Shown in pieces: positions 1 through 64,000 of a stretch of 64,000 nucleotides of DNA. A program made the translations under genes and the position numbers. This DNA is from a virus. Position 1 is the stretch's first letter, and every line of letters starts with the position of its first letter. The notes under the pieces were generated by a model. The model searched no databases, had not been told where the DNA came from, and saw nothing but the letters and a program-made list of their open reading frames with translations. Location of the stretch: the IMG/VR virus record IMGVR_UViG_3300032293_001706, positions 1 through 64,000 of that record, one strand, 5' to 3'.

Positions 1-416
1 ACCTGATAAAATCCATATTTCAATCTGTCGGCATATTCTTTAACTTTGTTATAGAACTCATCAGGAATGTCTTTGAGTAATTCATTGATGTCACCACCAT
101 TAGATAAATGTTCCCAAACACCAGTGGTTGAGATATTGGTCATTATTTTATGAAGACGCAAGTATTCTTCGCCTTTGATTTTCATTCGGTCTCCGTTTGA
201 AAAACGAACAACAAATCCTTCAGCGTTTTGTTCAACTTTACCCTTTAACTCGGAATAATCCCGAACTCCGTCATATTTTTTGACAACATCGAAACCTTCT
301 AATGATTTAAGTTCTAAGTATGGAATTTCATTACCTGTTTCAGTGTTAAACGCACCAAGTAATACAAGACCCTCATAATCACCATAATCTACAACTATTC
401 TATTTTGACCTCCCAT
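1..416 (-). CDS. RNA ligase (Rnl1-like), C-terminal half; runs off the window edge
   Basis: Not in the ORF track; translated by hand from ATG at 416: MGGQNRIVVDYGDYEGLVLLGAF...AEGFVVRFSNGDRMKIKGEEYLRLHKIMT. Contains ligase motif IV (EGFVV) and motif V (KIK). Confidence 0.85.
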   Translation of the reverse strand, partial: MGGQNRIVVDYGDYEGLVLLGAFNTETGNEIPYLELKSLEGFDVVKKYDGVRDYSELKGKVEQNAEGFVVRFSNGDRMKIKGEEYLRLHKIMTNISTTGVWEHLSNGGDINELLKDIPDEFYNKVKEYADRLKYGFYQ

Positions 417-423
417 AATTTTT

Positions 424-1128
424 TTATTTATTTTTACAATTTTCAAAATGCCATCTATACATTAACCCTTCACCACCTTCTTTACCACAATATGGACAAA
501 TTATTTTTTTTCTTGGTATCCCTTTAGTTTTTGATGGTTTTCCTTTTTTCGATTCACTTATTTTTCTTTTTGTATTCTCACTTTTATTTTTACCTGGATT
601 GTTTTCAGTAAAATATTTTTTTCTATACTCCTTAAACTCATCACTACGTGTTTTTCCATACATAGGATTTAATTTGCCAACGTATTTACCTTTCATAGAT
701 TGACTTTGTTTTGGTCTTTTTTGACCCTTATTTGATTTACTAATTTTATCCCCAATTTCTTTGGCTCTTTTCTCACCAAATCGTTCAATGAAGGTTTTAT
801 TTGAATATAATTTTTTATATTTTTCTTTTATTTCCCCTGATGGGTTATTTAAACCATCACCTCCATCAGTCATATTAACTAAAATACCTTCATTCAAATC
901 TTTTCTACCATAAATTTTAATCCAATATTTTTCCCTTTCAGATGCGTCTTCCCAAGATAAATTATCTTCGATTATTTCAAATTTAAATCCAACTTTTTTA
1001 ACGATAAAATTCCAATACCTATTCCTACTTTTTTTATCAGATGCTCTTTTGTAATCAGTATCACTACCAATACCAACATAAAAAATCTGATTATTGTCAT
1101 TTCTTTTGTGGATATAAACGTACGCCAT
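424..1128 (-). mobile_element. GIY-YIG homing endonuclease with NUMOD3-like repeats and C-terminal Zn finger, inserted in the RNA ligase gene
   Basis: N-terminal YVYIH...FYVGIG, GKLNPMYGKTRS and SENTKRKISESKKG repeats, CPYC...HFENC tail; lies between the two ligase halves. Confidence 0.8.
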
Positions 1129-1177
1129 AAAGGTGATTTATTATAAATATCTTTTATAGTTAAAAACAATTCAATTA

Positions 1178-1597
1178 TTAGTAAATTATTTCAAAAAGGT
1201 ATGTGTTGTTTTTGTCTAAATTTTCTAATGGGTATTTTGAAGATAATTCTTTAGCTTTAATAGCTTGTTCAGACGTAAAAGAACCTCTAGTTGCGAATAT
1301 CCATTCATCGTTATAGTAAAATAATATGATACAACTACCATCCATCTTTTCAAAGACTTCAAATTCAGAAGTCGGAGTATGTTTACCTTCTTCAAGATTA
1401 AAAAACTTCTTGAAGGGTCTTGCAACTATATTTCCTTCATTATCAGTTACAAGACCACGACACATCAAAGTAATTTCATCCCACAATTCTTCATATTGAA
1501 CTTTAGGTGTATAGTTCCATATGGTTAAAGGCAACCTTGGGTGAGTCTGTTTATACAACAAACCAAGAGAATGATATTTTTCAAGAGTTTCCTTCAT
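1178..1597 (-). CDS. RNA ligase (Rnl1-like), N-terminal half
   Basis: CRGLV...ARPFKKFFN, adenylation motif EKMDGS, ATRGSF; ends at motif III YLFEIIY followed by TAA. Confidence 0.85.
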   Translation of the reverse strand: MKETLEKYHSLGLLYKQTHPRLPLTIWNYTPKVQYEELWDEITLMCRGLVTDNEGNIVARPFKKFFNLEEGKHTPTSEFEVFEKMDGSCIILFYYNDEWIFATRGSFTSEQAIKAKELSSKYPLENLDKNNTYLFEIIY

Positions 1598-1601
1598 ACT
1601 A

Positions 1602-1609
1602 CAAAATTA
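1602..1609 (-). promoter_or_regulatory. Bacteroidota-type -7 promoter element (TAATTTTG)
   Basis: Matches TAnnTTTG; 4 nt upstream of the ligase ATG. Confidence 0.55.
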
Positions 1610-1627
1610 CAAAAAAAGATGGACATA

Positions 1628-2029
1628 TCAAAGAAGTTTAATTTGGAACCTGTCCTTCATCGCCTGTAGTTTTTCTTCAGGAACACCGTGTTGGTTTACA
1701 CCATCATGTCTTTTTTCAACAATTATGGAATGAACACGATATCCATACTTTTCCGCCAATTTGAAATAATCCTCCATTTCCCACTCTTGGGTGAAAGTAT
1801 TTGAAACAACAACTGTTGGATGTTCATTGCTCATTAAAAATTCAACCTCATCCTTACACCATTGATGTGCTTCTTTTAATTGGGATGGATTAAACTTATA
1901 TTCACCGTCCCTATTTAGAAAAAACATGTCAGCTTCTTTGTGACAATAATCTTTATCACCAACCAAAGATTTAGCTAATGTCGATTTTCCTGCCCCAGGA
2001 ATTGAGCGGATTAGATATAGGTTTTTCAT
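1628..2029 (-). CDS. P-loop kinase (AAA_33 / polynucleotide kinase-like)
   Basis: LIRSIPGAGKSTLA Walker A, EADMFF, VVSNTFTQEWEM. Confidence 0.85.
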   Translation of the reverse strand: MKNLYLIRSIPGAGKSTLAKSLVGDKDYCHKEADMFFLNRDGEYKFNPSQLKEAHQWCKDEVEFLMSNEHPTVVVSNTFTQEWEMEDYFKLAEKYGYRVHSIIVEKRHDGVNQHGVPEEKLQAMKDRFQIKLL

Positions 2030-2030
2030 A

Positions 2031-2681
2031 TTAGTTAATTCGTTTTTCGTGATGGTCTTTTGGAAGAGAAAGTTTTTTAATTGGTCGGTTCTTCATAATT
2101 GACATAATTTCTTCATAAGAAATCGGATACATATTATTTCCATCCACACCAACATCCATCGCCTTTCCATCTGCAATCCTCAAATGAGGTGGAAGATGAA
2201 CGTGACCATGAAGGTGAATTATTCCATCATTCATTCCGTCCCAACTTGCAACTGGATAATGCATACACACCATTGTCGTTTTTTCAACCACTTCTCCTTT
2301 TGGAATCCTGATATCAAGATGCAAATAATCTCTAGTTGAAGAAAACAATTCTTGACAATTTTGTTTATTCCTACGAATGTGGTGGTCGTGATTACCGAAT
2401 GTCAGGTGAATATTTTTACAAACAATTCGATTTCGGAATTCTTCAATCATTTCAAAACCACCAAAAGACCAATCTCCAAGGTGAATCAAAATATCATCCT
2501 GACCAACAACTTCGTTAATGTTGTTAACCAGTGTGGAATTCATTTGTTCAAGACTTTTAAAGTCACGAGTCACACTATCAGAATCCTTCCATTTTGTGGT
2601 TGCCCGACAAATATTTGAATGGGAATAGTGAGTATCACTTGTAAAAAACAATTTTCGACCTTTTTCCAAAATAAATTTCAT
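2031..2681 (-). CDS. Calcineurin-like metallophosphoesterase
   Basis: SDTHY, HLGDWS, GNHD and HLHGHVH motifs. Confidence 0.9.
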   Translation of the reverse strand: MKFILEKGRKLFFTSDTHYSHSNICRATTKWKDSDSVTRDFKSLEQMNSTLVNNINEVVGQDDILIHLGDWSFGGFEMIEEFRNRIVCKNIHLTFGNHDHHIRRNKQNCQELFSSTRDYLHLDIRIPKGEVVEKTTMVCMHYPVASWDGMNDGIIHLHGHVHLPPHLRIADGKAMDVGVDGNNMYPISYEEIMSIMKNRPIKKLSLPKDHHEKRIN

Positions 2682-2685
2682 GAAG

Positions 2686-2693
2686 CAAAGATA
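2686..2693 (-). promoter_or_regulatory. Bacteroidota-type -7 promoter element (TATCTTTG)
   Basis: TAnnTTTG, 4 nt upstream of ATG 2681. Confidence 0.6.
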
Positions 2694-2723
2694 TAAAAAA
2701 TATTTGGACTTTCAAAAATTATC

Positions 2724-3026
2724 TCACAACAATTCACAAGTCAGATTGCCGTCAATCATTGTTGCTGATAACACATTTCTATCCAAAAATACCGCATTTT
2801 GTTCACCAGCATATAAACCAAGAATGTTATAATCATAATATTCTTCAGCCTCTTCAGAAGTCATTTGATGTATTCCCATTAATTTGTTTAAGATTCTGTT
2901 TTTATCATATAACAACCTTTTTCCGTTTCCAAATTCTTCAACAACTCCGACAATACAATCTTCAAGTCCTGTTAAAATCACCGCACCTTCAGCATATGAA
3001 TCAATATCAATCGTAAATTTTTCCAT
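2724..3026 (-). CDS. Hypothetical phage protein
   Basis: 100-aa ORF co-oriented with the repair genes; GLEDCIVG...YDKNRIL...EEAEEYYDYNILG looks like a common phage hypothetical. Confidence 0.7.
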   Translation of the reverse strand: MEKFTIDIDSYAEGAVILTGLEDCIVGVVEEFGNGKRLLYDKNRILNKLMGIHQMTSEEAEEYYDYNILGLYAGEQNAVFLDRNVLSATMIDGNLTCELL

Positions 3027-3075
3027 ATCAAATTATAATTATTAATATTTTCAATATCAACTATATTTATATTGT

Positions 3076-3807
3076 ATGAGATACATGTTAAACATTTCGG
3101 ATGAAGAAAAACAGGCTTTATTAAGTCAACACCAACAACCTTATAATGGTTATCAAACAATGCAACTACCAAAACCTGATAATGTTCTTAGGGTTTATGA
3201 CGCAGCTGGTGATAAAAATGGAGTTCAGGTAACCGCAAACGGAAATGTTAGAACATATTCAAACGTAAACCTACGTGAATCAAAAGGAGAATTTTGTGAA
3301 TGTGGTGGTGTAATGTATGAAGGTGAATGTATGGAATGTGGAAGTATGTATGAAGGTGAAGAAGCAAAACTTCAAGACAAGTTTGATTACGTTGAGGAAA
3401 TGGATGAGGAGGTTTCAGCATCACTTCAAGAACCTTATTCTGATATTGATTTTGGTTCTTATGATTTTGATTCAGGTGGACCCGAACAATTCGGACCAGG
3501 TGATGAAAATGGTGACTATCCTTCATCAATGAAATCACAACAAGATATTCTTGATTATGTATCACAACACGATTCAGACCCAGATTCAAGAGCGATGTTG
3601 AATAAATTGGAAACTTCTATGGAAGATGAATACGATGGAAAAGAAAAAATGGGTGGAGAATGGGAACCATACGAATTTGATTCTGAAGGACCATTAAATA
3701 ATAGTGGTGTTTTCAGAGAAATGGAAGATGATGAACAAGTTAAACAAGTTAAGGAATCAATTAACGAAACCTTAAATTGGTTTAAGAGGTTTTCAAAGTT
3801 CAATTAA
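3076..3807 (+). CDS. Acidic hypothetical late protein with short Cys pairs
   Basis: 243 aa, CECGG...CMECG, preceded by TATTTATA at 3064-3071. Confidence 0.75.
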   Translation: MRYMLNISDEEKQALLSQHQQPYNGYQTMQLPKPDNVLRVYDAAGDKNGVQVTANGNVRTYSNVNLRESKGEFCECGGVMYEGECMECGSMYEGEEAKLQDKFDYVEEMDEEVSASLQEPYSDIDFGSYDFDSGGPEQFGPGDENGDYPSSMKSQQDILDYVSQHDSDPDSRAMLNKLETSMEDEYDGKEKMGGEWEPYEFDSEGPLNNSGVFREMEDDEQVKQVKESINETLNWFKRFSKFN

Positions 3808-4003
3808 AGACTTCAGGAGTCTTTTCTCCCAACAACTTTTGCAAGTGACTGTAGGTCTTGTAATCGTTATACGTTGAATAAAATAAATCGGCATACTTTC
3901 TTGCATTTTTAAGTTGTTCATATGTTTTGCAAGAACCGATGACCAAACAAGCTTTCTGAAAAACTTTAACGTCAACTATGGATTTTTTCTTTTTAAATAA
4001 CAT
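3800..4003 (-). CDS. Small hypothetical protein
   Basis: 67-aa ORF; a TATCTTTG element lies upstream at about 4053-4060. Confidence 0.55.
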   Translation of the reverse strand: MLFKKKKSIVDVKVFQKACLVIGSCKTYEQLKNARKYADLFYSTYNDYKTYSHLQKLLGEKTPEVFN

Positions 4004-4083
4004 TTTTTTAATTAGTTAATAACTTTTTTAATTTTTTGCGATATATGTAATGCAAAGATAAATAAAATAATCAAATAAAAAAA

Positions 4084-4377
4084 ATGGAAATTTTGGAAAT
4101 TATTTCACATCACCAGAGTGAAACCGTAACTGAGGTTATTTTTAGATTGGTGAATGATGATGAGGACGTGGTAAGAAAGGATGAAATTGAAAACACATAT
4201 TTTGATGAATTTGGATATGATTTTCTTTCACCAATTGCTGATTTCATGTTTGAAGATGAAACAGATGATAATAATGATGATTTTTGGCAATATATTGATG
4301 AGGATGATTTAAAATCATTCCTTAATGAATATTATGTTGTCTATCCTGAAAAACTACCAAAACCTGAATTTGAATAA
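4084..4377 (+). CDS. Small acidic hypothetical protein
   Basis: 97-aa ORF with A-rich start context. Confidence 0.7.
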   Translation: MEILEIISHHQSETVTEVIFRLVNDDEDVVRKDEIENTYFDEFGYDFLSPIADFMFEDETDDNNDDFWQYIDEDDLKSFLNEYYVVYPEKLPKPEFE

Positions 4378-4404
4378 TTCAATTGTAACAGATATTTATA
4401 AAAA

Positions 4405-4698
4405 ATGTTACACGAAGAAATTCAAAAGATTAAAAAGTTAATGTCTTTGGTTGACGAACAGGAAGCCGAAGCTCCTTCAGCTGGTGCAACAACATCAACA
4501 CCTTCAAGTGGGGGAGGAGAAAAAAAAGGTTATCCAACTGTTACAAAATGGGAAACAGGTTTAACAAGAGGAAAAGCAAACCCTATTGACCAAAAATCAA
4601 AATGGGATTCGGGTGTGACAAGAGGAAAAGCAAATCAGATTGCTGTTACAAAATGGGAATCTGGTGTTAAAAGGGGGAAAGGAAATACATTATTATGA
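4405..4698 (+). CDS. Small late protein with three KW(E/D)xGxxRGK(A/G)N repeats
   Basis: Repeats visible in the translation; TATTTATA at 4393-4400. Confidence 0.75.
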   Translation: MLHEEIQKIKKLMSLVDEQEAEAPSAGATTSTPSSGGGEKKGYPTVTKWETGLTRGKANPIDQKSKWDSGVTRGKANQIAVTKWESGVKRGKGNTLL

Positions 4699-6725
4699 AA
4701 CAAACTCCACAAGATATTTTAAATGAAATACTTCTAAGGATGAATTATGATTCATCCAAGACGCTTTCTGAAAATAAGGAGTTGATATTTGAACAGGGTG
4801 GTTTATCGGCACAAAGAATTATGCCAACACCTCAACAATTCAGACAAAGATTTATTCCCACAACTGTTGAGAAATTACCAGGTAAACCATTGTACTATAA
4901 TACAAAAACAGGAAAAATTGCAACACTATTTGACAATAAAAATGATATTATTCCTGTTGAAACGGTTTATCCTGAAATAACAAACAACATATACCCCGCA
5001 AACGCAGATATTAATAAAATCAATACTGTTTTATCAACATCAAAAAATAAAACATCAAGTGTTGATTTTACCAATAGACCGAAAAATGAAAACGAAACAA
5101 AAATTTTTCAAGATTGGCTAGATTTTTATTATCCCACTTGGTACAAAGGTGGTAAATTAAATAAAGGTGTCGGATATGGTACTTTTGGTCCTAGAACTAC
5201 TTCAGCTTGGAATACTTATAAAACTAAATGGTCTGAGTTTGGTGGTGGTTTAATGTTGGGTTATAATAACATTTTAAAAAAATATGGTGTCACAAGTGAA
5301 AAAAATAATGATTTACCTGGTGAAGTTCAAAACGAGATGTTATCGGAAATTAGTAAATTTGGACAAAAATTTAAAAATCATTTTGGTGAAAACTTATATA
5401 CTCAATACTTTGCAGGGTTATCTAAGACATATAAAAAACCTTCAATTTCACCACTTCCTAAGATAGACCCACAATATAGAGATGCAACATCTCGAAATAA
5501 ACCAATAGGTCTTAATACTGATTTAGGTCTTGCAATTACCAAGACAAAAAAAATAAAGATAAACGGAACCAACGATTTTGAAATAGAAATACCTGAAAAC
5601 GCAACGGTTTATAGTTTTGACCTATTTGGTAACGATACCAAAAGTTTGGATAACTTTAAAAAGTCCGTAGTATTTAAAGGGGAATATGCTGTTTGGAATA
5701 CTTGGCAAACAATATTACCGACATTAAATTTAACAAATTTTGTCAAAGGGTTTTCATTTGAATATAGAGGAAAGACTTTAGATTTTAAAAGGGCGGTTAA
5801 TAGTGAAAGTTTATTAAATGAATTTGGTATTCAAACTCAAAATGGGTATCTGAAATATAACATACAAGATTATAAAACTTTGAGTTCTTGGGAGGAGTGG
5901 GGACCAACATTATTGAATTTGGCATCTATATCTGTTGCGGTTTTAGGTCCTGCAACGTGGCCGTTGTTGTTGGTGAGTGCAGGGATGGATTTAGCAGCTG
6001 CAGAAATGCAGTACAAACAAGGTGATAATGAAGGGGCTAAACTAAGTGCTTTATTAGCGTTTACACCATTTTTGGGTAAATTTGCAATAAAAGTACCGAA
6101 AGCGGCGGCAGATAATTTAGCTCAAAAATTTGTTAATGCAAAAACTAAAACTGAAATCGATAACATTGTTGCAACATTATCTAAAGAAGAATTAAACACG
6201 TTAAAATCATTACAAGAACTTGGAGATATTAGTAAAATTCAAAAAATGGTTTCAGACCCTGAAGTAAAAAAAGCGATTGTTAATTCGGCTAAAAAAGTTG
6301 AGTCTCTCGCAACGACTTCATTAAAGAAAGGTTTATTTGAGCTTGGAATAACAGGAGGATTATTATATAGTCAGTGGGAGAATTTAAAAAAAGAGTCATT
6401 ATCTGAAATGACACGTAAAGAATTATTAATACAAACGATTAAAATCGTATCAGATATGACTGAAGCTAAAGAAGATAAGGAAAAATTTGATGATTTGTCA
6501 AAAAGTGTTGGGGAAATGGCAACCGCTCAAATAATTAATAAGTTAGAAGAACTAATTAATGATGCCAAACAAAAAGAAAATAAAAAATTAAAAGAAGCCG
6601 ATAATGATATTAATAATGTTTTAGATTTTTTAAAACAACCAATACCTTTAGATAATAAGATAGGTTCAGACTCTACAAATATTATAAATAACATTAATAA
6701 TATTGGTGAAATAGGTTTAAAATAA
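4695..6725 (+). CDS. Large hypothetical protein with a peptidoglycan-binding-like motif and a hydrophobic helical segment
   Basis: FQDWLD...YGTFGPRTTSAW; hydrophobic LASISVAVLGPATWPLLLVSAG. Confidence 0.7.
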   Translation: MKQTPQDILNEILLRMNYDSSKTLSENKELIFEQGGLSAQRIMPTPQQFRQRFIPTTVEKLPGKPLYYNTKTGKIATLFDNKNDIIPVETVYPEITNNIYPANADINKINTVLSTSKNKTSSVDFTNRPKNENETKIFQDWLDFYYPTWYKGGKLNKGVGYGTFGPRTTSAWNTYKTKWSEFGGGLMLGYNNILKKYGVTSEKNNDLPGEVQNEMLSEISKFGQKFKNHFGENLYTQYFAGLSKTYKKPSISPLPKIDPQYRDATSRNKPIGLNTDLGLAITKTKKIKINGTNDFEIEIPENATVYSFDLFGNDTKSLDNFKKSVVFKGEYAVWNTWQTILPTLNLTNFVKGFSFEYRGKTLDFKRAVNSESLLNEFGIQTQNGYLKYNIQDYKTLSSWEEWGPTLLNLASISVAVLGPATWPLLLVSAGMDLAAAEMQYKQGDNEGAKLSALLAFTPFLGKFAIKVPKAAADNLAQKFVNAKTKTEIDNIVATLSKEELNTLKSLQELGDISKIQKMVSDPEVKKAIVNSAKKVESLATTSLKKGLFELGITGGLLYSQWENLKKESLSEMTRKELLIQTIKIVSDMTEAKEDKEKFDDLSKSVGEMATAQIINKLEELINDAKQKENKKLKEADNDINNVLDFLKQPIPLDNKIGSDSTNIINNINNIGEIGLK

Positions 6726-6748
6726 ATTACTAATATATTTATTATATT

Positions 6749-8020
6749 ATGACTATACTTAATGAATTACAGAGAATAAAAAGTTTAATGCTAATTAATG
6801 AGGCAAGTAACCCCATATTAAATATAATGCTAGAACCTTTTTTAAATAAATCATGGAAAGCGTTTAAAGAAGGTTTTGATAATTCATCATCAAGAATCGG
6901 TCAGCATTTAGATGATTACTTATCTGACACTTCAAAAGTTGCCATTAAAGACTTAGGTAGGATAAATGGAAATCAATATGCTGATACAATGAATATTATC
7001 GACATTGTTGAAGATTTATTAACTAAACCATTAACTGATAGTGAAATTTCAAGATTAATTAAAGAATTATCAACGTCTTCAAAATTCTCAGAAAAAGTAG
7101 TTGATGTGATATCCAACGACACATCATTTAAAAATGCCTTTAAAAATGCTATTGAATATGAAAGCCGTGGAGGAATAACCCCTCAACAAATTAAAAGCGT
7201 GTTAAGTGAGTATGTTGGTGACGCCAATGCGGAAAAAATTTATAAAAAGACAAAAATAAATATAAACCCGTCCGCAATTATTCCTACAGAATTATCGGAC
7301 GAGTTTGTTTTATCACCTGAAGTAATCGATGATTTGATTCTTGTTGCTAATAGTCAAAGTTTAAAAAAATCAATTAAAACAATATTAGAACCTACAACCC
7401 TTAAAACCATTTTGAAAAAAGCTGACGAGTTATCAAAAGGGGGAACTAAAATAGACTCTACTTGGTTTAAATTAGAATTCCAAAAAATTATAGATTCAAA
7501 CCCTTCTTTTTGGAGTCAAGTTAGACGAGCAGAAATAGGGACAATTTTACAAAAAATATATACAGATAGTAAAACAGGTAAATTTTCATTTGGTCAGGTT
7601 GGGAAAACTATAGGTTCGGCGGCAATATCATACGTGATATGTAGTTTAATTGCCGGTTTTTGGACTGCAAGCGATTTAATCAAAGCTTGGAGAGGGGATT
7701 GCATGAGTAAAAAGGGTTATACACCACAAAATTTGGAAAAAAGAAAAAAAGATAATTCAAATCAATATACCATAGACTTAGGTAATTGTGATGAGTATGT
7801 TAATTCTGAAGAAACAAAATACGATTTCAAGAAAATTCTATCGTGGTATAATTTATCAGGTCTTCTTGATAAAGAAGTTACTGATATTACACCTGAAGAT
7901 TTAAGTCAGTCAGTACAAAAACCAACAACGCCTCAACAACAAACTGCTCCTAAACAACAAACCGCCCCTAAACCTGCGGAAACTAAACCACAAAAATCAA
8001 ACGTACCCGCTGATTTATAA
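6749..8020 (+). CDS. Hypothetical late/virion protein
   Basis: 423 aa, leader ILNELQRIKSLMLINE; TATTTAT at 6734-6740. Confidence 0.7.
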   Translation: MTILNELQRIKSLMLINEASNPILNIMLEPFLNKSWKAFKEGFDNSSSRIGQHLDDYLSDTSKVAIKDLGRINGNQYADTMNIIDIVEDLLTKPLTDSEISRLIKELSTSSKFSEKVVDVISNDTSFKNAFKNAIEYESRGGITPQQIKSVLSEYVGDANAEKIYKKTKININPSAIIPTELSDEFVLSPEVIDDLILVANSQSLKKSIKTILEPTTLKTILKKADELSKGGTKIDSTWFKLEFQKIIDSNPSFWSQVRRAEIGTILQKIYTDSKTGKFSFGQVGKTIGSAAISYVICSLIAGFWTASDLIKAWRGDCMSKKGYTPQNLEKRKKDNSNQYTIDLGNCDEYVNSEETKYDFKKILSWYNLSGLLDKEVTDITPEDLSQSVQKPTTPQQQTAPKQQTAPKPAETKPQKSNVPADL

Positions 8021-8022
8021 TT

Positions 8023-8988
8023 ATGAAAAAAAACTTAAACCAAATATTATTTGAACAGCAGAGTGGTGAATCCACTGAAATTGAAAGAGTAAAAAAATTC
8101 CAAGATTGGTTGGATGAAAATTACCCTACTTGGTATAAAGGCGGTAAACTTAGTAAAGGTAATGGATATGGTGCTTATGGTCCAAATACCAGAAGAATGT
8201 ATGAAAATAATGATGTTAAAGAAAAATATACAAATTGGAAAAAATCGGGAGGCGTAACACCACAAACCGCAACCAATATAGAATCAATAGATAAGGATAT
8301 TACGGATGTTGCAAAAAATGTCACTTTTTATGACACCGCAGGAAGATTAATAGAATGGTTAGATTTTAAAAGTAATGAGTCTTTTGATACTGACCCAAAC
8401 ATGGTTAAAATTGTAACATTAGCAAACAGAAGAAAAACTGGTGGAGATACTCCAATAATTGCATATATTAAGTCAGTTCTTTCTTATTTAAGGAAAAATG
8501 TAAGTGAGATAGACGTTGAGGACACATATAAAACAGATATTGATAGCTATATTAACTCCAAAACACCGTTGATTGAAAACACATACTTAAAACCCGTCAT
8601 AGGTTTAAGTAAAATATTATTAGATGAGACAAGAATTCGTTATCTAATAAAAAATGATGATGGTAAATTATTTATATCAGGTCAAAAAACATCAGTTAAT
8701 AGAGGTAATCTTGATTCTAGTTTTGTTATTAGTCAATATAAAAATAATAATGTAACTTACTTTAAGCCATTGTCATTGGTATCATCAAATAAATTACCTG
8801 ATGCCGCCCCATTGGTTGGCGAAGTTAAAATTAAATTAGATGCCGCTGATGGTAATAATGTATTTACACAAAACTTAAAAGATAAAATAATTAAATATAG
8901 AAAAGATAACAATATTGCCCACGCATATGATGAAGGAGATATTGACTTTTATCTAATTCAAAGTTTATTTGCTGATAAGTTTAAATAA
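8023..8988 (+). CDS. Hypothetical protein sharing the FQDWLD...YGPNT motif with 4695..6725
   Basis: FQDWLDENYPTWYKGGKLSKGNGYGAYGPNT. Confidence 0.7.
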   Translation: MKKNLNQILFEQQSGESTEIERVKKFQDWLDENYPTWYKGGKLSKGNGYGAYGPNTRRMYENNDVKEKYTNWKKSGGVTPQTATNIESIDKDITDVAKNVTFYDTAGRLIEWLDFKSNESFDTDPNMVKIVTLANRRKTGGDTPIIAYIKSVLSYLRKNVSEIDVEDTYKTDIDSYINSKTPLIENTYLKPVIGLSKILLDETRIRYLIKNDDGKLFISGQKTSVNRGNLDSSFVISQYKNNNVTYFKPLSLVSSNKLPDAAPLVGEVKIKLDAADGNNVFTQNLKDKIIKYRKDNNIAHAYDEGDIDFYLIQSLFADKFK

Positions 8989-9017
8989 AAAATCAGAATT
9001 TAAAGATATTTATTGGT

Positions 9018-9665
9018 ATGAATCTTAAAAAGAAAATACATAACGAACTAATTAATGAAAGAGAAACAAAGAAACAATCTTTAATAATTGAAACAAGGAT
9101 TGTTAATTCTCAACTTAGAACATTGAAAAATTGTGTAACCTACGATTGTCTTATCGAGAATTTAATTAAGAAGGTATCGGTTTTTAAAGAAAGAAACTTT
9201 TCAGATGCGGTTATTACTGAATCAGTTTTTGATATTCTTACATCATTATTTGGTGAATTAGATGATTCGTTTTGGAATGAAACAAAATCAAGATTGGCCG
9301 ACCATCTTATTAATAATCTTAATATAGATGAAGACCTAAAAGATTGTGTTAAAGAAGAAATCTTAAAAACACCAAACGATGAAATTACAAAGTTAATGGG
9401 TGATGCTGATTTTGTTTCAGATAAAATTGCAACATCATATATTGAATGTTTCCAAAATAAGGTCCTTTCATCAGGAGTTGATAGAGAATTAGGACCTGTT
9501 GGAAAAGAATTAAGAGCCGCAATTTCAAATCTACTTAGTGATTCAGGATTCTTAGGCAATATTTCAGGTAAAATAAATTCACAAATTTCCGACACTCTCA
9601 CAAAAATCCAACAAAAGGATAAAGAAGTAGCCGATGAAATTAAATCTACCGTAATTGGTAGTTAA
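9018..9665 (+). CDS. Hypothetical late protein
   Basis: 215-aa ORF; TATTTAT at 9007-9013. Confidence 0.7.
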   Translation: MNLKKKIHNELINERETKKQSLIIETRIVNSQLRTLKNCVTYDCLIENLIKKVSVFKERNFSDAVITESVFDILTSLFGELDDSFWNETKSRLADHLINNLNIDEDLKDCVKEEILKTPNDEITKLMGDADFVSDKIATSYIECFQNKVLSSGVDRELGPVGKELRAAISNLLSDSGFLGNISGKINSQISDTLTKIQQKDKEVADEIKSTVIGS

Positions 9666-9710
9666 TCATCGGATTAATCTTTAAAACAAGAGAGGAGGGG
9701 TCCTAAATCT

Positions 9711-9740
9711 AAAAAAGGTGTCGAGAGACACCTTTTTTTT
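9711..9740. terminator. Bidirectional intrinsic terminator
   Basis: AAAAAAGGTGTC-GAGA-GACACCTTTTTTTT between a convergent CDS and the tRNA. Confidence 0.85.
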
Positions 9741-9745
9741 ATTAG

Positions 9746-9830
9746 TACTCAGGATGGGACTCGAACCCACACGGACATCACTGTCCAACTGATTTTAAGT
9801 CAGTCTTGGCTACCTTTACAACACCTGAGC
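9746..9830 (-). tRNA. tRNA-Leu(UAA), CCA not encoded
   Basis: Acceptor GCTCAGG/CCTGAGT plus discriminator A, anticodon arm ACTGA-CTTAAAA-TCAGT, long variable arm, T loop GGTTCGAGTCC. Confidence 0.9.
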
Positions 9831-9835
9831 ATTTT

Positions 9836-9924
9836 AACAATTCATAATGTCTGAGTTAGGTGGGATATCGTCACCTCTATTCAGACCCCCGTTCACCAGT
9901 GATTCCTTTATGGGGTGAATTGTT
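9836..9924 (-). ncRNA. Putative structured RNA of unknown class, co-transcribed upstream of tRNA-Leu
   Basis: Closing stem AACAATTCA/TGAATTGTT, inner stems CCCC/GGGG, GTCTGA/TCAGAC and AGGTG/CACCT; starts about 4 nt after a TATATTTG element. Confidence 0.5.
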
Positions 9925-9927
9925 ATA

Positions 9928-9935
9928 CAAATATA
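9928..9935 (-). promoter_or_regulatory. Bacteroidota-type -7 promoter element (TATATTTG)
   Basis: TAnnTTTG directly upstream of the structured RNA and tRNA. Confidence 0.6.
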
Positions 9936-9950
9936 CAAAACATATTTGAA

Positions 9951-10448
9951 TTAATCAAACATATTTTCCTTAAATTCTTCCCAAACTTTTGCAGCATTAC
10001 CAGCCACAAGTTCAGAAAATACTGAAGGTGTATATGGTTTAAATTTCATATGCATGTTTGCTTCTTGGGGTGTTCTATTACCTTTCCTTGAGTTGCAATC
10101 AAAACAACACGTCACCATATTTTCCCAACTATTACCTCCACCCCTTGATTTGGGAATTACGTGGTCAATTGTTAGTTTTTTATGTGTACCACAATACACA
10201 CAAGAATAATTATCTCTTTGATAAATTCTTCCCCTTGAAATCTTGATGTCTCTTTTTCTTCTAAAAGAAATGTATTTCAAAAGTCTGATAATCAGGGGGC
10301 GTACAAAATTGCCAACGGCGGTAATAATCGGAGTTTCAGATTTTTTCAAAACTTCCGCTTTTCCCTTGTCAACCAAAATAAACCCCCTTTTAAGAGATGT
10401 TACATTTAATGGTGTATAATCATAATTTAATACCAATACAGTTTCCAT
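9951..10448 (-). CDS. HNH endonuclease (McrA-like)
   Basis: VLVLNYDYTPL N-terminus; RDNYSCVYCG...LTIDHVIPKSRGG...WENMVTCCFDCNSRKG. Confidence 0.9.
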   Translation of the reverse strand: METVLVLNYDYTPLNVTSLKRGFILVDKGKAEVLKKSETPIITAVGNFVRPLIIRLLKYISFRRKRDIKISRGRIYQRDNYSCVYCGTHKKLTIDHVIPKSRGGGNSWENMVTCCFDCNSRKGNRTPQEANMHMKFKPYTPSVFSELVAGNAAKVWEEFKENMFD

Positions 10449-10483
10449 AATTTATCCAATAATAAGTATCATATATTTAATAA

Positions 10484-10957
10484 TCAAATATATATCCGTT
10501 CTTTTGTATTTGCGGTTTGTTTATACCATAATTTTTTTTCATCTTGCCAAACATAAGGGTCATTTTTATCTTCAACCCAACCTTGTTTTTTGTAAAACTC
10601 AAAATCTTTTCTTAACAAATTTGCCCGATGTGAGGAATGGAATGGTTCAAAAAACAACCAGTTGGGAAGTACCACATCACCAATATAATCTTCCTTAACC
10701 ATGTTGTTTTTGAAACCTCTTTCCACCCAAACATCGATGCTATCGTTAAAATACATTTGAAGGGCGGGAACATAATCTTTCCACATAACCGAACAAGGAT
10801 GATTTGTCCACCCCTTATAAGGGCGACCATCCTTTTTTGGTCGCCCCAAGATTGCGTTAATTATCTGATATGCCTCAACCCTTTGTTTTCCAAGTCTTTT
10901 GTTGTCCAAAGACCTCAAACTTTCTTTAAAGTCGGGATATGGAAGAAAAGTTTGCAT
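10484..10957 (-). CDS. Pyrimidine-dimer DNA glycosylase-like protein (MSMEG_6728 / endonuclease V-like)
   Basis: MQTFLPY...LDNKRLGKQRVEAYQI...NHPCSVMW...HSSHRANLLRKD. Confidence 0.8.
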   Translation of the reverse strand: MQTFLPYPDFKESLRSLDNKRLGKQRVEAYQIINAILGRPKKDGRPYKGWTNHPCSVMWKDYVPALQMYFNDSIDVWVERGFKNNMVKEDYIGDVVLPNWLFFEPFHSSHRANLLRKDFEFYKKQGWVEDKNDPYVWQDEKKLWYKQTANTKERIYI

Positions 10958-10961
10958 GTTA

Positions 10962-11699
10962 TTAGAATTTCAAAATGATTGAGGAAACTCCATTCCAAAC
11001 TTTAATTTGACTTTTTGGAACCCAAAACTCCATTTCACCAATTTCTTCAATCTTCTTTTCCATATCTTCATTGAATCGGGCGACTTCAGATTTGTCTTTG
11101 ATGTATTGAACACCCATGTTATTTGCACAAATCTTTCCGTAACCAGTCAGTTTGGAAAAATCATCGGTGAGGGTTCTTGCACAACATTTGCAAACACCAC
11201 CCATCTTTTTGGTAAGTTTTCCCTTGAGTTTGACCGCCTTTTCGCTGATGGTTACAATCTCGGTAACATCAATCAACATCGGGTTAAACTTCAAACCATG
11301 TTTAAGTTTCAAACCTTCACCTGTTTTGCGTTTCAACAACACGGTCTCACCAACAATATTAATATTTACATCGAATTTCTTTGTGGGATTTTCTTCTTTT
11401 GAAATTGTCTTGTTTGCCGCATTGATTTGATTGGTGGTCAAAGTCCCATATTTTTCAAACTTTGATTTAATATCCAAAACAAAGGTGTTTGCACCTTTAT
11501 ATTCAACAATCTTTTTTATTTCTGCGGGAAGGTTTTCTTTGTTAACCTGTGGTTGAGAGAAAAGAGTTTTTTCAACAACTTGGGCTTGTTTTTCGGTCAA
11601 ATGACCATATTTGCTGATAACATCTTTCATCTTAACAATGAAGGAATTTGTTCCTTGGTAATTCCTTACTTTTTCGTTGAATTTGGTCGTGGTGTTCAT
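10962..11699 (-). CDS. Hypothetical protein with a Zn-ribbon motif (DUF6011-like)
   Basis: CKCCARTLTDDFSKLTGYGKICA; TATATTTG at 11720-11727. Confidence 0.7.
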   Translation of the reverse strand: MNTTTKFNEKVRNYQGTNSFIVKMKDVISKYGHLTEKQAQVVEKTLFSQPQVNKENLPAEIKKIVEYKGANTFVLDIKSKFEKYGTLTTNQINAANKTISKEENPTKKFDVNINIVGETVLLKRKTGEGLKLKHGLKFNPMLIDVTEIVTISEKAVKLKGKLTKKMGGVCKCCARTLTDDFSKLTGYGKICANNMGVQYIKDKSEVARFNEDMEKKIEEIGEMEFWVPKSQIKVWNGVSSIILKF

Positions 11700-11747
11700 A
11701 ATATTGGTGATTTGTTATACAAATATATAACGAATTATTGAAACGGC

Positions 11748-11779
11748 AAAAAAAAGGCCGAAATAATTTTCGACCTTTT
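11748..11779 (-). terminator. Intrinsic terminator downstream of the tmRNA
   Basis: AGGTCGAAA-ATTA-TTTCGGCCT followed by a T run on the minus strand. Confidence 0.7.
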
Positions 11780-11784
11780 AAATT

Positions 11785-12170
11785 TGGTGGAGACGCTCGG
11801 CATCGAACCGAGGTCTTATCCGCCCTAACCAATAGAGCCTACACGTTTAGGACAACATTTGTTAATGTTCCGAAATTCACAATTCCCTTATTTTATAGTG
11901 GTTCGGTTTACTGAGAACTAATCCTCCACTTGTTTCTTTTTGGATAGAAACCACACCCTAAAAGGACTTCTGTTCCTAGGTTAATGTCCTCCCGACCCGA
12001 AGTGTTGTATCAATTAAGCTACAACAGCAGCTTCTTCACGGATAAGTCCGCAAGCAGCCATTTTGTTGAAAACGTTGCCGTTTGTTTGTTTAAATCAGTT
12101 TTTGATGAGTTAATTCAGCTCATACGTGCCTCCATTGACTAAAAACGTTAATCAATTCCAATTCGTCCCC
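11785..12170 (-). ncRNA. ssrA: tmRNA
   Basis: 5' GGGGACG pairs with 3' CGTCTCC-ACCA (G3:U alanine identity), T arm GGTTCGATGCC, internal tag ORF, upstream TATCTTTG at 12193-12200. Confidence 0.92.
12014..12079 (-). other. tmRNA tag reading frame GNVFNKMAACGLIREEAAVVA*
   Basis: Resume codon placed at GGC after ACAAAC by analogy with Bacteroidota tags; the frame ends GCT TAA. Confidence 0.6.
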
Positions 12171-12241
12171 ATATGTTCAAAGAACTTGTTTACAAAGATA
12201 TGAATATTTTTTCATTTGTCAAAATCAATGTATTTATAAAT

Positions 12242-14083
12242 ATGGATAAAAAAATAATTAACCAATTAATGAAATCATTAATAACTGAAGGTAAAAAAGA
12301 AAACCTTTATGATATATTTTTAAATAAAAGCGATATTTCTTTTGAAGAGTATTCAACAGAAGATAAAAATTTAATATTCAATTCTCTTTGGGATATGGAT
12401 AAAACACCAAGTAAAAAAATGTTAACTTGGTATTTAAGAGTTATTAAAGATATTGGAAAAGTCCATCCTGATACATTAATACCCACTTTTAATAGGGTGA
12501 TTGATAATTTTAAAAGAATTGAATCTTCAATAAATGAAAAACTTATTGACGGTTTTAAAGAAGAAATTGTATCTTATTTTACATCCGATAAATTAAGAGA
12601 TAAATATTTAAAAATCTTAGAATCCCCAAAAGACATTAATGTATATCCCGATATTTCATCATTACGTGAACTATCTTTATATATAAAAAATGAAACTTTT
12701 TCAAAAGAACAAAAAAGAAGGGCAAAAAAAGAAAGTATTAAATTATATGAAGATTCAAAATATTTGGTAATTAGACCATTATCATATGACGCTTCCTGTG
12801 TTTATGGTAAAGGAACAAAATGGTGTATTTCGTCAAAAGAATCAAGCGCACATTTCAATGACTATATTCAAGAAAATAATTTTATTTTCGTAATTGATAA
12901 ACAAAGTAATGATAGAAAATATTCTAAATTTGCAATACAAATACCAAAAAAATCAAAGTCAGAGGTCGTTGCTTGGGACCAACAAGATATATCTACAACG
13001 TTGGATACGGTATATGAAAAAATGCCAGGAATGGAAGAAATTCTTACAAGTATTTTAAAGGTGGTTGATTCAGAATATCAAATTCTATTAGACATTAAAA
13101 AAGGTAAAATCATTTCTCGTTCAGCGTTTATTGGTCATAAAAATATAGATGTAATCAAAAACGATGTTTATATAACTTTTGATGGTTTTGACGAATATAT
13201 GCGTAAGATATTTAAACAAGTACTTGGTAGTGAAAGTGTTAATATGTTATCATATATGACAAGTAGTTATCGTGAATTCGAATTTGTTGATTATTATACA
13301 GTAAAAGACGATTTTGAAGAAGGTTACGCTTTAAGGGATTTGAGCGATGATGGGATGCAGATGTTGAGTAAAATTATTAGATTCTTAAATCCGTCACTTT
13401 ATGAAAAGTCAAAAAAAGATAATATGGATTCTTTAACATATTTTAGTGAGGCGGCGAAAACATTAAAGAATCATAATAAATATTATGACCATTTGATTAC
13501 CGAATATAGTATGGCTAAAGATTTAGGATACTCGTCTGGTGTTGAAAACGCTATTCCTAAAGAATATTGTGATACCTTAAAACTTTTAAATGTCGAGATG
13601 GTTGAATGTTTTAGTAAATATAAAACAACGATTGATAATCTGTTATCTCTTTATGAGGAATCAGGTAATAAATCCTTACCAATTATAAGATTATTAGCCG
13701 AAGAATTGGATAAATATTCGGTTGATGATATTTCAGAAAATTATTATGAATATTTTGATGATAATGAATATATAAGTCAATGGCATAAAGAATCTGACTA
13801 TATTTTAGAAAAATATGTAGATTTATTGGAAGAAGAAAATGAAGAGTTTTCAAGTAGTGAGTATCAAAATATCGTTGATTACATCATTAATAATTTTGGT
13901 TTTAATGTAAAAAAAGAGATTCCAACACAAAAAGGGACTTATTTTTCAATTATTAGTGTAGAAACCGATTCAAGGATTTTGGTGGAAATCACCAAACAAG
14001 ATGGTGATAAAAAAAGAATATTTTTAACTTTAGAACAACTTGAAGGTTTACTAAAAAATTATAAGTTGTTTGACGTTGTATAA
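12242..14083 (+). CDS. Hypothetical protein with an SCxYGxGTKWC (PcfJ-like) domain
   Basis: Start moved to ATG 12242 after TATTTATA (12231-12238), avoiding overlap with the tmRNA promoter; PLSYDASCVYGKGTKWCISS. Confidence 0.7.
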   Translation: MDKKIINQLMKSLITEGKKENLYDIFLNKSDISFEEYSTEDKNLIFNSLWDMDKTPSKKMLTWYLRVIKDIGKVHPDTLIPTFNRVIDNFKRIESSINEKLIDGFKEEIVSYFTSDKLRDKYLKILESPKDINVYPDISSLRELSLYIKNETFSKEQKRRAKKESIKLYEDSKYLVIRPLSYDASCVYGKGTKWCISSKESSAHFNDYIQENNFIFVIDKQSNDRKYSKFAIQIPKKSKSEVVAWDQQDISTTLDTVYEKMPGMEEILTSILKVVDSEYQILLDIKKGKIISRSAFIGHKNIDVIKNDVYITFDGFDEYMRKIFKQVLGSESVNMLSYMTSSYREFEFVDYYTVKDDFEEGYALRDLSDDGMQMLSKIIRFLNPSLYEKSKKDNMDSLTYFSEAAKTLKNHNKYYDHLITEYSMAKDLGYSSGVENAIPKEYCDTLKLLNVEMVECFSKYKTTIDNLLSLYEESGNKSLPIIRLLAEELDKYSVDDISENYYEYFDDNEYISQWHKESDYILEKYVDLLEEENEEFSSSEYQNIVDYIINNFGFNVKKEIPTQKGTYFSIISVETDSRILVEITKQDGDKKRIFLTLEQLEGLLKNYKLFDVV

Positions 14084-14106
14084 TTTTTTTGTATATTTGT
14101 CGTGAG

Positions 14107-14928
14107 ATGAATACGCAAAAAATTGAACACCTTAAAGAGGTATTAGGTATACCAACAAAAACCTATCAAGAGGATTTGATGATTGAATATTTGGTAAATT
14201 ATTTAAAATCAAAAAATTACAATTACACTCTTCAAGAAAATGGTAATATCTATATAACAAAAGGAGAAGCGGAATTTTACCCTTGTGTTATAGCACATAC
14301 CGACACCGTGCATTCCATAACGGAGATGGTAGTTAAAGAAGAAATGCTTCCAAATTATGATGGTGAACTAAAACCTTCATTAAAGGCATACCATAAAGTT
14401 ACGGGTAAACCAACAGGAATTGGTGGTGACGATAAATGTGGGGTATATGCTTGTTTGGATTTACTTGAACAACTACCTGTTCTTAAAGTTGCGTTTTTTG
14501 TTTCCGAAGAAACTGGTTGTCATGGTTCAAGAAAGGCGGACCCCAAATTCTTTGAAAACGTAGGGTATGGTATTCAGTTTGATGGTCCTGAAAACTATAT
14601 GGTTACGGAATATTGTTGGGGTGTAAGATTGTTTGAAAGAGAATCAGATTTCTTTGACATTTCAGGTCCAATCTTGGAACAATACTTCGGTAAAAATAAG
14701 GAACTTATGAAGCATCCTTATACCGACGTTTCACAAATCACGTCAAGATTTAATATATCTTGTTTGAACGTGTCTTGTGGTTATTATAACTACCATACCG
14801 CACAAGAATATGTGGTAATTGAAGACCTGTTTAACGCAATCGAAATGGGAAAGGCGTTGATTGAAAGTTTGGGTTATCGAAAATATGAAACCTTTCAAAA
14901 AGTACAAAGATGGATGTTGTTCGATTAA
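14107..14928 (+). CDS. Zinc metallopeptidase (M20/M28/M42 fold)
   Basis: AHTDTVH, GGDDKCG, SEETG, YHTAQE; TATATTTG at 14092-14099. Confidence 0.85.
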   Translation: MNTQKIEHLKEVLGIPTKTYQEDLMIEYLVNYLKSKNYNYTLQENGNIYITKGEAEFYPCVIAHTDTVHSITEMVVKEEMLPNYDGELKPSLKAYHKVTGKPTGIGGDDKCGVYACLDLLEQLPVLKVAFFVSEETGCHGSRKADPKFFENVGYGIQFDGPENYMVTEYCWGVRLFERESDFFDISGPILEQYFGKNKELMKHPYTDVSQITSRFNISCLNVSCGYYNYHTAQEYVVIEDLFNAIEMGKALIESLGYRKYETFQKVQRWMLFD

Positions 14929-14954
14929 TTTTTTTTTTATTTTATGTTTAAATT

Positions 14955-14982
14955 AAAAAGGGGTCAATTTGACCCCTTTTTT
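14955..14982. terminator. Bidirectional intrinsic terminator
   Basis: AAAAAGGGGTCAA-TT-TGACCCCTTTTTT between convergent genes. Confidence 0.85.
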
Positions 14983-17210
14983 CATTCACCCTTTTTTCTT
15001 CTTGTCTTTTTAGGCGGTGTTACGATTTCTTCAAAGGTAACTTTGTCATCCATATAGTTTAACATATATGGTTTATCAGTAACAATATTATTCCTCAAGA
15101 TTTCATCAGAAATAAAGTCTTCGATTTGAGATTGGATTGCTCTTTTGATTGGTCTAGCTCCAAATTTCTCATCATAACCAATATGTGATATATGTGAAAT
15201 CAAAGATTCTGAAACTTCAAAGAAATATTTCATACTTTCCAAACGCTTACACAATTTGTTAAGTTCAATTTTAACAATCTGTGAAATTTCATTTTCTTTC
15301 AGAGGATTAAAATGGATGATGTCATCAACACGATTGATAAATTCGGGAGGGAAGAACTTTTTAAGTTCATCTTCAACCACCATCTTTTTCATTTCAATCT
15401 CTTTTTGGATTCTTGTTTCTGTTCCAAAACCAACACCTGTTCCAAAATCTTGGATTTTTCTTGCTCCAAGGTTTGATGTCATAATAATAAGGGTATTTTT
15501 GAAATTGATTTTTCTACCCAAACTATCTGTTAGATATCCCTCATCCAATGTTTGAAGAAGTAGAGTAAAAATGTCCTTGTGAGCCTTTTCTATTTCATCA
15601 AATAGAATTACAGAATAAGGTTTATTTTTAACTTGTTCGGTGAGTTGACCTCCTTCATTATAACCGACGTAGCCAGGGGGTGAACCAATCAAACGGGACA
15701 TTGCAAATTTTTCTTGGTATTCAGACATATCAACCCTAATCAATGCGTCTGAATCACCAAAGATTTCTTTCGCAAGTTGTTTTGTGATGTGTGTCTTACC
15801 AATTCCTGTTGGACCTAGGAAGATGAAGGAACCAATTGGTTTATTAGGTTCTTTAATTCCAACCCTATTCCTTCTAATCGCTTTTGCAATTTTTGAAACC
15901 GCTTCTTCTTGACCAATAACAGTAGTTTTTAAACTCTGTTCTAAATTTAATAAAGATTCGGATTCACTTTGAGATAATTTACTTACAGGGATTTTGGTCA
16001 TTGATGCAACCACTTCATATACCATTTCTTCGGTTACTTCTTTTTTGTCCACATTCCTACTTTGTTCAAACTTTTGTTTTTCTTCCTCAAGTTTCAACAA
16101 TAATTTTCTCTCCCTATCTCTCAACTCAGCAGCTTCTTCAAACCTCTGATTTCTAACAACTTCCAACTTTAACTCTTTAAGTTTGGTGGCTTCCTCTTTA
16201 AGCTGTTCGATAATTTCAGGAATTTTGGTATTAATCTGACTTCTTGCTCCGACTTCATCCATAATGTCGATAGCTTTATCGGGGAATTCTCTATCTGTAA
16301 TGTACCTATCTGCCAAATAAACACAAGACTTTAATGCCGCATCTGTAAAAAATACCTTATGATATTTTTCATAATTAATCTTGGCTCTTTCCAAAATCTT
16401 TAATGTGTCGGTAATTGATGTTGGCTCAACAATAACTTTCTGAAACCTTCTTTCTAATGCGCCATCTTTTTCAATATGTTCCCGATATTCGTCCAAGGTG
16501 GTGGCTCCAATACATTGTAGTTCTCCGCGAGCAAGGGCGGGTTTAAATATATTGGAAGCGTCCAGTGAGCCTGAAGAATTTCCCGCCCCGATAATAGTAT
16601 GAATTTCATCAATGAATATAATTACATCATGATTGTCACGTAATTCATCAATAATCACTTTCATTCTTTCTTCAAATTGACCTCTATATTTTGTTCCAGC
16701 AACAATTGAAGTCATATCCAAACTAACGATTCGTTTATCTAATAAATTTACAGGACAATCACCTTCATATATTTTCATCGCTAAACCCTCAACAATTGCC
16801 GTTTTTCCGCAATTGTGAGAAATAATACCATTTGACACATATTTTCTCTCTGAATCAAGTACCTCCAAATCATATGTATCATGAACACCGATTTCTTCCC
16901 ACTCTATTACTTCAGCTAACTCATTGTTTTCACACCAAACTAGTTCACCCTCCGTAATATTACCCAAGGCAACCCAATAGGAATTGTTTTCAAATTGAAC
17001 GGTTGGATTAATGGATGTCTCTGGTACTTCAACAAAATGTGTGTCAGAACCTGATAACTCCAATCCATTAGATAGTTTAATTCTTATGCAATTTTTATCC
17101 TTTTTTTGGTATAAATTACCTATTAACTTAAAACCTGAAGGCGTTTTTATTTTATAGGTTCCACCATCTTTTTCGACTAATTCAAAGAAGTCTTTTATTG
17201 TTATTTTCAT
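14982..17210 (-). CDS. clpC: ClpC-type AAA+ ATPase, C-terminal part, preceded by the intein C-fragment
   Basis: After a 133-aa intein fragment: [29 protein letters not shown]-like middle domain, second Walker [16 protein letters not shown], ClpP-docking GVGF loop, FGARP. Confidence 0.92.
16812..17210 (-). mobile_element. Split intein C-fragment (133 aa, no endonuclease)
   Basis: Block B-like SGSDTH, block F TYDLEV, block [11 protein letters not shown] followed by +1 Cys. Confidence 0.88.
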
Positions 17211-17217
17211 TTTTTTA

Positions 17218-17520
17218 TTACATTATTTCTATTTTATGTGAATCGTCGTTAGAAATTTTTTCAATTTCAATTATAGTATCACCTAACACACATCCAGGCT
17301 CACCTACCAATATAGGGTTATTCTTCTTTCTTCTTGAAATAATCTGTGCCAATCTTGTGATTTCAGAATCTCTTCCAACCACAGGGTCCAACTTTCCTTC
17401 TTTAGCCAACTTAATAAGGTCACGTGAAAAATTATCCAATACTGGTGTATTTGATTTTGTTTCACCTCTTGTAGGTTTTTTCTCGTTGTTTTTTTCGTTA
17501 CGGTCTTCTGCTTCTATCAT
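17218..17520 (-). CDS. clpC: ClpC-type ATPase N-terminal fragment (76 aa) fused to a 24-aa intein N-fragment
   Basis: LDNFSRDL...[13 protein letters not shown]...[14 protein letters not shown], then [12 protein letters not shown]...M and stop. Confidence 0.9.
17221..17292 (-). mobile_element. Split intein N-fragment (24 aa)
   Basis: CVLGDTII matches intein block A (C-x-x-G-D-T-x-I) and begins inside Walker A. Confidence 0.85.
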
Positions 17521-17557
17521 GTTAAAAATATAATTTTTAATTAAAAAAAATCAAATG

Positions 17558-17590
17558 TGACAAAATGTCAATTTGTCTGACATTATGTCA
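17558..17590. promoter_or_regulatory. Two TGACA-N3-TGTCA palindromes (putative operator) between divergent clpC and the UVR-domain gene
   Basis: TGACAAAATGTCA at 17558-17570 and TGACATTATGTCA at 17578-17590. Confidence 0.6.
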
Positions 17591-17663
17591 ATCTTTCTTT
17601 ATTTGGTATTATTTTTTATAATTGAACTACAAAAATAAACAAAAATAATAATATAAAAAAACT

Positions 17664-18134
17664 ATGTTCGATTTATTTGGAAAAAACAGAAAAAGTTTAA
17701 TTGAAGATTTCCTACGTGAAATGGATGAAATGAGAAAGAGTTTTGAAAACAAAAGTCTTTTCGACCTAAAACCAACCGATATTGAATCGGAAACTGAAAA
17801 AGGTTCTAACGAATACGGTGATTGGACTAAAACTACTTATTCATCACCTAACGGGACATTTAAGTATGTTATCACCACAACAAACATTAATGGTTTAAAA
17901 GGAAAAAACAAACCTCAAAGAAATGAAATTCAAAAGTTAAGGGATGAAATGGAGTTGTATGTTGAAAAACAAGAATTTGAAAAAGCCGCTGAAATCAGAG
18001 ACAGAATCAAAAAAATGGAAAAAAATAATCAAGAAATAAATGACCTACAACGTCAACTTGATGATTCAATTTCCAAACAAGATTTTGAATCGGCAATTAA
18101 ATTGAGAGATAAAATCAACAAATTAAAATCTTAA
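17664..18134 (+). CDS. Protein with two C-terminal UVR (UvrB/C-type) coiled-coil domains
   Basis: EMELYVEKQEFEKAAEIRDRIK and QLDDSISKQDFESAIKLRDKI. Confidence 0.8.
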   Translation: MFDLFGKNRKSLIEDFLREMDEMRKSFENKSLFDLKPTDIESETEKGSNEYGDWTKTTYSSPNGTFKYVITTTNINGLKGKNKPQRNEIQKLRDEMELYVEKQEFEKAAEIRDRIKKMEKNNQEINDLQRQLDDSISKQDFESAIKLRDKINKLKS

Positions 18135-18149
18135 AAACTAAATTTTATG

Positions 18150-18177
18150 AAAACCCCTACACAATGTGGGGGTTTTT
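18150..18177 (+). terminator. Probable intrinsic terminator
   Basis: AAACCCC...GGGGGTTTTT hairpin after the UVR gene. Confidence 0.6.
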
Positions 18178-18190
18178 AGTATTTATTAAT

Positions 18191-18433
18191 ATGGCAATAT
18201 TAAGAGAAGAAATTAAGGGTTCAGTTATTTACAACATTGTTAAGTCATCAAATATTATTGAAAGCGCATATAATGTTGATACAAAGAAAATGACAGTAAA
18301 ATTTAATAATGGTATGGAGTATGAATATAATGAAGTACCACACGAGATGTATGTCCAATTCAGATTGGCCGAATCCCAAGGAAAATTTTTTTCGTCAAAA
18401 ATAAGTAAAAATTATGAATATAAGAAATTATGA
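18191..18433 (+). CDS. KTSC domain protein
   Basis: SSNIIESAYN...VKFNNGMEYEYNEVP...AESQGKFF; start at ATG 18191 after TATTTAT. Confidence 0.85.
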   Translation: MAILREEIKGSVIYNIVKSSNIIESAYNVDTKKMTVKFNNGMEYEYNEVPHEMYVQFRLAESQGKFFSSKISKNYEYKKL

Positions 18434-18454
18434 AAATTTCAAGTATTTATAATT

Positions 18455-20611
18455 GTGATTGAACAGGAAAAACTTGATTTGGTATTTGAATTATTAGATG
18501 ATTTTACATCTGATGGGAAACTATATTATGATGATGAATCGGAATCCATATGGATGATAAATCCAGATACAAAAGAATGGATATTTGAATTAACAAAAAC
18601 AGGTCGTTTATGGTATTATAATCCGATTTTTAGTGAAATTTTTAAATACGTTTTTATAGAATATCCTGATTTTAAACCGTATATAACAAAGTGGGTTGAA
18701 AGAATCCTTCAAAAAGAGGTTAAATACACCGATGTGGATTCTCATCAGTTGCGCAATCGAGTTGAAAGAATCCTTCAAAAAGAGGTTAAATACACCGATG
18801 ACGTTTCCGTAACGCACCACGGAAAAGTTGAAAGAATCCTTCGACGAGATAATAATTCGGATTCAGAAGAAAACATCAATGAAAGTGAAGAACCGTCATC
18901 AGTTGATGAGGATTTGGTATTTGAGTTATTAGATGATTTTACATCTGGCGGAAAGTTATATTATGAAGATGAAACGGAAACCATATGGATGATAAATCCA
19001 GATACAAAAGAATGGATATTTGAATTCGAAAAATCAGGAGATTTATGGTATCATTATAAAGTTTTTGAAAGTATTTTTAAATACGTTTTGATGAAACATA
19101 CTGAATTTTTTCCATATATAACAAAGTGGGTTGAAAGAATCCTTCAAAAGGATATTGAAGATATCGGTTTCGTTTCCCAAATGCGCCACCAGAAAGTTGA
19201 AAGAATCCTTCAATCAGGAACCGAATTAAATTCAGAAGAAAACATTAATGAAAGCGAAGAACCATCATCAGTTGATGAAGATTTGATATTCGAATTATTG
19301 GATGACTTTACATCTGATGGAAAGTTATATTATGATGATGAATATGACTCCATATGGATGATAAATCCAGATACAAAACAATGGATATTTGAATTCAAAA
19401 AATCAGGAAATTTATGGTATTATTATCCAGTTTTCGTTAAAATTTTTAAATACGTATCGATGGAATACCCTGATTTTAACCCGTATATAACAAAGTGGGT
19501 TGAAAGAATCCTTCAAAAGGAGGTTAAAGACACCCAAAGCCTGCGCATTCCTGTGATTGGCATTGTTGAAAGAATCCTTCAAAAGGAGGTTAAAGACACC
19601 TATCGATTTCGATTCCGAAATGAAGCGTATGTTGAAAGAATCCTTCAAAAGGAGGTTAAAGACACCAAAACGCGTAATGGAATACACCGAAGTACAGTTG
19701 AAAGAATCCTTCAAAAGGAGGTTAAAGACACCACAGAGCTGGAAGACCTTTCCATCAAATACGTTGAAAGAATCCTTCAATCAGGAACCGAATTAAATTC
19801 AGAAGAAAACATTAATGAAAGTGAGAAAATGAAAAAAACAAATTTAATGGGTACAATACTAAAAAGTTTTGAGATTAGAGATTCTTTACCTTCAGAAATT
19901 TGGTACAACCCTGATGGAAAATCCGTTAAAGATAGTAATGCTGGTGATTTAAAATTAAAACCTGAAATTAGACAACGTTTACTTGAAATTGCCGAGTTAT
20001 TTGTTGATTATATAAAATTGGACATGTTTGTCAATGATATTGTTATTACAGGTTCCTTACTTAATTATAATTGGTCCGACTATTCAGATTTTGATTTACA
20101 CGTTATAACATCATTAAGTAATTATCAAGAAAATGAAGAAATTTATAAAGAATTTTTTAAATTAAAGAAAAACTCATTTAATTTAAAACACGACATAACT
20201 GTGAAAGGGTATGATGTTGAAGTTTATGTTGAAGATAGTGATAATGAAAGATTTTCTTCAGGGGTTTATTCAATAATAAATGATAAATGGGTGAATGTTC
20301 CGAAAAAAGAAAAAGCAACGATAGATTTAAACAAAATTAAAGAAAAAACAAATCAATGGATGGAATTAATTGATAATTTAATTGATACCGCAAACGATGA
20401 AGATATCTATGTTGTAAAATCTTTATTTGACAAATATGGTGAAAAATTAAAAAATTTTAGGACTGCAGGACTAAAAAAAGGTGGAGAATATTCATATGAA
20501 AACTTGGTTTTCAAGGTTTTAAGAAGGAATGGTTATTTAGATAAATTCAGAAATGCTGCTGATAAAATCATAGATAAACAATTAACCTTAAAAGAAAGTG
20601 AAATATTTTAA
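18455..20611 (+). CDS. Fusion of three copies of a ~75-aa module, each carrying an interspaced repeat array, to a Pol-beta-like nucleotidyltransferase
   Basis: Three copies of FELLDDFTSxGKLYY...KWVERILQK; C-terminal part from about 19829 has ITGSLLNYNWSDYSDFDLH and YDVEVYVED. Confidence 0.8.
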   Translation: MIEQEKLDLVFELLDDFTSDGKLYYDDESESIWMINPDTKEWIFELTKTGRLWYYNPIFSEIFKYVFIEYPDFKPYITKWVERILQKEVKYTDVDSHQLRNRVERILQKEVKYTDDVSVTHHGKVERILRRDNNSDSEENINESEEPSSVDEDLVFELLDDFTSGGKLYYEDETETIWMINPDTKEWIFEFEKSGDLWYHYKVFESIFKYVLMKHTEFFPYITKWVERILQKDIEDIGFVSQMRHQKVERILQSGTELNSEENINESEEPSSVDEDLIFELLDDFTSDGKLYYDDEYDSIWMINPDTKQWIFEFKKSGNLWYYYPVFVKIFKYVSMEYPDFNPYITKWVERILQKEVKDTQSLRIPVIGIVERILQKEVKDTYRFRFRNEAYVERILQKEVKDTKTRNGIHRSTVERILQKEVKDTTELEDLSIKYVERILQSGTELNSEENINESEKMKKTNLMGTILKSFEIRDSLPSEIWYNPDGKSVKDSNAGDLKLKPEIRQRLLEIAELFVDYIKLDMFVNDIVITGSLLNYNWSDYSDFDLHVITSLSNYQENEEIYKEFFKLKKNSFNLKHDITVKGYDVEVYVEDSDNERFSSGVYSIINDKWVNVPKKEKATIDLNKIKEKTNQWMELIDNLIDTANDEDIYVVKSLFDKYGEKLKNFRTAGLKKGGEYSYENLVFKVLRRNGYLDKFRNAADKIIDKQLTLKESEIF
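18695..18842. CRISPR. CRISPR-like array A (2 full repeats, 2 spacers, partial repeat), in frame inside a CDS
   Basis: Repeat GTTGAAAGAATCCTTCAAAAAGAGGTTAAATACACC; 30-bp spacers at 18731-18760 and 18797-18826. Confidence 0.5.
19130..19213. CRISPR. CRISPR-like array B (degenerate repeat, 1 spacer, partial repeat)
   Basis: Repeat GTTGAAAGAATCCTTCAAAAGGATATTGAAGATATC; 30-bp spacer at 19166-19195. Confidence 0.4.
19499..19780. CRISPR. CRISPR-like array C (4 identical 36-bp repeats, 4 distinct 30-bp spacers, partial repeat)
   Basis: GTTGAAAGAATCCTTCAAAAGGAGGTTAAAGACACC at 19499, 19565, 19631 and 19697; 18-bp partial at 19763. Confidence 0.6.
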
Positions 20612-20644
20612 TATAGTGATATATTTATAAAGAAAAATATATAA

Positions 20645-20845
20645 ATGGCAACAACAGCTTGTACTTCATATTATACCGTTAACTTGGTTGGTTATATACC
20701 AGGTTCAGGTAGCACTGTAGGTGTTGTAACTCAATTTAACACACCTAAACCTGTTTGGACAGATACAGATTATACCAATCCAACACAAGTTGCATTACAG
20801 TGTAGTGCAGTTGCTATTGGAGGATTTAACGGACTAAACTCATAA
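20645..20845 (+). CDS. Small hypothetical late protein
   Basis: 66-aa ORF after a TATTTATA motif. Confidence 0.65.
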   Translation: MATTACTSYYTVNLVGYIPGSGSTVGVVTQFNTPKPVWTDTDYTNPTQVALQCSAVAIGGFNGLNS

Positions 20846-20868
20846 AAAAAAGAAAAAAACATATTAAA

Positions 20869-22101
20869 ATGGCAGATTTAAAACCAATAGGTAGCGAAAA
20901 ACTTCAAGGAGCCGATAAAATTGCACGTATCATGGAAATTGCTAGATATCGTGAAACTCCAAAAGAAGAAATTAATTTAAACGAAACTCTTTCTTACACA
21001 AGAATGTTAGCAGACGGAAATGTGTATGGAATAGTAAAAGAAAGAAATGGATACATAGTTAAAAAAGGTGTAAATGAATCCACATTGGATTATATTGAAC
21101 CTATGAAAAATAGAAAATACTATAGTTCATATTCACAAGCGTTAAAAAGATTTAATTTGTTGGCTGGTGAAATAAACAGATTAACAGAAAATACAACAGG
21201 TGTTGAATTATTCGGTGAACAAAAGAAGTTTGTTTTGAAAAAATCTGGACAACAAAATGCAACACCAACACCCTCCCCTGAACCATCTGTTTCCACACCT
21301 CCGCCAGCACCTGAAATGACAACAACACCAACTGAAGAACCAGCACCTGAAATGACAGATATGGGTTCTGAACCTATGGGTGATACATCAACAGAACCAA
21401 CTGATGATATGTCAATGGACATGGGTATGGATATGGATGCAAATGCTGAAGATAGTGAAGAAGTTACATTTAAAACTATTCAAAAACTTACAGGTAAATT
21501 AGGACAAAAATTAAGAACTTTTGAGCAGGATAATGAAATGAGCCCTGAAGACGTTAAATATGTCCTAAATTCTGTTTTATCAGCTCTTGACTTGTCAGTT
21601 CTTGAAGATACAGATATTGAAGAAATTATCGGAAAATTGGAGGGTGAAGAAGGTGGTGAAGACGCTAATGATATGTCAGCACCAGCAATGGAACCAACAC
21701 AAGATGAAGTTCCTTTGGATTTAGGTTCTGATGGGTCAAGTGAAGTAACAACACAACCTGAAGTCGGTGAATCACAAAACCCACATAAATTTTTGGATAA
21801 AATATTTTCAGAATCAAAAGTTGAAAAAATCCTTTCAAAATATTTTGTAATCACAGAAGAAGAAAAAAAACAAGAAGGAACAAAAAAAGTTCAAACTTTT
21901 ATTAAGAAAAAAATAAATAAAGTAAGTGTTGTTGATGAAATCAAAAGATTATCTGAAACAATCGAACAAGAACTAACCGCTGATTTTATTTTGAGTGAAA
22001 ACGAAAATGTGAAATTCATAGGAAAGACAAATTTAAAAAATTTGGTTTTTGAAAGTGAAGGAAAACAAATTAAAGTTTCACCAAAAGGTATGATTTTATG
22101 A
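20869..22101 (+). CDS. Hypothetical protein with a Pro/Thr/acidic linker
   Basis: 410-aa ORF in the late gene run. Confidence 0.75.
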   Translation: MADLKPIGSEKLQGADKIARIMEIARYRETPKEEINLNETLSYTRMLADGNVYGIVKERNGYIVKKGVNESTLDYIEPMKNRKYYSSYSQALKRFNLLAGEINRLTENTTGVELFGEQKKFVLKKSGQQNATPTPSPEPSVSTPPPAPEMTTTPTEEPAPEMTDMGSEPMGDTSTEPTDDMSMDMGMDMDANAEDSEEVTFKTIQKLTGKLGQKLRTFEQDNEMSPEDVKYVLNSVLSALDLSVLEDTDIEEIIGKLEGEEGGEDANDMSAPAMEPTQDEVPLDLGSDGSSEVTTQPEVGESQNPHKFLDKIFSESKVEKILSKYFVITEEEKKQEGTKKVQTFIKKKINKVSVVDEIKRLSETIEQELTADFILSENENVKFIGKTNLKNLVFESEGKQIKVSPKGMIL

Positions 22102-22502
22102 ATAAATTAGTTTTTGTTAATGAATTAGGTCCGAATTTTAAAGGTGATAACCTTTATGAGTTTATATTTTCAAATTATTCTGATGTTGATGGTGAAGGTT
22201 GGGACTCAGTTCCAGCAGGAGGAAATCCACAACCACCACATATTGATTTTATATCCAAAGTAGGAATTTTGAAAAATGATAAAGTTAAACTCAATGTAAT
22301 TCAAAACTCTGATTTTTTCTCAATTTACGATGCGGTTGATAATGTAATCGCATTGGCTTGGGAAGATAACGAAAATGAATATTATGATGATAATAAAACA
22401 AGATTGGTTTTTCACTATGGTGATTCAGAGGAAAAAGTAATCGATAAACTATATGAAAGAGATATAGTATTAAAAATTGAAAAAGAATTAACAAATGTCT
22501 AA
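22098..22502 (+). CDS. Hypothetical protein
   Basis: 134-aa ORF overlapping both neighbours by a few nt. Confidence 0.75.
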   Translation: MNKLVFVNELGPNFKGDNLYEFIFSNYSDVDGEGWDSVPAGGNPQPPHIDFISKVGILKNDKVKLNVIQNSDFFSIYDAVDNVIALAWEDNENEYYDDNKTRLVFHYGDSEEKVIDKLYERDIVLKIEKELTNV

Positions 22503-23373
22503 CATAGGTTCAAAAATAGAAAAACTAATAGCTGATGGATTCAGTTATAATACACTAAGAGGGTTATCTGAAGCTCAAGTTAATTTGTTGTATAATAGAT
22601 TGGTTGAGCAAACAGCACCACCAAATACAGAAATTATTAAGAAAAATACAACAACATATAAAGTAAAACCAAATGCCAAGACAATGATTGGTAATTTGGA
22701 GATTGACACGACAGGTGGGTCGACAAAAGTTACTCCAATGGAAGAAGAAACTTTGAATGTTGTTGATGACCCAGACGCAACTGAAGATGGCATGGGGATG
22801 TTTGAATCTGAAATTTCAGAAAAATTTGAATCTAAAAAACAACAAAAATATTTTTGGTGGAAATGTAATAGTTCAAAAAGTGAAAAGGCAAAGAAAAAAT
22901 GGTGTAAATGGGCTGAAGAGTTTTCAAAAGACACTAATTTCAAAAAACTTCCAGAAAAGAAAAGAGATGTTAAAAAGATTGAAGAGAGCTTGACAAAGTT
23001 AATTGAAAATCGTATACCTCAATCTATAACAAAAAAGAATCTTATGGATTTAATTGAATCATCAACAAGAACTAAGGAAGCACCGACAAAAACTCCAACC
23101 AAGACTCCGACAAAAAGTCCTGGAAAAGGAAATCCTTTTAAGATTCCAACACCAGCTCAGAAACCAGGTCCAAAGGCTGAGGTTAAAGAAGGAGGTTCAA
23201 GCGCACCTGCAAAAGCACCGACAAAAACTCCAACCAAGACTCCGACAAAAAGTCCTGGAAAAGGAAATCCTTTTAAGATTCCAACACCAGCTCAGAAACC
23301 AGGTCCAAAAATGAAGGCACCAAGTTGGTTAAGTTATAACGCATTTATTAACTCAGGTTACAAATTAATATAA
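22495..23373 (+). CDS. Hypothetical protein with duplicated Pro/Thr/Lys-rich block
   Basis: APTKTPTKTPTKSPGKGNPFKIPTPAQKPGPK occurs twice. Confidence 0.75.
   Translation: MSNIGSKIEKLIADGFSYNTLRGLSEAQVNLLYNRLVEQTAPPNTEIIKKNTTTYKVKPNAKTMIGNLEIDTTGGSTKVTPMEEETLNVVDDPDATEDGMGMFESEISEKFESKKQQKYFWWKCNSSKSEKAKKKWCKWAEEFSKDTNFKKLPEKKRDVKKIEESLTKLIENRIPQSITKKNLMDLIESSTRTKEAPTKTPTKTPTKSPGKGNPFKIPTPAQKPGPKAEVKEGGSSAPAKAPTKTPTKTPTKSPGKGNPFKIPTPAQKPGPKMKAPSWLSYNAFINSGYKLI
23078..23309 (+). repeat. 97-bp identical direct repeat, period 135 bp
   Basis: 23078-23174 equals 23213-23309. Confidence 0.85.
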
Positions 23374-24704
23374 TGAGAAACAAAAGAAATATATTTGAGG
23401 CTCCAATTGATGAGCCAGAAGGTTATAGGATGAATCCTGAACTAAGAAGACGAATTGAAAGGGGTGAAACTCCTTATTCTGACAGTCCGTTCTTTCCAAA
23501 AAAGAAACAAGGTGAAAATCAAAGTTTTGAAGAAAAAGCCGCAAGTAAAAGATTTGCCGATGTTGTTGAAAAATTGGAAAGATACATTGGAAGAAATGTT
23601 CCAAATAACTTACAAGGTTTGCAAATGCTTTTAATGACTTTGTTTAGTCAAATAAAATCATTTGAAAATGGTAAAGAAAGACAACTTGAAAATTTGGCGG
23701 TTGAAATAGCCGAAAATGAACTAATTGATGAAAAGTATAAAGGGTTTATTAAGTTTGAAGCTGAGTTTATGAATTTTGGTGACCAACCAAGAGGTGAATT
23801 TAAATCAGAATCAGAAGATTTCTCAGATGAAGATATTGAAATGGCTTTCGAACAAAATGGTGAAGATTTGGATGAATTCTTAAATGCTTTCGAAAACTTT
23901 GATTATTTGGTTGCAAGAAGAAGGTTCTTTAATGCAATTGTTCAAGGATTTGCAAAAAAAGGACATTATATGTTTGAATTGGTTAGAGACAGGTTAGAAG
24001 AAATGCAACCTGGAATTACCGACAAATATGGTGCATTGATGGCGTTAAATGATTATCTGTATTGGATGTTACCTCCAAGTATGCTTGAACAACTATTTGC
24101 AAGTGGACAATCTTTAGGTGGTGAAGAAGAAGTTGAATTTGAAACCGATGAAGAAGGTAATCAAACAGGAAACTTAATTGTTAAGGCAAGAGGAGCGATG
24201 TTTCCATTTATTTTACACGAACTATTAAAAGGATATCAAGATATTATAATGGCACCTTCAATACCTGAAGACCCTGTACAGGCTCAAATGGTGAAGGCTA
24301 AAGCTGATGTATCCGTTAATGAATTGTTTGATATTATTGTTGGAGCTTATTTGTGGGAAAAATTATTGGAATCAATTCCTGAGAAAGTATTGACTGACGA
24401 AGAAAATTCTAAAGTGATTCAATCACTCATTTTTAGAGAAATGATTAAGTTACCAAAAAGAATGTTTGTTTCTTTAGCACAGAGAATAAACAGTGGGGAC
24501 CAATCAGCATATAAAGATATGGAAAAAATTGCGGACAACATTATCGACTCACTAAATAAACAAAATTTAGAAGAACTTTTAGGTGATTTTGAATCTTATG
24601 AGGAAGAAGATGATGATTATCCAACATTACCACCTAGTGACGATGATGACGATGATGTTGATTTAAGTTTCTTAAAAGATTTTGGTATAGATAAACCTGA
24701 TTGA
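23373..24704 (+). CDS. Hypothetical protein with acidic tail
   Basis: 443-aa ORF, translationally coupled to the previous gene. Confidence 0.75.
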   Translation: MRNKRNIFEAPIDEPEGYRMNPELRRRIERGETPYSDSPFFPKKKQGENQSFEEKAASKRFADVVEKLERYIGRNVPNNLQGLQMLLMTLFSQIKSFENGKERQLENLAVEIAENELIDEKYKGFIKFEAEFMNFGDQPRGEFKSESEDFSDEDIEMAFEQNGEDLDEFLNAFENFDYLVARRRFFNAIVQGFAKKGHYMFELVRDRLEEMQPGITDKYGALMALNDYLYWMLPPSMLEQLFASGQSLGGEEEVEFETDEEGNQTGNLIVKARGAMFPFILHELLKGYQDIIMAPSIPEDPVQAQMVKAKADVSVNELFDIIVGAYLWEKLLESIPEKVLTDEENSKVIQSLIFREMIKLPKRMFVSLAQRINSGDQSAYKDMEKIADNIIDSLNKQNLEELLGDFESYEEEDDDYPTLPPSDDDDDDVDLSFLKDFGIDKPD

Positions 24705-24776
24705 AAATATTAATCTTAAACCTATTTATTATCTCGAATGATTTGTTTCATTCGAGATATTTATTTTAATAGATAT

Positions 24777-25472
24777 ATGGAAATTAAATTAACTGAATCA
24801 CAATTTGCCAATATTGTTAAAAGAATATTAAAAGAACAAACCGAGGAAGTTCTTGAACTTCCAGCAATTAAGTTTTTTTTTAATGATTGGAATGAGGTTA
24901 TAAAATATGTTGAAGAAGAAGGAAATCCATTGTTTTCGATGCAAGGAAATCTTGATTTTAGAAATGTTTGTCCTGAAACTCTTGGAAGATTATATTCGGT
25001 TGAAGATTTTTTGGGTTTATTTGCATGTGAAAACATAACATCTCTTGGAAATCTAACACATGTTGGGGGGTATTTGGATTTAAGGTTCACAAAAGTTACA
25101 TCTCTTGGAAATCTAACACATGTTGGGAATAACTTGGAATTATTTGGATGTAAAAACCTAACATCTCTTGGAAATTTAAGAGATGTTGGTAAAAATTTGG
25201 TTTTATATGGATGTAAAAACCTAAAATCTCTTGGAAACTTAACACATGTAAAGGGGGATTTGGATTTAAGGGGTACAAATATAACATCTCTTGGAAGTCT
25301 AACACATGTTGAAGGTTTTTTGGATTTATTTAACTGTGAAAAACTAACATATCTTGGAAGTCTAACACATGTTGGGGGGTTTTTGGATTTAAGATACACA
25401 CCAATTGCTGAAAAATATTCCAGAGAAGAAATAAGAAAAATGGTTAATGTTGAAGGTGATATTTATTTATAA
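24777..25472 (+). CDS. Leucine-rich repeat protein (22-23 aa units), paralog 1
   Basis: Repeated (I/L)TSLGNLTHVGGYLDLxxT/C; start MEIKLTESQF at 24777. Confidence 0.85.
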   Translation: MEIKLTESQFANIVKRILKEQTEEVLELPAIKFFFNDWNEVIKYVEEEGNPLFSMQGNLDFRNVCPETLGRLYSVEDFLGLFACENITSLGNLTHVGGYLDLRFTKVTSLGNLTHVGNNLELFGCKNLTSLGNLRDVGKNLVLYGCKNLKSLGNLTHVKGDLDLRGTNITSLGSLTHVEGFLDLFNCEKLTYLGSLTHVGGFLDLRYTPIAEKYSREEIRKMVNVEGDIYL

Positions 25473-26077
25473 TGAAAGAACTAATTAAAAGAATATTAAA
25501 AGAGGAAACCGAGGAAGTTCTTGAACTTCCATCAATCAAATATTTCTTTGATGATTGGAACAAGGTTATTAAATTTGTCGAAAGTGAAGGAAATCCATTG
25601 TTTTCGATGCAAGGAAATCTTGACTTACAAGATGTTTGTCCTGAAACTCTTGGAAGATTATATTCGGTTGAAGGTTATTTGGATTTAGAAGAGTGTGAAA
25701 ACCTAACATCTCTTGGAAGTCTAACACATGTTGAAGGTTTTTTGGATTTATTTAACTGTGAAAAACTAACATATCTTGGAAGTCTAACACATGTTGGGGG
25801 GTTTTTGGATTTAAGAGGTGCAAATATAACATCTCTTGGAAATTTAAAACATGTTGGGGGTCTTTTGTATTTAAATAAATGTGAAAACCTTACATCTCTT
25901 GGAAATCTACAATATGTTGGGGGGAGTTTGGATTTAAGAGGTACAAATGTATCATCTCTTGGAAGTCTACAACATGTTGGGGGATATTTGGATTTAAGAG
26001 GTACACCAATGGATAATGAATATTCCGAAGAAGAAATACGAAAAATGGTTAATGTTGAAGGAAATATTTATCTATAA
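25472..26077 (+). CDS. Leucine-rich repeat protein, paralog 2
   Basis: Same repeat and the same N- and C-caps as paralog 1. Confidence 0.85.
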   Translation: MKELIKRILKEETEEVLELPSIKYFFDDWNKVIKFVESEGNPLFSMQGNLDLQDVCPETLGRLYSVEGYLDLEECENLTSLGSLTHVEGFLDLFNCEKLTYLGSLTHVGGFLDLRGANITSLGNLKHVGGLLYLNKCENLTSLGNLQYVGGSLDLRGTNVSSLGSLQHVGGYLDLRGTPMDNEYSEEEIRKMVNVEGNIYL

Positions 26078-26103
26078 TGAAAGAACTGGTTAAAAAAATA
26101 TAA
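26077..26103 (+). pseudogene. Remnant start of a third LRR paralog (MKELVKKI*)
   Basis: Same TAATG stop/start overlap as paralog 2 and similar to its start MKELIKRI. Confidence 0.5.
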
Positions 26104-26162
26104 TATATCAGATATTTATGTTTAGGGGTTAACTAATTTAAATAACCATAAAAAAAAACATA

Positions 26163-27938
26163 ATGTCAATAACAAGAGAACAAGCGTTAATTGAATACGT
26201 AAAATGTGTTAAAAACACACCATATGCTTTAAGGACATATCTTCAAACTTACGACAATACAGTTCAAAAATATGTCCCGTTGGATTTATTCTCAGACCAA
26301 TTATCGTTGGTTGATGATTATGATAATTACGAAGAAAATATTGCTTTAAAATACAGACAAGCTGGTGTATCAACAGTTACAGCCGCTTGGGTTTCAAAAA
26401 AGATTGCGTTTGCAAAAAAAGAAAAACCCGAAAAAATTCTAATCATTGCAAACAAATTAGATACTTCTGTTGAATTTGCAAATAAAATTAAACAATTTAC
26501 CGAACAATGGCCATCTTGGGTTGGTATTGACTTTTCCCCCGAAAAGAATGCCGCCCGACATTGGAAATTAACAAATGGTTGTGAAGTAAAAGCCGTTGCA
26601 ACATCAAACGACGCATTAAGAGGTTATACCCCGACTGTATTGATTTTTGACGAAGCCGCATATATTGAAGCTGGTGATGATTTTTGGGCGGCTTGTATGG
26701 CATCACTTTCAACGGGTGGTAAAGTTATTGTTATTTCAACACCAAATGGTTTTGACGCGATTTATTATCCAATCTATGACCAATCAATTAAGGGTTTAAA
26801 TAATTTCAAAGTCACCGAAATGTTTTGGTGGAGAGACCCAAGATATACAAAAGATTTGGAATTTATCAAAGTAAAAGATATAATACATTATTACTTAAAT
26901 AGGGATGAATATAAAGACGTTGAAAAAATATCTTTTGATGGTGTCCCACAAAATGAAAGAAGTATAGAAGAGTTTAAAAAACTAATTAATGACGGATACA
27001 AACCACATTCAAGTTGGTTTGAAAAAATGGCCAAGAAGTTAAAGTTCGATAGACGTAAAATATCACAAGAACTTGAGTGTAATTTTTTGGGGTCGGGTGA
27101 TAACGTAATTGACAATAAAATAATTGAAATTATCAGGACCGATATGGTTAGACCTCCTGAAACAAAAATGGTTCAAAATCAATTATGGATTTGGAAAGAA
27201 CCACAGGCGGGTCATAGATATATTATGGGTGTTGATGTTAGTCGGGGAGATAGTGAAGATTATACATCAATAGAAATTATAGATTTCGATGAAAGGGAAC
27301 AAGTGGCAGAATACCTTGGAAAGATTCCCCCTGATGTTGCCGCCGAAATTGCCTATAAGTGGGGGGTTTATTATGATGCTTTCATTGTTATTGATATTAC
27401 GGGAGGTATGGGAGTTTCAACATCAAGAAAACTACAAGAAATGGGTTATAAAAATTTATATATTGATGGTGTTAATTATGCAAATGTTTGGAACTATGAC
27501 CCAAAAGCAATGGAAAAGATTCCAGGTATAAATTTCAACTCAAAAAGAGTTCAAATAATATCGGCATTTGAGGAAGGACTAAGACACGGATTCAAAGTTT
27601 ATTCATCAAGGTTACTCAGTGAATTAAATACATTTGTATATATAAATGGAAGACCTGACCATATGAAAGGACATCATGATGATTTAATTATGGCAATTTC
27701 AATGGCTCTATATGTTGGTCAAAATTCATATAATCAATTAGAAAGGGTTACAGAACAAACAAAAGCAATGTTAGATTCTTGGAGCTTACATACAAGTGAG
27801 GTATCAAAATCCGTAACTGAATTTAATCCTGGATTACCTGTAATGTCACCATCATCATATGGAGATAAATTTATGTCAAACCCAACAAGAAGTGATTATG
27901 AAAAATATTCGTGGTTGTTCGGAGGTAGAAGAATGTAA
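26163..27938 (+). CDS. Terminase large subunit (T4 gp17-like)
   Basis: KYRQAGVST Walker A, LIFDEAA Walker B, ISTPNG, QELECNF, nuclease MGVDVSRG and HDDLIMA. Confidence 0.93.
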   Translation: MSITREQALIEYVKCVKNTPYALRTYLQTYDNTVQKYVPLDLFSDQLSLVDDYDNYEENIALKYRQAGVSTVTAAWVSKKIAFAKKEKPEKILIIANKLDTSVEFANKIKQFTEQWPSWVGIDFSPEKNAARHWKLTNGCEVKAVATSNDALRGYTPTVLIFDEAAYIEAGDDFWAACMASLSTGGKVIVISTPNGFDAIYYPIYDQSIKGLNNFKVTEMFWWRDPRYTKDLEFIKVKDIIHYYLNRDEYKDVEKISFDGVPQNERSIEEFKKLINDGYKPHSSWFEKMAKKLKFDRRKISQELECNFLGSGDNVIDNKIIEIIRTDMVRPPETKMVQNQLWIWKEPQAGHRYIMGVDVSRGDSEDYTSIEIIDFDEREQVAEYLGKIPPDVAAEIAYKWGVYYDAFIVIDITGGMGVSTSRKLQEMGYKNLYIDGVNYANVWNYDPKAMEKIPGINFNSKRVQIISAFEEGLRHGFKVYSSRLLSELNTFVYINGRPDHMKGHHDDLIMAISMALYVGQNSYNQLERVTEQTKAMLDSWSLHTSEVSKSVTEFNPGLPVMSPSSYGDKFMSNPTRSDYEKYSWLFGGRRM

Positions 27939-27975
27939 ACTACACAAATAAATGAATTAAAATATATTTATTATA

Positions 27976-30972
27976 ATGGCAGATAATTATACAATATGGC
28001 AAAGACTTACAAGGGTTTTTGGTCCTGATTCAACATTAGGTCAACAACCTCCTGTATATAAGTTTGATAAAAAAGAACTTCTTAAAACAACTGACAAACA
28101 AGAATATGAAAAAGAGAAGTTACAAGCACAACAAAGTTACTATTTAGGTCAACAGTGGGCAAAGATTGAAAACAATTTATATACCCAAGCAATATATTAT
28201 GAACCAACAAGATTAGCGTCATATTATGATTACGAATCGATGGAGTTTTCGATTGCTGGGGATACAAAAATTGCAACACCTGATGGTTTTATAACAATAA
28301 AAGAGTTGGCGGATAAGGGTAGAGATTATGAATTTGTAACTTACGCTTATGACCACAACTTAAATAAAGTGGTTCCCGCAAAAGCAAGAAACGCCCACTA
28401 TACAAGAGATGAGATGACTTATAAAATAACATTTGACGATGGTAGTCATATTATTGCGACATATGGTCATAGATTTTTGAAACGTGATGGTGTGTTTTGT
28501 GAAGTTGAAAATTTGAAACCCGGAGATTCAATGATGCCATTTTATAGAAAATCATTCTATGCAAATGAAAAGTATAATTGGGTTTATACTTGTAATAAAA
28601 ATGAAGGTCATAATGGATGGATTAGTGAACATAATTTAATAGCTGAGTGGTTCTATGATAAGAAAGTATTAGAAGATGAAGAAGTTCATCATATAGACTT
28701 TAATGGTAAAAATAACTTACCTGAAAATTTACAAATAATGAAAATTTCAAAACATAGAGCATATCATGCTAGATTAAACAATGAAAAACTTTGGTCGAAT
28801 CCTGAATATAGACAAAAAATGTCTGAAACGGCAAGACGTAAAGGTAAGTTAAAATGGGACGGAAAAAGAAAAGGTCAAAATAATCCTTCATATATTAAAT
28901 TGTCATTTAACTTATTAGTTAATACCGCAAAAGAATATAGGACTTTAGAAAAAACGTCAAAAGTTTTAGGGGTATCAATCAAAAAAATACAAAATGAATT
29001 AAGATTTAATGGGTTCAAATGTTGGGATGACTTTTTAAAATTTTATAATCTTAAAAAATATCATAAAAATACTGAAAATTATGAATTATTAGATTTTAAA
29101 CTAATACCTTGGGACTTACTTATTGATACCGCAAAGAAGGGAAAAACAATGCAAAATGTTTGTGATACTTTAGGAATTACTTTTGGTAAATTAAGGTCGA
29201 CAATAAGACAAGGAGGGTATAGAAATTGGACAACATTTATGGATGCGTATGGTTTAGAATATGGTAAAGTTGGTAGAAAAAAACCAGTTGAATCTAATTT
29301 ATTAAATCATAAAATAGTATCTATTGAACCTTATGGCGTTGTACCTGTTTATGATTTAACAGTTCCTGGATACAAAAATTTTGCAACCGATACCATCTTT
29401 TCACACAATACTCCTGAAATATCAACTGCTTTAGATATTTACGCTGAAGAATCTACAACAACAAATGAAGATGGATACATATTACAAATATATTCAGAGT
29501 CTTCACGTATAAAAGGAGTTTTGGCTGATTTATTTAATAATAGGTTAGATATTAATACTAACCTACCAATGTGGACTAGAAACACCTGTAAATATGGTGA
29601 CAATTTTGTATACTTAAAACTTGACCCTGAAAAAGGAATTGTAGGTTGTCAACAACTACCAAATATTGAAATTGAGCGTTTGGAAAGGGGTATGAAGATA
29701 AAACCTTCACATAGTACATCTGAAGATGCAAAATCCTTAAAATTTGTATGGAAAGTTAAGGATATGGAGTTTAATACTTGGGAAATTGCCCACTTTAGAT
29801 TATTGGGTGATGACAGAAAACTTCCGTATGGAACAAGTATGTTGGAAAAAGCAAGAAGAACTTGGAAACAACTATTACTTTCTGAAGATGCAATGTTAAT
29901 TTATAGAACATCAAGAGCACCTGAAAGAAGAGTATTTAAAATATTTGTTGGAAATATGGATGATAAAGATGTTGAACCATATATCCAAAGAATTGCAAAT
30001 AAATTCAAACGTGACCAAGTTGTTGACCCAAAAAGTGGTAATGTTGATTTACGTATGAATCAAATGGCTGTTGACCAAGATTTCTTTATTCCTGTCCGTG
30101 ATGCCGCACAAACAAGTCCAATCGAAACATTACAGGGAGCACAAAATCTGTCTGAAATTGCCGATATCGAATACATTCAAAAGAAATTACTAACAGCATT
30201 ACGTGTTCCAAAAGCGTTTTTAGGTTTTGAAGAAGTTGTTGGTGATGGTAAAAACTTGGCATTACAAGACATTCGTTTTGCAAGAACAATCAATAGAATC
30301 CAAAAATCAATGATTCAAGAGTTAAATAAGATTGCAATTATTCACTTGTTCATATTAGGGTTTGAGGATGAATTAACAAACTTTACATTGGGTCTAACAA
30401 ATCCATCAACACAGGCAGATTTGTTAAAAATTGACACTTGGAAAGAAAAAATCACTTTATATAAAGACGCAGTATCCGACCCAGGTCTTGGAATACAACC
30501 AGTTTCCGCAACTTGGGCAAAGAAACATATTCTTGGATTTTCTGATGAAGAAATTAAGTTGGATATTCAACAACAAAGAATTGAAAGAGCGGTAGGCGCC
30601 GAACTTCAAAAAACCGCTGAGGTTATTATTCATACAGGCTTGTTTGATAATATTGATAAGTTATATGGTAAAAAACCTGGTGAAGCGGCTGGAGAAGCAC
30701 CTCCGACAGGTGGTGAACCATCAGATATGGGTGGTGGACCTCCCGATATTGGTGGTGGTGGACCTCCCGATATTGGTGGTCCTGAAGGAATGGAAATGCC
30801 AAGCGCTCCAACAGGAGGACCTGAATTGGCACCTGAATCAAAACTTGAAAAAGATATGAATTTAATTCTTGAAGATAATATGATAACAGGTGTTGATGAG
30901 ATTGATTTATCAAAAGGAAGGAAATCTTTATTGGAGATTGAAAATAAATTAGATGATTTATTAAATAAATAA
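27976..30972 (+). CDS. Portal protein (T4 gp20-like) with intein
   Basis: DYESME...PEISTALDIY, YRTSRAPERRVFKIFVGN, DFFIPVR, IETLQGAQNL, LRVPKAFL. Confidence 0.93.
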   Translation: MADNYTIWQRLTRVFGPDSTLGQQPPVYKFDKKELLKTTDKQEYEKEKLQAQQSYYLGQQWAKIENNLYTQAIYYEPTRLASYYDYESMEFSIAGDTKIATPDGFITIKELADKGRDYEFVTYAYDHNLNKVVPAKARNAHYTRDEMTYKITFDDGSHIIATYGHRFLKRDGVFCEVENLKPGDSMMPFYRKSFYANEKYNWVYTCNKNEGHNGWISEHNLIAEWFYDKKVLEDEEVHHIDFNGKNNLPENLQIMKISKHRAYHARLNNEKLWSNPEYRQKMSETARRKGKLKWDGKRKGQNNPSYIKLSFNLLVNTAKEYRTLEKTSKVLGVSIKKIQNELRFNGFKCWDDFLKFYNLKKYHKNTENYELLDFKLIPWDLLIDTAKKGKTMQNVCDTLGITFGKLRSTIRQGGYRNWTTFMDAYGLEYGKVGRKKPVESNLLNHKIVSIEPYGVVPVYDLTVPGYKNFATDTIFSHNTPEISTALDIYAEESTTTNEDGYILQIYSESSRIKGVLADLFNNRLDINTNLPMWTRNTCKYGDNFVYLKLDPEKGIVGCQQLPNIEIERLERGMKIKPSHSTSEDAKSLKFVWKVKDMEFNTWEIAHFRLLGDDRKLPYGTSMLEKARRTWKQLLLSEDAMLIYRTSRAPERRVFKIFVGNMDDKDVEPYIQRIANKFKRDQVVDPKSGNVDLRMNQMAVDQDFFIPVRDAAQTSPIETLQGAQNLSEIADIEYIQKKLLTALRVPKAFLGFEEVVGDGKNLALQDIRFARTINRIQKSMIQELNKIAIIHLFILGFEDELTNFTLGLTNPSTQADLLKIDTWKEKITLYKDAVSDPGLGIQPVSATWAKKHILGFSDEEIKLDIQQQRIERAVGAELQKTAEVIIHTGLFDNIDKLYGKKPGEAAGEAPPTGGEPSDMGGGPPDIGGGGPPDIGGPEGMEMPSAPTGGPELAPESKLEKDMNLILEDNMITGVDEIDLSKGRKSLLEIENKLDDLLNK
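28249..29409 (+). mobile_element. 387-aa intein with HNH endonuclease in the portal gene
   Basis: Starts SIAGDTKI, block B ATYGH, HNH core EVHHIDFNGKNNLPENL, ends VYDLTV...FSHN with +1 Thr. Confidence 0.88.
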
Positions 30973-30985
30973 TATATTTATTAAT

Positions 30986-31714
30986 ATGAGAAACTTTGGA
31001 AAATTAAAAAGCATCGTTGAAAACGCTTTGGTTGAAAATTATAAAAAACCAGAATTTAAAACTATTATTAAAGAATTTAATGAACTAATAAAAAACAATA
31101 AATCTGTTGGTAGGGTTTATTTGAATTATGGTTCAATAATGAAAATAAATAATCTATCTGAAAATATTGCAAACGAATTTTTGGATATTTCAATTCAAGA
31201 TATTAAAACCACGATTAAAGAAAATAAAAAAGAATTTGTTGAATTTGACGCTTGGGTTGAAACCTTAGATGAAAATGTTGAAAATAAATATCAATTATTG
31301 GATGATTTAGTTTTCGCAAAAACCGCAGAAGATTTTATTAAACTTTTGGAATCAAAAAACAAATTAAGAAAGATGTTAACTGAATCCAAAAAAGAAGAAA
31401 AACAATTGACGGAAACAATTAACATACCTATTGACAGCATGTTTAATGTGGCAGCAGATACTTTTTCAAAAGAATATTCAAGTTTAAGTGAATCACAATT
31501 ATTTGAATTAAAATCAATTTTGAGATTAACCGAAGACGAATTGAAAGAGGGTATTGAAAGATTAAAAAATGAAATACTCAATAAGTTGAATACTGTTTCT
31601 ATTTCAGATGAAGAAACAAAAAATAAGATTGAAGAAACAAAAGAAAAAGTAAAAAATACTATTGTTGATTCGATTTCTTATTACAAACTCAAGAAACTTT
31701 CAGAAGGTATTTAA
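30986..31714 (+). CDS. Hypothetical helical protein downstream of the portal
   Basis: 242-aa ORF; TATTTAT at 30975-30981. Confidence 0.75.
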   Translation: MRNFGKLKSIVENALVENYKKPEFKTIIKEFNELIKNNKSVGRVYLNYGSIMKINNLSENIANEFLDISIQDIKTTIKENKKEFVEFDAWVETLDENVENKYQLLDDLVFAKTAEDFIKLLESKNKLRKMLTESKKEEKQLTETINIPIDSMFNVAADTFSKEYSSLSESQLFELKSILRLTEDELKEGIERLKNEILNKLNTVSISDEETKNKIEETKEKVKNTIVDSISYYKLKKLSEGI

Positions 31715-31959
31715 ACTGAGGTTGTATCGGATGATTTTCTTTTTGTGAAAATTGCTTCAATTGAAGTAAATCCGAAAAAACTACCACAAAGAAAAGATAA
31801 TGCATCGTACATATATTCGGGACATATTCCGTCTTTTCTTGATGCAACATAAGCCAAGATTATTAAATTCACTAAGGTAACTATTCCGACAAATCTTTTT
31901 GAAGATACATCGGTATTACTTCCCAACAATTTTTTTATAAAATCTTTTAATGATTCCAT
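31711..31959 (-). CDS. Small protein with two predicted transmembrane segments
   Basis: SSKRFVGIVTLVNLIILAYV and ALSFLCGSFFGFTSI. Confidence 0.65.
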   Translation of the reverse strand: MESLKDFIKKLLGSNTDVSSKRFVGIVTLVNLIILAYVASRKDGICPEYMYDALSFLCGSFFGFTSIEAIFTKRKSSDTTSV

Positions 31960-31960
31960 A

Positions 31961-32155
31961 TTATTTTGATTCTAAATCTTGTTTATATTGTTTATATTTT
32001 GCTTTCCTAATCTTTTCTCTTTTTAATGTTGATTTTTTAACGTGCTCTTTCCGTCTTTTTAATTCCTCAATTTGTCCACTGGTAATCACTTTAGATTTAT
32101 ATTTTTTAAGTGCCTTATCCAAATTTTCACTTTTTTCTACTTTTATTATAATCAT
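31961..32155 (-). CDS. rpsU: Ribosomal protein bS21
   Basis: MIIIKVEKSENLDKALKKYKSKV...EELKRRKEHVKKS...KAKY; 64 aa from ATG 32155. Confidence 0.88.
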   Translation of the reverse strand: MIIIKVEKSENLDKALKKYKSKVITSGQIEELKRRKEHVKKSTLKREKIRKAKYKQYKQDLESK

Positions 32156-32274
32156 ATTTCCTATTTTATCAGATAAATATAACAATTTTTTTATTATGAA
32201 ACTTATAATTTGTTTAATAATTTATTTTTTATTATATTACGAGAAAATAAACAATAATAAAATGAAAAAGTTAG

Positions 32275-32724
32275 GTGATGAAAAAAGGGAAAACGTCCAA
32301 ATTGGACTTATACAATGAATGTAAATGTTATTATGGTAGCGTAGATACAACAGAATTAAAATCAATTTATTTGGTATTACAAACGTGGGTAACACCAACT
32401 GTCGAAAAAGAAAATTGGAACACAACGGTGGGTTCAATAACAAGGACAATAAAACATAAAATATATGAACTCTTAAATCGAGAAATGTTTAGAGACCGAT
32501 TTATAGTTGATTTGGATTTAAGGACCAGCGGATTAAAAACATCAAAATCATCATTTTTAAATTTGGAAATAACTTTCTTTACAAAAGAAAATATCGAATT
32601 TAAATCAAATAAATTATGTGATGAATTAAAGAAAATTACCGAAGAAATATATCATGATGTATTATCAAATTCAAAATATTTTACAATTCAATACTCAAAA
32701 ACAAGAGAAAAAGTAAAACTTTGA
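32275..32724 (+). CDS. Conserved-looking hypothetical protein between rpsU and the protease
   Basis: 149-aa ORF, YGSVD...KSIYL...FIVDLDLRTSG...SFLNLEITFF. Confidence 0.75.
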   Translation: MMKKGKTSKLDLYNECKCYYGSVDTTELKSIYLVLQTWVTPTVEKENWNTTVGSITRTIKHKIYELLNREMFRDRFIVDLDLRTSGLKTSKSSFLNLEITFFTKENIEFKSNKLCDELKKITEEIYHDVLSNSKYFTIQYSKTREKVKL

Positions 32725-32758
32725 CATTCTATTATATTTATAGTGAAAAGAAATTATA

Positions 32759-33478
32759 ATGGAAAGACAACACAGACTAAATGACGGTAGATATCTCTTA
32801 ATTGAGTATGATGCAGGCAGCGTAAGTTGGAAAGATTCCTTAACTGAAAATTTTCATTCTGCAGGTAAAACTCAACTCGAACATTCAAAACCATTTATAT
32901 TTTATGCAACATTACAAAAATATGGTGTTCCTAATAGAAATGGAAGAATTTATCCTGAAAGGATATTAAAAAGAGAAGCTGACAAATATAAGATGTTGAT
33001 TGAAAAAGGATTATCAACATCTGAATTAAATCACCCTGAATCATCATTAATTGACTTGGACAGGGTTTCACATATCATTGATGATATTTGGTGGGACGAT
33101 AACGTCTTAATGGGTAAATTAAGACTATTAACATCGCCAGGTTTCCACGAAAGAGGTGTCGTATCAACAAAAGGTGACATCGCAGCAAACTTAATGAGAC
33201 AAGGTGTAAGGATGGGTATATCTTCAAGAGGGGTAGGTTCTTTGGAAAAAAGAGGTGAATACAACGAAGTGAAAGATGATTATGAATTTATTTGTTTTGA
33301 CTTGGTTATGAATCCTTCAACACCTGGAGCGTATCTTTATCTTAATAAAGATGATAGAAAATTATATGATGAAAATTTGGAGTCAGATAAAAAAACAATT
33401 CAAACAACAAATTATGGTGGTTTAGATAAATCACTTGACTTAATGACAAAATTAAACGATTTTTTGGGATATAGATAA
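32759..33478 (+). CDS. Prohead protease (T4 gp21-like)
   Basis: NRNGRIYP, ELNHPE, GISSRGVGSL, FDLVMNPSTPGAY. Confidence 0.92.
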   Translation: MERQHRLNDGRYLLIEYDAGSVSWKDSLTENFHSAGKTQLEHSKPFIFYATLQKYGVPNRNGRIYPERILKREADKYKMLIEKGLSTSELNHPESSLIDLDRVSHIIDDIWWDDNVLMGKLRLLTSPGFHERGVVSTKGDIAANLMRQGVRMGISSRGVGSLEKRGEYNEVKDDYEFICFDLVMNPSTPGAYLYLNKDDRKLYDENLESDKKTIQTTNYGGLDKSLDLMTKLNDFLGYR

Positions 33479-33489
33479 AATTAATTATT

Positions 33490-33696
33490 ATGGACCAAAA
33501 ATTCTTTGTAGCAAAAATTCAGTATGACCTGATTGATGATTCAGGTAAATTAAAAAAAGTAAGGGAAGAAAAACTTGTTAAGGGGTATTCTGTTACCGAT
33601 GTGGAAGCTAAAGTCACAGAAAAATTTAAAGGGTTTCAGCACGATTGGAGAATAACCGCAGTTGCTGAAAGCAAGATTGACGAAGTGTTTGAATAA
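33490..33696 (+). CDS. Small hypothetical protein (DUF4494-like)
   Basis: FFVAKIQY...KKVREEKLVKGYSVTDVEAKV. Confidence 0.65.
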   Translation: MDQKFFVAKIQYDLIDDSGKLKKVREEKLVKGYSVTDVEAKVTEKFKGFQHDWRITAVAESKIDEVFE

Positions 33697-33718
33697 TATT
33701 TTATTACTTTTTTTTGAG

Positions 33719-33746
33719 AAAAACCCGATTTTTATCGGGTTTTTTT
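33719..33746 (+). terminator. Intrinsic terminator
   Basis: AAAAACCCGAT-TTTT-ATCGGGTTTTTTT. Confidence 0.85.
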
Positions 33747-33826
33747 ATTTTTATCCCATCCCAACTTAACTTTTTTGCAATATGTACATATTTATATGAA
33801 AAATAAAGAAAATTTATTGCTAAAAA

Positions 33827-35128
33827 ATGAGTACAGAAAAAAAATCATTAGTTGAAGAAGCTTTACTACAAATGAAAAATTTGCAGAATGTAGTTTCTGA
33901 AAATGCAAAAGGAATACTTTCTTCTACAATGAAGGAAGAAATCGAAGAGTTGGTAAAAGAGTCTTTGGAAGAAGAGACTGAAGATGAAATAATGGGTAGT
34001 GAGTCTTACACAGAAGAAGGTCCCGAAGGGATGGAAGGTGAAGAAGAAGATTCTATGACCATTGATATGTCAAACACAGACATGGGTGATGATTCGGAAG
34101 AAATTACAATGTCAAATGTTGACATGACAGACGATGAAATCGAACCTTTGGACATGACAAATGCATCAGATGATGAATTGTTGAAGATTGTTTTGGGTAT
34201 GGGTGATGAGGATAGACTTATCGTTCAAAAATCAGGAGACAATATTCAAGCTGACATGTTGACCAAAACTGATTCAATGTCTTTCCCAGCACAAGGTGAA
34301 CTTGAAATGGGTGATGAATCTGAAATTGACTATGAAAATGAAATGGGTGACGATTCTGAGGAATCAGAAGAAATTGTCTATGAAATCGAAATGGAAGATG
34401 ATGAAGATGAAATGGAAGATGATGAAGATGAAAAAGAAGGTATGATGGAGTCAAAAGGTAAAACTTATCTTGGTGTAGGTATGGGTAAAGGACCTAAAAA
34501 AGATGTTTTCAAAAAAGGTGAAAACATGGGTAAAGGATTCAATGATGATAAAAAATTCGCACCTGAAGCTAAAAAGTTTGTTAAAGGTGAATTTAAAGAA
34601 TCCGCAATCGAAGAAATTGAAGAGGAATCCAATGAAGGAGAAATGGAAGAAGCTGCAAGAACTTTGGGTAATGGTAAAAGAAATTTCCCAAAAAGGCATG
34701 GTCTTCCAAAAATGAAAGTTGTAACCAACAGTGCTTTAGAAGAAGAAGTTAGAGTTTTAAGGTTGAAAAATGAAGAATACAGAAAAGCTCTTAACATCTT
34801 CAGAGAAAAACTTAATGAGGTTGCAGTTTTCAATTCAAATTTGGCTTACGCTACAAGATTGTTCACTGAACACACAACTACAAAACAAGAAAAAATAAAC
34901 ATCATGAGACGTTTTGATAACGTCGAAACAATCAAGGAATCTAAAAACCTTTATAGTCTAATTAAAGACGAATTGGGTTCTAAGAGTAATAACGTTGTGA
35001 AAGAATCTATCGTTGAAAACATCGATAGAACACCTTCAAACGGTTCTACAAACTTGATTGAAAGTAAGACATATGAAAATCCACAATTCCTAAGAATGAA
35101 GGATTTAATGTCAAAATTAAACAAATAA
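33827..35128 (+). CDS. Prohead core/scaffold protein (T4 gp22-like)
   Basis: Very acidic, lies between protease and capsid gene; LNEVAVFNSNLAYATRLF C-terminal region. Confidence 0.8.
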   Translation: MSTEKKSLVEEALLQMKNLQNVVSENAKGILSSTMKEEIEELVKESLEEETEDEIMGSESYTEEGPEGMEGEEEDSMTIDMSNTDMGDDSEEITMSNVDMTDDEIEPLDMTNASDDELLKIVLGMGDEDRLIVQKSGDNIQADMLTKTDSMSFPAQGELEMGDESEIDYENEMGDDSEESEEIVYEIEMEDDEDEMEDDEDEKEGMMESKGKTYLGVGMGKGPKKDVFKKGENMGKGFNDDKKFAPEAKKFVKGEFKESAIEEIEEESNEGEMEEAARTLGNGKRNFPKRHGLPKMKVVTNSALEEEVRVLRLKNEEYRKALNIFREKLNEVAVFNSNLAYATRLFTEHTTTKQEKINIMRRFDNVETIKESKNLYSLIKDELGSKSNNVVKESIVENIDRTPSNGSTNLIESKTYENPQFLRMKDLMSKLNK

Positions 35129-35159
35129 ACTAAACTAAACAAATTAATAAAAAACTAAA

Positions 35160-36965
35160 ATGGGAGCATTATTAGAATCAGGTCTTGTTGGTAACATCGG
35201 TCTTAAACACCTAAAAGTTATCAAAGAAGATACAATTAACAAATGGGACAGACTTGGGTTCCTAGAAGGGTTGAAAGGACATGTTAAAGAAAACATCGCT
35301 CAACTTTATGAAAACCAAGCATCACACTTAATAAACGAAGCTGCTAGCACATCTTCAGACGGTTCTTTCGAAACGGTTGTATTCCCAATCGTAAGAAGAG
35401 TTTTCTCTAAGTTGTTGGCTAACGACATCGTTTCTGTACAAGCAATGAACTTACCTATCGGTAAATTGTTCTACTTCGTACCTAAAATTCAGGGTTATAC
35501 TACAGGTCAAGACCCAACTGCTGGTGGAAACCATTATGCACCTTTCGGAGCCCCTAATGGTCCTGCATCACCTGATACAGGTTACGCATCAACAGATAAA
35601 AACTTGTATGACAGATTCTATGAAGGTAATGAAGCGACTTTGGACCCTCCTGGATTGTTTGATTACTCAAAAGGTGCATTCAGTTCTGTTACCGCAAGTG
35701 TAACAACAGTTGCATGGTCTTCAGGTTCTTTAGTGGCGTCAGGTTATGGTGCTGGTGAGTACAGAAAAGTATTGTTGGCAATGTCAGGTTTCGCATCTGG
35801 CGGAGCTGGTAAACTTATCGGTCCTGACGGTCAAGTAATGGATAACGAATCTTTCTTGGGAGACTTAACTGTTAAGGCGGTAACAACTGCAGGTGGAGCT
35901 TTCTCAGGATTAGGTGGAAATGCGTTGTTATTTAGAGTTGTTACTCAGAAATACGGTAAAGGTATCGTTCAATACGGAACATCATCTACATTAGCGTTCC
36001 CAACTGGAGGTGGAAACGGCGGTGAGTATGATAACCTTTGTGACGCAAATGGTATTATCTATTTGGAAGTTGATGCACAAGTTCCATGTTCTATAGGAGC
36101 TGGTTCATTGGATGGTTATTCTGGATTAACTACTACTATTGCAGGTGATTCCGGTATTAATACTGAATTTGTATGTACATACAGAGCGTATAAAGAAATG
36201 GAATTCGAAGACCAAATTGGCGAAGTTTCTTTCGACTTGGAATCAGTAACTGTTTCTGTAACTGAAAGAAAACTAAGAGCACAATGGTCTCCTGAATTGG
36301 CTCAGGACGTTGCAGCGTTCCATAACATTGACGCAGAAGCTGAATTGACAGCGTTGTTATCAGAACAGGTAGCAGCTGAAATCGACAGAGAAATCTTGAG
36401 AGACTTGAGAAAAGCGGCAGCTTGGACATTGAGATGGGATTACAACGGTTGGAAAAGAGGCACTGCATCAAATCCATTAACACAATACACTCAGAAAGAT
36501 TGGAACCAAACATTGATTACCGCAATCAACCAAATTTCTGCTCAAATCCACAAATCAACACTTCGTGGTGGTGCTAACTGGATTGTTGTATCTTCTGAAA
36601 TCAGTGCAATCTTTGATGACTTGGAATACTTCCACGTATCAAACGCATCTCCTGAACAGGACCAATACAACATGGGTATCGAAAGAGTTGGTACATTGGC
36701 AGGTAGATATCAAGTGTATAGAGACCCTTACTTCCCACCAAACACAGTATTGATGGGTCACAAAGGTAGTTCTCTATTGGACACTGGATATGTATACGCT
36801 CCATATGTTCCTCTACAGTTGACTCCAACAATGTATAACCCATTCAATTTCACACCTATCAAGGGTATAATGACAAGATACGCTAAGAAGGTAGTAAACA
36901 ACCGTTTCTACGGTAAAATTACAGTTGATGGTGTTAGAACATTTGATTTGAGAGAATTGAGATAA
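35160..36965 (+). CDS. Major capsid protein (T4 gp23-like)
   Basis: PIVRRVF...DIVSVQAMNLPIGKLFY, RKLRAQWSPELAQD...HNIDAEAEL, YAPYVPL, GIMTRY. Confidence 0.95.
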   Translation: MGALLESGLVGNIGLKHLKVIKEDTINKWDRLGFLEGLKGHVKENIAQLYENQASHLINEAASTSSDGSFETVVFPIVRRVFSKLLANDIVSVQAMNLPIGKLFYFVPKIQGYTTGQDPTAGGNHYAPFGAPNGPASPDTGYASTDKNLYDRFYEGNEATLDPPGLFDYSKGAFSSVTASVTTVAWSSGSLVASGYGAGEYRKVLLAMSGFASGGAGKLIGPDGQVMDNESFLGDLTVKAVTTAGGAFSGLGGNALLFRVVTQKYGKGIVQYGTSSTLAFPTGGGNGGEYDNLCDANGIIYLEVDAQVPCSIGAGSLDGYSGLTTTIAGDSGINTEFVCTYRAYKEMEFEDQIGEVSFDLESVTVSVTERKLRAQWSPELAQDVAAFHNIDAEAELTALLSEQVAAEIDREILRDLRKAAAWTLRWDYNGWKRGTASNPLTQYTQKDWNQTLITAINQISAQIHKSTLRGGANWIVVSSEISAIFDDLEYFHVSNASPEQDQYNMGIERVGTLAGRYQVYRDPYFPPNTVLMGHKGSSLLDTGYVYAPYVPLQLTPTMYNPFNFTPIKGIMTRYAKKVVNNRFYGKITVDGVRTFDLRELR

Positions 36966-36983
36966 TCTAACTCAACCTAATAT

Positions 36984-37013
36984 AAAAAGGGACGATTTAT
37001 TCGTCCCTTTTTT
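36984..37013. terminator. Bidirectional intrinsic terminator after the capsid gene
   Basis: AAAAAGGGACGA-TTTAT-TCGTCCCTTTTTT. Confidence 0.88.
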
Positions 37014-38628
37014 ATTTTAAAACCATTTCATATTTTAAATTCCCTGTATCCCATATTTTATCATAACCCAATTCAATCATGATTTGATTTTCGGTTTTAT
37101 TTGAATCGTGTCCCATTTTAACTAAAACATCTTTTCTAAAATTAAATCGATAATATCTATGTATATAGTTTTTTGTGTAATAATAATTTGGTTTTGTTAT
37201 ACCAATAAAATTAAAACCCACTTTACCATAAAAACAATACTCATCAGACGGGGACCAATTTCTGTCGGCATATGTAATAATTCTATTGGGTTTATGTTCT
37301 TTAATAAAATGGTTCAATAATTTGGTGAACCCTCCAATAACATTTAAACTACAATATCTGTATATTTCATAATCCTTTAGTTTTTCATTTTTATTACCTA
37401 ATGGTCTTCTCAAATTACCAAAAGTTAACAATGATACTATTTTATCATTGTACTTTAACGCATAAAAAATAGAAGACTTGTCATTCCCTTGTAGATGATT
37501 ATCGTCTAAAAATTTTTTCTTTTCAATTTTACTTATTTGTTCAATTGTACATTTCCTTGCGTATATTTTTTCATTTTTTATATTAGTTAAGTTTTTGAGT
37601 CGCTCTTTTATTATTTCTTTTTTGGATTCCCATTCATCGGAAAATATGTGAATAAGTCTAATTTTGTTATCTAAACATTTTATTGTTTTATCTATATGAT
37701 ATTTCTTAGTTTTTCCTTGTTTTTCAGAATGCCAATAAAGACCATTAAATTCTATTCCTATATTAAAATCAGGTAAAAAAATGTCTAATTCAGTACCATT
37801 TAAAATTTTTTTAGTATTTGTTTCATATTTAATACCCAACGTATCTAAAAAAGAACATATTTCAATTTCAGATTTACTTCTATACGTTATATTGTTATTC
37901 GAATTAATTAAATTTTGATTAAAGATATTGTTTAATTTTGTGGAAATTATATTATCTCCGTACAAAAGTTTGTATTTATCAACTGTTATATCGTGTAATT
38001 TTAAATAAGTATTCGATAAAATTTTTAATTTTTCATCACATATATTACAAATTATATAGTTTTCTTTATCATTAAATAATTCATTACGTTCCTCAAATTG
38101 TTTAAAAGTGTTAAAGTAATTAATATATTGTGGGTACTGTTCAATAAAATCGGATACTGATACATGTTCCTTTTCAATATGTTTTGTAAACGACCCACTC
38201 TTATTTTTTAAATCAGTTGTTTCCCAATTACATATCGGACAAATTAATTGAGGTAATTCAATAACTTCTATTTTATTAAAGAATTCATTATGAAAATGAA
38301 CTCCATGTTCTTTAAAAAACATTCTACGTTTAAAAGAGGACGGGATGTCAACGTCAGGATAACATTCTTTAATGTGGGTAGTTATTGAACCACTTTTATT
38401 TTCATAATCGTTGAACTTTTTAGAACACTTTTTACATTCTAAAATGTGTGGTGTTATTATAATATTTTTATTGTTCGTGTATTTTACTTTACCACCGACT
38501 TTTTTGATAGGTATATTATTATTTTTTAGTATGGTTTTTAATTTTAATTTACCTATTTTATATTCTTTACATATCTTATCAAGAGATGAATCTGCTTCTA
38601 AATATTTTTTAATTATTTCATGTTCCAT
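37012..38628 (-). mobile_element. Putative free-standing homing endonuclease (Zn fingers plus Vsr/EDxHD-like nuclease core)
   Basis: CKKC...HIKECY, CPIC...HIEKEH, CNIC; ELDIFLPDFNIGIEFNGLYWHS; IYDTG-like tail KIWDTGNLKY. Confidence 0.6.
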
Positions 38629-38669
38629 TATTATAAGTATACGTAATAACGGAATAAAGTCAAACAGTT

Positions 38670-38888
38670 TTAATTTTCGTTTACATCATTTTGTGGTAGG
38701 TATAGTTTCCTAATTGATTTTGAAATAATTTCAGATTCATTTAATGTAAACACACCTTGTGTATAAGCGTATTTTATACCTTCTTTAAGAAAGAAAATTG
38801 CCTGTTCATGAGTTATAGATGAAATAAGTTTTTCAAACTCTTCATCATTATTAAATTTTAACGTACCAAAAATATTGTAATTATTCAT
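38670..38888 (-). CDS. Small hypothetical protein
   Basis: 72-aa ORF filling the gap between two longer genes. Confidence 0.6.
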   Translation of the reverse strand: MNNYNIFGTLKFNNDEEFEKLISSITHEQAIFFLKEGIKYAYTQGVFTLNESEIISKSIRKLYLPQNDVNEN

Positions 38889-38925
38889 TTGTGTAGATAT
38901 TTATATGGTATAAAATAAATAATTA

Positions 38926-40053
38926 ATGTCAAAAGATAAAGATTCTTTTCTTAAAATCATTAAGGAAACAACAAATACTGGTGGTTCAGGTTCATATAGA
39001 CCACCAATTAGTCCAGGTTTAAAATTATGGGATAAATCATCATTAGGACCATTTACAGACCCTGTATCTAACTATGTTAGTTCAGAGCTTCAATATGATA
39101 GTTATGACGGTATAATAGATAGTAAAGACATTAAAACAAAGGAACATAAAGCAAGAAAAATTTCACAAGAATTGAAAAGAAAACAACAAAATCAAGACGA
39201 TGATGGTTTAGGAGCTGGAAGACTTAGCGGAACAGGAATCGGTGGAGATATATCTGAACAATTAGAAAAAATTCAAAAGATATTAGCCGAAGATTTAGCC
39301 GTATGGTTTGGGACCAAGAAAAAACCTAAAGGTAGTAAACAACCAAAAGGTCCTTGGGTTAATATTTGTAGAAAAGATAAAAATGGTAAACACCCTCCTT
39401 GTGGGAGGTCCGATACATCAAAAGACGCATATCCAAAATGTAGAGCAGCCGGTGTTGCAGGAAAAATGACAGATTCCCAAAAGAAATCTGCCTGTGCTCA
39501 AAAAAGAAGAGCCGAGAAAAAGGACACACAAACAGGTAAGGGTCAAAAACCTGTATATACATCATATAAACCAAAAAAAGAAAGTATAATACCTAAAGAA
39601 GTATTATTAGAAAAGTTTAAAGTAGAACCTCACGAATATGAAAAATTATATGAAGATGATAATTTTTTATTGGTAATTCCATTAACTTTTGAAGCGTCTT
39701 GTAAGTATGGCGCAGGAACTAAATGGTGTACAACATCAAAAGATAAAGACGATATGTTTGAGAAACATTTTAAAATGGGTTCACTAGGTTATCTTATAGT
39801 TAAAAATAAAAACTTACAAGATAAATTGCAATCAACAAAATATGGTTTATTTGCTAATAGACCTAATAAGAACTTTTTGGGTGGGAATTATCCTGCTCCA
39901 CAAGGTATAATTGTTTATGACGATAAAAATAATATTATCGATAACAATAAGATAATTAATCTATTTGACCGTGTAGATTTGTATGATACTTTAAGAAAGA
40001 TTATTCGTCAATTTACTTTATATAGTGAAGACAAGTTTAAAAAAATTAACTAA
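38926..40053 (+). CDS. Multidomain hypothetical protein: Cys-containing basic motif plus SCxYGxGTKWC domain
   Basis: LAVWF...PWVNIC...HPPCGRS...YPKCR; PLTFEASCKYGAGTKWCTTS. Confidence 0.75.
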   Translation: MSKDKDSFLKIIKETTNTGGSGSYRPPISPGLKLWDKSSLGPFTDPVSNYVSSELQYDSYDGIIDSKDIKTKEHKARKISQELKRKQQNQDDDGLGAGRLSGTGIGGDISEQLEKIQKILAEDLAVWFGTKKKPKGSKQPKGPWVNICRKDKNGKHPPCGRSDTSKDAYPKCRAAGVAGKMTDSQKKSACAQKRRAEKKDTQTGKGQKPVYTSYKPKKESIIPKEVLLEKFKVEPHEYEKLYEDDNFLLVIPLTFEASCKYGAGTKWCTTSKDKDDMFEKHFKMGSLGYLIVKNKNLQDKLQSTKYGLFANRPNKNFLGGNYPAPQGIIVYDDKNNIIDNNKIINLFDRVDLYDTLRKIIRQFTLYSEDKFKKIN

Positions 40054-41976
40054 TTAACAATATGGTGGTGAACACCTTTTTTTACCATCCAATCCTTTAA
40101 TTTTACCTTTACATACTTGTACGGCGAAACCATTTGCATATGCAGAGGGGTAAACGTCAAATTTTGCTTTTGCTGCCGACTTTCCTCTTGAACATAATTT
40201 TGTTCCTGTTTTCTTTTTTCCTTCACTTATTTGAGGTAAAACTTTATCCAATACAGTTTCAGGGTCTTTATATGTATTTAATTTCTTTTTCATTTCACCA
40301 ATATCTTTGATTGCCGCCAAATAAGGAACCATAGAATCTTTAACTTTATCACTGAAAGGTAAAACTTTACTAAGTTCGTCCAATACAGATTCTAAAGATA
40401 ATGATGTTAAAATTGGCATCCCAAAAACATTAAAAATTTTAAACCCTGGAATTGCCATTTCACCAGCCGATTGTAACATATCAATAAAATCAACCTTTAA
40501 TTCATCTTCAACTTTATCAAATTCTTCCAATAAATTTTCAATTTCTTCACCACTTTCAAATTTCTTCTTTAAATCATAATATTTTTCCATATCATCATTT
40601 AATTCAGAATAATTTAAAATTATTGATGCCGCACCGACAGGAACATTTAAACCAGGTATTGAACCTAAAGTTGCTCTTACTTTATCACCAACTATGTTTG
40701 AGAGAATACCTCTCCAATCAAAATCTTCATTTATATTTCTCATATCATCTTTATTTAATTTTATTTCTTTTTCTATTTGAATAGATTTATTGTCGTACCA
40801 ATTACTAAAAAATTCAGAAACGTTGTTGATTTCATCACTTCTGTTAACAGCCATTTGGATTGCGAATGGGGAACTAAATGTATCTCTTCGGGCTTTCTTA
40901 ATAGGTCTTTTAATAATACTTTCTACCCATTTTTTTATATAAGGAACATACTTAGGACTTTCCATTAAAAAATATTTAAAAAGAGTATCAAAAAAAGTAA
41001 TATTATAATCTAATACACCTGATTTTTGTAATATAAAAATCCATTCATTTTTTTCAGGGATTATCATCCATATTATTTCCGATGACTTATCATAATATAT
41101 TTTTCCTTCAGATGTATAAAATTTAATAAATTCAAGTATTAAATCTCCACTAATTTTTGGTAATTTATCTTCATTTATATTTCCCATATCATCTTTATTT
41201 AATTTTATTTCTTTACCTAATTTAAGGATATTATTAACATTCACAATTTCGGGAAGAGTTGGCCAAACAATATCTTTAACCTCCTTTTGAAGGGTTTTTT
41301 CAACCCACTTTTTTACATACGGAACAAAATCAGGGTATTCCATCGAAACGTATCTGAAAATACTCTTAAAAACTCTTAAAGAACACCATAGATTACCTGA
41401 ATCATATAACGCAAATACCCATTGATTTTTTTCAGGGTTTATCATATATATTGTGTCGTTGCTATAGTTAGAATATAGTTTTGTATCAGATGTAAAATCA
41501 TCTAATAATTCGAATATAATTTCTTCATCGACTAATCGTGATTCTTCACTTTCATTAATATTTTCTTCTGAATTTAATTCGGTTCCTGATTGAAGGATTC
41601 TTTCAACCGATAAATTGTTATCTTTAAGATTTTCATAAGTGTATTTAATCCCTTTTTGAAGGGTTCTTTCAACCGCATGGATGCCGCGTATTCCGAGAGG
41701 TTCGGCGTAGTTAACCTCCTTTTGAAGGATTCTTTCAACCCACTTTTTGATATACGGGTTAAAATCAGGGTATTCCATCGATACGTATTTAAAAATTTTA
41801 ACGAAAACTGAATAATAATACAATAAACGACCTGTTTTTGTTAATTCAAATATCCATTTTTTTGTTTTTGGGTTTATCATCCATATGGATTCCGTTTCAT
41901 CATCATAATATAACTTTCCATCAGATGTAAAATCATCTAATAATTCAAATATTAAATCTTCATTGATTTTTTCCAT
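40054..41976 (-). CDS. Fusion of three copies of the array-bearing module to unrelated C-terminal domains
   Basis: FELLDDFTSDGKLYY...KWVERILQK module and two diverged copies; C-terminus LCSRGKSAAKAKFDVYPSAYANG...C. Confidence 0.78.
   Translation of the reverse strand: MEKINEDLIFELLDDFTSDGKLYYDDETESIWMINPKTKKWIFELTKTGRLLYYYSVFVKIFKYVSMEYPDFNPYIKKWVERILQKEVNYAEPLGIRGIHAVERTLQKGIKYTYENLKDNNLSVERILQSGTELNSEENINESEESRLVDEEIIFELLDDFTSDTKLYSNYSNDTIYMINPEKNQWVFALYDSGNLWCSLRVFKSIFRYVSMEYPDFVPYVKKWVEKTLQKEVKDIVWPTLPEIVNVNNILKLGKEIKLNKDDMGNINEDKLPKISGDLILEFIKFYTSEGKIYYDKSSEIIWMIIPEKNEWIFILQKSGVLDYNITFFDTLFKYFLMESPKYVPYIKKWVESIIKRPIKKARRDTFSSPFAIQMAVNRSDEINNVSEFFSNWYDNKSIQIEKEIKLNKDDMRNINEDFDWRGILSNIVGDKVRATLGSIPGLNVPVGAASIILNYSELNDDMEKYYDLKKKFESGEEIENLLEEFDKVEDELKVDFIDMLQSAGEMAIPGFKIFNVFGMPILTSLSLESVLDELSKVLPFSDKVKDSMVPYLAAIKDIGEMKKKLNTYKDPETVLDKVLPQISEGKKKTGTKLCSRGKSAAKAKFDVYPSAYANGFAVQVCKGKIKGLDGKKRCSPPYC
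41239..41304. repeat. Degenerate single repeat-spacer unit of the same family
   Basis: 36-bp repeat at 41269-41304, 30-bp segment at 41239-41268, then a decayed partial repeat. Confidence 0.45.
41590..41739. CRISPR. CRISPR-like array D (2 full repeats, 2 spacers, partial repeat), inverted relative to arrays A-C
   Basis: Repeats AGTGTATTTAATCCCTTTTTGAAGGGTTCTTTCAAC (41638-41673) and GGCGTAGTTAACCTCCTTTTGAAGGATTCTTTCAAC (41704-41739); 30-bp spacers. Confidence 0.5.
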
Positions 41977-41984
41977 AATGAACT

Positions 41985-43484
41985 TTACTTATTATCGACA
42001 ATTTGAAATTTTAGTTGTCTTTTATAAGTATCAACCTCATCAGAAGTTAATACTTTAATATCAACAAAATATTCATTAGGTACTTTATCTTTTGTATCAA
42101 ACACAAAATAATATTCATTGGGTGTTTGATTGATTCTTGTCCAATCCTGAACTATAACTTCAGTAGGTCCTTCTGTTACATAAATTCTATAATAACACTT
42201 AAACTGAGGTAGTATTACATTTGATGAATATGCTTGTTTTACGGTAACAACAACTTTTCTAATATCAGTGTTTAATATTTTTTCATCTTGTCTAATTCCA
42301 CTAAAAGTAAACCCATATTCAACAGGGTCTTTAGCTAAAGTGCTTATTTGATAATATTCATTTGAAGGTCTTAGAATTAAATCATTTTCAATATTAGATA
42401 TTGTGACACCGTTTATTGTAATTCCCTTCCAAGTGTCTGTAAATTGACAAGGTGTTGAATATCCTGTTATTGGTGGTATTGTTACCTCATATACCCCTTG
42501 AGTTCTTAAAATGGTTGTTAATCCTGTAAACCCTGACATTAAATCTCCGTTTGAGTCAGAAATATCAACGGTAGGATTTGAATCAAAATTTGTTGGGACA
42601 CCTTGAATGTATGAGTACAAATAAAGCTTGTTTTCTTTATTTTCAAAAAACGCATTTCTATCGTCCAATATCAAATCATCATATGTTGTTTCAAGATATG
42701 GTTCATAAAATGTTTGTGTGTGTCTTGTAAAAAACCCAACGGAATAATTTTCGGTTAATCCTGAAAGATTTTCTAATGATGGAGAATAAGCGATTATCCA
42801 ACCAGTAATACCCGTTGTTGCACCTGTAAGATAATTATTTATCTCATCTGTCATATCAAATTCGATATTTTCATTACCATATTCAAAATGTTGCGTATCA
42901 ACTAAAGTGAGGGCTGAATAATTTATTTGTGTCCCTACACCTGAGTTATTATTAATATAAATTCCTGGTGTCGACCAACCACTCAATGTAGTTGCTCTAA
43001 ACCAATTCGAAGGTCTTGATGAATAACTTTGGTCAGAATCTCTATTTGGTTTATACGCTAAACTCGCATTACTTATACTAACATTATCCGTATCGTAATA
43101 ATCGTATCCAACACCTTCATCCCAATTTTGTGTTGCTCCCGTTAATCCACTTTTAGGTATTCTATATAAATTTAAATCAAAAGAGGTTGCTCTTCTTCTA
43201 CCTTCACTTGTTGTTGCATTCAATAAATCATAATTGAACATTATTGTATTGGTCATCTTTAACTTGTGACTTATTGGACTTCCTGTATATACAATACCAT
43301 TAGAAATCTTTTGTTGAAGTTGTGAAAGGTCAATATTGAAAATAAACCTCGAATACCCTGGAGGTGTTAATGTATTATCTACTCTACCGAAAAATAATTC
43401 AGTTACAGGATTTAATCCTGTGTTTCCCGAACTATTATAAATAATCGTGTTGTTTCTACTGAAATATGACTTATGAATTGACAT
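41985..43484 (-). CDS. Probable virion structural protein (baseplate region)
   Basis: 499-aa Thr/Gly/Tyr-rich beta-type sequence; late motif at 43489-43496; follows the gp5-like gene. Confidence 0.6.
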   Translation of the reverse strand: MSIHKSYFSRNNTIIYNSSGNTGLNPVTELFFGRVDNTLTPPGYSRFIFNIDLSQLQQKISNGIVYTGSPISHKLKMTNTIMFNYDLLNATTSEGRRRATSFDLNLYRIPKSGLTGATQNWDEGVGYDYYDTDNVSISNASLAYKPNRDSDQSYSSRPSNWFRATTLSGWSTPGIYINNNSGVGTQINYSALTLVDTQHFEYGNENIEFDMTDEINNYLTGATTGITGWIIAYSPSLENLSGLTENYSVGFFTRHTQTFYEPYLETTYDDLILDDRNAFFENKENKLYLYSYIQGVPTNFDSNPTVDISDSNGDLMSGFTGLTTILRTQGVYEVTIPPITGYSTPCQFTDTWKGITINGVTISNIENDLILRPSNEYYQISTLAKDPVEYGFTFSGIRQDEKILNTDIRKVVVTVKQAYSSNVILPQFKCYYRIYVTEGPTEVIVQDWTRINQTPNEYYFVFDTKDKVPNEYFVDIKVLTSDEVDTYKRQLKFQIVDNK

Positions 43485-43496
43485 TATATATAAATA

Positions 43497-45026
43497 TCAA
43501 TTAATCCTTAACTTTTCATTCAAAATGTTTTGATATCCATTAAAAATTTCAGTCAATATTTGTTGTGAAGTTGTTTGGTCTTTTGCAACAGGGTTTGGAG
43601 GCATATTATGATATGGGTGAACGTGGTTTAATAAGTATTTAACAATCAATTCTAATAGATTTAAAAGTTTTTCACCTCTTACCATTGAGTTGGTATTTGG
43701 ATATATATTATCCCAAATAAAGTCCTGTGGTAGAATATTGTCATTATATTCTTTAACGTCTTGGAAATTTATTGATAAAAGCCCGGGTATTTCAGATTCG
43801 TGTGATAATAAGAATATAAAATCCGAAGCGGTCATACCTATCGCTGTTGAGGTATTATTTATGTTAGGTCTTAATGTTGTTATTTCACGAGCCTCTTTTA
43901 ACGGACCTAAAGTATTTTTTTCTGAAACGAGCCCATAACCTCTGGTTGTATCAGTTTCATTTAAAAAAACATTTCGTATAAACTTATTTGCATTTAAGTT
44001 TTCAACCCCTATTGAATTAATTGATTTATCATAGAGTTGTTTACTAGGCTGAAATACGAATGGGAATTGTTTTAATGTACTACTTACAATATTATCTTTC
44101 AATCCTATTTTACCGTTGTTAAGATTAATGATGAGTTCTTTAATCCCGTCCGTAATTGTTTTAAAACTTTCGTTTAAATAGTCTTTTCTAAAAATAGGGC
44201 CTATTTTTGAATCATCTGAAACTTCAAAATATTTAGATTCTGTAAATGCTGAGGTATTAATCGAATTAAATGGTGATATACTATAAAGTTCTATATACCC
44301 TGAAAAATTACCATCTTCAGTTCCTAAGCCACCATATACATTATATTCTATTAAATAATTTAAATTTTGATAAACACTTATAGTAGCGGTACTGGTTTCA
44401 ACAGTAGAATCAGTTTTCCTATTTTCATAATGTTGAAGCATGGTAAAACTATTTCTTTTATTAAATGTTACCCCTTCATTAGTTCTAAATTCTTTATTTA
44501 CACGTGCAATGAATCCATTTTTTGGTAACATTACATCAGAATTATTTCTACCTAATAAAGATACTGTTGAAGGCACTGGATATAGTCCTTGATTGTTTGG
44601 TTTTGTTGGTATTGATGTTTGAGGGATAATTTTACCTTGAGTAGGTTTATTTCTTTCACCTAATGCTAATCCATTAACCATTGAGTTAAATGTATCGTTG
44701 TCTAAATTATCGATGCTTGAGAAATTTCCTTGAATGTAAAATCTGTTATTTTCAGGATATTTTTTATCGTAGAAAATAATGTGAACAAATTCTTTTTCTT
44801 TGGGAACTTGATATAAAAATATTGGAAGTAGAGGATAAACAAGAAATGGGTCTTTTAATGTCCATTTATCATTTATATTGTCTAATTCTCCTACAGGTAA
44901 AGCTCTGTTATATGATTGAACTTGCCAATCTTTTGGAACACATCTAATTCTACCTAAATTTAAGGGGTCATTTACATCAATAACTTCACCATAATAAATC
45001 GTTCTATTAACATCAAGACCATTCAT
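43497..45026 (-). CDS. Baseplate hub/spike protein (gp5/VgrG-like OB-fold N-terminus)
   Basis: IYYGEVIDVNDPLNLGRIRC...PLLP; C-terminal NHVHPY HxH motif. Confidence 0.6.
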   Translation of the reverse strand: MNGLDVNRTIYYGEVIDVNDPLNLGRIRCVPKDWQVQSYNRALPVGELDNINDKWTLKDPFLVYPLLPIFLYQVPKEKEFVHIIFYDKKYPENNRFYIQGNFSSIDNLDNDTFNSMVNGLALGERNKPTQGKIIPQTSIPTKPNNQGLYPVPSTVSLLGRNNSDVMLPKNGFIARVNKEFRTNEGVTFNKRNSFTMLQHYENRKTDSTVETSTATISVYQNLNYLIEYNVYGGLGTEDGNFSGYIELYSISPFNSINTSAFTESKYFEVSDDSKIGPIFRKDYLNESFKTITDGIKELIINLNNGKIGLKDNIVSSTLKQFPFVFQPSKQLYDKSINSIGVENLNANKFIRNVFLNETDTTRGYGLVSEKNTLGPLKEAREITTLRPNINNTSTAIGMTASDFIFLLSHESEIPGLLSINFQDVKEYNDNILPQDFIWDNIYPNTNSMVRGEKLLNLLELIVKYLLNHVHPYHNMPPNPVAKDQTTSQQILTEIFNGYQNILNEKLRIN

Positions 45027-45223
45027 TTTTTAATTCTTTTCTTATATTCTTCCAAAAGTTTATTATAGTCAGATTCTATATTATCTAAATCGTAAGTTAA
45101 ATCAATTATTAATTTTTTTGTTTCATCATGTTTTTCAGATAAAAAATCCAAAGAAGATAAAATTTCATTATTGGATTTATTATTTCTATCTTTAACTATT
45201 TCTTCGATTATTTTCTTATTCAT
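45023..45223 (-). CDS. Small coiled-coil hypothetical protein
   Basis: 66-aa ORF coupled to its neighbours. Confidence 0.65.
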   Translation of the reverse strand: MNKKIIEEIVKDRNNKSNNEILSSLDFLSEKHDETKKLIIDLTYDLDNIESDYNKLLEEYKKRIKK

Positions 45224-45224
45224 A

Positions 45225-47198
45225 TTATTCTAAATTACCAAATAAGTTAATTATTGGTTTTGTACCTGTTGATAACGCTGCAACATCTAAAGAACTAATA
45301 CCAACGCTCACTTTGCCGTTTTCTGCAACTTCATCAATGATAGTTTGATAAATACTTCTTTGTACAAGTATTCCTGTATTAGGAGAACCATCAGGCATGT
45401 CACCAGTATCTACACCATTTTTTTCCAATTCTTCGATGTATCTTGTTAATAATGAAGTTGTTGACATGCCTGGTTTAACAGAAGATAAAGTATTCCATAG
45501 AGGGTTATTACCCCCTGTCGTTAACCTTAATAACCTTTGAGACAATGAAAGTAGTCTTTGAAGTTCGTCAATTACGTTTTGACATCTCCTGTAGTCTTCA
45601 ATACCCTGTATAATACTTAAACCAATATTGATGCCATCTAATATTGCTTTTACGTTTTTCTTTTTTTTAATTAAAATCTCATTAAGTTGTTGATTTACTA
45701 AATCATTAACAATTCTCTTATAATTCTTTTTTATTTCTTTCACCAATTCTTCAACAAAAATTGTACTTATTTTTGATACAATATTCATTAAAAATTTCTT
45801 ATATATTCTTACAAACCCATCAATCGAATCTGCCGATAATTCATTAGGTTTTAACGCCTTTTGCATTACAATAAATGGGAAGATATGTTTAGGCGATAAA
45901 ATAGTATTAACAACCGAAAGAATAACTACCTTTAAAAATTCTTTATTAATTGTTACATCTAAACCCGTTTGTATTTTTGCTTTCCACTCAGGATTATTAG
46001 ATAAACTATTAATCATGTTTTCAGCTAAGAAATCAGGGTCATTTGTGATTAAATTTTGGTCATTAAAAGGGTCTAATAAATTAAGAATTAATGAATTATT
46101 TACATTTAATTTAATATTGGCACAATCCGAAAACTCAATAACCCCTTCATTAAAATTTTTTACTTTTTGTTCGATTTCTAAATTGTCAATATCATTAAGT
46201 AATATTAAATTTGTATCCGCTTGGTCTAATTGGTCTAATTTACCAACACCTGAAACATCAATTTCTTGTTTATTGTCAAAACACATACCCAAAAGTCTTT
46301 GGATTAGTATCTCCCATTTAAATTGTTCTCTAGATTGGTTATCCGCAAATTTCTTATTTATTGATATAACGCCTGTTAAAGCATTAAGAACATTAGTATA
46401 AACTTCTTTTATATTAACAACATCGATGGTTAAATAGTAGTCACCTAAAAATTCAACAACCTTATTACCGTTAAAACGAGGTTGTAATTCTACTTTAAAG
46501 AAATCCCCATCAACATTATTGTTATCTTTGGTAACATATGTTATATTAAATAAGTTTTGATTTGTCTTGCCTCTGAAAAGAGTGTTATATTCATCTAAAT
46601 AACTAACACCTTTTTTTTGTATTCTATTGTGTAGTTCTCGATTAAAAGAATATGGTGTTACAAACGGATTAAAATCCAAATTTTCATATAAATATTGTCC
46701 AGGTTTTTCAGTTGGACTATATTGTAACATATTACCGAATATGTCAATTGAGCTGACGGGTATATATAAAATTTCTGATTTAAATTCTTGTTCTTGTGAA
46801 CATCCTAAAGAGGAAATAATCTCATCCTGTAATATATTTTGTATACGACCTCTAGTTGTACGTATAGTACGAATAAATAATTGTTTAATTTCATTTAAAG
46901 TATTACTATCACCATTATTACTTATCGAATTAATTGCTAAATCAATTAAAGAATCTATCTGTGTTTTACCTTGATTTTGAAAGTTTTTTACATTGTTCTT
47001 GGTCCCTGAAAGAAAAGATTCATATTTTGCCTTATATGACGCTTCTTTATTATCTAAATTATCAGAATATACTGAAACACCACTATTTATTCTTTTGCGT
47101 AATTCTGATTGCTGAGCATTTATTTTATTTGCTGTTTTAAAGGCAGAATACTTCTTTTGAATATTTTGATATTGTTCACCTTGTGATTGTTCCGGCAT
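45225..47198 (-). CDS. Large hypothetical protein
   Basis: 657-aa ORF. Confidence 0.75.
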   Translation of the reverse strand: MPEQSQGEQYQNIQKKYSAFKTANKINAQQSELRKRINSGVSVYSDNLDNKEASYKAKYESFLSGTKNNVKNFQNQGKTQIDSLIDLAINSISNNGDSNTLNEIKQLFIRTIRTTRGRIQNILQDEIISSLGCSQEQEFKSEILYIPVSSIDIFGNMLQYSPTEKPGQYLYENLDFNPFVTPYSFNRELHNRIQKKGVSYLDEYNTLFRGKTNQNLFNITYVTKDNNNVDGDFFKVELQPRFNGNKVVEFLGDYYLTIDVVNIKEVYTNVLNALTGVISINKKFADNQSREQFKWEILIQRLLGMCFDNKQEIDVSGVGKLDQLDQADTNLILLNDIDNLEIEQKVKNFNEGVIEFSDCANIKLNVNNSLILNLLDPFNDQNLITNDPDFLAENMINSLSNNPEWKAKIQTGLDVTINKEFLKVVILSVVNTILSPKHIFPFIVMQKALKPNELSADSIDGFVRIYKKFLMNIVSKISTIFVEELVKEIKKNYKRIVNDLVNQQLNEILIKKKKNVKAILDGINIGLSIIQGIEDYRRCQNVIDELQRLLSLSQRLLRLTTGGNNPLWNTLSSVKPGMSTTSLLTRYIEELEKNGVDTGDMPDGSPNTGILVQRSIYQTIIDEVAENGKVSVGISSLDVAALSTGTKPIINLFGNLE

Positions 47199-47207
47199 AG
47201 TAAATTA

Positions 47208-47585
47208 TTACTTATTTAATTTATACTGACCGTCACCACCAGTTTGTTCTATATCTTTTTTAAGTAGGTCTTGTATTAAGTTATCATCAATATCAGAAAA
47301 AGAAAAATCTTCAGCAATTTTATTTTGTGATTTTTCCCAAATGTTGGACTGTAATTTAGATAATGTTAATTTCTTTTCTACAGTATCATTTATAATTTTC
47401 TGTTGTTCTTTAATTATAGGTCCAATTATTGCCATGTCGGAAGAATCCTTCATCATTGACAACATTTTGTTTTGAATTCTTATTGCGGTTGCTCTTTGTT
47501 CAACAAGTTCATTATATATTTCTTGCATTAAAGCTAAAACCGATTCTTTATTTAACGATATTTCTTTTTTCTTAGGTCTTGTCAT
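47208..47585 (-). CDS. Coiled-coil hypothetical protein
   Basis: 125-aa ORF; late motif at 47589-47596. Confidence 0.75.
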   Translation of the reverse strand: MTRPKKKEISLNKESVLALMQEIYNELVEQRATAIRIQNKMLSMMKDSSDMAIIGPIIKEQQKIINDTVEKKLTLSKLQSNIWEKSQNKIAEDFSFSDIDDNLIQDLLKKDIEQTGGDGQYKLNK

Positions 47586-47611
47586 ACCTATAAATATTTG
47601 TTATTCGGTTT

Positions 47612-48367
47612 TTACCTATTATCTATCTTTTTAACAAATTCGAAATAAAGTTTTTTAAATTTTTTCATACTTACTCTTATTTCTTTTGTTGAAAGATTCG
47701 TCATCTCCCTCAAAGAGAGCAAAACTATATTCTTGTTAAATTTTTTATTGTCTGTACCAACAAAAATGTTTTCATAGTTTTCAAATAAATCAATCAATGA
47801 TTGACCTAACCTTTGTTCATTTTCATTCAAATTATGGGTAATGATAAAGGTTTTTAGATTATTTCTATAATCTGTAATTATTTTTTCAGAGTCAACAACC
47901 TCTCTATCAATATAGTAGACCATATCAGGTCTATTTTCTAAATCGCTTGAAATGTCTTCGTATGATATTTTTCTATTTGTATCTTTTTGGTCTTTAATTA
48001 TTTGACCCATTAGATAATTTTTGCAAATTGTACCAAAATAAGAATAAGCCTTTTTATTTTTATCTGGTATAAATCTGTCTGATTTTGTAATTAAGAATGA
48101 ATGTGTGTCATTTAAAATCTCTTCGAAAGTCATGTCTTTACGAAATAACTTATACCTTCTAATAATTGAGGACACCATTTTTTCAATTGGTGCCCTCAAA
48201 AATTCATTGTAGATAAGATTTCTTTCTTCTATTGTATCCGCTTGTAAAAATAATATTACAGCGTTTTCTTCCCGTTCATCAAAATAATTTGATGTTGGTT
48301 TAGGCTTTCTACCTCTTTTGTTTTCGTTGGTATAATTTGTACCAGAATATGATTCTGCTGCTGGCAT
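47612..48367 (-). CDS. Late-transcription sigma factor-like protein (T4 gp55-like)
   Basis: YFDEREENAV...IEKMVSSIIRRY...FIPDKNKKAYSYFGTICKNYL resembles the sigma region 2 core of gp55-like proteins. Confidence 0.65.
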   Translation of the reverse strand: MPAAESYSGTNYTNENKRGRKPKPTSNYFDEREENAVILFLQADTIEERNLIYNEFLRAPIEKMVSSIIRRYKLFRKDMTFEEILNDTHSFLITKSDRFIPDKNKKAYSYFGTICKNYLMGQIIKDQKDTNRKISYEDISSDLENRPDMVYYIDREVVDSEKIITDYRNNLKTFIITHNLNENEQRLGQSLIDLFENYENIFVGTDNKKFNKNIVLLSLREMTNLSTKEIRVSMKKFKKLYFEFVKKIDNR

Positions 48368-49167
48368 TAACCATTGGTTTCTTCATATTTTATATTTCTA
48401 TCACTTGTAAAGAAATATTCTTTTTTTGCCGAATCAATCCAAAACTTCGCCTCATTTTCGGTAATTTTGTTTTGCCCAAACTTGTAATTCCAAAATATTG
48501 AGGATTCTCTAAGATTAACATGTTTGTATCCGATTCTTGGAATAGTCATAATTCTTACAGAATTATATGTCATCCTCAACAAGAATTCATAGACAAATGT
48601 GAGTTTCATTGATTTTTTAAATCCTCCAAAATCTTGAAATTTTGATTTTCTTAAAACCATACCACTAGATTGGAAATTTTGATATTCATTTAATAATTCA
48701 TTGGTTAAAATTCCAATTTCGGGATTAAACGATGCTGCAAAAGTTGCCTCATTTGTATATCCCGCAAATGAACCTTTTTCATCAACATCAACAACCAAGG
48801 GTAAAAAACCATCACATTCAGGGTGTGCGTTGATATAATTCCTAACATTTTTAAACCATATAGATGAATATTCATCGTCAAATTCAAAGATTGAAATCCA
48901 TTCTGAGGATGAGTTTTCAACACCTAAATTAATCTGTGACTGAAAATCAGTGTCACTTGATGTGTTTACAACTTTAATAACATTCAAGTCACCAAAATCA
49001 AATTCGTTTATAAATGTTGTTAATTTTTCATCATCAGTGTGAACTAATACTAATTCATCTACCTTTGATTGTTGTCTTTGTATAGATTCAATACTTTTTG
49101 TAAAGAATTCTGTAAAATCTCTTGAATGAGTTGATGATACAGGTAATATAACTGATATTGTTGACAT
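48367..49167 (-). CDS. Glycosyltransferase, GT-A (GT2-like)
   Basis: ISVILPV, QINLGVE, EFDDEY DxD-like motif. Confidence 0.75.
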   Translation of the reverse strand: MSTISVILPVSSTHSRDFTEFFTKSIESIQRQQSKVDELVLVHTDDEKLTTFINEFDFGDLNVIKVVNTSSDTDFQSQINLGVENSSSEWISIFEFDDEYSSIWFKNVRNYINAHPECDGFLPLVVDVDEKGSFAGYTNEATFAASFNPEIGILTNELLNEYQNFQSSGMVLRKSKFQDFGGFKKSMKLTFVYEFLLRMTYNSVRIMTIPRIGYKHVNLRESSIFWNYKFGQNKITENEAKFWIDSAKKEYFFTSDRNIKYEETNG

Positions 49168-49172
49168 AATTA

Positions 49173-50231
49173 TTAATTTTCTTCGTTAATTTTATTTAAT
49201 TGAGTTTCAAATATTTCCAATCTTTTACTGTTAAAATCACTAAATAAGTTGACAGTTTTATTTTCAAAAGATTCAAAATCTGAATATTTTTCAGCGGTAC
49301 TTAACCCTGATTCATATAGTTTTTCAGCAATGTTGTCTTCAAGCCAATTTTGAATAAATTCGGCCAAAATATCGACAATAGCATTAGTGTTATTTGTCCA
49401 TATTCCATTATCTTCGTTCATCCATTCTGGTTTAATATTTGGTATTTTACCAATGACAGGTGTATTTGTCCTCATAGATTCCAATGGGAATGTACCAAAT
49501 CCTGAAATATCATCAACCCATACAGAAACAAATGAATCTTTTAGTAATTCTGAAAATTCAAGTTGACTAACACCCCTCATATCTCTAAAAGTAATCCATC
49601 TAAATTGAGGATATTTTAGATAAAAAGTTTTAATGATTTTCATTGTGTCCCGTTGGTCTCTAGTATGTACGGACACTATCGGTTTTGCAGGTATTGTTTT
49701 TTTCTGAAATGACTCAGGTATTACAGGTGAAACAACGTCAAAAGAAATATTTTTCATTACTTCTGATATGTATTTCACTTGTTCTTCAGAAGTTGTGATA
49801 CATTTTAAGAAACCATATTGTGACCAGCTTGCACCAGGTGGTAGAGTTTCCATCATATAATCATATGATTGACACAATACAATTTTTCCACAAGCATATT
49901 TTCCTAATTGCTCAATAACGTGACCATACAACTCAGGAACTACCAATATATCTTCAGGTGAAATTTCCAAATTCTGACCTTCAATTGCCTTATGTGGAAT
50001 TTCCATGTATTTATCATCCAACCAAGAACCAACTCCTTTATAGTCGTTTTGTTCGTGAATTACTATTACATTTAAACCTCTTTTAAATAACACATATGAC
50101 ATCTCATAGATATACCTAATAGATGCTTTCGCATTACCTTTTGTATCCTGTACAAGAAAATAAATTCTATTTTTGTTTTCTTTAAGGATGTTAATTGAAT
50201 TTTGTAGTTTTTCTTTAAAATCAGTATTCAT
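49173..50231 (-). CDS. Glycosyltransferase, GT-B-like
   Basis: VVPELY...SGFGTFPLESMRTNTPVIG. Confidence 0.7.
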   Translation of the reverse strand: MNTDFKEKLQNSINILKENKNRIYFLVQDTKGNAKASIRYIYEMSYVLFKRGLNVIVIHEQNDYKGVGSWLDDKYMEIPHKAIEGQNLEISPEDILVVPELYGHVIEQLGKYACGKIVLCQSYDYMMETLPPGASWSQYGFLKCITTSEEQVKYISEVMKNISFDVVSPVIPESFQKKTIPAKPIVSVHTRDQRDTMKIIKTFYLKYPQFRWITFRDMRGVSQLEFSELLKDSFVSVWVDDISGFGTFPLESMRTNTPVIGKIPNIKPEWMNEDNGIWTNNTNAIVDILAEFIQNWLEDNIAEKLYESGLSTAEKYSDFESFENKTVNLFSDFNSKRLEIFETQLNKINEEN

Positions 50232-50232
50232 A

Positions 50233-50502
50233 TTAAAATTTTGTAATTATTTTATTTGCAAATAATGTATTGAACGCAAATTTAAAGGGTAAACTCATGT
50301 CTTTAACAGAATGAGCTCCCAAGGTAGTATCAACGACCTCATTTTCACTCATAATAACATCTATCATTGTTTTTACCAATTCAAATTTAACAATACTCAT
50401 GTTTTGTTCTGAATCTCCACTAACTGTTCCAGGTAGAGAGATTATTTCTTGAACCTTATCAATATCGATAAAGTAATTTTCGTCAAATATTTCAATCATC
50501 AT
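50233..50502 (-). CDS. Small hypothetical protein
   Basis: Start moved to ATG 50502 to remove overlap with the upstream gene. Confidence 0.65.
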   Translation of the reverse strand: MMIEIFDENYFIDIDKVQEIISLPGTVSGDSEQNMSIVKFELVKTMIDVIMSENEVVDTTLGAHSVKDMSLPFKFAFNTLFANKIITKF

Positions 50503-50512
50503 ATTATTATAA

Positions 50513-51109
50513 TCATAACGATTTATATACCGAAGTAAAATCTTCAATACTTTTTATTGTGAAATCAGCATCAATATTTTCATTATAACAAGTTTCAACC
50601 TTTATTGAAGTTTTCTTTTCTGGTTTAGATAATAATAAATCAGGATTTGCGGTAACAATAACATCAAATTTACTCCACATCTTTTTAAATGTTGTTTTAT
50701 TGTAAAACAATATTTCATCTGTTTCCAAACCATATTTTGAAAGGAAAAATAAAGTTGCGGGTTTTTGTTTTGCAACTCCTTTAGAGATAACACTAATCGT
50801 ATCTTTCTTTTTTAGAACATTTTTTTGTATTTCACTAAACACATTAAATGTATTTGCAGATACCGCCGGTGCATGTCCGTTTATACTCATTGGAAAATCT
50901 ATGTACATAAAATTTACATAGTCGCCTTCAGTTGGAAACTTAAAAAAGTCAACAAAATAATGTGATGTAATAGGTTCAATAATTTCATAATTAAACTTTT
51001 CTTCACCTTCTTCATAGACATAATCTTCAATAAAGAATTTTTCATAAACCGCCTTAGTTTTATCCAAGGTGGCTCTTAAAACTTCATCAACATCAAAAGC
51101 GAACTTCAT
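50513..51109 (-). CDS. HAD-superfamily 5'(3')-nucleotidase-like protein
   Basis: FAFDVDEVLR DxD motif. Confidence 0.65.
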   Translation of the reverse strand: MKFAFDVDEVLRATLDKTKAVYEKFFIEDYVYEEGEEKFNYEIIEPITSHYFVDFFKFPTEGDYVNFMYIDFPMSINGHAPAVSANTFNVFSEIQKNVLKKKDTISVISKGVAKQKPATLFFLSKYGLETDEILFYNKTTFKKMWSKFDVIVTANPDLLLSKPEKKTSIKVETCYNENIDADFTIKSIEDFTSVYKSL

Positions 51110-51839
51110 CTTCGTATTTCTTTAATATTTTAGTAATTAATGGATTTCTAACAATATCCTGTTCACCAAATTCAAATACACCGATGTCTTCCATATCTCT
51201 GAATTTGGATATTGCATCCCATAATCCTGAGTGTGTTTTGTCTTTGTATCTATCAGTTTGTTCTAAATCCCCTGATATGAAAAATTTACTATTAAAACCA
51301 ATTCTTGTCAATAGAAGTTTCATTTGTTTAGGGGTACTATTTTGAGCTTCTTCAAATATTAAAATGGTGTTATCAATATTCCATCCTCTAATGTATGCTA
51401 ACGCTTGAACTTCAATTAAATCGTTTTCAATTAATTTCTCACGATTTTCTTTTCCGATTAGTTTATTCAGAAGATAATAAGATGGACTGATATATGGGTC
51501 CAATTTTTCTTCTAACGCTCCCGGTAAAGAACCCAATTTTTCTTCAGCTTCAACTGCCGGTCTTACAATCATAATTTTTTCATATGAATTAGATGGGTCT
51601 TGTAATAAATCAACAGCGGCTTTCATTGCGATATATGACTTACCAACACCCGCAGGACCTGAACAAATGGTTATCTGATTTGATTTTAATATATCGTAAT
51701 ATACTCTTTGGTTTTCGGTAAGGAATTTTTCCTTAGTTTGTTTTTTAATAAACTGTGAAATAATTTCTTTTTTTGATTTATATGTAAGTTGGCCGTCAAT
51801 AGGTAATACAGTCTTTTTTCTCGTTTGCTTTTTTTCCAT
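51093..51839 (-). CDS. phoH: PhoH-like ATPase
   Basis: GPAGVGKSY, RPAVEAEEKLGSLPG, AYIRG, EEAQN, GDLEQTD, DIVRNP; start at ATG 51839. Confidence 0.93.
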   Translation of the reverse strand: MEKKQTRKKTVLPIDGQLTYKSKKEIISQFIKKQTKEKFLTENQRVYYDILKSNQITICSGPAGVGKSYIAMKAAVDLLQDPSNSYEKIMIVRPAVEAEEKLGSLPGALEEKLDPYISPSYYLLNKLIGKENREKLIENDLIEVQALAYIRGWNIDNTILIFEEAQNSTPKQMKLLLTRIGFNSKFFISGDLEQTDRYKDKTHSGLWDAISKFRDMEDIGVFEFGEQDIVRNPLITKILKKYEDEVRF

Positions 51840-51894
51840 ATATTTTTTATAAAAATAATAATTTTTAACTTTAAGTAAAATAATCACTTATTTT

Positions 51895-53451
51895 TTAGTT
51901 TTTAAAAAAATCATACCAATAATTATATGTCTTTAAATCATTAGGTGTCCCCCAACATATGTAATTTTCGACTTCAAAAACTTTAACTTTTAATCCTGTC
52001 TCAACACATCTATTTATAACATCGTCAACATAAAATTCATTATTAGTCTTTTTATTATCGGACTTATTTAGTAATAATCCATCTAAAAAATATTTACTTT
52101 TTCTAAAAAACATGGTTCCAACAATTGCATGTGTTTTTAATGGATTATCGTATATAAATTTTTTACACGATACTGATTTTATAAAATTATCAGAATCAAC
52201 TTCTAACCAAGCATAATCATTTGGGTTTTGTTTACTTGATTGATTATTTCTGAATGACCAAACAATAACATCTATATTTATATCGTCTAATAATGTTTGT
52301 AATTTTTTAGAATCGTAATAAATTCCATTGTCACTTGCGGATATTAAAATAGGTAAATCCGGATTTAAATTATTTTCATTAATACCTATTTCACAAGTAA
52401 TTGCTTGACCTTCGGTTACCCCTGATATTGTTGTTATTTTAACATTATCAAAATAGTTTGGTATTATTTTATCAATTTTATACTTATCAAAATGTTCTTT
52501 TTGACATATAAAAATTTTATTATTTGTTTTTGGTAAACATTTTACAGCTTCAACCACCATAAAAGAATCATTTACTGATAATAGTGGTTTAGGCGTTTCA
52601 TAACCATTTATAAAAAATCTACTACCTAAACCCGCCATCGGTAAAATTAGTGTGGTATTTATTGGACAAATTGATGGTTCAAAAATCTGTTTTACTTTTT
52701 TAAAATAGTTTGACCATCCCTTGTAAATTTCTAAATCATATGGTGTTCCCCATTGTAGCATCTTTTCAATTTCAAAAACGCCAACATTAAGACCGTCTCG
52801 TATCATTAAATTATAAACTAAACTAACATAATATTCACCATTTATATTTATGTTAGAATCAATTAATTCTTGGAAATACTTTTTTACGAGTTTACCTGAC
52901 TTAAAATAATATGTACCATTTGATGCGAATTCATTCATTCTATTATTAGTAAATGGTTGCTTTTCTCTAATTTCTGTAACTAAATTATTTTCCACATTAC
53001 AAAATGCATAATTATCAGAACCTAACATATGAGGGTGAAATCCAATATAACAAGGTATTAAACCATCATAAATTTTTGTTTCACTTATAAATTTTTTAAA
53101 ATCCCAAACAGTTCCATAATCACAATAACTTAGAATTATTTCTTTATTTTCATCAATTTCATCAAATATTTTAGACACACTAAAAACGGGACCTTTTTTT
53201 AAATTATCAGGTATTTCTATAATTTTTGAAGTCGGACATATTCTCTTTAAAATTTGAGACATGTCTGTTGTCTCTAAATGAGTTTTATTACAAATAAAAA
53301 TTACATCTGTAATTCCTGGGAATAAGTTTAAAACATGTTCAATAATTGGTTTACCATCGACCTCAATCAGAGGTTTCGGTTCACTATATCCACCATCTAA
53401 GAATCTTTTACCAATACCTGACATAGGTATTATTAATTGTATGTTTTTCAT
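51895..53451 (-). CDS. Tandem double sugar-phosphate nucleotidyltransferase
   Basis: IIPMSGIGKRF...PKPLI...WGTPYDL and ILPMAGLGSRF...PKPLL...WGTPNDL. Confidence 0.85.
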   Translation of the reverse strand: MKNIQLIIPMSGIGKRFLDGGYSEPKPLIEVDGKPIIEHVLNLFPGITDVIFICNKTHLETTDMSQILKRICPTSKIIEIPDNLKKGPVFSVSKIFDEIDENKEIILSYCDYGTVWDFKKFISETKIYDGLIPCYIGFHPHMLGSDNYAFCNVENNLVTEIREKQPFTNNRMNEFASNGTYYFKSGKLVKKYFQELIDSNININGEYYVSLVYNLMIRDGLNVGVFEIEKMLQWGTPYDLEIYKGWSNYFKKVKQIFEPSICPINTTLILPMAGLGSRFFINGYETPKPLLSVNDSFMVVEAVKCLPKTNNKIFICQKEHFDKYKIDKIIPNYFDNVKITTISGVTEGQAITCEIGINENNLNPDLPILISASDNGIYYDSKKLQTLLDDINIDVIVWSFRNNQSSKQNPNDYAWLEVDSDNFIKSVSCKKFIYDNPLKTHAIVGTMFFRKSKYFLDGLLLNKSDNKKTNNEFYVDDVINRCVETGLKVKVFEVENYICWGTPNDLKTYNYWYDFFKN

Positions 53452-53912
53452 TAATCTTTATTTTTTTCTATTTCAAATATAAAATCTGTACAGACACCAT
53501 AAACATTATTTAATAAATCGGTGTTTATATCGGATAAATTAATCATTGGTATGATATCGTTTTTTGTTAGATTTGATTTTAAGTTATGAACCCATAAATG
53601 ATGAGTACTTGTCAATGTAAAATCGTCACCATTATGACAAAAAAATTTGAAATTACTGTTTATTTTATTCAGATTATTAGCAGATTCTTTGTTTTTACAA
53701 TGAAACCAAATATATTCCGCTCGTTTTAACATCCAACTAAGTTCAATTTTATATTGTGGAAAATCATGACCTAGCCAAAATTCACCATTAATAAATCTAA
53801 TATCGGCTTCAACTTCATACCCTAATTGAATTGCACAATCAATGTAACTAGGTCTATTTTCTTTTTCAGGTATTGGTCCGTTTACATTACCTCTATGGGA
53901 TATTATTTTCAT
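53451..53912 (-). CDS. GDPD/PI-PLC-like phosphodiesterase fold protein
   Basis: IISHRGN...EADIR...LGHD...WFHCKN...GVCTDF. Confidence 0.75.
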   Translation of the reverse strand: MKIISHRGNVNGPIPEKENRPSYIDCAIQLGYEVEADIRFINGEFWLGHDFPQYKIELSWMLKRAEYIWFHCKNKESANNLNKINSNFKFFCHNGDDFTLTSTHHLWVHNLKSNLTKNDIIPMINLSDINTDLLNNVYGVCTDFIFEIEKNKD

Positions 53913-54208
53913 ATTTCCTCGATTCTAATTGTTTTATCATCAATAAATAAGTCATAATAGGGTTTATCAACCCTCAATTCATGAAATTTAACACCCCATT
54001 CATTTAATTGTTTATAGGTTAAATCATACCAATCAATTTGTTTTCTACTACCTCTTGCGGTCCAATAAACTATTGTATGTCCTTCATCATATAATTGATT
54101 TATTTTTTCTATATTCTTATATATCGGTGAGGCGTTTTCATATTTTCGGTCTTTAGATGTTTCACAAATAGTTTCATCTATATCAACGTAGATTACCTTT
54201 AAATTCAT
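53909..54208 (-). CDS. Small HAD phosphatase (capsule-biosynthesis type)
   Basis: YVDIDETIC, YWTARG, KPYYDLFIDDK. Confidence 0.85.
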   Translation of the reverse strand: MNLKVIYVDIDETICETSKDRKYENASPIYKNIEKINQLYDEGHTIVYWTARGSRKQIDWYDLTYKQLNEWGVKFHELRVDKPYYDLFIDDKTIRIEEI

Positions 54209-54924
54209 ATTATTTTTATGTTTTCATTTATATCACCAAATAAGTTATTGAACTCTACATAATACCTATCAATTTCTTCTCGATGATTTTTTTGATTAAT
54301 ACCCATATAATTTAAATAATCTGTTTCATAATTAATACCACCATCTATTGTACAATTTTTGAGATGTCCTATATTATTATTTGTAAATCTTGATATTGTG
54401 TGTATTTTAAATTTTAAATTTGGATATTTTTCTTTTATAATATCTTGTAACTCATATGGTATTGAATTATAACGTACTAGAATAAAGTCAATAAAATTAT
54501 CACCATTTAGATAATTTCTGAAACTATTAATTCTTGTATTATATCTTTGTATGAAATTATTAAAATTATTTTCAACAAAATGAAAAGGATTGGACCACCG
54601 TTCATTTAAATATAAATTACCGTGATATGGGGATTCATGGTTAAATACAAAATTATAATACGTATTATAAATCCATACTTCATCATCTTTTTGATTGGGA
54701 ATATGTATCCCCATTTTAGGAGCTGAACGTAATTCCAAATAATTAGGATTACAAAAATATTCAAAATCATCTTTAATACATTCACAAAGACCAATGTAAT
54801 TCGATATCATCATGTCAAATGGACAAGTATTATACCCATCAGATTTATTTTTTCTTAAACCCAATAATAATCCTTCCTGAGCCGCAGAACAATTCCAACC
54901 TAAACTTATTCCAACTTTATTCAT
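54205..54924 (-). CDS. DUF1796-like (papain-like fold) protein
   Basis: ISLGWNC...TCPFD...FNHE...RYNTRINSFR. Confidence 0.6.
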   Translation of the reverse strand: MNKVGISLGWNCSAAQEGLLLGLRKNKSDGYNTCPFDMMISNYIGLCECIKDDFEYFCNPNYLELRSAPKMGIHIPNQKDDEVWIYNTYYNFVFNHESPYHGNLYLNERWSNPFHFVENNFNNFIQRYNTRINSFRNYLNGDNFIDFILVRYNSIPYELQDIIKEKYPNLKFKIHTISRFTNNNIGHLKNCTIDGGINYETDYLNYMGINQKNHREEIDRYYVEFNNLFGDINENIKII

Positions 54925-55592
54925 ATTAATGATTTCCTATATTTTTCTTTTTCATCGTTTAATAGACTTTTTATGTCTTTATCAGTGAGAAAATTTATTC
55001 CTGATGTGCTTAAATATATTTCTGCTGATTTTTCACAAATGTCTGATACTATTGAGCATTCTTCAATTGTTGAACCACAGGCAATAATACCATGATTTTG
55101 TAATAAAATTAATTTTGGAAAAGTATTATTTTCATTAATGAATTGATTTACTTGTTTTTGAATTAATTGAGTTAATTCGTCACCGGGTTTTGCATAAGGT
55201 ACAACACATGACTTTTCTCCATTAAAAATTACTTGGTCTGGAAATATACGTTTATTTGCAAATTCCAAAAAATTACTACTTGAAAGGATTGAAAGTGTTT
55301 TAGTTGGATGAGTATGTGAAATAAAATTTATGTTTCTGTGTTTTAATAAAAAAATATGAAAACCTAACTCCATACTACCTCTTTTTTCTAAATTATCTAT
55401 TTGATTTCCGTTGAAGTCGAATTTTACTAAATCATTTGAAGTTAAATTATAGAGACATTTGCCACTCGCTTTAATATAAAAGGTTTCTCCGTCTTTCCCT
55501 GAAATATTACCCTCCATACCAACACAATATTTACTTACCCGTTTAGATAGTTTAAGTAGTTTTATAATTATATTATCTTTAACTGTTTTCAT
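54921..55592 (-). CDS. Class II aldolase/epimerase family protein
   Basis: EGNIS, IKASG, SMELGFH, HTHP, LQNHG; start at ATG 55592. Confidence 0.85.
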   Translation of the reverse strand: MKTVKDNIIIKLLKLSKRVSKYCVGMEGNISGKDGETFYIKASGKCLYNLTSNDLVKFDFNGNQIDNLEKRGSMELGFHIFLLKHRNINFISHTHPTKTLSILSSSNFLEFANKRIFPDQVIFNGEKSCVVPYAKPGDELTQLIQKQVNQFINENNTFPKLILLQNHGIIACGSTIEECSIVSDICEKSAEIYLSTSGINFLTDKDIKSLLNDEKEKYRKSLI

Positions 55593-55620
55593 TTTTATAT
55601 GAAAAAATAAGAAAAAAAAA

Positions 55621-57075
55621 TTAATCAGTAAAGTTGATATGAAAAATAAAATAAAGTATATAATCATAAAAACTTTTTGTTTTATTATCCTTTAAAAAGT
55701 CGTTATTTTCAAAATTAAGGTCTGTGTATTCATCAAAAATAATACTTGTAAATTTATAATCTTTATTTATAGTATAATTTATGTTTGATGTGTTAAAAAC
55801 ATCCATAACCGTTTTTAAGTTTTTACAATCTGACCTAATTAATAACTCTAAACTTAATGATTCTTGATTATATAAATCAGTAAAATCTATTGTATTTTTA
55901 CTAAAAAATCGTACTATGATGTCAGCATTTTCTTTTTGAGGCTTAATATAATCATTAAAATCTTTTTGTCTTTTTTTAATGTTTTCCAATACTTTATTAG
56001 GACTATACCCTCTTTCTAAAACATCGCGCTTAATCTTCCACTTTTTTTTCAAATTTTCATCAGTATCCATAAAAATTTTCAAGTCGTAAAGATTGGTATT
56101 ACCATACAAACTATGTAACCCACATACAATTAGATTATCTGACGGGTTAATTAATTTCTTTTCGGTAAACTTACCACTGTGGTGGTCATAATCTACTTGA
56201 TATATATCATTACCTAATTTTAAATTGAAAATATCTTCTTCCATTTTAGTAATATAATTTGATTTTGGATTTAAATGAGTGGTTTGTTCCCAATTTTTAT
56301 TATTCCTTTCCCATTTATGGTATCTATCACACTCCAAAGTAAAAGAATTATTATAACAATTTTTTAATAACCTACTTAATGTTGATTTTCCAGACCCCGA
56401 ATCACCACAAATTGCAAAAATATTACACTTAGATAGTAGAAAATTATATTCTATATCCAATTTTTTAAATGATATGTTTGTTTTTTTTAAATACTCAAAT
56501 AATGATGTTTCAGATACGGGTAAAAAGAAATTACCATAAAATTTATAAATATCAAAATATTTATCCATAATTTTTGACTTACCAAAGGCAAATGCGTCAC
56601 AAAGATAACCATCATTGGAATTTGTAAGTCTGAATTTATCCATTTTAGCATCTGACGGTATATAAATTATATTGTCTTCGACTACAATATCAAAAATATT
56701 TTTAGTTAATATGTTTAAATCTAATCTATATCTTATTACTAAATCATATTCAGATGATTCAGATTCTCTTATAGTTTTTATTTCATTAAGTTTGTATAAC
56801 TTAGCCCAAAGATTAATAACGTTATTAATTTTATTATCACTAACATATGTTTGATTGTTTTCAACAATTGTTGTTATTGGATTAAGAATGTCTACTATTT
56901 TTTTTATATCAGAATCTTCTATTTGATTTAAATATTTATCATCGGTATTTTCACTTTTTGTGATATGTAAATAAACATCAACAGTTTTAAATTTTTTTAC
57001 AATTTCATTTACTATGAATTCAATACTTTTTTCGTAGTTCCTTAAATATCCAGCAATTAATAATGCAACTCTCAT
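55621..57075 (-). CDS. Fusion: putative glycosyltransferase-like N-terminus plus phosphoribulokinase/uridine-kinase C-terminus
   Basis: VALLIAGYLR...IRYRLD...DAFAFG; then AICGDSGSGKST, DRYHKW, YDHHSG, GLH, KIFMD. Confidence 0.8.
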   Translation of the reverse strand: MRVALLIAGYLRNYEKSIEFIVNEIVKKFKTVDVYLHITKSENTDDKYLNQIEDSDIKKIVDILNPITTIVENNQTYVSDNKINNVINLWAKLYKLNEIKTIRESESSEYDLVIRYRLDLNILTKNIFDIVVEDNIIYIPSDAKMDKFRLTNSNDGYLCDAFAFGKSKIMDKYFDIYKFYGNFFLPVSETSLFEYLKKTNISFKKLDIEYNFLLSKCNIFAICGDSGSGKSTLSRLLKNCYNNSFTLECDRYHKWERNNKNWEQTTHLNPKSNYITKMEEDIFNLKLGNDIYQVDYDHHSGKFTEKKLINPSDNLIVCGLHSLYGNTNLYDLKIFMDTDENLKKKWKIKRDVLERGYSPNKVLENIKKRQKDFNDYIKPQKENADIIVRFFSKNTIDFTDLYNQESLSLELLIRSDCKNLKTVMDVFNTSNINYTINKDYKFTSIIFDEYTDLNFENNDFLKDNKTKSFYDYILYFIFHINFTD

Positions 57076-57078
57076 AAA

Positions 57079-57966
57079 TTAAATTCCTTCGAATACATTT
57101 TGATTTTTACTTATCATATCATTTAATATATTTATAAGTTTTGAATTATTAAATATTTTATTGTAAAAATAATCATAATTGTTAATAACATCAAGAGTTT
57201 TAGTCGGTATTTCGTTGTAATCTGCCCAAATTATGAACTCGTTATATGGTATCTTTTCTTTTAACGGAACATCTTCGCTAACAATAATAACTCCATTACT
57301 TAATGCTGGTAAAACCCGCAGTTCTTCAAAAGTATGATGATGGTCTGTCTGATGTATATTAACCATAATTTTTGTTTTACTATATAAATCTAATAAACAC
57401 TCATTTGAAAAACAATTAGTAATTGTTGTGTTATTAACACCTAACTCATTTATTTGTGATAAAATATTCTTACGCCTAATGTTAGAACTCGTATCAAATA
57501 ATGTTATTACTTTAGATTTTTCACCATTAAATTTAGGGTCATATATTGTTGGTGATATATAAAGTACTTTTGATAGAAAGTTTTGAAACTTACCACATGA
57601 TTTTATATTTTCAATATTAGGTAAACTATATTCTATGATATAATCTAATGAATTAAGATAGTTAAATTTATCAATTCGTACTAAATAATAACTATCTTTA
57701 TTTTTTATGTTGCCGTAAATTTTATCGTTTACGGACCGACCACCTTCTTTTACGAGAGTATGTTCACATTGTATGTCAATTTTTAATGTTTTGTTATTAT
57801 TTTTAAAATCAAAAAAGTAATCACCAAAAATAATATTAAAACTTTCATCACATTCTGATAACCAATTTTTTAATAATTTAACAATATAGTTATAATATTC
57901 CCTAGTATGAATAACTTGGTTATCGGTGTAGAGTAAAAAACTTTTATTAATTTTCTCAATTATCAT
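57079..57966 (-). CDS. Putative glycosyltransferase (GT-B-like C-terminus)
   Basis: KIMVNIH...FEELRVLPAL...IVSE. Confidence 0.6.
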   Translation of the reverse strand: MIIEKINKSFLLYTDNQVIHTREYYNYIVKLLKNWLSECDESFNIIFGDYFFDFKNNNKTLKIDIQCEHTLVKEGGRSVNDKIYGNIKNKDSYYLVRIDKFNYLNSLDYIIEYSLPNIENIKSCGKFQNFLSKVLYISPTIYDPKFNGEKSKVITLFDTSSNIRRKNILSQINELGVNNTTITNCFSNECLLDLYSKTKIMVNIHQTDHHHTFEELRVLPALSNGVIIVSEDVPLKEKIPYNEFIIWADYNEIPTKTLDVINNYDYFYNKIFNNSKLINILNDMISKNQNVFEGI

Positions 57967-58754
57967 CTATCTACAGTTCGTTCCGTTTTTTGCTGTGCTC
58001 TTTTAACAAAGAAAGTTTTAATATTATCATCAAAAGGATTTACTGAATGACAATCATATTTTGGGTCTGGATTAGGGTTATTATTCCACATATAACCTAA
58101 GTATCTTATATCGCCATCAATATCATAATTCTTATGGTCATTCAATTCCCATATAATTCTAGCTAAATATCTTTCCGCTGCGCAACTTTGAGTTCTATTT
58201 GTTATCACAATCTGTTTAAAATAATCATAAGTCCTTTCAACGTTTAATGATGATATTATAAAACTACAACACCAACAAAAAGTACATTTATCTAAATTAT
58301 CTAATAGCCCCAATTTTAATAAAATTTCATTGGATATGTCTTGTAACATGCCGTCTTGAAAGTATGAATTAATTGTACAAGCTTTAATGTTTTCATTATA
58401 GAGAGTGTTAAAATCCAATTTATTTTTTAAAATAAATGTATCTTGTGTTAATACAATGTAAGAATATTCATTTATTAATGAATTATCTATTAAAAATTTC
58501 AAACCGATTTGATAAGCCCCAATTTCAAATTTACATTCTATATCATTTTCTAATAACACGACATTTTTATATTTTCTTAAATTTGCAAATATATCCTCTT
58601 TATACGTTGAATTATTATCTACGAAAATAATAAGTGCGTCTTCGTAGAATTTTTGTATAGTCTGCACATAATATTCACTATATGAATCATATCCTCTATA
58701 GTATTTATGAGCGATTATAAAAACTGGTTTGTTGATATTTTTAATTATTTCCAT
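57963..58754 (-). CDS. Putative glycosyltransferase / glycan-modifying protein
   Basis: FVDNNS, FEIGAY, LTQD, AAERY; in the GT cluster. Confidence 0.5.
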   Translation of the reverse strand: MEIIKNINKPVFIIAHKYYRGYDSYSEYYVQTIQKFYEDALIIFVDNNSTYKEDIFANLRKYKNVVLLENDIECKFEIGAYQIGLKFLIDNSLINEYSYIVLTQDTFILKNKLDFNTLYNENIKACTINSYFQDGMLQDISNEILLKLGLLDNLDKCTFCWCCSFIISSLNVERTYDYFKQIVITNRTQSCAAERYLARIIWELNDHKNYDIDGDIRYLGYMWNNNPNPDPKYDCHSVNPFDDNIKTFFVKRAQQKTERTVDR

Positions 58755-59554
58755 TTACTTGAATTTTTTAAATTATATTTATTTACTATTTTTTCGTATT
58801 CATATTTTATATCATCACACGAACCAATAGGTAACGTTTCAATGTTTAAATATTTTTGACTGTGTGTTATGTGAATGTACCTAAATGGTTCCAAACAAAT
58901 AAAATAACCACATTTAAATTTATTTTTTGAAAAAAGTTTAAAGATATTAAAGTTAACTGCATATTTCTGTGTATCAGGGTGTTCGATTGTTCTATAATCT
59001 CTGAAACCAAATTTTTCCATAATATCGATTAACGTCTCTTTCTTCCAAATCGATGGATTAACATTATATGGGTATCCTTTATTTTCAGTATCTATATTTG
59101 ATGATTTTATGTAATATAAATCATTATCATTTATTTCGTGACTCTTAATACTATCAAAATCGTAGGCTAATTGAAAATCAACTCTGTCGTAATTATTTTC
59201 ACGTAAAAAGTTAAACATACTTTTAATTTTTTCTTTATCAATATAAAATACAATATCATTATCATGTATGAAAATAAAATAATCATACGGAACGTCTTTA
59301 ATTGTATTTAGTAATCTATATCCATACGGTAACGAATCATCGTAAAAAATAACTTTTTCAAAATTATTATAAATACCACTAAGGTCATCGTCATTTTTAT
59401 TTATGATTAAAATCATCTCCCCACAATCTTTCAAATAATCAATTTGTATTTTTAATACTTCTAAGAAAGAAGAATGACTATAAATAACAATCTTTAAATT
59501 ATTATCAAGCGGTTTATCAGACAATTCAAATTTTTTTATATCAAATGTTATCAT
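58745..59554 (-). CDS. Putative glycosyltransferase, paralog of 60476..61240
   Basis: IHDNDI, YNVNPSIWKKETL. Confidence 0.55.
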   Translation of the reverse strand: MITFDIKKFELSDKPLDNNLKIVIYSHSSFLEVLKIQIDYLKDCGEMILIINKNDDDLSGIYNNFEKVIFYDDSLPYGYRLLNTIKDVPYDYFIFIHDNDIVFYIDKEKIKSMFNFLRENNYDRVDFQLAYDFDSIKSHEINDNDLYYIKSSNIDTENKGYPYNVNPSIWKKETLIDIMEKFGFRDYRTIEHPDTQKYAVNFNIFKLFSKNKFKCGYFICLEPFRYIHITHSQKYLNIETLPIGSCDDIKYEYEKIVNKYNLKNSSKWK

Positions 59555-60474
59555 TTTTGGTAAGTAGTGTTACGGATTTTATCAACCCAATATTTTAGGG
59601 TAATTCGTTCATAGTTAAATTCTTTATTTTTAAAGTCATCAATTGTCTTGTTCAATAACTCTTGAGTAATTTCGCTCCAATCATTTACTATTAGTACAGG
59701 TAAATCTTTATATAAAGTATCTAATTGGGACTTCTTTACAATCACAATTGTTCCTAACATTAATGCTTCCCATGTTCTGTGACAATCCATACCGTGGCCC
59801 ATTGGCGAAACTGTAAACGCATAATCCGCATTTTTTTTCCAAGTAGATTCTCTATCTACTAATGATGGTTCATAATAAATTAAATCTTTGGGTATTTTAT
59901 TAATTGCGTCTTGCCTTGGGTTACCAAATTCTGAATAGGTAACAAAATGAAAATTAGAATAACATTTAGGTAGTCTTTGATAAAATTCTCCCGCATTTTT
60001 TCTAATGTTGGTTAACATATTTTCCTGTTCTTTTGGTGTCATTGCTTGATTGCTCCATCCGCAAAACTCACCAAACGTTAAAGAATGAAAATTTACACCA
60101 ATTGGAATTAATGAAAATTTATTATGATAGTTTTCATTACAATTCACAGAATACCAATGAATTATTCTATCATCGTTAATTAGATTATTAAAAGTGTGTA
60201 AATCTATTAAATCGTCAGGCATTGTTTCATCCCCATCACCAGTAATTAAAATAAATTTATAATTCAAGTAAGGAAATACTTGATGTATAAATTGTCTAAA
60301 AAAAGCAAATTTAATATAAATACAATCACCATCTTTACCTTTTAGTAGTTTATTGAAGTCATGAGTAATTTTATATGGTTCTTTGTGATACGTTATTATA
60401 TTATTTTCGTCTAAAGATAATAACATTCCGACACTGGATATGTATTCACATTCTTTTAATTGTTCTAAGCTCAT
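59551..60474 (-). CDS. Exostosin (GT47)-like protein
   Basis: FTVSPMGHGMDCHRTWEALMLGTIVIV...LYKDLPVLIV. Confidence 0.75.
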   Translation of the reverse strand: MSLEQLKECEYISSVGMLLSLDENNIITYHKEPYKITHDFNKLLKGKDGDCIYIKFAFFRQFIHQVFPYLNYKFILITGDGDETMPDDLIDLHTFNNLINDDRIIHWYSVNCNENYHNKFSLIPIGVNFHSLTFGEFCGWSNQAMTPKEQENMLTNIRKNAGEFYQRLPKCYSNFHFVTYSEFGNPRQDAINKIPKDLIYYEPSLVDRESTWKKNADYAFTVSPMGHGMDCHRTWEALMLGTIVIVKKSQLDTLYKDLPVLIVNDWSEITQELLNKTIDDFKNKEFNYERITLKYWVDKIRNTTYQK

Positions 60475-60475
60475 A

Positions 60476-61240
60476 TTATTTGTACCATTTATTTGAATTT
60501 ATTAAATTATATTTTTTTACTATTTTCATATATTCATTACTTATATCGGCATAGGATTGGTTATAAACAGTAACAAAATTTACGTTTAAAGGTAAAAGTT
60601 TACCATTATGACTAATGTGTAGAAATTTATATTGTTGAATACAGTTAAAATATCCGCATCGTAAAAAATCATTAGTATTAATTTTAAAAATTTTATATTT
60701 TTTACAAAAAGACTGGACAGCATAATCTTCAATTGTTCTATAATTTCTATCTTTGAATTTGTCCATAATTTCAATCAAAGTTTCTTTTTTCCAAATCGAT
60801 GGGTTCACATTATATATATAATCTTTTTCATTTGTTTCCCTAACTAATTTAATATTATCAGAATAGTTAATAATATCTTTATCTATAATGTTATCGGTAT
60901 ATTTCAAATCGATTCTATCAAAATTTTTATCTATCATAAACTCTAATATTTGCTCTAAAAATTCTAAATTTACATCTAACAATATATCTATATCGTGAGA
61001 AAATAAAAAATAGTCAAACTTATAAAGTTTTAAACATTCTAAAAGTCTTTCAGCATATGGTAAACCATCATCGTAAAAAATTATTTCATCGTAAAATTTA
61101 TATATGTCATTTAAATTTTGATTGTTATTATTAATGAATAAAACTTTATTGACAAAATCTTTTTCTTTAATAAAATCTGTTTGTATTTTTAATATATCAT
61201 GGTATGATGAATGTGTGTAAATAATGATAGGTACTTTCAT
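60476..61240 (-). CDS. Putative glycosyltransferase, paralog of 58745..59554
   Basis: SHDIDI, YNVNPSIWKKETL. Confidence 0.55.
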   Translation of the reverse strand: MKVPIIIYTHSSYHDILKIQTDFIKEKDFVNKVLFINNNNQNLNDIYKFYDEIIFYDDGLPYAERLLECLKLYKFDYFLFSHDIDILLDVNLEFLEQILEFMIDKNFDRIDLKYTDNIIDKDIINYSDNIKLVRETNEKDYIYNVNPSIWKKETLIEIMDKFKDRNYRTIEDYAVQSFCKKYKIFKINTNDFLRCGYFNCIQQYKFLHISHNGKLLPLNVNFVTVYNQSYADISNEYMKIVKKYNLINSNKWYK

Positions 61241-62451
61241 AAGGGTTTAATTTTTTTTTCAAATTTTTTTATGTTTAAAATCCAAGGGGAATTTAAACCA
61301 TTGTCTAATTTTTTACAATGTTTAGCATTTTCCGTTTTAACTTCAAATTTAGATTCTTTATTCCATCCTGATACAAAATCACTGGAATATATTATTTTTA
61401 ATTGATTATTGTTAATTTCAATAATTTCACCGATAACATCCCCGCATTTTACTCTCATATTAGATTTAAATTTAGTTTTTTCGTAGTGTTTGGTTTCTTC
61501 AAAGAAAGTTGTGATAACATTACTAAAACAGTATGTAAATCTTTTATTTATTTTTAAAAATTCTGGAGAATTAATAGAAATTAAATTAGTTTCTTTTTTA
61601 CTAAAAAGAACATTACATAATCCTCCACCAATTGCACCTATAACATTTTCGGCTTTTGAAAACATAAGTATTTTTTCTTTAGTTGTTAAAAGTTCTGTAA
61701 ATACTTCAGTATACCCTTTATTTTCTAAAAAGGAAACTAATTCGTCCTCATTTATTAGCTTTCTTCTATCAGTATAATTAGTACCTATATTTAAATAGTT
61801 ACCATGTTTATGGCTCCTTCTAGAAACATATATGTTTTTAGGTCTATCAATATTATCATCAACAACACTTTCTACTATTCTACTATAAAAATGATATATT
61901 TCTTTTCTTGGGGGTAAATTAGAATCAATACCATGTGTGTAAGAATCAGAGATATATATTTCAGAGTATTGAGTGTTTGGTTTAATTAAAACAATATCTT
62001 CTTTTGTTATTCCTAATATTTCTAAAAATTCACAAACAAAAGGATAAAAATGATTTTTATCCTTATTTGGATAATTCATTAATAACTTCAGGTTAGGTAT
62101 GTTATTTTTTAATTGAAAAAATGAAATTAAATATGGTAGTGTATCATAAATGAAATGGAAGTAATTATCAGTATTATATACAAAAAAAAATACAGGATTT
62201 GTATATACTTCATCCTGTTTAATAATTTCCGTATTTATTTTGAAATAATCATTTATTTTTTGTAAAGACATTATTTTTTCGTTTATGGGATTAATGTGAC
62301 CATTACTCTCCGAATAGAATCTAATATTTGGATAAAATAAATTATATCCAGCGGATGTCAAATTTTCAAATCTAAAGATTGAAATCTCTCTATTATTTTC
62401 ATCCTTTTCAAAAATAGTTTTATATTTAGTAAACGTATCGTATTTTTTCAT
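61237..62451 (-). CDS. GT61 (DUF563)-like glycosyltransferase
   Basis: NYFHFIYDTLPYL, IYVSRR, RKLINEDEL, GAIGGGLCNVLF. Confidence 0.75.
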   Translation of the reverse strand: MKKYDTFTKYKTIFEKDENNREISIFRFENLTSAGYNLFYPNIRFYSESNGHINPINEKIMSLQKINDYFKINTEIIKQDEVYTNPVFFFVYNTDNYFHFIYDTLPYLISFFQLKNNIPNLKLLMNYPNKDKNHFYPFVCEFLEILGITKEDIVLIKPNTQYSEIYISDSYTHGIDSNLPPRKEIYHFYSRIVESVVDDNIDRPKNIYVSRRSHKHGNYLNIGTNYTDRRKLINEDELVSFLENKGYTEVFTELLTTKEKILMFSKAENVIGAIGGGLCNVLFSKKETNLISINSPEFLKINKRFTYCFSNVITTFFEETKHYEKTKFKSNMRVKCGDVIGEIIEINNNQLKIIYSSDFVSGWNKESKFEVKTENAKHCKKLDNGLNSPWILNIKKFEKKIKPL

Positions 62452-63188
62452 AAATTTAATTTATTTTTTTCAAAAAAAGATTCGTATGGATAGCAATTAA
62501 CATCTTCAATTATTTGTTCCATATAGTTATCAAATATACCTCTATAATTACTATTATTATCTAATACATATTTTTGATTATATATAAAATCTCTATTAAA
62601 TAATGAATATTTTCCAATACCTGATTTAATATGGTCATGTCTTAAATCTGAAATTATATTAGTTATTCCTTCCAAATATAAATCATTAATTTTATATCCT
62701 TTTTTTAAACATCTAAATATAATATCACCATCTTCTTCACCAAAACCTAAAAGTCTTTCATCAAAATAACCGATTGAATCTAAAAAACTTTTGGATATTA
62801 AAAAATGAGAAAATGAATTATTAATTCTTGTTATACCTGAAAAATTAACATTTTCAATGTAGTTTGAAATTTTCAAAAAAAAGTCATTAGAGTTAATATC
62901 TAAATCATCATTTAACATTAGTATATTATTTTCATTTGAATGGACTGCGATTGTATTCCACATTTTTGACAACCCTCTTGTTTCTGTGAAAAAAATAGGA
63001 TAAATATTAAGATTGGTCATACATAAATTAAGTATTTTTAATCTATACTCTTCAGAAAAATTACCTGATTCTTCACCGTTTATACATAGAAATATCCTAT
63101 TACTATTAAATTTTCTAATTTTTCTTACTAAATTTTCTAAAAGACTAAACCTTTTAGAAAAAGTTGTTATACCTATAGCATATTTCAT
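62448..63188 (-). CDS. Glycosyltransferase, GT2-like
   Basis: IGITTF, LNDDL, GYFDERLLGFGEEDGD. Confidence 0.8.
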   Translation of the reverse strand: MKYAIGITTFSKRFSLLENLVRKIRKFNSNRIFLCINGEESGNFSEEYRLKILNLCMTNLNIYPIFFTETRGLSKMWNTIAVHSNENNILMLNDDLDINSNDFFLKISNYIENVNFSGITRINNSFSHFLISKSFLDSIGYFDERLLGFGEEDGDIIFRCLKKGYKINDLYLEGITNIISDLRHDHIKSGIGKYSLFNRDFIYNQKYVLDNNSNYRGIFDNYMEQIIEDVNCYPYESFFEKNKLNL

Positions 63189-63991
63189 TATAAATACTCC
63201 TCCCCAAATGTTACAAGATTTTTATTGTAGTGTTTTTTAATAAACTCAACATAACCCTTTTTTTCCGCTAAAGAATCAAAAAATGACAAATCTATATTAA
63301 TACCATTAATTAAGCTGTCATTCATTTTTTGAGGACTGAAATTTAGATTATTTACAACACTATCATATCTTTGATTTATTGTTTGTATACTATGATTATA
63401 ATTTACCAATTCATAGTGTTTATACCATAATTGTTTTAAAGCGTAAAATTTACGATTACAAGATTGTAAATGTATTATACCAATATCCTTGGTTTGTAGT
63501 TTTGGTAAATTTACGGTTGGGGTTCGCGGAGTGTGGTATTTCCAAGCTGAAATATCCATATTTGAAATTTTTGACGTAGGTAAAACAAAAGAACGATAAT
63601 TATTTGTATATGCGTTATCGGTTCTATAATACTCTAAAGAGTTTACACAATTATACCAATAAAGCCAAACATCTGAAGACTGAAATAAGTTTAAATACAT
63701 ATTAAAGTCTTTGATAAAATTACTTGTCATCAATTCATCAGAGTCTAATGATACTATATAATCAACCTTATGTTTTTTTGATATATCTATCATTCTTTGT
63801 CTTTGGAACCCTTCATTAAATTTATTTAATTTATCATTAATTATTATTATTTTTTCATTATCTAAATGATTCTTAATTACTTGAATTGTGGAATCCGTTG
63901 AATTATCATCATAAAATATGAAAAGGTCTATCGGGTAATTCTTCCAAATGGGTAAAACATTATCTAATAATATTTCTTCATTTTTTACCAT
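63188..63991 (-). CDS. Glycosyltransferase, GT2-like (start may lie outside the window)
   Basis: MVKNEE, YDDNSTDST, LDSDE. Confidence 0.75.
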   Translation of the reverse strand: MVKNEEILLDNVLPIWKNYPIDLFIFYDDNSTDSTIQVIKNHLDNEKIIIINDKLNKFNEGFQRQRMIDISKKHKVDYIVSLDSDELMTSNFIKDFNMYLNLFQSSDVWLYWYNCVNSLEYYRTDNAYTNNYRSFVLPTSKISNMDISAWKYHTPRTPTVNLPKLQTKDIGIIHLQSCNRKFYALKQLWYKHYELVNYNHSIQTINQRYDSVVNNLNFSPQKMNDSLINGINIDLSFFDSLAEKKGYVEFIKKHYNKNLVTFGEEYL

Positions 63992-64000
63992 ACAATTTAT

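Follow-up and report, generated by a model that had tools for sequence, protein, structure and literature searches.

A T4 Rnl1-type RNA ligase gene split by a putatively mobile GIY-YIG endonuclease cassette in uncultured phages, with a probable two-chain product

In phage Aeh1, the nrdA-a/mobE/nrdA-b arrangement has been described as “genes in pieces” (PMC2988022), nrdA being split there by an HNH endonuclease gene. Aeh1 NrdA is reported to be assembled from two polypeptides, with interaction peptides derived from the insertion (PMC3045599). T4 (39/60-mobA) and Aeromonas phages 25 and 44RR (43A/43B) also have essential enzyme genes with a single split site, at which an endonuclease may or may not be present, gene 43 of 44RR being split without one (PMC2988022). 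Finally, metagenomic phage enzymes were reported as two fragments that flank a free-standing endonuclease and are mended by split inteins (Dassa et al., 2009; PMC2677866); a Vsr-related family is found in these fractured genes too, as in the insert of two loci described below (L004 and L079), and the control elements are brought by the endonuclease.

The window analyzed here, i.e., the whole stretch of 64,000 nucleotides, forms the initial 64 kb of a linear viral contig, 190,552 bp long, whose estimated completeness is 63%. At its beginning, an Rnl1 RNA ligase gene is split by a GIY-YIG endonuclease gene, instead of nrdA by an HNH endonuclease gene. As in Aeh1, a free-standing homing endonuclease gene lies inside a conserved catalytic region without intron or intein, control elements accompany it, and two polypeptides would have to reassemble. 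The first-pass annotation, which had likened the locus to Aeh1 nrdA/mobE, chose the right class: the sequence-level features of genes in pieces were found, and those of introns, inteins or bypassing were not. Unlike the Aeh1 case, the present family has no interaction peptides by which assembly could be explained, and it comprises hundreds of diverged alleles, with several insert types at the same site and descendants deprived of the endonuclease. To our knowledge, the list of enzymes surviving a split by a free-standing endonuclease is very short, the experimentally grounded cases being nrdA, topoisomerase and DNA polymerase, and an RNA ligase would join it. Our literature search for a split Rnl1 returned no paper, an absence that is not proof; new here are the descendants that keep only remnants of the endonuclease, the decayed relic of the target, and the measurements that point to mobility.

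We consider it likely that this locus represents a cassette-split Rnl1-type ligase, made as two separately translated halves that assemble into one enzyme, with a cassette that spreads by homing. Judging from sequence, a working two-chain ligase is probably present in this large freshwater phage. The sequences show the anatomy of the locus, the lack of an intron or intein, how widespread and intact the split alleles are, and signatures of mobility. Comparative data strongly support the inferred two-chain function: the split is widespread, the halves are intact, endonuclease-less alleles exist, and endonucleases decay beside intact halves. The features of the split gene are as follows.

1178..1597, minus strand: N-terminal half (N-half) of an Rnl1-type RNA ligase, 139 aa (ORF, Pfam, PHROGs and alignment to T4 Rnl1, 2C5U)
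1129-1177, minus strand: AT-rich spacer of 49 nt between the N-half stop and the endonuclease ATG
1156..1172, minus strand: decayed relic GAATTGTTTTTAACTAT of the post-break codons (R-I-V-V-D-Y of intact alleles), from a spacer scan
1140..1150, minus strand: promoter-like motif ATATTTATAAT, 11 nt before the start codon of the endonuclease gene
424..1128, minus strand: GIY-YIG + NUMOD3 endonuclease ORF, 234 aa (Pfam, PHROGs)
417..446, minus strand: last endonuclease codons (..HFENCKNK-stop) and the 7-nt gap, together the leader of the C-half; the same stretch survives in endonuclease-less split alleles
417-423, minus strand: gap of 7 nt from the endonuclease stop to the C-half ATG (414-416)
3..416, minus strand: C-terminal half (C-half) of the ligase, beginning MGGQNRIVV (phrog_562 positions 167-298, E 3e-24)

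The N-half ends with LFEIIY followed by a TAA stop codon (1178-1180) and matches PF09511 (positions 2-91, E 6e-13; 49.5 bits for a cut-off of 28.3) and phrog_562 (positions 25-165, E 3e-36). Since it stops at phrog_562 position 165 and the C-half resumes at 167, the halves abut on the family profile. The reading frame of the C-half begins MGGQNRIVVDYG at 416, its new ATG lying 766 nt downstream of the N-half stop, and the ligase is not encoded by a single ORF. The endonuclease ORF has its own start and stop and is out of frame with the ligase halves, no common frame being available. The first-pass annotation had described an upstream half stopping at FEIIY-TAA with the motif I lysine and motif III, a downstream half restarting at an ATG 7 nt past the endonuclease stop with motifs IV and V, about 50 AT-rich nt including TATTTATA before the endonuclease, and no room for a group I intron core. 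ORFs and alignment agree with both halves, but the end of the contig cuts the C-half; the spacer measures 49 nt, with TATTTATA contained in ATATTTATAAT, and the intron searches given below were negative. The C-half comprises 138 aa in the window against 196-226 aa for complete C-halves of relatives, about 60-80 aa being missing. Because the window begins at base 1 of the contig, this truncation reflects an assembly end and not a mutation. The missing 3′ end was absent from the other end of the contig, and no second ligase copy was found in the 190-kb contig.

T4 RNA ligase 1 (gp63; PDB 2C5U, 5TT6) belongs to the same family, and its motifs I, III, IIIa, IV and V have aligned counterparts at the locus. 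The N-half contains the motif I lysine (K84 in EKMDGS, codon 1346-1348) and the motif III glutamate (E136, codon 1190-1192), equivalent to K99 and E159 of T4 Rnl1 in the alignment to 2C5U. The C-half holds motif IIIa, motif IV (E66-G67 in EGFVVRF, 216-221) and motif V (K79/K81 in RMKIKG, 174-182), the T4 equivalents being E227 and K240/K242. When an intact homologue was compared with T4 Rnl1 (2C5U, E 6e-15), the break mapped to A162|P163, 3 residues past the motif III glutamate (T4 E159) and directly before the NRIV strand. Motifs I and III thus fall to one chain, and IIIa, IV and V to the other; T4 Rnl1 is a single chain, whereas here the N-chain ends at the equivalent of A162. In an AlphaFold model (pLDDT 92.6) of the intact L007 homologue, FEIIY ends a beta strand (134-141) and is separated from the next strand by a 14-residue irregular segment, hence the cut falls at a strand-loop boundary. 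In this model, such a boundary is a plausible place for a break to be tolerated. If the ligase is two-chain, it would provide a test case for a nucleotidyltransferase active site built from two chains without docking peptides, as well as a ready two-component RNA ligase, naturally split, for biochemistry and tool building.

Phage endonuclease genes commonly lie within introns or inteins, and a cryptic group I intron or a split intein could in principle rejoin the halves, as could ribosomal bypassing or read-through of the stop. Rejoining by any of these routes is scarcely credible here. No group I or group II intron model of Rfam matched at E<=10 across 1-3000, and the non-coding sequence outside the endonuclease ORF amounts to 49 nt and 7 nt. 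No residue is added after FEIIY (the N-half ends at Y139) and only M-G-G precedes QNRIVV, so that no intein is possible; for docking peptides of the Aeh1 NrdA type, these three residues leave no place at the break either. This differs from the fractured genes of Dassa et al., in which split inteins flank the break. A bypass comparable to that of T4 gene 60 would have to span about 50 nt, whereas the gap here reaches 766 nt and is protein-coding, and no translational bypass element is present, unlike in T4 39/60. The conserved ATG of the C-half and the different frames of the halves in relatives speak against bypassing as well. Regarding read-through, the halves share a frame, 12 nt apart, in one endonuclease-less allele (L080), but lie in different frames in the three others (L072, L094 and L103), so that read-through cannot be the general explanation. 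Besides, one 175-nt RNA-library contig (335-509) is identical to the DNA over the endonuclease/C-half junction and unspliced, which is a weak hint only because DNA can contaminate such libraries; where the RNA run leaves the stretch uncovered, it is uninformative. A low-depth junction 299->1337 in one DNA run (X2) was set aside, its shorter side covering only 33 letters and the match reaching 88% likeness. Relatives of 628-712 aa, considered as intein-bearing alleles, were rejected as such, being ligase-Pnkp fusions. Protein P0112 has an odd tail after FEIIYG, in which no intein domain was detected.

Then, intact and split relatives were compared. The N-half retrieved 45 related viral contigs, 43 of which carry a contiguous ligase in one frame (319-379 aa) with the sequence FEIIY-x-ENRIVV, mostly FEIIY-P-ENRIVV. 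The remaining two are a truncated gene and L004, in which the break falls on the identical codon (FEIIY-TGA ... MGGKNRIVV). A protein search with the N-half, limited to 76-244 aa and E<=1e-10, gave 295 clusters; among the 120 matches listed, 92 end exactly at FEIIY. The corresponding C-half search gave 232 clusters, with an M-x-x-(Q/K/R)-NRIV start in 67 among the 120 matches listed. As 3069 long-form clusters of the ligase were counted against these 295 short ones, very roughly 7% of the family would be split. These sequence surveys indicate that the break occurs beyond the present phage and is common in uncultured phages. DNA scans for TY-x-FEIIY-stop identified 34 ligase loci, a pattern that fixes the stop and not the state of the halves. 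Both halves were available at 22 of these loci, 20 of the C-halves being complete (196-226 aa) and two running off their contigs.

T4 can do without rnlA when its host has no anticodon nuclease, hence relaxed selection on such a gene could pass unnoticed for some time. Together with the position of the break, within the nucleotidyltransferase core, this would fit a dead ligase, i.e., a dispensable gene that was inactivated and whose halves are pseudogene fragments yet to decay. The relatives make this unlikely. Internal stops and frameshifts are absent from both halves at all 22 loci, whose identity ranges from 41 to 100%, and the catalytic motifs are kept throughout (KxDG in 87/87 split N-halves, motifs IV and V in 66/66 split C-halves). 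The C-half ATG is conserved while the next two residues vary (MGG, MAG, MSG, MVG, MRG and others), and endonuclease genes decay or disappear when the halves do not. The first-pass annotation had pointed to intact alleles in relatives, and to decay of either half in related genomes, as what would bear on its reading: the former were found in 43 contiguous viral alleles and the latter in none of the 22 loci. Between split alleles, the dN/dS of the halves is 0.04-0.30, a range that may partly reflect their time as intact genes.

Two further genes adjoin the split ligase.

1628..2029, minus strand: P-loop kinase (AAA_33, polynucleotide-kinase-like; Pfam, PHROGs), directly upstream of the N-half
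2031..2681, minus strand: calcineurin-like metallophosphoesterase (Pfam, PHROGs)

In 43 related loci, whether split or intact, the kinase and/or the phosphoesterase lies no more than a few kb from the ligase, and in some relatives the ligase is fused to a kinase-phosphatase. In Flavobacterium phage immuto, the closest relative in culture according to the phosphoesterase gene, no ligase adjoins that gene. In T4, Pnkp and Rnl1 repair tRNA cut by host anticodon nucleases. By analogy, kinase, phosphoesterase and ligase would form an RNA heal-and-seal set, which probably counters host anticodon nucleases. Both ligases are thus linked to end-healing enzymes, healing being performed by Pnkp in T4 and, at this locus, presumably by a separate kinase and metallophosphoesterase. 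Tail fibre attachment by T4 gp63 is genetically separable from ligation, and the annotation of phrog_562 covers ligase and tail fibre attachment, which leaves room for halves kept for separate non-ligase roles, e.g., a gp63-like attachment function of the C-half or RNA binding. Such roles are very unlikely to account for the split alleles, in which the two halves always occur together with the catalytic residues of both conserved, and to which the kinase and phosphoesterase remain linked.

The endonuclease ORF of the window matches PF01541 (27.6 bits, cut-off 22.6), NUMOD3 (28 bits, cut-off 20.4) and the ‘homing endonuclease’ family phrog_314 (E 3e-20). It contains NUMOD3 repeats and ends with a zinc-finger-like tail (CPYCGKEGGEG..WHFENC); L097 carries an 85% identical copy. 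In the split relatives, the same position is occupied by different inserts.

GIY-YIG type A: window, L097, L052, L071, L118
GIY-YIG type B: L051, L054, L060, L068, L077, L087, L089, L120, L121
Vsr-like endonuclease: L004/L053, L079
Non-nuclease ORF of 185 aa, its sole match a weak one to ART-PolyVal: L066, L105
No ORF, spacer of 9-77 nt: L072, L080, L094, L103

Type B inserts have a different N-terminal domain, followed by the same zinc-finger-like tail or by an I-TevI-like DNA-binding one. The L004 insert encodes a 322-aa endonuclease (phrog_3339, DUF7487) with a C-terminal EINGDYWH motif, which we take to resemble the Vsr-related family of Dassa and colleagues. Endonucleases are also found broken: what distinguishes L065 from L068 is a single nonsense codon in its endonuclease gene, and the L116 endonuclease has an in-frame stop, the ligase halves being intact in both L065 and L116. 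The four alleles without an ORF are split without an endonuclease, as is gene 43 of 44RR. Translation of their spacers gave ..KWHFDNCKYK-stop in L072, M-HRWYFNNCKNI-stop in L094 and YFNNCKYKI-stop in L103, i.e., the last GIY-YIG codons, and in L094 the endonuclease start is retained as well. These three alleles therefore descend by internal deletion from endonuclease-bearing ones, and the gene stayed split. As the surviving remnant is the C-half leader, it may carry expression signals of the C-half.

The 5′ spacer contains a further trace of the insertion. The relic at 1156-1172 is an imperfect direct repeat of the working copy at 384-400, and relics of this kind were found in 14/32 distinct spacers against ~0.2 expected from the window background rate (perfect in L116, with 2-4 mismatches of 17 in the 13 others). 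From this comparison, about 20-30 bp of the target is doubled: a dead copy precedes the endonuclease and a working one follows the new ATG. This would disrupt the presumed recognition site in carriers.

These traces bear on the order of events. For gene 43 of the Aeromonas phages 25 and 44RR, the split has been suspected to be older than the endonuclease (PMC2988022). Applied to the ligase, this scenario concerns history only: the gene would already have been two genes, and endonucleases would have settled in the intergenic gap. In line with it, endonuclease-less split alleles exist, several unrelated inserts occupy the gap, and, for the N-half tree, grouping every split allele into a single clade is compatible with the AU test (p 0.30). 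On that tree, at least 12 state changes are needed, compared with 65-70 in label shuffles. Nevertheless, a pre-existing split is quite unlikely, given that the L072, L094 and L103 spacers hold GIY-YIG end codons, together with the start in L094, and that the 5′ spacer, which travels with the cassette, derives from the displaced coding sequence. Unlike in T4 39/60 and 43A/43B, the end codons in the endonuclease-less spacers fix the order of events.

Under the cassette-split, two-chain reading, a mobile cassette would cut the T4 Rnl1-type gene 3 residues past the motif III glutamate and bring with it, one after the other, a stop codon, a decayed target copy, a late-type promoter-like motif, a GIY-YIG gene and an ATG-GGN-GGN start. 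The N-half (AMP-accepting lysine and motif III) and the C-half (IIIa, IV, V and the C-terminal domain) would then be translated separately and assemble non-covalently around one shared active site. The assembled ligase would seal RNAs healed by the adjoining kinase and phosphoesterase, in parallel with T4 Pnkp/Rnl1. The cassette would spread among phages by homing with co-conversion of its flanks, and its endonuclease ORF could be swapped, decayed or deleted with the gene still in two pieces. Compared across alleles, the insert indeed looks like a swappable cassette, whose ORF can be exchanged, decay or be deleted while the gene remains split. Intact genes, four kinds of insert, broken endonucleases and remnants of a few codons form an unusually rich natural series that covers the whole life cycle of the cassette, and in which the split ligase gene is not healed when the endonuclease is lost. 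We lean slightly toward the broader view that such cassettes act as irreversible agents of gene fission: by carrying a stop, a promoter and a start, they would have given rise to a stable family of heteromeric ligases with hundreds of members, whose active site lies across a subunit interface and which persists after endonuclease loss.

Mobility was assessed from the divergence of inserts and flanks. In three pairs of loci sharing a related insert, the dS of the insert was lower than that of both ligase halves.

window / L097: insert dS 0.57, N-half dS 1.24, C-half dS 1.42
L066 / L105: insert dS 0.09, N-half dS 0.34, C-half dS 1.09
L089 / L121: insert dS 0.32, N-half dS 1.31, C-half dS 1.41

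Moreover, the nucleotide identity of the halves declines away from the insert, that of the nearest 25 codons on each side exceeding the value for the rest by 0.09-0.19. For 284 intact-intact control pairs, this difference averaged -0.04, and at most 1% reached 0.09-0.19. Inserts younger than their flanks and co-conversion tracts imply that the cassette moves, the excess of identity near the insert being, as far as sequence comparison can tell, a signature of homing with co-conversion. As for the promoter-like motif upstream of the endonuclease, ATATTTATAAT occurs once in the window, its core ATATTTAT being observed 33 times against 21 expected, and a ATATTTATAAT-type motif is common to L004 and other cassettes.

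Besides endonuclease genes, the break in the RNA ligase gene can be occupied by an unrelated reading frame, found in two related viral loci:

L066:3801-4355, and also L105 (copies 99% identical): 185-aa ORF, not an endonuclease, filling the ligase break.

The sole match of this ORF was a weak, sub-threshold one to ART-PolyVal, an ADP-ribosyltransferase domain. The insert is much younger than its flanks, as illustrated by a dS of 0.09 against 0.34 for the N-half and 1.09 for the C-half. Hence, cargo other than nucleases also passes through the break site. At the same site, the database relative P0112 (186 aa, on a 1680-bp contig) reads FEIIYG and then continues as NSILETIDIELENGNV.., unlike any ligase. 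This tail bears a faint likeness to the start of an intein, the contig ending soon after, and domain detection on the tail found no domain.

A short part of the endonuclease gene persists in split alleles that lack the gene itself:

Window 417-446, minus strand; also the L072, L094 and L103 spacers: conserved nucleotide stretch TTT(G/A)A(T/A)AATTGTAAA.

The stretch encodes the endonuclease C-terminus, F-(D/E/N)-N-C-K, and survives in the three spacers where the remaining endonuclease gene was deleted. Its retention despite this deletion suggests a possible second role, in which the stretch may double as an expression signal for the ligase C-half.

Fusions involving the ligase were also observed among relatives, along with a possible one that includes an N-half:

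L052:4513-5985, minus strand: 491-aa ORF with an N6/N4 DNA methylase domain upstream of, and in frame with, the ligase N-half.

This ORF is either a genuine fusion or the product of a lost stop. In P0381, P0392 and about 20 further database proteins (628-712 aa), an intact Rnl1 is fused to a Pnkp-like C-terminal pair of P-loop kinase and HAD phosphatase, which yields a single-chain heal-and-seal enzyme.

The phage lineage of the window is widespread. DNA near-identical to window 1-1700 occurs in metagenomes from 14 studies (public runs), labelled mostly freshwater, with one marine and one aquaculture.

At the other end of the window's own contig lies a repetitive frame:

L003:3219-3998 (G000:C1:189771-190550): ORF with a repeated 12-aa unit, open at the contig end.

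The unit, VEDTIQNGVKNT, is present in at least 10 copies separated by about 10 variable residues. At the DNA level, 36-bp repeats alternate with 30-bp spacers, all translated as protein, and the ORF looks like an in-frame CRISPR-like array. The repeat array probably caused the assembly break at this contig end.

Follow-up and report, generated by a model that had tools for sequence, protein, structure and literature searches.

A probable atypically split intein in the first Walker A motif of a ClpC-like ATPase from a T4-like phage

Introduction

Can one ATPase be made from two phage genes when the first of them stops inside an ATP-binding loop? The locus studied here raises this question. Gene 1 breaks off shortly after GEPG, the first half of a Walker A motif, and the second half, CGKT, is encoded by the next gene in another reading frame. 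We analyzed a 64,000-nt stretch of DNA (the window), positions 1 to 64,000 of IMG/VR virus record IMGVR_UViG_3300032293_001706. The whole record is a 190.5-kb virus contig, estimated to be 63% complete, and its portal, capsid and terminase genes are T4-type.

Split inteins with a short N-terminal piece (IntN) are scarce, the known ones being VidaL, AceL-TerL, GOS-TerL and PolB16. Protein chemists value them because the IntN can be made by peptide synthesis. Atypically split inteins of this sort and fractured phage genes are both already known kinds. We conclude that the window very probably encodes a working class-1 intein with a natural, atypical split. It lies in the first P-loop of a ClpC-type unfoldase of a T4-like phage, and the endonuclease gene at its break would since have been deleted.

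Locus structure

The features, all on the minus strand, are as follows.

17218..17520, minus strand: gene 1 with its stop codon; encodes the 100-aa N-precursor, made up of a 76-aa N-extein and the 24-aa IntN (ORF list)
17293..17520, minus strand: N-extein, covering the beginning of the D1 AAA+ module as far as the first Walker A half, ending ILVGEPG (ORF, NCBIfam matches)
17221..17292, minus strand: IntN, 24 aa, block A, beginning with Cys1 (ORF)
17211..17220, minus strand: the break, comprising TAA at 17218-17220 and a 7-nt spacer at 17211-17217, with a frame change to gene 2
16812..17210, minus strand: IntC, 133 aa, with block B GSDTH (SxxH), block F TYDLEV and block G NGIISHN (TIGR01443, VidaL match)
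16809..16811, minus strand: +1 Cys of the C-extein (CGKT), the predicted nucleophile for trans-thioesterification (conserved in relatives)
14982..16808, minus strand: the remaining C-extein, with D1 from GKT onward, AAA lid, UVR-like middle motif, D2 AAA+, D2-small and stop (Pfam)
14982..17210, minus strand: gene 2, the C-precursor of 742 aa (ORF list)

In gene 1 the extein ends in GEPG and IntN follows directly, running from its first Cys to a final IEIM before TAA TAA; the second in-frame TAA (17215-17217) is the start of the 7-nt spacer. Gene 2 starts with MKITIKDFF, and its residue 133 closes the motif NGIISHN, with CGKT next. No ORF lies between the intein halves in the window. The original prediction had placed a split intein with a 24-aa IntN and a 133-aa IntC at 16812-17292, with two TAA codons, 7 nt and a frame change before gene 2; coordinates and letters agree exactly, and each of these elements is present on the minus strand.

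In uncut phage homologues the N-extein corresponds to residues 1-77 of the alignment partner. Residues ~5-84 of gene 1 match NCBIfam models of ClpB, ClpA and ClpK, in the segment of these models just upstream of Walker A.

Intein identification

A profile search bore out an intein in gene 2: the TIGR01443 intein_Cterm model scores 18.6 bits, above its cut-off of 15.6. Searches with each half returned large sets of relatives. Cys1, the block A nucleophile, is present in the window and, together with I8, S14 and H19 of IntN, is invariant in the tails of 116/116 relatives. Block B reads GSDTH, with Ser replacing the usual Thr of TxxH. Among 58 aligned relatives, S55 and H58 of this block are invariant, as are D114-V117 (DLEV) and S131-N133 (SHN) of blocks F and G. 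An internal cysteine of IntC, Cys41, is nearly invariant. Searched against PDB sequences, IntC matches the atypically split intein VidaL best (6vgv, E 7e-4), and after it the DnaX, gp41-1 and RadA inteins.

For the fold we used the intein of a relative, L010, because the window's own halves lie in different frames. The AlphaFold2 model of L010, in which the stop TAA was read as Gln, has pLDDT 79.4 and pTM 0.73, and the fold assigned to the window's element rests on this relative, whose intein is roughly 55-69% identical to it. Every top Foldseek match of the model is an intein; the best is again VidaL 6vgv (E 6e-11, TM 0.81, rmsd 3.1 Å), and Cat (6dsl) ranks 39th. The Pfam Intein_splicing match stays sub-threshold (18.6 bits versus 35.8). 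IntN forms strands beta1 and beta2 in the model, and the break falls in a low-confidence loop before a strand and helix alpha1 (pLDDT ~54 in region 20-30). Motifs and model together point to membership of the window's element in the HINT-fold, class-1 inteins.

IntN of the window has a net charge of -4, against a mean charge of +5.6 over the first 45 aa of IntC. Such opposite charges would be expected of halves that attract each other.

Alignment with MAFFT twice placed a 16-residue segment from the start of IntC under a 16-residue segment of the IntN tail. We rejected a local duplication for now, because in the L010 model the two segments differ in secondary structure, strand versus helix.

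Proposed mechanism

The ORFs encode two precursors, of 100 and 742 aa, and the two adjacent genes are probably co-transcribed. A promoter and terminator scan returned no terminator between the halves; its promoter-like sites were at chance level, which makes the scan uninformative. No Shine-Dalgarno sequence is recognizable before either gene. The acidic 24-residue IntN would bring the first beta-hairpin and, by docking on IntC (133 residues) at its basic N-terminal part, complete the HINT fold. Judging from the conserved residues, a thioester would form at Cys1 and be passed to the +1 Cys, and Asn133 would then cyclize and release the intein. The predicted product is a 685-aa ATPase (76 + 609 aa) with the Walker A motif GEPGCGKT, as in uncut alleles, and only splicing should bring its D1 ATP site into being.

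A further step would be domestication: the break kept after endonuclease loss, with trans-splicing serving the phage as a post-translational switch. We give this a small chance. If it is true, splicing could respond to redox or timing through Cys1, Cys+1 and Cys41 of IntC, and would set when the first ATP site of the unfoldase, hence its unfolding activity, appears during infection.

Selection and uncut alleles

The uncut alleles of related phages provide a direct comparison with the predicted splice product. The gene is uncut at 68 of 80 related viral loci, 66 of which read GEPG-CGKT, the exact junction that the original prediction had rebuilt from the two halves. A more distant huge phage (LR745206, 635 kb) has GEPGVGKS at the site. 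The unusual P-loop Cys of the uncut alleles would fit repeated gain and loss of the intein within a population.

Mean pN/pS values from pairwise Nei-Gojobori counts at ten loci, with synonymous sites saturated, are 0.17/0.66 for IntN, 0.21/0.65 for IntC and 0.135/0.67 for the adjoining extein. Both intein halves and the exteins are under purifying selection across lineages, and the evidence points to an intein that is still needed.

These counts bear on whether the gene is dead. An endonuclease insertion and later deletion could have left non-splicing fragments, so that the locus would now hold a pseudogene or a Clp ATPase working with D2 only. With the homing endonuclease gone, selfish pressure on the element is absent, and gene 2 alone has an intact D2 module. 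We nevertheless regard a dead gene as quite improbable, given the purifying selection on both intein halves and both exteins, the full set of intact catalytic residues in the window, and a 76-aa N-gene that keeps its start and stop codons in ~636 protein clusters.

Conservation of the break

Those ~636 clusters are the homologues returned by a search with gene 1; they are ~96 aa long, with a range of ~92-113 aa. Among the best 120 of them, 119 have a GEPG-type motif, followed in 115 of the 119 by a tail of exactly 24 residues. The IntC search returned 116 clusters; IntC is 133 aa long in 109/113, and the +1 residue is Cys in 113/113. The split layout is common in metagenomes, not rare. A 24/133 layout in hundreds of diverged relatives goes far beyond chance or sequencing error.

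At the nucleotide level we compared the window with ten relatives that also carry the intein, 11 loci in all. Between the stop codon of the N-gene and the ATG of the C-gene lie 6, 7 (the window), 11, 24, 29, 121, 360, 1189, 1208, 1208 or 1213 nt, and the reading frames differ. IntN is 24 aa in all but L011 (26 aa) and L015, in which its ends are not cleanly delimited; IntC is 133 aa in all but L015, which is divergent. A stop position that recurs while spacers and frames vary cannot be explained by a frameshift artefact or a recoding signal.

Two relatives lend some color to a reading in which no trans-splicing takes place. The intein pieces might only associate, as a non-covalent dimerization module, or a cis-intein precursor might arise by ribosomal read-through or frameshifting. 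The halves of L010 share one frame, parted by one stop codon and two codons, and another relative, P0220, is a contiguous 829-aa fusion. Against association without splicing, Cys1, the block G His-Asn and the +1 Cys are invariant, and these residues are required for the chemistry alone; moreover, a P-loop still interrupted by a 157-aa domain would presumably be unable to bind ATP. A conserved recoding signal is ruled out by the free variation of spacer length and frame. Either form of this explanation is very improbable.

Contigs from the Logan collection, belonging to three other, independent studies (X2, X3, X4), span 17211-17220 with 0 indels and 0 substitutions there; all three keep the break, and a continuous frame is absent, in keeping with the original prediction. 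An assembly or sequencing artefact, in which a frameshift error has broken a contiguous intein or gene, is practically refuted: the break does adjoin an A7 run, and shifting by 1 nt inside ATAATG could in formal terms fuse both frames, but two in-frame TAA codons follow IntN, the contigs of the three other studies have identical letters, and the same stop position is found in hundreds of clusters and at ten other loci with spacers of 6-1213 nt in differing frames.

We retain the reading first proposed, an intein in Walker A (here assigned to D1) with a natural and atypical split, on the strength of its motifs, the HINT fold of a relative, selection, the uncut alleles and the conserved break.

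Endonuclease history

The longest spacers show what may once have occupied the break of this split intein. L004, L008, L012 and L015 have spacers of ~1.2 kb, each taken up by an ORF of ~390-400 aa, homologous among the four. The 360-nt spacer of L003 holds a frameshifted 85-aa remnant of the C-terminus of this ORF. The ORF family has 3774 representatives at E ≤ 1e-3. No Pfam family matches the inter-half ORF of the relatives, a PDB sequence search with its profile gave no match, and Foldseek of the whole AlphaFold2 model (pLDDT 92) gave no significant match. By VIA structural re-alignment only, the C-terminal domain (residues 293-390) resembles the I-Bth0305I catalytic domain (3r3p, Z 8.7, rmsd 3.4 Å over 87 residues), Vsr (Z 8.3) and a DUF559-like endonuclease (Z 8.1).

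[quoted passage not shown] The nuclease domain of the relatives has this I-Bth0305I/Vsr fold. A fractured gene has a free-standing endonuclease gene between its halves, which is the arrangement in L004, L008, L012 and L015; the window differs, with no endonuclease gene and a 7-nt spacer. The claim that no endonuclease lies between the halves is true of the window and does not extend to relatives, in which a Vsr-like homing endonuclease gene is retained precisely at the break. Since relatives have an intact or decayed endonuclease at the break, the window can be read as a fractured gene after endonuclease loss. The loci form a sequence series from endonuclease intact to decayed to deleted, in which the window, with its 7-nt spacer, represents the putative end state. 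A free-standing Vsr/I-Bth0305I-like endonuclease gene would once have stood at the break and been deleted here, leaving a split intein that is immobile yet still obligatory.

The intein may also have moved between alleles. The inteins of the window and L003 are 84% identical, against 67% for the whole C-gene protein, intein included (A3). In the extein tree, the exteins of these two loci are the two longest end branches. Inteins this alike on exteins this diverged suggest movement between alleles, as a hint from intein and extein trees that are small and weakly supported; a first extein tree, cut to 66 columns by a truncated locus, was uninformative.

Host protein

Gene 2 matches Pfam AAA, AAA_lid_9, UVR, AAA_2 and ClpB_D2-small. 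The UVR match (PF02151, residues 338-370) scores 24.5 bits against a cut-off of 21.5. The D2 Walker A, GPTGIGKT, is intact, and a GVGFG loop (VGF, predicted to be of the ClpP-docking type) can be read in the gene 2 sequence. The Clp_N repeat domain is absent: gene 1 matches no Pfam family and has only ~20 residues before the D1 core. Scores stay below the equivalog cut-offs of both the ClpB model (737 versus 1232) and the ClpA model (626 versus 993). The 190-kb record, at its 63% completeness, yielded no ClpP gene.

The protein had originally been called a ClpC ATPase. Its two AAA+ modules and UVR-type middle motif agree with that name, and a VGF loop is present; the lack of Clp_N and the scores below NCBIfam cut-offs do not agree with it. 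By its domain sequence we classify it as ClpC-like, not an equivalog. Any dependence of ATPase activity on splicing would be confined to D1, since gene 2 carries an intact D2 P-loop.

A literature search, with many subscription papers outside its reach, found no intein in ClpA, ClpB or ClpC, and a Clp ATPase as intein host seems to be unpublished. The only other Clp-system intein found in this search is that of the Chlamydomonas eugametos chloroplast ClpP (Wang and Liu, 1997, as cited in PMC4760082). It differs in lying in the ClpP peptidase, at an unrelated position, and in being contiguous and chloroplast-encoded.

Comparison with known split inteins

VidaL (6vgv/6vgw) is the closest known system, both in sequence and in structure. 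Both inteins are Cys-dependent, and in both the short N piece is the first hairpin and the break precedes helix alpha1. Identity is only ~18%, and the host protein is another. VidaL has a 16-aa IntN and an S1 split after beta2, according to PMC13014065, against 24 aa here. Residue 2 of IntC here aligns with VidaL residue 25, placing the break several residues further on, and IntN here has the invariant Ser14 and His19.

The S1-type split region is that of VidaL and PolB16; AceL-TerL and GOS-TerL are split at the S2 site after alpha1, and IntN of known atypically split inteins ranges from 15 to 37 aa (PMC13014065). By the L010 model, the break here lies in the S1-type region, not S2. The 24-aa IntN is within the known range, and IntC is long at 133 aa.

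For AceL-TerL, GOS-TerL and the consensus Cat-TerL, a review gives IntN of 25, 37 and 30 aa and IntC of 104-115 aa (PMC11766414; primary sources Thiel, 2014, and Bachmann and Mootz, 2015, via this review). Like the intein described here, these three are naturally split and phage-borne, with a short IntN and a long IntC. AceL-TerL in addition uses Cys1 and Cys+1, and its IntN is almost identical in length (25 versus 24 aa). They differ in being split after alpha1 (S2, PMC13014065) rather than before it and in residing in terminase rather than a Clp ATPase.

Significance

For protein chemistry, the locus offers a 24-residue IntN of the Cys1/Cys+1 type with a minimal native junction, Gly-Cys, and hundreds of natural variants for consensus design. 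For phage biology, a chaperone/unfoldase would join the P-loop proteins colonized by inteins. For evolution, the loci form an unusually complete fractured-gene series: uncut, endonuclease intact, decayed, lost, and one in-frame re-fusion. This series, with the discordance between intein and host gene, may illustrate how split inteins originate and how they reach fixation after loss of the selfish nuclease.

The window adds two things. One is the end state, free of the endonuclease and with 7 nt as its spacer; the other is that the genome holds a further atypically split intein, a paralogue of the first. This second intein is in an SbcC/gp46-type gene, and its endonuclease is still present. Its IntC is 32% identical to that of the Clp intein and the break point is the same; the two are probably orthogonal.

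Further split inteins

The same phage carries a second fractured gene, located as follows.

G000 C1 (contig of the whole 190.5-kb record), about 161.7–164.5 kb: SbcC/gp46-like gene (locus L085)
L085 466–1071: N-gene
L085 1093–2127: ORF
L085 from 2124: C-gene

Its Walker A motif (NFGGK|…) is interrupted by an atypically split intein with an IntN of 29 aa and an IntC of ~124 aa ending in SHN|S, and the ORF between the halves encodes a Vsr-like endonuclease of 344 aa. This intein shares its break point with the ClpC split intein, and the two IntC pieces are 32% identical (E 2e-11).

Some relatives have a three-piece version of the ClpC-like ATPase (loci L012 and L014). The middle proteins (P0141, P0144, P0226 and others; ~503–505 aa) end in …FLGSTGVGK|CICGDTEIIVRNK…: here the D2 Walker A is cut by a second split intein, again with a short IntN. 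In the window ATPase the D2 loop is uncut.

Contiguous and uncut alleles

One related ATPase, P0220, is encoded by a single contiguous gene.

Locus L089 1501–3990: P0220, 829 aa, junction near 1750–1790

IntN residues 16–24, among them the invariant His19, have been lost through an in-frame deletion that also took out the stop codon, spacer and ATG, and the junction reads …EKISDKICQKIKIKDFF…. P0220 may represent a cis-intein formed by re-fusion, or else a dead allele.

Among 68 uncut phage loci (L005, L016–L084), 66 encode GEPGCGKT, with Ser in place of the Cys in one and Ala in one. Val occupies this position in a more distantly related huge phage (GEPGVGKS) and in cellular Clp proteins. The Cys of the uncut alleles may be a trace left by the gain and loss of the intein.

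Other features of the window

A contiguous intein lies in the portal gene.

27976–30972, plus strand: T4-type portal (gp20; Portal_T4, E 3.6e-74)
28249–29409, plus strand: intein of ~387 aa

It matches the Pfam model Intein_splicing (E 2.8e-15) and has Ser1, Thr+1 and an HNH endonuclease insert, with junctions …YESMEF|SIAGDT…FSHN|TPEIS….

Three further features were annotated.

9745–9830, minus strand: tRNA-Leu, anticodon TAA
37012–38628, minus strand: free-standing homing endonuclease, 538 aa (phrog_3339, E 5e-96)
18455–20611, plus strand: ORF, 718 aa

The tRNA is the only one found in the 64,000-nt window. The homing endonuclease gene directly follows the major capsid gene, and its nuclease domain is weakly similar to that of the inter-half ORF of relatives. 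The 718-aa ORF has three tandem copies of a long repeat (…LVFELLDDFTSDGKLYYDDE…ITKWVERILQKEVK…) as well as a series of short VERILQKEVKDT repeats, and its C-terminal part resembles a neighbour gene (77–814) in L004, a related viral locus.

Follow-up and report, generated by a model that had tools for sequence, protein, structure and literature searches.

Putatively translated CRISPR-type arrays carrying host DNA inside the genes of a bS21-type jumbo phage of Bacteroidota

Introduction

Several genes of an uncultured virus contain, within their reading frames, units of a 36-nt repeat and a 30-nt spacer. This arrangement raises the question of whether the units are CRISPR-type arrays that are translated or an ordinary protein repeat with the look of an array, and, if the former, where the spacers come from, which enzyme inserts them and what a phage might gain. 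The window analyzed here is the first 64 kb (64,000 nucleotides) of the IMG/VR record IMGVR_UViG_3300032293_001706, which is 190,552 bp long and 63% complete.

Judged by its gene content, the phage belongs to the bS21-type jumbo phages of freshwater Bacteroidota. The gene on which this placement turns lies outside the arrays and is given for context only:

31985..32146, minus strand: ribosomal protein bS21 gene, among terminase, portal, head protease and capsid genes

The portal gene is T4-like, and the reverse-strand position of bS21 within this head module, the membership feature of the group, places the phage among the bS21 phages of Bacteroidota. [quoted passage not shown] The present phage resembles them in both respects, as well as in having relatives of about 300 kb (292-318 kb for the complete ones). 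Those same passages leave arrays in the phage genomes unmentioned, whereas the phage examined here has eight.

Arrays within open reading frames

The eight arrays of the record (A-H) have 36/30 geometry and hold 25 spacers, all of 30 nt. All arrays are in frame with one and the same domain, about 75 residues long, and begin at its last helix. The features are as follows:

18455..20611, plus strand: 718-aa open reading frame with three domain copies, each followed by an in-frame array (A, B, C), and a nucleotidyltransferase-like region from about 19829
18476..18694, plus strand: domain copy 1, its coding DNA forming the leader side of array A, at which the array grows
18695..18842, plus strand: array A, two 36-nt repeats and two spacers, last repeat truncated
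18731-18760, plus strand: spacer A1, no match
18797-18826, plus strand: spacer A2, 26/30 against host pseB, antisense
18911..19129, plus strand: domain copy 2
19130..19213, plus strand: array B, one decayed repeat and one spacer, last repeat truncated
19166-19195, plus strand: spacer B1, 29/30 against a host gene, antisense
19277..19498, plus strand: domain copy 3 (helix, small sheet, two helices)
19499..19780, plus strand: array C, four identical 36-nt repeats (19499, 19565, 19631, 19697) and an 18-nt remnant (19763-19780)
19535..19564, plus strand: spacer C1, newest position, exact match to host panB, sense, in frame, modeled within the folded domain
19601..19630, plus strand: spacer C2, no source found
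19667..19696, plus strand: spacer C3, exact match to the host paaC region, sense, frame shifted
19733..19762, plus strand: spacer C4, exact match to host relA/spoT, sense, in frame
40054..41976, minus strand: 640-aa open reading frame with three domain copies, the first with array D, the second with a decayed single unit, the third without a recognizable array
41590..41739, minus strand: array D, two spacers, running from 41739 to 41590
41674-41703, minus strand: spacer D1, exact copy of a host gene, antisense
41608-41637, minus strand: spacer D2, no match, 20% GC
41223..41304, minus strand: decayed repeat-spacer-remnant unit, the tenth unit
starts at 155235, 155670 and 156683, outside the window in the same record: arrays E, F and G
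189993 to the contig end, outside the window: array H, with a different 36-nt repeat and 8 spacers, cut by the contig end

A PD-(D/E)XK exonuclease gene lies about 2 kb beyond array G.

The initial annotation had described array C as four identical 36-bp repeats with four 30-bp spacers, and arrays A, B and D as having the same geometry, with nine 30-bp spacers among them. Both descriptions hold, with the 18-nt remnant and the decayed tenth unit as additions. The four spacers of array C are mutually unrelated. The 12-residue unit that was thought to be common to the arrays is exact in array C, but A, B and D carry variant repeats. As was also observed at the outset, eight of the nine window spacers have 37-60% GC against about 30% for the genome, D2 being the exception; the mean of all 25 spacers is 46%. 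The exact repeat has no match in IMG/VR, the folding energies of the repeats are no better than those of shuffles, and the Bacteroidota -7 promoter motif is not in excess in antisense orientation behind the arrays.

The domain has matches to 321 clusters (50% identity), and a dominant 22-residue period follows it in 76 of the 151 proteins examined. Through two narrower alignments, 109 IMG/VR loci were retrieved and parsed together with the present record, which gave 64 distinct arrays and 202 spacers; these counts are approximate, as some sub-arrays overlap.

Repeat ends and polarity of growth

Across this family the middles of the repeats vary widely, and the repeats occur in two registers, GTTG...CACC and GGTG...CAAC, which are offset from each other by one base against the reading frame. 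When units are anchored on protein alone, 30 of the 33 that start with GTT have the rare codon ACC as their last, compared with 13% genome-wide. In units that start with GTG, the base ahead of the valine codon is fixed as G and the third position of the final codon varies freely. The existence of two registers with fixed ends indicates that the repeat boundaries are set at the level of DNA, although part of this fixity is survivor bias, because competent repeats alone expand. These ends do not agree with the Bacteroidota Cas13b layout that had been read into the antisense repeat, since the paired GTTG...CAAC of that layout is missing from both registers. The broader likeness to types II-C and VI-B holds for the 36/30 geometry and the Bacteroidota-type repeats; the match to a true VI-B repeat is modest (20-22 of 36 positions), and its orientation flips between the two repeat classes.

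Comparison across related phages, as the initial annotation had advised, reveals where units are gained. In several strains of one relative, orthologous arrays have a common far spacer and a conserved order, have lost inner units, and differ next to the domain. This pattern recurs in a second group of orthologous arrays, and repeat decay increases with distance from the domain. Contigs from other runs carry different stop-free 30-nt inserts at the same locus. Since the arrays differ beside the domain and share the far spacer, the coding DNA of the domain is the leader side, and units are gained next to it with duplication of the repeat.

Origin of the spacers

When the GTDB genomes were scanned with a pattern merged from H5 and H6, the single match was an exact copy of H6 in accA of a river Bacteroidota MAG. 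The search for protospacers that had been proposed for the nine window spacers, taken here to all 25, finds 15 that match the chromosome of this MAG or of its closest relatives, ten exactly and 13 with at most one mismatch. The matched MAGs are one group of freshwater Bacteroidota and the spacer sources chromosomal genes, which include panB, paaC, relA/spoT, pseB, nuoE and accA. All four mismatches between A2 and pseB fall on third-codon positions of the host gene. When assigned by the longest open reading frame, about 10 of the matched spacers are sense and 5 antisense, and all frames occur. The share of sense spacers expected under random double-stranded capture followed by a stop filter is 51%, with which the observed one is compatible (p = 0.30). 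Because both strands and all frames are represented, the source of the spacers is DNA, and the 30-nt inserts are double-stranded fragments of the host chromosome. The insertion process that duplicates the repeat, as suggested in the initial annotation, stands; the 10-aa peptides that it adds are not random syntheses but translations of captured host DNA, mostly outside the host frame. No PAM motif was seen within 20 nt on each side of 14 protospacers, a small sample.

All 15 assigned spacers are host chromosomal, and limited searches returned no viral match. The spacers do not match the phage's own record, have no protospacers above chance among INPHARED phages and PLSDB plasmids and, for C2 and G3, have none in IMG/VR; the spacers of a complete relative have no non-array match in its own genome among the part of the candidates that was scored. 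For a class-2 phage, a metagenome scan with two spacers found other strains of that phage only, and a search for host origins beyond the present phage in 401 Bacteroidota genomes gave no match and is uninformative. The host origin of spacers is thus shown for the present phage only.

The spacers do not all point to one host. H4 and H6 are exact in the MAG G050 and have 6 and 3 mismatches to G055, whereas H2 and C1 are exact in G055 and have 6 and 3 mismatches to G050; these MAGs are 86-92% identical at the compared loci. That spacers of one array best match different host species suggests, on these alignments, a passage through more than one host species. A mosaic host that has yet to be sampled is a possible source in place of several species.

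Taken with the origin of the spacers, the features found are those of a CRISPR array, namely constant repeats with unique spacers of fixed length, polar gain with a decayed far repeat, and spacers copied from other DNA. Their polar growth and foreign-derived 30-nt spacers support the view that the phage arrays are real CRISPR-type arrays. An ordinary hypervariable protein repeat, or targeted hypermutation of the type performed by diversity-generating retroelements (DGRs), could account for a unit that is a whole number of codons and for the likeness of A2 and B1 (20/30). However, ten exact 30-nt matches to host genes, different host genes matched by A2 and B1, the third-codon mismatches of A2 and the lack of reverse transcriptase in five records leave this explanation with a negligible probability, and the protospacer matches refute it. 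The idea that A2 and B1 are duplicated old spacers was likewise rejected.

Reading frame and predicted structure of the domain

The absence of in-frame stops, first noted in the nine window spacers, extends to all 25, whose 250 codons contain none in the coding frame; shuffled spacers have a mean of 13.9, and 1 in 20,000 shuffles was stop-free. The other five frames contain 6-17 stops. In the relatives together with the present record there are 2 stops in 1,797 coding-frame codons, as opposed to 4-8% in other frames, and 191 of 202 spacers are exactly 30 nt. A stop would be expected in about one quarter to one third of inserts drawn at random. Only in-frame, stop-free inserts persist. Stop avoidance is maintained where a short tail is all that follows the array (1 of 28 arrays is truncated), which argues that a downstream domain is not what matters.

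The array-associated domain is absent from Pfam and PHROGs, its fold has no clear match in the PDB (best Z 4.8 and 4.1), and its matches in BFVD are uncharacterized phage proteins only. AlphaFold predicts one confident unit that extends from the domain through repeat 1 and spacer 1 to the helix of repeat 2, with a pLDDT of 96-98 per block to residue 100 and below 50 in later units. A predicted strand (85-89) and helix (94-105) overlap spacer 1, and older units are modeled as a trailing disordered tail. Given that spacer 1 is modeled in the fold and that all inserts pass through position 1, stops or frameshifts there would delete the last helix and hence would be purged.

The integrating enzyme

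The absence of cas genes noted earlier for the window extends to related phages. The 50 related phage records searched, of which 7 are at least 90% complete, yielded no cas1. No cas2 was found in five phage records, no reverse transcriptase in five (4 of them at least 90% complete), and no cas13b in the record and four near-complete relatives, with a model that does find G104. The genes flanking the arrays are phage genes. On the host side, cas1 is present in 11 of 61 relatives, mostly of type II-C, and in one of the eight closest host MAGs, which are incomplete. G054, a MAG of the host group, has a type II-C cas9-cas1-cas2 locus whose array combines 47-nt repeats with 30-nt spacers; II-C repeats of 36 nt are present in two more distant host relatives. 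Cas13b was found in none of the eight closest MAGs and in one of the 61 relatives, a distant one with a split gene, among MAGs that are incomplete.

Two precedents bear on the choice of enzyme. In F. columnare, a cas1-less 36/30 type VI-B array is filled in trans by II-C Cas1-Cas2 (Hoikkala 2021, PMC8092290), and in Campylobacter, type II-C systems capture spacers that are all host-derived during infection by phages that encode Cas4-like proteins (Hooton and Connerton 2015, PMC4283603). Together with the array geometry and the host II-C locus, they make the host type II-C Cas1-Cas2, acting in trans and probably without PAM selection by Cas9, the likely integrase. The difference in repeat length (47 versus 36 nt), the absent PAM and the patchy distribution of cas1 leave room for an integrase encoded by the phage itself and unrelated in sequence to Cas1. 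About one third of the phage genome is missing and many of its genes are uncharacterized, where such an enzyme might reside; nevertheless, the spacer length, the 36-nt repeats with G at both 5' ends, the polarity at the leader end and the Bacteroidota-like repeat ends all fit products of Cas1-Cas2, and no candidate gene is linked to the arrays at the loci inspected. A phage integrase is thus the less expected source, with roughly the chance of one case in a handful.

Possible roles of the arrays

The explanation that we favor, with somewhat better than even confidence, is the capture of host DNA into translated arrays with diversification of a peptide as the outcome. In this model, the members of a paralogous family of phage proteins end in a strand-loop-helix element, and the DNA that encodes this element is a repeat-spacer-repeat of CRISPR type. 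The folded domain is predicted to take in repeat 1 and the newest insert, together with the helix of repeat 2. Host II-C Cas1-Cas2 would insert fragments of host DNA in trans at the junction of domain and repeat, fed by the lytic breakdown of host DNA, possibly with the help of the phage PD-(D/E)XK exonuclease. Selection would act on the protein through the loss of the last helix upon a stop or frameshift at position 1, and the array might also log the hosts through which the phage lineage has passed. Each capture may then exchange a surface segment of 10 residues in a protein that interacts with the host or is carried in the virion, so that spacer acquisition would diversify the protein, a purpose whose chances we place slightly below even. 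More tentative still is the notion that a clade of jumbo phages has co-opted the host enzyme of CRISPR adaptation to diversify a protein, with the peptide altering binding or evasion. Diversification would explain why the fusion to the domain is obligatory, why the paralogs are many, and why repeat ends with rare codons are kept although bad inserts are costly.

Stops aside, the spacer peptides look unselected. Proline is allowed at modeled helix positions and the composition is close to that of a reverse-complement control, and from these two observations nothing indicates that the peptide sequence matters. This is what would be expected of a tolerated by-product, in which the end of the domain happens to look like a host repeat and is mistaken for one by host Cas1-Cas2, and the phage survives the in-frame insertions without benefit. 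Domain copies that have no array or decayed units only, and long arrays in relatives that decay into ordinary low-complexity repeats, agree with such tolerance. However, the burden of the stops that a sizable fraction of random inserts would bring, and the probability that one synonymous change to a preferred codon would erase the site, are hard to reconcile with rare-codon ends that persist in two registers and many phages, and with as many as eight arrays in the present record. Tolerance without benefit is therefore unlikely, though it deserves serious consideration. A benefit of another kind would arise if the phage copies of the repeat acted as a decoy that soaks up host Cas1-Cas2 and prespacers, so that the host array gains fewer spacers against the phage. 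The presence of at least eight sites per genome, the exonuclease gene past array G and a related hypothesis for Campylobacter phages with Cas4-like proteins (PMC4283603) speak for a decoy, but a sink need not lie in a folded domain, whereas all arrays found follow the domain in frame, and no phage-derived spacer was found; we regard it as improbable.

The initial annotation had considered that the arrays borrow host effectors. In a guide model of this kind, antisense transcripts would be processed for host Cas13b or Cas9 and used to silence or cut host genes. The 36/30 geometry is as in type VI-B (10.1101/092577), the antisense strand has a U-rich loop and a 20-22/36 match to a true VI-B repeat, and huge-phage arrays with host-targeting spacers are known (PMC7162821). 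Even so, the search for Cas13b, which found none in the eight closest host MAGs and one split gene in 61 relatives, and the spacers drawn from both strands of ordinary genes tell against borrowed Cas13b. A fixed mismatch breaks the terminal pairing of the repeat, for about one third of the matched spacers there would be no mRNA to pair with, the targets are scattered housekeeping genes, no PAM for Cas9 accompanies the 14 protospacers, and the strict reading frame is left unexplained. Activated Cas13b arrests its cell, which is the cell that the phage needs. A guide function is thus very improbable.

Relation to known systems

Compact CRISPR arrays without cas genes, some with spacers from host chromosomes, are known from huge phages (Al-Shayeb 2020, PMC7162821). 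Like those and other phage mini-arrays, the arrays described here are short, lack adaptation and effector genes, presumably use host Cas proteins and have host matches. However, huge-phage arrays are read as non-coding guides, whereas these arrays are, by their reading frames, predicted to be translated, fused to one domain family, with the newest spacer modeled in the fold. The closest cellular counterpart is the VI-B array of F. columnare (PMC8092290), which has the same 36-nt repeat and 30-nt spacer lengths, no cas1 or cas2 of its own, a Bacteroidota host and polar growth, and whose leader-distal end motif is shared by the class-2 phage repeats. The phage arrays differ from it in being on a phage and inside an open reading frame, in having coding DNA as the leader, and in lacking cas13b. 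They also differ in that no PAM was seen (n = 14), whereas one is present in II-C acquisition in F. columnare (PMC8092290), in that all assigned spacers are host-derived, and in being selected for frame. The II-C capture in Campylobacter (PMC4283603) shares with the present phage the II-C machinery (deduced here), host-derived spacers only (here all those assigned) and a phage PD-(D/E)XK nuclease, but its spacers enter the host's own array, while here they enter phage genes. Racrs are phage-encoded RNA anti-CRISPRs that likewise mimic host CRISPR repeats (PMC10651486), but these are solitary and non-coding; the phage arrays are growing, multi-unit and in frame.

On the features tested, the phage arrays fit the anatomical definition of a CRISPR array and fall outside types VI-B and II-C, DGRs and Racrs. 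The 36/30 geometry of type VI-B is present, while adjacent cas13b and paired GUUG/CAAC ends are absent; the U-rich loop is found on the antisense strand only and one repeat end is always mismatched. The cas1 (50 records) and cas2 (five records) of a type II-C locus are absent beside the arrays. The chemistry of capture is probably known and its use new. A full-text literature search found no description of translated phage CRISPR arrays, and one pipeline discarded translated CRISPRs as artifacts (PMC10392669). The present record contributes the number of its exact host matches, the pattern of several host species, the pair of DNA registers and, from the structural model, a putative reason for frame selection.

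CRISPR arrays are, as a rule, non-coding and store the DNA of invaders; these arrays break that rule, as a virus here stores host DNA in a form readable as protein and under strict frame selection. They offer exact, ordered host assignments for uncultured jumbo phages, and spacers of several species in one array suggest that past host switches can be read from it. Should host Cas1-Cas2 be the integrase, coding sequence can act as a leader, and an enzyme of 47-nt repeats possibly uses a 36-nt one, a point left open in PMC8092290.

If the peptide matters, the arrays would diversify proteins by a means other than that of DGRs, and would offer a natural template for recording peptides in frame or for building libraries. 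DGRs are phage-borne systems in which a reverse transcriptase, a template repeat and adenine mutagenesis rewrite a short C-terminal segment of a conserved scaffold. The phage arrays resemble them in being phage-borne and in rewriting such a segment, but have no reverse transcriptase, template repeat or adenine mutagenesis; instead, complete 30-mers of foreign DNA enter, and earlier inserts stay in place. In the corresponding test for a template, the spacers had no second copy in the phage and had copies in the host instead.

Array-bearing polyproteins and arrays beyond the window

The array-bearing polyproteins may be capsid cargo that is cleaved into single modules. The array C polyprotein continues into a further region behind its array, and arrays also occur elsewhere in the record:

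window 19829-20611 (+), nucleotidyltransferase-like region that follows array C as a fusion and may have a start codon of its own
window 18870-18900, 19240-19270, 19800-19830 and 41540-41570, inter-module linkers containing an I-N-E motif, which resembles T4 head-protease sites
L001:1508-4029 = genome 155007-157528, two further ORFs that contain four copies of the domain and bear arrays E, F and G
L002:3994-4553 = genome 189993-190552, array H, with eight spacers and a repeat unlike that of the other arrays, reaching past the contig end

Immediately downstream of the ORFs with arrays E, F and G lie primase-like, PD-(D/E)XK exonuclease, metallophosphoesterase and SbcC-like genes. Host MAGs match all but one of the eight array H spacers, and the contig probably ends here through an assembly break at a variable array. 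Spacer H5 derives from a tandem repeat region of the host, where several almost identical copies occur (L125:1500-1700). In related phages, in-frame 36/30 arrays are also borne by a more distant domain type (L098:1645-1850, L112:1451-1600), and the alignments used therefore cover less than the whole domain superfamily.

CRISPR loci of the host group

A distant host relative carries a type VI-B locus:

L243:4453-8900, split cas13b, csx28 and an array with eight repeats

The host II-C repeat (47 nt, L201:31-231) is longer than the phage repeat (36 nt, window 19499-19534) by 11 nt, approximately one helical turn, and the two agree at both end bases and at two internal hexamers, which come in the same order. 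These correspondences may be due to chance.

Head module and other repeats

Further features of the window and the record:

window 27976-30972 (+), portal gene, split by an intein that includes an HNH-like segment
window 31985-32146 (-), phage gene for bS21, located between those for portal and head protease
window 37012-38628 (-), large gene for a homing/HNH endonuclease, directly after the capsid gene
window 23078-23309 (+), exact 97-nt direct repeat within an ORF
window 24738-26077 (+) and genome 68967-69449, leucine-rich-like repeat genes, periods 60-63 nt, variable residues
genome 171099-172310, TnpB/IS605-like ORF, identified by eye

The 97-nt direct repeat is either an assembly artefact or a recent duplication. 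The leucine-rich-like repeat genes form a second diversified family in the phage record.
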